From a virus: a DNA stretch of 5,828 bases. This document shows, in pieces, positions 1 to 5,828 of the stretch. The notes beneath the pieces are model-generated. The model was given only the letters and a program-made list of their open reading frames with translations, searched no databases and had not been told where the DNA came from. Positions within the stretch are counted from its first letter, which is position 1. Each line of letters starts with the position of its first letter. The stretch spans positions 1 through 5,828 of the IMG/VR virus record IMGVR_UViG_3300045988_017782; one strand, written 5' to 3'. The position numbers and the translations under genes were made by a program.

Positions 1-55
1 TGACAACCTTCGATGCAGGCAAGCTGATTCCATTCTACGTAGATGAAGTATTACC
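1..55. repeat. Terminal direct repeat, exact copy of 5774..5828 (circular-contig overlap)
   Basis: Read directly: tgacaaccttcgatgcaggcaagctgattccattctacgtagatgaagtattacc occurs at both window ends. The capsid reading frame runs continuously across the join. Confidence 0.97.
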
Positions 56-1640
56 GGGTGATACTTTCAGCGTGGATACAGCGGCAATCATCCGAATGAC
101 CACACCGAAATATCCCGTTTTCGATGACGCGTACATCGATTTCTATTATTTCTACTGTCCGAACAGGATCCTTTGGGATAACTTCAAAAGATTCATGGGT
201 GAAGCAGACGAAGAACCATGGATGCCGACAAAAACGTACAGTGTGCCAAAAATCAGAATTGTGGGAAACCCAAACGCAGAAAACCAGCCAGAAGCATACA
301 AAGGGCCAAAAACGCAAAGCATCCTAGACTATATGGGAGTACCGACACACCTAAACGAAAAAGAAAACAGCAACGATATTGAAGTCAATGCACTACCAGT
401 AAGAGCATACATCAAAATATGGAACGAATTCTTCAGAGACCAAAACGTAGATAATCCGGCAACATATCAAAAAGGAGATGAAGAAATAAAATACTTCGAC
501 AGAGGAGACAACGGATACGTAGGTGCACAAACCGGAAAAGAATACCTAGACGCATACACAGGCGGCCCATGTCTCCCGGTCTCAAAATTCCACGACTACT
601 TCACGTCATGCCTGCCGTATCCTCAGCGTGGGCCGGAAGTATCAATTGCACTGACAGGAAATGCACCGGTAAGACCATACGAAGATACAAACCTAAAAAA
701 CATAAGCCGCGGAGGAGAAATCAGCTACTTACTGGGAACTCCAAGCGCAACATTAGGATTATCTAATGTGGGTGGAGCAGGGGGTATAGGAAACCCGGTA
801 AAACTGGGCGTAAACGAAGGGAATGAAAACGTCACAGAAAGAAGTGCAGCATACCTGGGCGCAGACCTGCAGAACGTCGAAGCCGCAACCATCAACCAGC
901 TCCGGCAGGCATTCGCAGTTCAGCACTATTACGAAGCACTGGCAAGAGGTGGCAGTCGGTACCGCGAGCAGGTAAGAGCAATTTTTGGTGTAAGCATTAG
1001 CGACAAAACCGTACAGATACCGGAGTATCTGGGTGGTGGACGCTATCACGTGAACATCAATCAGATAATTCAGACCTCAGGACAGCAGACCGAAGCAGAC
1101 ACACCTATCGGTGAAACCGGTGCAATGTCTGTCACGCCTATCAACGAAAGTTCTTTCACGAAAAGTTTTGAGGAGCATGGTTTCGTAATCGGCGTTATGT
1201 GCGTTCGCCATAACCGAAGCTATCAACAGGGACTGGAAAGATTCTGGAGCCGAAGCGACCGCCTCGACTACTATTTCCCGCAGTTCGCAAATTTAGGCGA
1301 ACAACCTGTCAAGAAGAAAGAAATCATGCTGACCGGCACAAGCACAGACGATGAAACATTCGGTTACCAGGAGAGCTGGGCCGAATACCGCATGAAGCCA
1401 GACAGAGTAAGCGGCAAAATGCGGAGCAATGCGGAAGGCACACTGGACTTCTGGCACTATGCAGACAACTACGAAACCGTACCGACACTAAGCCAAGAGT
1501 GGATGAACGAGGGCAAAGCCGAAATTGCAAGAACACTGATTGTTCAGAATGAACCACAATTTTTCGGAGCAATCAGAGTAATGAACAAAACAACGAGGTG
1601 TATGCCGCTGTACAGCGTGCCGGGCCTGGAAAAGCTGTAA
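3..1640 (+). CDS. VP1: Major capsid protein VP1 (phiX174 F-like), C-terminal 545 codons; same gene as 5689..5828 across the circular junction
   Basis: The frame is open from the window edge. Codons 3..71 read TTFDAGKLIPFYVDEVLPGDTFS, upstream of the tracked 72..1640 ORF and in phase with ATG 5689 once the 5,773-nt circle is closed. FDAGxLIPxxxDEVLPGDTF is the conserved N-terminal signature of microvirus capsid proteins. Joined length is 574 aa. Tandem stops TAA TAA lie at 1638..1643. Confidence 0.96.
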   Translation, partial: TTFDAGKLIPFYVDEVLPGDTFSVDTAAIIRMTTPKYPVFDDAYIDFYYFYCPNRILWDNFKRFMGEADEEPWMPTKTYSVPKIRIVGNPNAENQPEAYKGPKTQSILDYMGVPTHLNEKENSNDIEVNALPVRAYIKIWNEFFRDQNVDNPATYQKGDEEIKYFDRGDNGYVGAQTGKEYLDAYTGGPCLPVSKFHDYFTSCLPYPQRGPEVSIALTGNAPVRPYEDTNLKNISRGGEISYLLGTPSATLGLSNVGGAGGIGNPVKLGVNEGNENVTERSAAYLGADLQNVEAATINQLRQAFAVQHYYEALARGGSRYREQVRAIFGVSISDKTVQIPEYLGGGRYHVNINQIIQTSGQQTEADTPIGETGAMSVTPINESSFTKSFEEHGFVIGVMCVRHNRSYQQGLERFWSRSDRLDYYFPQFANLGEQPVKKKEIMLTGTSTDDETFGYQESWAEYRMKPDRVSGKMRSNAEGTLDFWHYADNYETVPTLSQEWMNEGKAEIARTLIVQNEPQFFGAIRVMNKTTRCMPLYSVPGLEKL

Positions 1641-1654
1641 TAAAGAAAGGAGGA

Positions 1655-1680
1655 AGCCCGGAGAAATCCGGGCTATTTTA
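1655..1680 (+). terminator. Hairpin after VP1 (weak intrinsic terminator or attenuator; also part of a possible split RBS for VP2)
   Basis: A perfect 7-bp stem joins AGCCCGG (1655..1661) to CCGGGCT (1668..1674) with loop AGAAAT. It is followed by ATTTTA, a T-run of only 4, so termination is probably partial. Confidence 0.5.
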
Positions 1681-1682
1681 TA

Positions 1683-2498
1683 ATGACAGGAATAGGAGCA
1701 ACGCTAGCAAAGGCCGGAACATGGCTTGCAAGTCATCCAGAAGTCGTAACCACAGGAATGTCACTAATTGGCAACGGACTATCAAACTACTTTGGACAGA
1801 AAAGCGAAAACCAGAGCCAAGGAAGCAACATGAGCCAGAGCCAAGGCGGGGGACAAAGCACATCCATGAGCGAGGGCGGCACAAACGACCAGCAAATTAT
1901 GGACTACCTCAACAGATACTATCAATGGCAGGGCGGACAAAACGCATTCCAGAGCAAAACAAACAGGCAAAACATGTTAATGCAGATGGGCTATAACACG
2001 CTAGGAGCAATTCAGCAGGGAATTTATAACCACATCGAGCAAAACGCGGCAATGTCGTACAACAGCGCCGAAGCACTGGCTAACAGAAACTTCCAAGAGC
2101 GTATGAGCAATACAGCATACCAAAGAGCGGTAGCAGACATGCGAAAAGCAGGGCTGAACCCGATTTTGGCATACGCACAAGGCGGCGCAAGCACGCCGGG
2201 AGGCTCAGGCGCAACAATCACAGGCGCAAGCATGGGAATGCCAGCATCAAGCGCCCTGGGAGTATCTACGCTAAATGGCAACGTGCCAAACAGCTACTTT
2301 AACCGATCTGAAAGTAAGTCACAGTGGTACCAGCTAGCAGAAGCCGTGGGCAGTCAAATGAGTTCAGGCTATAGCAGTCCAGTACAGCTGACAGAAGACT
2401 TACTCAAAACCTATAAACAAATGGAAAATACAGACAAAACCGTACCGTTTGAAGCAGGTGGAGGCAAATTCCATACAGGAGGAGGAAGAAAAAAGTGA
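1683..2498 (+). CDS. VP2: Minor capsid / DNA pilot protein VP2 (phiX174 H analogue)
   Basis: 271-aa ORF directly after VP1. The motif [22 protein letters not shown] (nt 2109..2174) is the conserved core I recognise from gokushovirus VP2 proteins. It also has a Q/S/G low-complexity N-terminal third and a Gly-rich C-terminus. Confidence 0.88.
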
Positions 2499-3514
2499 GT
2501 TGTTACAAGCCATTAATAAGGCTGTACAACCCGGACAACAAGGAAATCAGCGGACGAGTGTATTCACTCGCCCGCTTTTCTCAGATAAGCGGGAAACAGC
2601 TAAAGTATGAAGATTTGATGTATAATCCGAAAGTTATGTTAATACCATGCGGGCAATGTATTGGATGCAGAATCCGACAGCGTGAGGACTGGACAACACG
2701 AATCGAGCTAGAAGCAAGAGATTACCCAAAAGAACAAGTATGGTTTATCACACTAACTTATGATGATGAGCATATACCAGGCATGATAGTAAAAACAGGT
2801 GAAATCATGCGAAAAGTACAGTACACATGGAAGCCAGGAGAGAAGCGTCCAGACAGCGTACAAATTCTACTATATGAGGATATTCAAAAATTCTTAAAAC
2901 GTCTCAGGAAAGCTTACAGGGGCAAATTACGCTATTTTGTAGCGGGTGAATACGGAGAGCAAACAGCGAGACCGCACTATCACATGATACTGTACGGTTG
3001 GAAACCGACAGACCTAGAAAATCTATACAAAATCCATCACAACGGATACTATAACAGCAAGTGGCTGGCAGACCTATGGGGCATGGGTCAGATACAAATA
3101 GCACAGGCGGTTCCAGAAACCTATAGATATGTTGCAGGATACGTTACAAAAAAAATGTACAAGATAGACGGAAAGAAAGCCAATGTGTACTACGAATTGG
3201 GACAAACGAAGCCTTTTGCATGCATGAGCTTAAAGCCAGGCCTCGGAGATCGCTATTATCAAGAGCACAAAGCAGAGATCTGGAGACAAGGGTACATTCA
3301 ATGCACCAACGGAAAACAGGCACAAATTCCAAGATACTACGAAAAACAGATGGAAGCAGAAAACCCACAAAGACTATGGAGAATCAAACAGAACCGTCAG
3401 CTGAGAGCTATAGAGCAAAAAAAGCTTCAGTTGGAAAATCAGGAATATAAAACAGTCCTAGAGACAAAAGAACGTGTCATCAAAAAACAGACGAAAAAGC
3501 GTGGTATTTTATAA
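2495..3514 (+). CDS. VP4: Rolling-circle replication initiator VP4 (HUH endonuclease, phiX174 A-like)
   Basis: GTG start at 2495 overlaps the VP2 stop (GTGA). The SD GGAGGAGG lies at 2479..2486. Rep motifs: CGQCIGCR cysteine cluster (aa 52-59), motif 1 FITLTYD (from nt 2744), HUH motif [10 protein letters not shown] (His 161 at nt 2975), and two-tyrosine motif 3 YVAGYVTKK (Tyr 212 at nt 3128, Tyr 216 at nt 3140). Confidence 0.95.
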
Positions 3515-3527
3515 TTGGTGTCACCTA

Positions 3528-3557
3528 GCCCAGTACCTATCAAGTAAGGTACTGGGC
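3528..3557 (+). terminator. Perfect 11-bp stem-loop just after VP4 (putative terminator of the long rightward transcript, or another structural signal)
   Basis: GCCCAGTACCT (3528..3538) is the exact reverse complement of AGGTACTGGGC (3547..3557), with the 8-nt loop ATCAAGTA. It is followed by ATTATTATTC, T-containing but not a clean U-tract. Confidence 0.55.
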
Positions 3558-3571
3558 ATTATTATTCTAAT

Positions 3572-3621
3572 CGCGCACACACGTACACGCGAAAAGTACA
3601 CGCGCACGCGTGCGCACGTAT
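3572..3621. repeat. CpG-dense alternating pyrimidine-purine tracts with internal palindrome and direct repeats
   Basis: 3572..3591 (20 nt) and 3596..3621 (26 nt) alternate Y-R without a break, separated by AAAA. GTACACGCG occurs twice (3583..3591, 3596..3604). A perfect 14-bp palindrome GCGCACGCGTGCGC lies at 3602..3615. Confidence 0.9.
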
Positions 3622-3657
3622 TATAATATAACTTGTTGTAGTCGTAGTAGTAGAGTA

Positions 3658-3821
3658 TGTTGAAAAGTAGAAAAGTATAATTTTAAAACGTTAGAGCGTT
3701 AAAAATAAACAAAAAACAATGTTGAAAGATTTGTTGAAAACTTGTTGAATTGTTGAAACACTCTATTGTGCTAAAGTTTAACAATGTTGAAATGTTGAAA
3801 ACTATGTTGAAAATGTTGAAA
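3658..3821 (+). repeat. Iteron-like array: nine direct copies of TGTTGAA(A/T)
   Basis: Copies at 3658..3665, 3720..3727, 3732..3739, 3743..3750 (TGTTGAAT), 3751..3758, 3785..3792, 3793..3800, 3805..3812 and 3814..3821, all in one orientation. The two 4-copy clusters each open with AACAATGTTGAAA (3715..3727, 3780..3792). No ORF longer than about 9 codons crosses the array. Confidence 0.9.
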
Positions 3822-3860
3822 AGCCAATAGAAGCGGTCCGGAATCGAGCGGGAAAGTCAC

Positions 3861-3907
3861 GGCCGCGCTTCGCTGGAAGTTGCGCCGCGTAGCGCGCAAC
3901 GGCGGCC
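3861..3907. other. GC-rich nested inverted repeats (candidate ssDNA structural element)
   Basis: Outer 6-bp stem: GGCCGC (3861..3866) with GCGGCC (3902..3907). Inner 7-bp stem: GTTGCGC (3879..3885) with GCGCAAC (3894..3900), loop of 8 nt. A small CTTC/GAAG hairpin lies at 3868..3879. This is a GC island inside an otherwise AT-rich intergenic region. Confidence 0.5.
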
Positions 3908-3945
3908 ATTCAATGAAAAGTTCTGCAAAAACTTCGAAAAAAAAC

Positions 3946-3974
3946 TTGACAAAATCCAAAAAATATGATAGAAT
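3946..3974 (+). promoter_or_regulatory. Near-consensus sigma70/sigmaA promoter with extended -10 (P1)
   Basis: -35 TTGACA at 3946..3951, a 17-nt spacer, TG at 3966..3967, and -10 TAGAAT at 3969..3974. An A-rich, UP-like stretch lies upstream (3929..3944). An SD and ATG follow within 30 nt. Confidence 0.75.
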
Positions 3975-4001
3975 ATAATCAGAGAAAGGAAGGTGTCAAA
4001 G

Positions 4002-4181
4002 ATGACGCACACATACGAACTTAAAAAATTTGAAGATGACGGAAGCATAACCACGGTACTAAAACTCAGCGCAGAACCAAAATATGCAAAACAAAGAGCG
4101 GAAGATTACGCAAGTAGACATCCCGGAATGTACAGCCTAGAAAAAACAGAAACAGTAAAAATGTACTTTAACCGGGGTTGA
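4002..4181 (+). CDS. Hypothetical 59-aa protein (accessory; own promoter and terminator)
   Basis: ATG at 4002 lies 8 nt after the SD AAAGGAAGG (3985..3993). I prefer it to the in-frame GTG at 3993, which sits inside the SD. No transmembrane segment and no motif I recognise. The gene is bracketed by P1 and a canonical terminator. Confidence 0.7.
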   Translation: MTHTYELKKFEDDGSITTVLKLSAEPKYAKQRAEDYASRHPGMYSLEKTETVKMYFNRG

Positions 4182-4198
4182 CAGCCCCGGTTTTTTTT
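4170..4198 (+). terminator. Canonical rho-independent terminator
   Basis: An 8-bp stem joins AACCGGGG (4170..4177) to CCCCGGTT (4185..4192) with the 7-nt loop TTGACAG. A run of 8 T follows (4191..4198). The stop codon TGA (4179..4181) sits in the loop. Confidence 0.85.
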
Positions 4199-4206
4199 GG
4201 TACAAT
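4178..4206 (+). promoter_or_regulatory. Second near-consensus promoter with extended -10 (P2), embedded in the terminator
   Basis: -35 TTGACA at 4178..4183 (the terminator loop), a 17-nt spacer (4184..4200), TG at 4198..4199, and -10 TACAAT at 4201..4206. The leader AGAGAAAGGAAG (4217..4228) is identical to the one after P1 (3981..3992). Confidence 0.65.
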
Positions 4207-4233
4207 TCGAAATAGAAGAGAAAGGAAGCCTAC

Positions 4234-4617
4234 ATGAAGCACATAATTTTTATGAAAGCAGAGTACGGGCAGGTTAGCCCGCACTTCAAAGCAAAAGAAT
4301 TTCAGTCCAAAGACAAAAGCAAATATCTGTTAATCGCATCAGAGCTAATCGAAACACTGGAAACAATTAGGGAACATTTCAATGCGCCTATTACAATCAA
4401 CAGCGGATACCGTACACCGAACTGGAATGCAAAAGTAGGTGGAGCGCCAAATTCATACCACTGCAAAGGGATGGCGGCAGATATCGTAGTAAAAGGACAT
4501 GGCAGTCAAGAAGTCGCAAAATACGCAGATAGCATCATGAAGCAAGGCGGCGTGATAAGATACACAAACTTTACTCACATTGATGTGCGTGAAGAACGAT
4601 ACAGAAAGGGGGTGTAA
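4234..4617 (+). CDS. Zinc D-Ala-D-Ala / peptidoglycan peptidase, M15 family (Peptidase_M15_3-like; putative endolysin)
   Basis: 127-aa ORF with SD GGAAG 5 nt upstream. The signature SGYRTPNWNAKVGGAPNSYHCKGMAADI plus FTHIDVR matches the LAS-type zinc site H-x6-D ... H (His 76 at nt 4459, Asp 83 at nt 4480, His 115 at nt 4576). No signal peptide or transmembrane helix. Confidence 0.88.
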   Translation: MKHIIFMKAEYGQVSPHFKAKEFQSKDKSKYLLIASELIETLETIREHFNAPITINSGYRTPNWNAKVGGAPNSYHCKGMAADIVVKGHGSQEVAKYADSIMKQGGVIRYTNFTHIDVREERYRKGV

Positions 4618-4620
4618 CCT

Positions 4621-4725
4621 ATGGCATTGATTAAAGTCAAAGACCTTCGAGAAGCAATCCAGCTAATTAAAACCGTTCTGGAAAAGCTCGACCAGATTTA
4701 TCACATCCTGAAGGAAAAGGAGTAA
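4621..4725 (+). CDS. Hypothetical 34-aa protein (below the ORF-track threshold)
   Basis: ATG at 4621 lies 3 nt after the peptidase stop and is preceded by AGAAAGGGGGTG. The product is MALIKVKDLREAIQLIKTVLEKLDQIYHILKEKE, with an amphipathic-helix pattern. Its last codons supply the SD (AAGGAAAAGGAG) for the next gene, filling the gap exactly. Confidence 0.5.
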   Translation: MALIKVKDLREAIQLIKTVLEKLDQIYHILKEKE

Positions 4726-4728
4726 AAC

Positions 4729-4974
4729 ATGATGAACAAGACATGGAATGTACGAGACCAGACCGAAGAAGATCTCAGAGTAGAGGCCGAAAGACTATAC
4801 AAGCAGATAGAAGCTGGGTACAAAATGGTAAAAAAAGTATCCAAGCTAGAAGATGCCGAAAAGCTCATTGAACGAATCTGGGTAATGAAGAAATGGGCCA
4901 ATGACATCGAAATGGAGCTAATCAGAAGGGAGTACACATATGAAACACAGACAGAGGATGCCGGTACGCACTGA
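4729..4974 (+). CDS. Hypothetical 81-aa protein (charged, helical or coiled-coil character)
   Basis: ATG at 4729 lies 6 nt after the SD GGAG. No recognisable motif. The 3' end overlaps the start of the next gene by 35 nt in a different frame. Confidence 0.7.
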   Translation: MMNKTWNVRDQTEEDLRVEAERLYKQIEAGYKMVKKVSKLEDAEKLIERIWVMKKWANDIEMELIRREYTYETQTEDAGTH

Positions 4975-5059
4975 CAAACGGATGTTCAACGTGACGGCGC
5001 GCAAAACGAAGAGTATCAATTTAAGCCAGAAGCCCATGCGGGGCGGAATCAGACTGTAA
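4940..5059 (+). CDS. Small basic DNA-binding / packaging protein (phiX174 J / gokushovirus ORF8-like), 39 aa
   Basis: Not in the ORF track. ATG at 4940 lies 7 nt after the SD AGAAGGGAG. The product is MKHRQRMPVRTDKRMFNVTARKTKSINLSQKPMRGGIRL. The K/R-rich N-terminus, central RxFxxTA ... K.INL and C-terminal MRGGIRL match the pattern I recognise from gokushovirus ORF8-type proteins. Confidence 0.8.
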   Translation: MKHRQRMPVRTDKRMFNVTARKTKSINLSQKPMRGGIRL

Positions 5060-5071
5060 AGGAGAAAAAAA

Positions 5072-5314
5072 ATGATTCACGGATACTATGGCATCTATGA
5101 CAGCGTAGCAAAGTGCTACTGCTACATCGGAGAAAGCAAGAGCAACGAGACCTTTGCGCGAATGTGCAATATCATGGCAAAAGACGAGAAAACGTTCCTG
5201 GGGCAGTCACCCGAAGACTACAAAGGCTACCATATCGCAAACTTCAACGATGAAGCCGGGAGCTTCGAAAGCATCGAACCGGAAAAGGTCTGGGAGGGCA
5301 AGCCGAATGAATAA
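5072..5314 (+). CDS. VP5-like small non-structural protein (80 aa)
   Basis: Strong SD AAAGGAG lies upstream. The pattern YGIYDSVAKCY ... FARM ... SPEDYKGYHIANFNDEAG resembles the (V/I)YDxKA ... AxRxF ... PEDYxLxxIGxFDxxxG pattern I recall for gokushovirus VP5-type proteins. The functional label is from memory only. Confidence 0.75.
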   Translation: MIHGYYGIYDSVAKCYCYIGESKSNETFARMCNIMAKDEKTFLGQSPEDYKGYHIANFNDEAGSFESIEPEKVWEGKPNE

Positions 5315-5702
5315 AAGATACGAGGAAGGCCGCGAGGCCTTCTTTTCAAATCCAGGCGAGAAACTGCGTAAGCAGTACGTCTGGGGAAAAGACGAAAAAG
5401 GCAACAAAAAGTTGATTGAAACCGAGCCAATCGACATTCAGGGCGAAATTGAAAGCTATGCAGATGAATGCGACATTAAAAACATTGTCCGCAAAGCAAG
5501 TTTTGACCCTGTTTTTGCCAAAAGTCTAGTAGACAGCGCAAAAACAGATGAAATCGTGGATGTCACCGAATGGCCGACCAACATTCACGAGTATCACGCC
5601 ATGATGGCAACAGCACAAGCCAATGCAATGGAACTGCAGAGGATGCAGGAAAAGGCCGCAAACGAGAAAAAGAAGCAGGAGGGAAGCAATGAACCGGAAT
5701 AA
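5307..5702 (+). CDS. VP3: Internal scaffolding protein VP3 (131 aa)
   Basis: I prefer ATG at 5307, preceded by GGGAGGG at 5292..5298, over the tracked 5154 start. The 5154 start would overlap the VP5-like gene by about 160 nt and has no SD. The ESYADECDIKNIV motif resembles the conserved ECDINNI(V/L) block of gokushovirus VP3, and the C-terminus is acidic/basic. It ends 14 nt into VP1. Confidence 0.88.
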   Translation: MNKRYEEGREAFFSNPGEKLRKQYVWGKDEKGNKKLIETEPIDIQGEIESYADECDIKNIVRKASFDPVFAKSLVDSAKTDEIVDVTEWPTNIHEYHAMMATAQANAMELQRMQEKAANEKKKQEGSNEPE

Positions 5703-5828
5703 CGAAAGACACTTCAACCAAGTACCGGAAACGCACGTCAGCCGAACACGCTTCAACCGAGACCAGAACATTCTGACAACCTTCGATGCAGGCAAGCTGA
5801 TTCCATTCTACGTAGATGAAGTATTACC
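5689..5828 (+). CDS. VP1: Major capsid protein VP1, N-terminal part (continues at position 3 after circularisation)
   Basis: ATG at 5689 lies 5 nt after the SD AGGAGGG (5677..5683). The product begins MNRNNERHFNQVPETHVSRTRFNRDQNILTTFDAGKLIPFYVDEVLP. The frame is open to the window end and in phase with 3..1640. Confidence 0.95.
   Translation, partial: MNRNNERHFNQVPETHVSRTRFNRDQNILTTFDAGKLIPFYVDEVL
5774..5828. repeat. Terminal direct repeat, exact copy of 1..55
   Basis: See feature 1..55. Confidence 0.97.

Follow-up and report, generated by a model that had tools for sequence, protein, structure and literature searches.

A repeat array in the only long non-coding region of a microvirus genome, beside the Rep gene, is likely a group of DnaA boxes belonging to a phage-borne version, copied or mimicked, of the basal unwinding system (BUS), the DNA-opening module of host chromosomal origins (oriC). 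Because the array near-exactly copies this module of a gut bacterium, the phage probably recruits the host master replication initiator, DnaA. The element has the architecture of a BUS, is conserved among related phages, is identical in its motifs to bacterial oriCs, and matches the box variant of one host clade. From these four features, DnaA is predicted to bind the array and to unwind the adjoining DNA.

Textbooks treat microviruses as rolling-circle replicons whose only requirements are their own Rep and host elongation and priming factors. A literature search revealed no paper linking DnaA boxes or DnaA-trios with microviruses or gokushoviruses, in agreement with the original prediction, which had called such an array undescribed in Microviridae. 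The element would work like a BUS yet is no chromosomal origin, and its location in a microvirus is what is new.

The repeat array and the predicted unwinding module

Both strands of the window (the whole 5828-nt stretch of DNA analysed) were scanned for TGTTGAAW. Nine matches were found, all on the + strand (starts at 3658, 3720, 3732, 3743, 3751, 3785, 3793, 3805 and 3814; the copy at 3743 is TGTTGAAT), and neither strand contained a match outside 3658-3821, exactly as originally predicted. Dinucleotide-preserving shuffles of the window (200 in total) contained 0.63 matches on average and 4 at most, with 0/200 reaching nine. A degenerate tenth box, AGTAGAAAA, abuts the first at 3666-3674, offset by 8 nt.

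Several details described earlier were also recovered, namely the start-to-start spacings of 12/11/8 and 8/12/9 nt in the two later clusters, the 13-mer AACAATGTTGAAA that opens both (3715-3727 and 3780-3792), and three copies of GAAAAGTA (3591, 3662 and 3670). The proposal that these clusters represent a duplicated four-repeat unit is weak. Their internal spacings are not alike, the first box of the second of them is poorly conserved in the consensus of 59 relatives, and a duplication of a four-box unit is without support across relatives.

The GTA-rich run noted near the array is present at 3633-3653, and reads TTG TTG TAG TCG TAG TAG TAG. On the + strand, it is preceded by an AT-rich stretch and followed by AGTA, TGTTGAAA and AGTAGAAAA (Table 1).

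Table 1. Coordinates of the array, the predicted unwinding module and neighbouring features in the window.
Feature	Position	Strand	Remarks
Hairpin, 11-bp stem, invariant loop core TATCAAGTA	3528..3557	+	Just past the VP4 stop codon; DNA fold z = -3.3
GC-rich alternating purine/pyrimidine tract (CG/CA)n	3572..3618		Bounds the AT-rich element
AT-rich 14-mer TATTATAATATAAC, presumed DNA unwinding element	3619..3632		Trios lie between it and the boxes
Phage-specific invariant 9-mer AACTTGTTG	3630..3638	+	Directly 5' of the trios; conservation 8-9/9 in 59 relatives
DnaA-trio run TAG TCG TAG TAG TAG	3639..3653	+	3'-GAT-5' on the + (viral) strand
Gap AGTA, trios to first box	3654..3657		Length conserved, sequence free
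Predicted tandem trio-proximal DnaA boxes TGTTGAAA + AGTAGAAAA	3658..3674	+	Offset 8 nt; comparable to B. subtilis DnaA-box#7/#6
Imperfect palindrome TTTTAAAACGTTAGAGCGTTAAAAA	3681..3705		Partly conserved; separates the BUS boxes from cluster 2
Candidate DnaA-box cluster 2	3720..3759	+	Four boxes: 3720, 3732, 3743, 3751
Candidate DnaA-box cluster 3	3785..3822	+	Four boxes: 3785, 3793, 3805, 3814
Predicted strong sigma-70/sigma-A-type promoter, TTGACA, 17 nt, TG-n-TAGAAT	3946..3974	+	125 nt past the last box

Comparison of this arrangement with the BUS of B. subtilis incC (Richardson et al. 2016/2019; Pelliciari et al. 2021) shows like parts in like order and on the like strand. On its trio strand, the B. 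subtilis BUS consists of an AT-rich element, TAG TAG AAG TAA TAG TAG, GGCC, TGTGGATT and TGTGGATAA (given 3'->5' in the source table). The two elements share the AT-rich element, at least three TAG trios, the 4-nt gap, the 8-nt offset of the tandem boxes, and further box clusters. The DnaA-trio consensus is 3'-GAT-5'; at least three trios are required, and the three proximal ones are necessary and sufficient. Gaps in bacterial BUSs average 4 bp. The proximal box has up to two mismatches to the consensus and is usually accompanied by a second, weaker tandem box with up to four. Box orientation is essential in B. subtilis, where its reversal inactivates incC.

In the window, three consecutive trios with a central A (TAG TAG TAG, 3645-3653) are closest to the boxes, with a further TAG at 3639 and the AT-rich element beyond the trios. 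The gap is 4 nt (about 4 in the BUS definition) and the distal-box spacer is 12 nt (about 12-13), which is also the spacer in B. subtilis and S. aureus. The proximal box, TGTTGAAAA, has two mismatches to TGTGGATAA/TTATCCACA and one to TGTGNAWAA/TTWTNCACA, and the second box, AGTAGAAAA, has three; both lie within the limits for their positions. In the window and in all relatives, the boxes read as 5'-TGTGGATAA-3' on the trio strand, 3' of the trios, which is the BUS orientation by comparison with B. subtilis, S. aureus and the other entries of Pelliciari Table S1 (2021 NAR supplement). A chromosomal BUS typically lies in the dnaA-dnaN spacer, whereas the phage element, in a 5.8-kb rolling-circle ssDNA phage, lies between the Rep gene (VP4) and a small ORF.

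The published lenient BUS rule ((NAN)x3, a spacer of 0-16 and a box with up to two mismatches) was non-discriminating, with 15 occurrences in the window against 7.9 in shuffles. Because it fails to discriminate in this AT-rich genome, a strict TAGx3 rule was used. The strict arrangement, TAGTAGTAG followed within 16 nt by a box with up to two mismatches, occurred once in the window and in 0/2000 shuffles.

Some features speak against a DnaA module. Besides the mismatches in the proximal and second boxes, the fourth trio (TCG) is deviant, lacking a central A, and the gap in the window is not GC-rich, unlike that of chromosomal BUSs. The AT-rich element is just 14 nt long and GC-clamped, which is short for the loading of two helicases and shorter than the AT-rich element in the matched bacterial origins described below. 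Microviruses, moreover, are already fully equipped for rolling-circle replication through VP4, and a hairpin that is widely conserved could be their origin.

A search of related phages, suggested with the original prediction, showed that the array is conserved. The element is present in >120 IMG/VR microvirus contigs and in 44 GenBank genomes, where it is unannotated; it is kept at the equivalent place in >160 diverged genomes, and persists where VP4 identity between phages has dropped to 54%. Among 59 distinct relatives (63 sequences for the gap), the trios and boxes are near-invariant, with the three box-proximal trios invariant, and each genome contains 6-11 boxes, in total 536 forward and 1 reverse. 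The gap is fixed in length but free in sequence (AGTA, GGTA, GCAA, AGGT, AGCC and others), being 4 nt in nearly all of the 63 sequences with a conservation of only 1-4/9 in the 59-relative consensus. In most relatives the proximal pair is TGTGGAAA-AGTTGA(A/T)AA and the proximal box is TGTGGAAAA, with one mismatch to TGTGGATAA and none to TGTGNAWAA; one relative (L004) contains the box TGTGGATAA itself. Position 4 of the 536 boxes is T in 439, G in 85, A in 11 and C in 1.

Matching bacterial origins and the DnaA recognition helix

To this phage element we compared bacterial genomes, using the 27-nt phage-derived pattern TAGTAGNNNNNGTKGAAAWGTTGAWAA, which matched 95 bacterial loci, against about one expected by chance according to our own arithmetic. 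Both dnaA and dnaN flanked 65 of these loci and one of the two genes flanked a further 25, while VP1 or VP4 flanked 0 and none of the 95 was a phage. Pfam confirmed DnaA and DnaN in one locus (L119) and DnaN in another (L133). As the loci were retrieved with a phage-derived pattern, the likeness of the 27-nt core is by construction, and the independent evidence lies in their location, their wider box arrays and the covariation with DnaA.

The origins of Ruminococcus and Oscillospiraceae contain dense TGTTGAAA boxes (equivalent to TTTTCAACA), with a similar box cluster about 45 nt from the BUS boxes. Their BUS core, TGTGGAAA-AGTTGAAAA, is shared with most of the phage relatives, and the oriCs retrieved with the phage pattern contain an AT-rich stretch at the equivalent position. 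In a Ruminococcus flavefaciens MAG (JAMPAU010000003, locus L119), the dnaA-dnaN spacer of 1.48 kb holds dozens of boxes and is full of TTTTCAACA, ending in ...TTTTCAAC-TTTTCCACA-GCCC-CTACTACTACTACTA-AT-rich-dnaN.

Base frequencies at the free positions of the boxes hardly differ between phages and hosts (position 1 T,.82/.81; position 4 T,.83/.82, and G,.16/.17; position 9 A,.58/.64). Box spacings of 8, 9 and 11 nt are common to both, whereas 12 nt is common in phages and rarer in hosts. The two differ in scale and orientation. The host spacer extends over about 1.5 kb with dozens of boxes in both orientations (212:66), whereas the phage element has 10 boxes in about 200 nt, all pointing one way. 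Its short, GC-clamped AT-rich element, the lack of GC-richness in its gap and the AACTTGTTG before its trios also set it apart from chromosomal BUSs; this 9-mer, which has a second copy at 3739-3747, was absent in the bacterial oriC contexts matched by the phage pattern.

Residues 432-435 and 438-439 of DnaA make base-specific contacts (PMC5043019). Hosts with Tyr at the position equivalent to E. coli His439 (helix RDHSTI(V/K)Y) had 180 TGTTGAWA and 29 TGTGGAWA boxes, and hosts with His had 35 and 58, respectively (Fisher p = 6e-17, with the search-pattern boxes excluded, for a statistic that ignores phylogeny). The box variant tracks this His-to-Tyr change in the recognition helix, and a lineage-specific DnaA-box variant that covaries with the helix is a by-product of the analysis.

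The likely host is a Ruminococcus/Oscillospiraceae-type member of the Clostridia, with a DnaA that would prefer TGTTGAAA boxes. Host identity is a long-standing gap for gut Microviridae, and the TGTTGAAA-type box may provide a sequence-based host call, pointing to hosts with a 'Tyr-type' DnaA such as Ruminococcus and Oscillospiraceae.

Candidate ligands and proposed mechanism

The original prediction had interpreted the array as origin-type initiator binding sites, which the match to DnaA boxes and trios bears out. It had named VP4, a host factor and a 59-aa protein as candidate ligands; the host factor is supported, and the two phage proteins are unlikely.

If DnaA is the ligand, the array could act only as a DnaA sink or regulator, shutting off host initiation or controlling the downstream promoter, with no opening of DNA. 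About ten co-oriented boxes on a high-copy molecule would suit a sink, and a strong promoter downstream would suit a regulator. DnaA is a transcription factor at box clusters, and in B. subtilis the DnaA-box regions of oriC, when multicopy, show incompatibility with the chromosome, from which the names incA/B/C derive. E. coli datA and the B. subtilis titration clusters likewise pack DnaA boxes densely at sites away from oriC, where DnaA could be sequestered, but they are without the trio, gap and AT-rich geometry conserved in the phages. A sink or regulator needs no trios, exact 4-nt gap, fixed orientation or AT-rich element, all of which are conserved as tightly as the boxes, and 125 nt separate the last box from the -35 hexamer downstream. 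We consider this restricted role unlikely; with a cluster of about ten boxes present, titration is a candidate role of the element.

Recognition of TGTTGAAA at both the host oriC and the phage by an origin-binding host factor other than DnaA appears more unlikely still. The motif departs from the canonical DnaA box at a normally required position (G to T), and the evidence on the ligand is all indirect. On the other hand, the motif grades into the perfect relaxed-consensus box TGTGGAAAA, which is trio-proximal in most relatives, with TGTGGATAA in L004; it is placed exactly as the DnaA boxes of a BUS; and its preference for T or G covaries with base-contacting residues of DnaA.

That the repeats are iterons for VP4 or the 59-aa product, two of the three candidate ligands first named, seems very improbable. 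The array shares with the iterons of plasmids and of CRESS-DNA viruses (geminiviruses) direct repeats of an initiator site near an AT-rich region in a replication control region, and its repeats, roughly one helical turn apart, lie next to the Rep gene in the sole long non-coding region. Iterons are bound by, and covary with, their own Rep, and have units of about 17-22 bp in plasmids or abut a nick-site stem-loop in CRESS-DNA viruses. The phage repeats, in contrast, are 8-9-bp DnaA boxes with the box statistics of Ruminococcus/Oscillospiraceae oriCs and an adjoining TAG run; the end of the hairpin is 100 nt from the first box, and they are inferred to bind the host initiator. Across VP4 proteins of 54-94% identity the motif stays the same and hence does not covary with VP4; even at 54% identity it is unchanged. 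Matching arrays also fill bacterial dnaA-dnaN spacers that lack VP4 and other phage genes. VP4 is a HUH rolling-circle protein (Pfam REP_ORF2-G2P), for which the pan-gokushovirus hairpin is the better candidate site. A homologue of the 59-aa protein is encoded in just 25/136 element-bearing phage loci, and this protein was likewise rejected as the ligand.

TGTTGAA is one base off the Spo0A box TGTCGAA, and the likely hosts belong to the Clostridia, which include spore formers. An array of 0A boxes (TGNCGAA) could keep the phage silent in hosts that sporulate, on the model of Bacillus phage phi29, which likewise carries several sites for a host master regulator with the half-motif TGTnGAA. C is a fixed base of the 0A-box consensus, but it is at position 4 in only 1/536 phage boxes. 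The trios, gap and AT-rich element would be left unexplained, and have no counterpart in phi29. Spo0A boxes overlap DnaA boxes in the B. subtilis oriC (PMC7561715). We regard a Spo0A array as extremely improbable.

Equally remote is a functionless passenger fragment of host oriC acquired by recombination: similarity to Oscillospiraceae oriC regions reaches about 75% over 90-126 nt, but the place of the element is constant in the diverged genomes, conservation follows the functional parts (trios and boxes invariant, gap and inter-cluster DNA free), and non-coding DNA is costly in a 5.8-kb genome. No phage/host oriC homology extends beyond the motifs, and with similarity at the motif level only, capture from one specific host oriC may or may not account for the element.

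Returning to the preferred reading of an oriC-type DnaA module, we propose that host DnaA-ATP would bind the roughly ten co-oriented boxes (3658-3822) on the double-stranded replicative form. DnaA would then oligomerise from the trio-nearest boxes (3658-3674), bridging the 4-nt gap to reach the + strand TAG trios (3639-3653), and the oligomer would melt the adjacent AT-rich 14-mer (3619-3632). One step further from the data, the bubble would most likely start replication of the double-stranded form or assist it. Loading of the host helicase could give a theta-type start, or single-stranded DNA could be offered to VP4, for which the hairpin about 60 nt off is the likely origin. On a high-copy molecule, the array would also inevitably tie up host DnaA. 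Candidate benefits of DnaA-driven opening to the phage may be a start of the replicative form, help for VP4, or titration of DnaA.

Small replicons are known to use host initiation or priming via a cis site, as in the DnaA-dependent 'A site' of plasmid R6K (ABC primosome) and the complementary-strand origins of phiX174, G4 and M13. These sites act on single-stranded DNA, in which hairpins make the box double-stranded. The phage boxes differ in being co-oriented and unable to pair, and therefore the element should act only on the double-stranded form.

A conserved, host-matched module in a gut gokushovirus clade implies engagement of DnaA, which would change the replication model of these phages and would offer a mechanism for persistence or host shut-off. 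We tentatively raise the possibility, on balance doubtful, that this clade combines VP4 rolling circle with a DnaA-dependent, oriC-type start on double-stranded DNA, by which the phage could replicate, or be maintained as a plasmid-like minichromosome, under host cell-cycle control, a carrier state without integration. If this were the case, host initiation would also be disturbed through the soaking up of DnaA. At about 200 nt, the element could also serve as a small, naturally minimal BUS, a tool for studying origin opening in hard-to-manipulate bacteria.

Neighbouring features

The hairpin past VP4 neighbours the module and is probably separate from it. Its stem shows compensatory changes in relatives, and even those that have lost the stem retain the loop. 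Hairpin-like sequences occur in 111 GenBank microviruses, including genomes of 4.1-4.5 kb from Ciona, bee, robin and peat, a distribution far wider than that of the box/trio element. The hairpin is a candidate VP4 rolling-circle origin or terminator. Candidates for the VP4 nick site are AACTTGTTG and the hairpin loop TATCAAGTA; a resemblance to the phiX174 origin core AACTTG^ATA extends over a stretch too short to weigh.

The (CG/CA)n tract, in which direct repeats and an inverted repeat were detected, is of the CGCGCACGCG type in most relatives, whereas in some a different GC-rich sequence takes its place; Z-DNA formation or clamping of the melted bubble is a possible role. Within the palindrome TTTTAAAACGTTAGAGCGTTAAAAA, the AACG..AGCG core is conserved at 7-9/9. 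A GC-rich stretch at 3822-3905 was rejected as a structured element, as its ssDNA fold was no better than that of shuffles (z = -0.24) and it is poorly conserved.

An Rfam search of the whole window at a permissive E-value gave two weak chance matches within VP4 and none in the non-coding region, and a tRNA/tmRNA scan found none. A BLAST search of the array against plasmids gave trivial 40-nt matches within Acinetobacter ORFs only.

The promoter at 3946-3974 is probably outside the module. It is predicted to drive the variable small ORF (4002-4181) and the genes downstream, and the ORF that follows it differs among relatives.

The repeat array and its genomic setting

All genes of the window lie on the + strand, and the genome is of a gokushovirus-like microvirus type, its nearest GenBank relatives being uncultured gokushoviruses from the faeces of pig, human and monkey. 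The repeat array sits in 3515–4001, the sole long non-coding stretch of the window, and the conservation of this region equals that of the genes.

Features of the window, with positions, strand and supporting remarks
Feature	Position	Strand	Remark
Major capsid protein	72–1640	+	Pfam Phage_F
VP4 Rep	2495–3514	+	Pfam REP_ORF2-G2P
Hairpin	3528–3557		directly after VP4 stop codon
(CG/CA)n tract	3572–3618		alternating purine–pyrimidine
AT-rich 14-mer	3619–3632
9-mer AACTTGTTG	3630–3638; 3739–3747		second copy within box cluster 2
DnaA-trios	3639–3653	+
4-nt gap	3654–3657
Proximal box pair	3658–3674	+
Imperfect palindrome	3681–3705		around AACGTTAGAGCGTT
Box cluster 2	3720–3759	+
Box cluster 3	3785–3822	+
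Promoter and Shine-Dalgarno	3946–4001	+	TTGACA, 17 nt, TG-n-TAGAAT; both strong; drives small ORF
59-aa ORF	4002–4181	+
Terminator-like hairpin	4170–4206		AACCGGGGTTGACAGCCCCGGTT, then T run
M15 peptidase	4234–4617	+	Pfam
Phage_ORF5 protein		+	Pfam
Scaffold protein, Chlamydia-phage type		+	Pfam

The nine TGTTGAAW repeats of the original prediction were recovered at their predicted positions (3658–3821), all on the + strand, with no other copy on either strand of the window; dinucleotide shuffles contained 0.63 on average and never more than 4. The other features described with the repeats, namely the GTA-rich run, the 13-mer and the GAAAAGTA copies, were each found in the sequence, and a degenerate tenth copy, AGTAGAAAA (3666–3674), abuts the first.

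Relatives were gathered from IMG/VR via VP4 (80) and from GenBank (4 genomes). The repeats are kept in these microviruses, with 6–11 NGTNGANAN copies per genome in 59 distinct sequences (536 forward, 1 reverse); position 4 of the boxes is T in 439, G in 85, A in 11 and C in 1. The layout before the first repeat is the same in all relatives: AT-rich TATAATATAAC, TTG TTG TAG NNG TAG TAG TAG, 4 variable bases, (T/A)GTGGAAA and AGTTGA(A/T)AA. Trios and boxes are near-invariant, and per-column information content drops sharply at the 4-nt gap, which is constant in length and free in its bases. The arrangement is unchanged in a relative with a VP4 identity of only 54%, whose array includes a perfect TGTGGATAA.

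Equivalence of the module to an oriC basal unwinding system in sequence architecture

The box TGTGGAAAA is the reverse complement of TTTTCCACA, which fits perfectly the relaxed DnaA-box consensus TTWTNCACA in the form used in PMC7561715. TAG, taken 3'→5', is GAT, the DnaA-trio consensus. The basal unwinding system (BUS) of B. subtilis, consisting of DnaA boxes and DnaA-trios, reads AATAGGTGT-TTAGGTGT-CCGG-GATGATAATGAAGATGAT in the 3'→5' direction (Pelliciari et al. 2021). Recast 5'→3' on the trio strand, it gives an AT-rich element, TAG TAG AAG TAA TAG TAG, GGCC, TGTGGATT and TGTGGATAA; the window + strand gives TATTATAATATAAC, TTG TTG TAG TCG TAG TAG TAG, AGTA, TGTTGAAA and AGTAGAAAA. The window shares with the BUS of B. 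subtilis and S. aureus the order of elements, the strand relation, the 4-nt gap, the 8-nt tandem-box offset and the 12-nt spacer. The B. subtilis module depends on the orientation of its two proximal boxes, and its three proximal trios are both necessary and sufficient for separating the strands; the trios invariant in the phages are the counterparts of these three.

A strict arrangement (TAGTAGTAG, ≤16 nt, a box with ≤2 mismatches) had a single occurrence in the window and none in 2000 shuffles; the lenient BUS rule, as published, did not discriminate the window from shuffles. The proximal boxes of the window are weaker than those of most relatives, box 1 having T rather than G at position 4 and box 2 being AGTAGAAAA. 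In its sequence architecture, the phage module is equivalent to a real oriC BUS. It agrees with one in every sequence-level feature that defines a BUS, chromosomal location being the sole departure, and is predicted to function like one.

A reading of the array as a DnaA sink or regulator only leaves unexplained the equally strong conservation of the trios, gap length, orientation and AT-rich element. The original prediction had named VP4 and the 59-aa product as candidate ligands, and both are unlikely: the motif does not covary with VP4 across 54–94% identity and arrays of equal kind occur in bacterial origins, and a homologue of the 59-aa product, which matched no Pfam family, was found in just 25 of the 136 phage loci that carry the element. 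Spo0A, whose box consensus TGNCGAA has a fixed C, was rejected, as C occupies position 4 in 1 of 536 boxes.

The type of element is known from bacteria; it is not known from a rolling-circle ssDNA phage. The original statement that such an array is not described in Microviridae agrees with a literature search, in which no paper tied microviruses or gokushoviruses to DnaA boxes or trios and none described DnaA-trios in the genome of a phage. Among the GenBank matches listed, none had an origin, repeat or binding-site annotation under the element; most had no feature over it and a few had hypothetical-protein annotations.

Bacterial counterparts and DnaA specificity

The pattern TAGTAGNNNNNGTKGAAAWGTTGAWAA, built from the phage relatives, was scanned against 185,579 species-representative bacterial genomes. 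With 19 fixed and 3 two-fold positions, about one chance match is expected in ~1.2e12 positions of uniform composition. The scan gave 95 matches, mostly in large Firmicutes contigs (Oscillospiraceae, Ruminococcus, Lachnospiraceae, Selenomonas, Phascolarctobacterium, Clostridium). By tblastn, these loci, retrieved as they were by a phage-derived pattern, contained both dnaA and dnaN in 65 cases, one of the two in 25 (the 8-kb locus ending before the other) and neither in 5, so that the phage sequence is in effect a chromosomal dnaA–dnaN origin signature. Pfam identified DnaA and DnaN in the Ruminococcus flavefaciens MAG locus (L119) and DnaN in a second locus (L133). VP1 or VP4 was found by tblastn beside none of the 95, and no microvirus or prophage was among them, although the pattern occurs in >120 IMG/VR microvirus contigs; the scan thus gave no indication that integrated copies of the clade exist.

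The bacterial contexts have the order AT-rich, (TAG)n, GGGC, boxes; in many, the upstream reverse complement of ATGAAATTT is an apparent gene start on the opposite strand. The R. flavefaciens dnaA–dnaN spacer (1.48 kb, L119 5367–6850) contains dozens of TTTTCAACA boxes and ends in TTTTCAAC-TTTTCCACA-GCCC-CTACTACTACTACTA-AT-rich-dnaN. Unusually long spacers with dozens of TTTTCAACA boxes were seen throughout the Ruminococcus/Oscillospiraceae loci L118, L119, L126, L133 and L174.

The phage arrays and 15 Ruminococcus/Oscillospiraceae-type origins have near-identical box statistics (phage/host frequencies: position 1, T.82/.81; position 4, T.83/.82 and G.16/.17; position 7, A.97/.90; position 9, A.58/.64 and G.25/.26). 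Both frequently space their boxes by 8, 9 or 11 nt, whereas 12 nt is common in phages (73 cases) and rarer in hosts (8). Origins of this type also give the top local similarity to the phage region (~75% over 90–126 nt, at the motif level only).

Across the bacterial loci, the box variant goes with substitutions to Ser and Tyr in the DnaA recognition helix, at positions 435 and 439, both of which contact bases. Genomes with the helix RDHSTI(V/K)Y(A/S), in which Ser occupies position 435 and Tyr the position of E. coli His439, contained 180 TGTTGAWA and 29 TGTGGAWA boxes, versus 35 and 58 in genomes with RDH(T/S)TV(I/L)HA, both boxes of the search pattern being left out of the count (Fisher p = 6e-17; Mann–Whitney on per-genome fractions, p = 4e-7; neither corrected for phylogeny). 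In E. coli DnaA, base-specific contacts involve residues 432–435 and 438–439 (PMC5043019). The box statistics, the covariation and the contacts support TGTTGAAA, which the phage uses in place of TGTGGATAA, as a genuine lineage-specific DnaA box; the covariation suggests a shift of DnaA specificity particular to the Ruminococcus/Oscillospiraceae lineage. The predicted host most likely belongs to this group and has a Tyr-type DnaA; the sigma-A-type promoter and Shine-Dalgarno sequence fit a Firmicutes host.

Neighbouring elements and a proposed mechanism

The hairpin after VP4 forms a stable fold. In relatives its stem shows compensatory changes around an invariant loop, TATCAAGTA, which is retained even where the stem is absent. 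The reverse complement of the loop, TACTTGATA, resembles the phiX174 origin core, AACTTG^ATA. Similar sequences occur in 111 GenBank microviruses whose sources differ widely, small genomes included, whereas the box/trio element occurs in only 44 GenBank genomes, all from mammalian gut, among 3750 records that have a VP4 relative. This makes the hairpin the likelier ancestral origin for VP4, and a candidate gokushovirus VP4 nick site, or else a terminator; the DnaA module, ~60 nt away, is an addition specific to the clade. In the 'blood' microvirus MZ821031 (L003 1240–1400), ~150–170 nt containing a strong GC hairpin, GGGGGAGACTAAAGGTCTCCCCC, are inserted between the hairpin and the GC-rich tract, so the region between hairpin and DnaA module tolerates insertions.

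Since every gene lies on the + strand, this was taken as the packaged strand. As the boxes have no complementary copy, they cannot form a duplex in virion DNA, and the module should thus act after complementary-strand synthesis. Host DnaA-ATP would bind the boxes of the double-stranded replicative form and spread from the two proximal boxes to the TAG trios of the + strand, melting the AT-rich 14-mer. The opening may then (a) permit helicase loading and a theta-type start for replication or maintenance of the replicative form, (b) offer single-stranded DNA to VP4 or promote hairpin extrusion for it, or (c) involve collateral DnaA titration. We rank (a) and (b) jointly above (c); sequence alone does not separate (a) from (b). 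For (b), a bubble that is small and confined would agree with the shortness of the AT-rich element, with its GC clamp and with the invariant AACTTGTTG, which is specific to the phages and lies beside the trios.

The 9-mer AACTTGTTG is invariant just 5' of the trios in phages and absent from bacterial origins, and the TTG TTG of its region breaks the trio rule of a central A. The (CG/CA)n tract (~47 nt), which is Z-DNA-prone and adjoins the AT-rich element, keeps its type in most relatives, while others have CGCAAGCTCACAAGCGCC-like or CAAGGGATAACGCTTTGCC-like sequence in its place. The palindrome between the proximal boxes and cluster 2 keeps its core, AACG..AGCG, in relatives and has no counterpart in the bacterial origins examined.

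Downstream, the small ORF after the promoter (3946–4181) is replaced by unrelated small ORFs in three phage relatives (L001, L002, L004), and its position acts as a slot for variable cassettes. Within the terminator-like hairpin that follows the 59-aa ORF lies the −35 TTGACA of another promoter-like site (TTGACA, 17 nt, TG-n-TACAAT), which shortly precedes the M15 peptidase gene.

Follow-up and report, generated by a model that had tools for sequence, protein, structure and literature searches.

The gokushovirus whose circular genome (5,773 nt) occupies the stretch of DNA analyzed here (5,828 nt; the window) is a small gut ssDNA phage, and it encodes a soluble M15-family peptidase, predicted to be a zinc enzyme, which probably acts as an endolysin-type enzyme in host lysis. 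Neither this genome nor 86 relatives were found to encode a holin, a SAR/signal sequence, or a transmembrane (TM) ORF on the coding strand, which counts against the endolysin reading, since the product would be made in the cytoplasm. The closest homologs of the enzyme are wall-degrading domains from Clostridia prophages and tailed phages, which suggests that the host is probably also a member of the Clostridia.

A stand-alone M15_3 catalytic domain

The peptidase gene is located in the nonstructural accessory region between VP4 and VP5 (Table 1). Its start at Met1 is backed by the relatives, in which the N terminus MK(H/N)(I/V) is conserved, and is favored by the predicted fold (AlphaFold [AF2]), in which residues 4 to 8 form a strand. 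The JGI gene call begins at Met7, giving a 121-aa product, and carries the label "YcbK (DUF882 family)."

TABLE 1 Features of the peptidase locus, with positions in the window
Feature	Position	Strand	Description
ORF59/62	3993 (or 4002)..4181	+	Sporadic small ORF upstream of the peptidase gene; neighbor only
Intrinsic-terminator-like hairpin (AACCGGGGTTG / CAGCCCCGGTT) followed by T8	4170..4200	+	Between ORF59/62 and the peptidase gene; putative function, from sequence
Promoter-like site	4178..4206	+	TTGACA, 17-nt spacer, TACAAT, TG before the -10; 11/12 matches; 28 nt upstream of the peptidase start
Shine-Dalgarno-like AAAGGAAG	4221..4228	+	3' end 5 nt before the peptidase ATG; read from sequence
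Peptidase gene	4234..4617	+	127 aa (end coordinate includes stop); stand-alone Peptidase_M15_3 / MEROPS M15A catalytic domain
ORF34	4621..4725	+	Conserved 34-aa amphipathic-helix peptide directly downstream of the peptidase gene; backbone gene
ORF81	4729..4974	+	Conserved 81-aa soluble two-helix hairpin protein; backbone gene

An earlier reading of the sequence alone (here, the sequence-only reading) had placed the product among the M15 peptidases, and profile searches confirmed this assignment far beyond chance. The peptidase matched Pfam Peptidase_M15_3 (PF08291) with an E value of 2.3e-24 (86.1 bits against a cutoff of 23.2; profile positions 25 to 108 of 108) and PHROG 894, "endolysin," with an E value of 3.8e-39. 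Two other profiles that had been proposed for comparison, VanY (PF02557) and Peptidase_M15_4 (PF13539), gave no match at an E value of ≤0.1 in the Pfam scan. Peptidase_M15_2 was passed marginally (31.2 bits against a cutoff of 27), while the score for the MepK L,D-endopeptidase equivalog (NCBIfam NF053624) was 46.7 bits, below the cutoff of 185; the JGI "YcbK" label is therefore a family-level name and does not denote orthology. All four motifs on which the M15 assignment had been based are present, namely, S57-G-Y-R60, N65-A-K-V-G-G70, S74-x-H76-x-x-G79-x-A81-x-D83, and F113-x-H115-x-D117-V-R119.

The AF2 model of the peptidase (pLDDT 96.5, pTM 0.89) predicts a LAS / Hedgehog-DD-peptidase fold. 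Its top PDB match in Foldseek was the zinc D-Ala-D-Ala carboxypeptidase of Streptomyces albus G, the MEROPS M15A type enzyme (1LBU; E = 5.4e-5, 30% identity, rmsd 2.0 over 87 columns), which sequence searches likewise ranked first among solved structures (E = 4.4e-6; profile E = 1.2e-8). Hedgehog-N, VanY, Ply500, LysB4, and ChiX ranked next, and the BFVD fold matches were M15A peptidases from microviruses and tailed phages. The LAS-type phage endolysins Ply500 (2VO9), LysB4 (6AKV), and LysECD7 (8Q2G), as well as ChiX (Serratia, 5OPZ), VanY, and VanXY, have the Hedgehog/DD-peptidase fold and the His-Asp-His metal-site architecture in common with the phage peptidase but belong to other Pfam subfamilies (VanY, M15_4), with Foldseek E values of only 0.01 to 0.1; the relationship to the VanY and M15_4 families is one of fold only. 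The 1LBU enzyme shares the S-x-H-x-x-G-x-A-A-D block with the phage peptidase, but it is a secreted bacterial protein of 213 aa with an extra N-terminal domain, and its substrate specificity is not transferable.

Residues H76, D83, H115, D117, R60, and S57 were invariant across 47 sequences with 25 to 88% identity and were likewise kept in 94/94 related microvirus contigs, with no internal stops. The H76/D83 block aligns with the NSRH...AAD block of 1LBU; a PDB search with the C-terminal half alone, by which the H-x-D motif was to be aligned to 1LBU, gave no relevant match. We propose His76, Asp83, His115, and Asp117 as the metal and catalytic residues, with either His115 or Asp117 as the putative third metal ligand and Arg60 as a further invariant position.

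Retention under purifying selection

Clade membership was set by a VP4 criterion, which delimited 86 genomes (the lineage has 87 peptidase-carrying genomes), and the peptidase was retained in all 86. Substitutions in the gene showed a third-codon-position excess (0.43 versus 0.16 at position 2), the pattern of a coding sequence under purifying selection. Such complete retention, with catalytic residues intact and the gene under purifying selection in a size-limited 5.8-kb genome, argues for an important function. The peptidase is 45 to 69% identical to deposited records and up to 88% identical to metagenomic proteins, some of which are named "peptidase [Microviridae sp.]."

Search for an export route

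No TM helix was detected in any coding-strand ORF of the whole circular genome (hydropathy scan, none ≥1.6), and the accessory region of the 87 peptidase-carrying genomes contained no holin or membrane ORF. The peptidase itself has no export signal; its N terminus (MKHIIFMKAEYGQ) lacks a hydrophobic core, and hydropathy over 10 residues peaks there at 0.32. The sequence-only reading had seen no holin, signal peptide, or transmembrane partner, and this is upheld by hydropathy scans of the genome, the neighboring ORFs, the peptidase N terminus, and the clade relatives. Of the two parts of a canonical holin-endolysin system, the muralytic enzyme appears to be present as judged by homology, and the holin is missing.

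Several hydrophobic ORFs were considered and rejected. The sole coding-strand stretch with a hydropathy of ≥1.4 (positions 3462 to 3623; 1.56) corresponds to a 50-aa ORF (3474 to 3626) that might have been a hidden membrane partner; it consists of a hairpin with an 11-bp stem (3528 to 3557) and a T-rich tail, and this DNA, which shows no variation at any of the three codon positions when distant relatives are included, is followed by frame-breaking indels. A hydrophobic ORF overprinted in VP1 in several relatives contains stop codons in the majority of genomes, the window included, and no conserved hydrophobic overprinted ORF of the phiX174 E type was found on the coding strand across the relatives. 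Hydrophobic ORFs on the minus strand were set aside as spurious, since they arise from the T-rich complement of an A-rich coding strand and all recognized genes of this genome are on the + strand.

Small ORFs next to the peptidase gene

The neighboring ORFs of 59, 34, and 81 aa had been described as devoid of a hydrophobic helix, which agrees with their maximal 19-residue Kyte-Doolittle hydropathies (-0.23 for ORF59/62, 0.70 for ORF34, and 0.00 for ORF81, compared with 2.79 for phiX174 E). ORF59/62 was present in 15/45 relatives and matched no Pfam, PHROG, or NCBIfam family. ORF34 was open in 39/45, was often more conserved than the peptidase, and also showed a third-position substitution excess; it adjoins the peptidase gene in 85/86 clade genomes, lying 4 nt downstream in the window. 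The predicted ORF34 helix has a hydrophobic moment of 0.68, reached by only 1.2% of shuffles, a mean hydrophobicity of 0.02, and a net charge of +1 (delta-lysin: 0.66, 0.06, and +1); it too lacked matches in Pfam, PHROG, and NCBIfam. ORF81 was open in 41/45 relatives. Its AF2 model (pLDDT 90.2) has helices at residues 13 to 36 and 40 to 78, and a PDB fold search gave no significant match, the best being the CHMP4B helical hairpin (E = 0.36).

Both ORF34 and ORF81 occur also in peptidase-less relatives, and the ORF81 family, with 4,558 clusters that come exclusively from microvirus-sized contigs and carry no annotation, is far commoner than the peptidase family, with 864. We therefore regard the two as backbone genes of the lineage and not as a peptidase-specific cassette, and the suggestion that the small ORFs form a release system linked to the enzyme is not supported. 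A membrane-damage role for ORF34 or ORF81 is possible.

Upstream signals

The Shine-Dalgarno-like sequence before the peptidase gene is in keeping with the rest of the genome, where strong sites stand ahead of 9 of 11 genes. The promoter-like site is a candidate only, since the total of such sites in the window (nine by consensus scan) is not above that in shuffles (8.3). A similar TTGACA...TGATATAAT layout was found upstream of the peptidase gene in 12/42 relatives. The -35 hexamer of the site lies within the loop of the terminator-like hairpin.

Relatives in Clostridia prophages, tailed phages, and a sister clade

The closest cellular homologs found were from Eubacteriaceae, Dysosmobacter, Oscillibacter, and Lachnospiraceae (50 to 55% identity). 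They are the C-terminal catalytic domains of bifunctional endolysins from prophages of gut Clostridia, which share the M15_3 domain with the phage peptidase and combine it with NAGPA (Oscillibacter sp. 1-3, Dysosmobacter), GH25 (Lachnospiraceae), or, in a Bacilli MAG, Phage_lysozyme. These endolysins have 283 to 354 aa and include a second muralytic domain, whereas the microvirus has only the 127-aa domain; their genes adjoin Phage_r1t_holin, Phage_holin_6_1, or Phage_holin_4_1, in contrast to the holin-less microvirus genome. The homologs in tailed phages either are flanked by TM holin-like and lipobox spanin-like ORFs or have an N-terminal signal-anchor (hydropathy 2.06 in the homolog L050). 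The endolysin-type function that had been suggested from the sequence is supported by these genomic contexts.

In the sister clade, the peptidase was absent from 34/34 genomes, 20 of which had a small single-pass membrane ORF; the remaining 14/34 had neither. No genome of the peptidase clade had a membrane ORF of this type. The comparison, which amounts to a single evolutionary contrast, is compatible with the peptidase and the membrane ORF being alternative lysis modules. The coding signature of the membrane ORF is weak (position differences 61/67/95), and it is therefore a candidate gene. ORF34 and the membrane ORF were also considered as mutually exclusive alternatives, an idea discarded on finding both together in eight genomes.

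Discussion

Gokushoviruses are among the most abundant gut ssDNA phages. M15_3 peptidases were reported by Roux et al. in 2012 in 11 gut Microviridae, five of them gokushoviruses, with the proposal of an endolysin role, a contrast drawn with phiX174 E, and an affinity to Clostridiales noted (PMC3394797). The same interpretation was repeated by Kirchberger et al. in 2020 and 2022 (PMC7062461, PMC9239249) and in a 2024 study of Roseobacter microviruses (PMC11499846), and records of relatives in GenBank already carry the annotation "peptidase M15" (e.g., KX513868, KX513877, MG945781). The peptidases of human-gut Gokushovirinae and Alpavirinae belong to the same Pfam family, virus subfamily, and habitat as that of the window, and the gene occupies the same accessory-region position after VP4, with no essential difference. 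The enzyme described here is therefore real but not new. The present analysis adds that membrane ORFs are absent throughout the clade, that the small ORFs flanking the gene belong to the backbone, and that the sister clade shows a contrasting gene content.

The statement of the sequence-only reading that no functional test was known is outdated for microviral wall hydrolases in general, since Gp7 of the microvirus Ebor was shown in 2025 to degrade peptidoglycan in zymogram and plate assays (PMC11980548). Gp7 is the only experimentally verified microvirus-encoded wall-degrading enzyme and, like the window peptidase, the product of a nonuniversal accessory gene (PMC11980548). Ebor differs, however, in being a Tainavirinae phage of Rhodobacter capsulatus, i.e., a member of another subfamily with a Gram-negative host, Gp7 has 146 aa and was matched by its authors to 6SSC with HHpred, and the phage has a predicted membrane protein of 45 aa, Gp1 (PMC11980548), of which the window genome has no counterpart.

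The course of events that we favor starts with an ancestor of the gokushovirus clade, which would have acquired the M15_3 gene horizontally and kept only the catalytic domain; every clade member would since have maintained the peptidase under purifying selection. Made in the cytoplasm late in infection, the enzyme would cleave peptide bonds in the host wall (we infer both the bond and the role in lysis) and so release the progeny, replacing in this lineage a wall-synthesis inhibitor of the phiX174 type. phiX174 E is a membrane-anchored, nonenzymatic inhibitor of MraY, overprinted in another gene. E and other single-gene lysis proteins are presumed to share the end point, in which a tiny phage lyses its host with one dedicated gene, but the candidate lysis product of the window is a soluble enzyme. 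The likeliest routes across the membrane would be a noncanonical lesion made by another phage product or a late general loss of membrane integrity, and ORF34 is the only candidate for such a lesion with suitable physical chemistry.

In the more specific version of this route, ORF34 would act as a non-TM holin for the endolysin, gathering on the inner face of the membrane and permeabilizing it in the manner of delta-lysin and phenol-soluble modulins. The strong conservation of ORF34 as a real gene, its position beside the peptidase in nearly the whole clade, and a moment, hydrophobicity, and charge that match delta-lysin and are seldom equaled by shuffles all speak for this, but its a/d heptad pattern would suit a soluble coiled coil just as well and no family match is available to help. 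As ORF34 has homologs in peptidase-less genomes, and stands together with the membrane ORF in eight genomes of the sister clade, it is not specific to the peptidase and does not alternate with the membrane ORF, and we consider a holin function quite unlikely. A holin would not be needed at all if the peptidase were an enzymatic "amurin" that stays in the cytoplasm and cleaves UDP-MurNAc-pentapeptide or inner-leaflet lipid II, for example by taking off the last D-Ala or by cleaving within the stem peptide, so that wall synthesis fails and autolysis follows. The outcome would be that of phiX174 E, Qbeta A2, and phage M Lys, attained by catalysis instead of inhibition, and depriving the wall of lipid II is the typical means of lysis for small ssDNA and ssRNA phages. 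Consistent with this are the missing export route in the genome and its 86 relatives, the closest solved structure, 1LBU ("muramoyl-pentapeptide carboxypeptidase"), which cleaves D-Ala-D-Ala on the stem peptide, and the fold neighbors VanY and VanXY, which act on precursor stem peptides. However, every characterized context of the closest homologs is either a holin-endolysin cassette or a secreted protein, pointing to extracytoplasmic action, and substrate specificity cannot be read from sequence; no phage lysis enzyme acting on precursors is known to us, and precursor cleavage seems improbable.

The peptidase might instead serve entry, with a few virion-borne copies opening the wall locally for DNA delivery much as virion-associated hydrolases do in tailed phages. 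A T=1 capsid offers little room to spare, the closest homologs sit in lysis cassettes rather than structural modules, the gene itself is in a nonstructural region, no fusion or sequence link of the peptidase to VP1 or VP2 was found, and related gokushoviruses infect without the enzyme. These points make an entry role very improbable, despite the M15A domains that tailed phages carry in fusion with Gp5-type tail-spike proteins (fold-match ranks 35, 41, 46, and 49) and the trace of Ebor Gp7 detected in purified virions (PMC11980548). Least probable of all, we think, is that the gene functions in neither lysis nor entry, being a passenger or serving host-wall remodeling, superinfection exclusion, or the killing of competitors after release. 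Gokushoviruses without a recognizable lysis gene do lyse their hosts (PMC7062461), but a dispensable gene sits poorly with universal retention, intact catalytic residues, and purifying selection in a genome this small.

For the gokushoviruses, two findings turn a vague annotation into a defined question: whether the enzyme lyses the cell alone, together with ORF34, or only with a supplied holin. An entire clade (86/86) keeps the enzyme without a membrane protein or export signal, while in the probable donors the domain is always accompanied by a holin and the sister clade, which lacks the enzyme, often has a small membrane ORF instead. The Clostridia are suggested as the host group in which to attempt isolation; to our knowledge, culture of a microvirus on any walled member of the Bacillota has yet to be achieved. 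That the clade lyses its host through a soluble wall peptidase without any membrane protein, be it by destruction of precursors in the cytoplasm or with ORF34 in place of a holin, is unlikely. If true, either would be a lysis strategy as yet undescribed for any phage.

A conserved M15_3 peptidase with an intact catalytic center

The sequence-only reading had described the peptidase as a 127-aa product bearing the motifs SGYR, NxxVGG, SxHxxGxAxD and FxHxDVR, and the ORF, its length and coordinates and all four motifs are indeed present in the window sequence. Its assignment to M15 was confirmed by Pfam Peptidase_M15_3 (E = 2.3e-24; 86.1 bits versus a cut-off of 23.2), which among the profiles then proposed was the one that matched, VanY and M15_4 giving no match. 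Peptidase_M15_2 matched marginally, and the PHROGs "endolysin" family matched at E = 3.8e-39. The MepK equivalog of NCBIfam scored 46.7 bits, far under its cut-off of 185, and the JGI label "YcbK (DUF882 family)" is thus a family-level name only.

The sole solved structure matched by sequence was 1LBU, the zinc D-Ala-D-Ala carboxypeptidase of Streptomyces albus (E = 4.4e-6; profile E = 1.2e-8), with which the S-x-H-x-x-G-x-A-A-D block aligns. An AlphaFold2 model built on an alignment of 47 homologs (25 to 88% identity) reached pLDDT 96.5 and pTM 0.89, and its top Foldseek match was again 1LBU (E = 5.4e-5, rmsd 2.0 over 87 columns), followed by the Hedgehog/DD-peptidase (LAS) superfamily members VanY, VanXY, Ply500, LysB4, ChiX and LysECD7; the viral models matched were M15A peptidases from microviruses and tailed phages. 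Invariant in the 47 homologs are F18, R46, S57, R60, N65, G70, S74, H76, A81, D83, H115 and D117, of which either H115 or D117 may supply the third metal ligand. The catalytic positions are kept in all 94 microvirus contigs, none of which has an internal stop, and purifying selection has kept the gene firmly in place in a genome of limited size.

The public JGI call of the gene begins at Met7 (121 aa; window 4234-4254 region). Since Met1 is conserved in relatives, those shown have Ile or Val at position 7, and the predicted fold has a beta-strand at residues 4 to 8, the 127-aa product is the better call. Outside the catalytic center, Ser25 (window 4306-4308) stands where >90% of homologs have Cys (E-F-x-C), a residue that in tailed-phage homologs belongs to a C-x-C-G-C-G cluster; an accessory metal or disulfide site may have been lost here.

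Genome organization

A 55-bp terminal direct repeat (window 1-55 and 5774-5828) identifies the window as a circularly closed genome of 5,773 nt, every recognisable gene of which lies on the + strand. Its closest relatives in GenBank are gut gokushoviruses recovered from the faeces of humans, pigs and monkeys; nucleotide identity is 75 to 80% and extends over a part of the genome. The order peptidase, ORF34, ORF81, ORF39, VP5, VP3 is kept in relatives (small ORFs are named by their length in amino acids). ORF39, with a net charge of +11 and a 35-nt overlap with the end of ORF81, is conserved in 45/45 relatives and is probably a J/VP8-type DNA-binding protein.

Genes and non-coding elements of the gokushovirus genome (window positions)
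Feature	Position	Strand	Remarks
VP1, major capsid protein	5689 across junction to 1640	+	start ATG preceded by AGGAGG
VP2, pilot protein	1683-2498	+	
VP4, replication initiator	2495-3514	+	
Non-coding region		 	about 480 nt, between VP4 and ORF59/62
Perfect hairpin, 11-bp stem	3528-3557		directly past VP4 stop
CG-rich palindromic repeats	3572-3620		after the hairpin
TGTTGAAA array	3658-3821	+	eight exact copies within 165 nt, intergenic
Promoter-like site	3946-3974		near-consensus, extended -10
ORF59/62	3993 or 4002 to 4181	+	
Terminator-like hairpin	4170-4200		followed by T8
Promoter-like site	4178-4206		near-consensus, closely upstream of peptidase
Peptidase	4234-4617	+	
ORF34	4621-4725	+	
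ORF81	4729-4974	+	
ORF39, basic 39-aa protein	4940-5059	+	phrog_10695
VP5	5072-5314	+	
VP3, scaffold	5307-5702	+	

The iteron-like array of TGTTGAAA compares with 0.27 copies expected from shuffles, and the motif occurs nowhere else in the genome. ORF59/62, which is not hydrophobic and gave no family match, is found in 15/45 relatives and one peptidase-less genome; bracketed by a promoter-like site and the hairpin with T8, it resembles a self-contained mini-cassette of sporadic occurrence. The second promoter-like site, which overlaps this hairpin and recurs in 12/42 relatives, suggests that the peptidase is under separate transcriptional control; promoter-like matches as a class are not enriched over shuffles in the window.

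No membrane partner for the peptidase

The earlier claim that the enzyme has no holin, signal peptide or transmembrane partner was borne out by the hydropathy of the peptidase, of its neighbors and of the circular genome. No hydrophobic core was found at the peptidase N-terminus. The maximum 19-residue hydropathy is -0.23 for ORF62, 0.70 for ORF34, 0.00 for ORF81 and -0.55 for ORF39, as against 2.79 for phiX174 E; a genuine small membrane ORF found in a relative reaches 2.33. When the circular genome was scanned from stop to stop, a single coding-strand stretch exceeded 1.4, at 3462-3623 (1.56); it translates the perfect hairpin past VP4 and a T-rich tail. Across ten relatives, one of them only 85% identical in VP4 amino acid sequence, this DNA varies at none of the three codon positions, and frame-breaking indels come after it; the stretch is therefore a cis-acting element and not a gene. 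The hairpin could serve as a replication origin, packaging signal or terminator. In some relatives, VP1 contains an overprinted hydrophobic ORF; this was also discarded, as stops break it in most genomes, including the window.

The comparison covered 129 near-complete genomes, for which the peptidase or ORF81 served as anchor. The window's clade (VP4 at least 70% identical) has the peptidase in 86/86 genomes and a membrane ORF in 0/86. In the sister clade, whose VP4 is about 54% identical to that of the window, the peptidase is found in 0/34, and 20/34 have a single-pass membrane ORF of 32 to 38 aa that ends just before VP5 (e.g., MIAVGTGATIIAMCSAAFALIAMGIDIIKNWRKSK, at 4554-4661 of contig L052, KT264789); the other 14 have neither. 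This one phylogenetic contrast fits the peptidase and the small membrane protein being alternative lysis modules. The membrane ORF, which has a weak coding signature, may encode a single-gene lysis protein or a holin. It and its homologs in contigs L110 to L146 are conserved and unannotated, with a C-terminal motif, IDIIK-N/D-W.

Origin of the gene and likely host

When one genome of each prokaryotic species was scanned, the closest cellular homologs (50 to 55% identity) were mainly from gut Clostridia, including Eubacteriaceae, Dysosmobacter, Oscillibacter sp. 1-3, Lachnospiraceae and Ruminococcaceae. There, M15_3 occurs as the C-terminal module of 283- to 354-aa endolysins, joined to a NAGPA, GH25 or phage-lysozyme domain and directly adjoining Phage_r1t_holin, Phage_holin_6_1 or Phage_holin_4_1 genes; as a stand-alone domain between 2-TM ORFs (Geosporobacter); or inside large secreted proteins that have signal peptides. 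Homologs from tailed phages in IMG/VR are flanked by transmembrane holin-like and lipobox spanin-like ORFs, and one has its own N-terminal signal-anchor. The microvirus thus encodes the bare catalytic domain of a module that everywhere else is paired with a means of export.

Of the genome's 11 genes, 9 have a strong Shine-Dalgarno site in front of them, which fits a Bacillota host and disfavors Bacteroidota; the host would belong to the Clostridia. A microvirus-sized contig with a 59%-identical peptidase (L148; CALBJK010000280.1, 5,840 nt) was assigned to a MAG labelled "uncultured Prevotella sp."; since the lineage uses strong Shine-Dalgarno sites, this placement probably reflects faulty binning and not the host.

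Peptidases in other microviruses

Homologs form 864 clusters in the protein database at E ≤ 1e-5; the best 120 of these are 76 to 88% identical, lie nearly all on contigs of about 5.5 to 5.9 kb, and include some named "peptidase [Microviridae sp.]". The GenBank phage collection has 593 matching records, among them many Microviridae, "Gokushovirus", "bajarodmic" and "Dulem virus" entries, several of which carry the annotation "peptidase M15" or "peptidase". In 2012, Roux et al. described genes for M15_3 peptidases from 11 Microviridae associated with humans, 5 of them gokushoviruses, and showed horizontal acquisition, four gokushovirus copies clustering with Faecalibacterium and Anaerofustis; they noted that prophage homologs adjoin holins and suggested that, unlike phiX174 E, it ends the infection by dissolving the wall (PMC3394797). 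The association was repeated by Kirchberger et al. 2020 and 2022 (PMC7062461, PMC9239249), and cultured Roseobacter microviruses encode an M15 metallopeptidase (PMC11499846). Published in 2012 and repeated since, the finding is already known: the endolysin reading put forward from sequence is reasonable, although not new. Our literature search found neither a functional test of a gokushovirus M15_3 peptidase nor an explicit treatment of the missing-holin problem. Peptidoglycan degradation has been demonstrated for Gp7, the microviral wall hydrolase of Ebor, which, unlike the window's genome, also encodes a 45-aa membrane protein (PMC11980548).

How the peptidase may act

On its family, fold, catalytic residues, strong retention and the consistently lytic context of its homologs, we favor the peptidase, a soluble wall enzyme in a clade without any membrane protein, as the phage's endolysin, which would act in release, and regard this as fairly probable. 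What we infer is the release role, the bond cleaved and the host.

The neighboring ORF34 and ORF81 are genuine genes, open in 39/45 and 41/45 relatives, respectively, with the third-position substitution excess expected of coding sequence. Neither is peptidase-specific: ORF81 homologs occur throughout the peptidase-less sister clade and ORF34-like peptides in several peptidase-less genomes. ORF81 belongs to a family of 4,558 clusters, all unannotated and all on microvirus-sized contigs, with invariant W6, N7, R9, D10 and Q11 and the motif I-W...K...A-N-x-I-E. It is predicted to be a soluble two-helix hairpin (pLDDT 90) without a significant match in structure searches (best, the ESCRT-III CHMP4B hairpin, E = 0.36, 29% identity). 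ORF34 is a single amphipathic helix whose hydrophobic moment (0.68), mean hydrophobicity (0.02) and net charge (+1) match those of delta-lysin; a coiled coil fits the pattern too, and ORF34 serving as a holin substitute without a transmembrane domain seems decidedly unlikely. Less likely still is that the enzyme destroys wall precursors in the cytoplasm, as an enzymatic analogue of the single-gene "protein antibiotics", a role for which export would not be needed. Taken together, truly holin-free lysis, via precursor cleavage or an amphipathic peptide, is unlikely. The prospects are poor for a virion-associated entry enzyme, for which only the M15A domains fused to Gp5 in tailed phages and the trace of Gp7 in Ebor virions (PMC11980548) can be cited, and a non-lytic role is very improbable.
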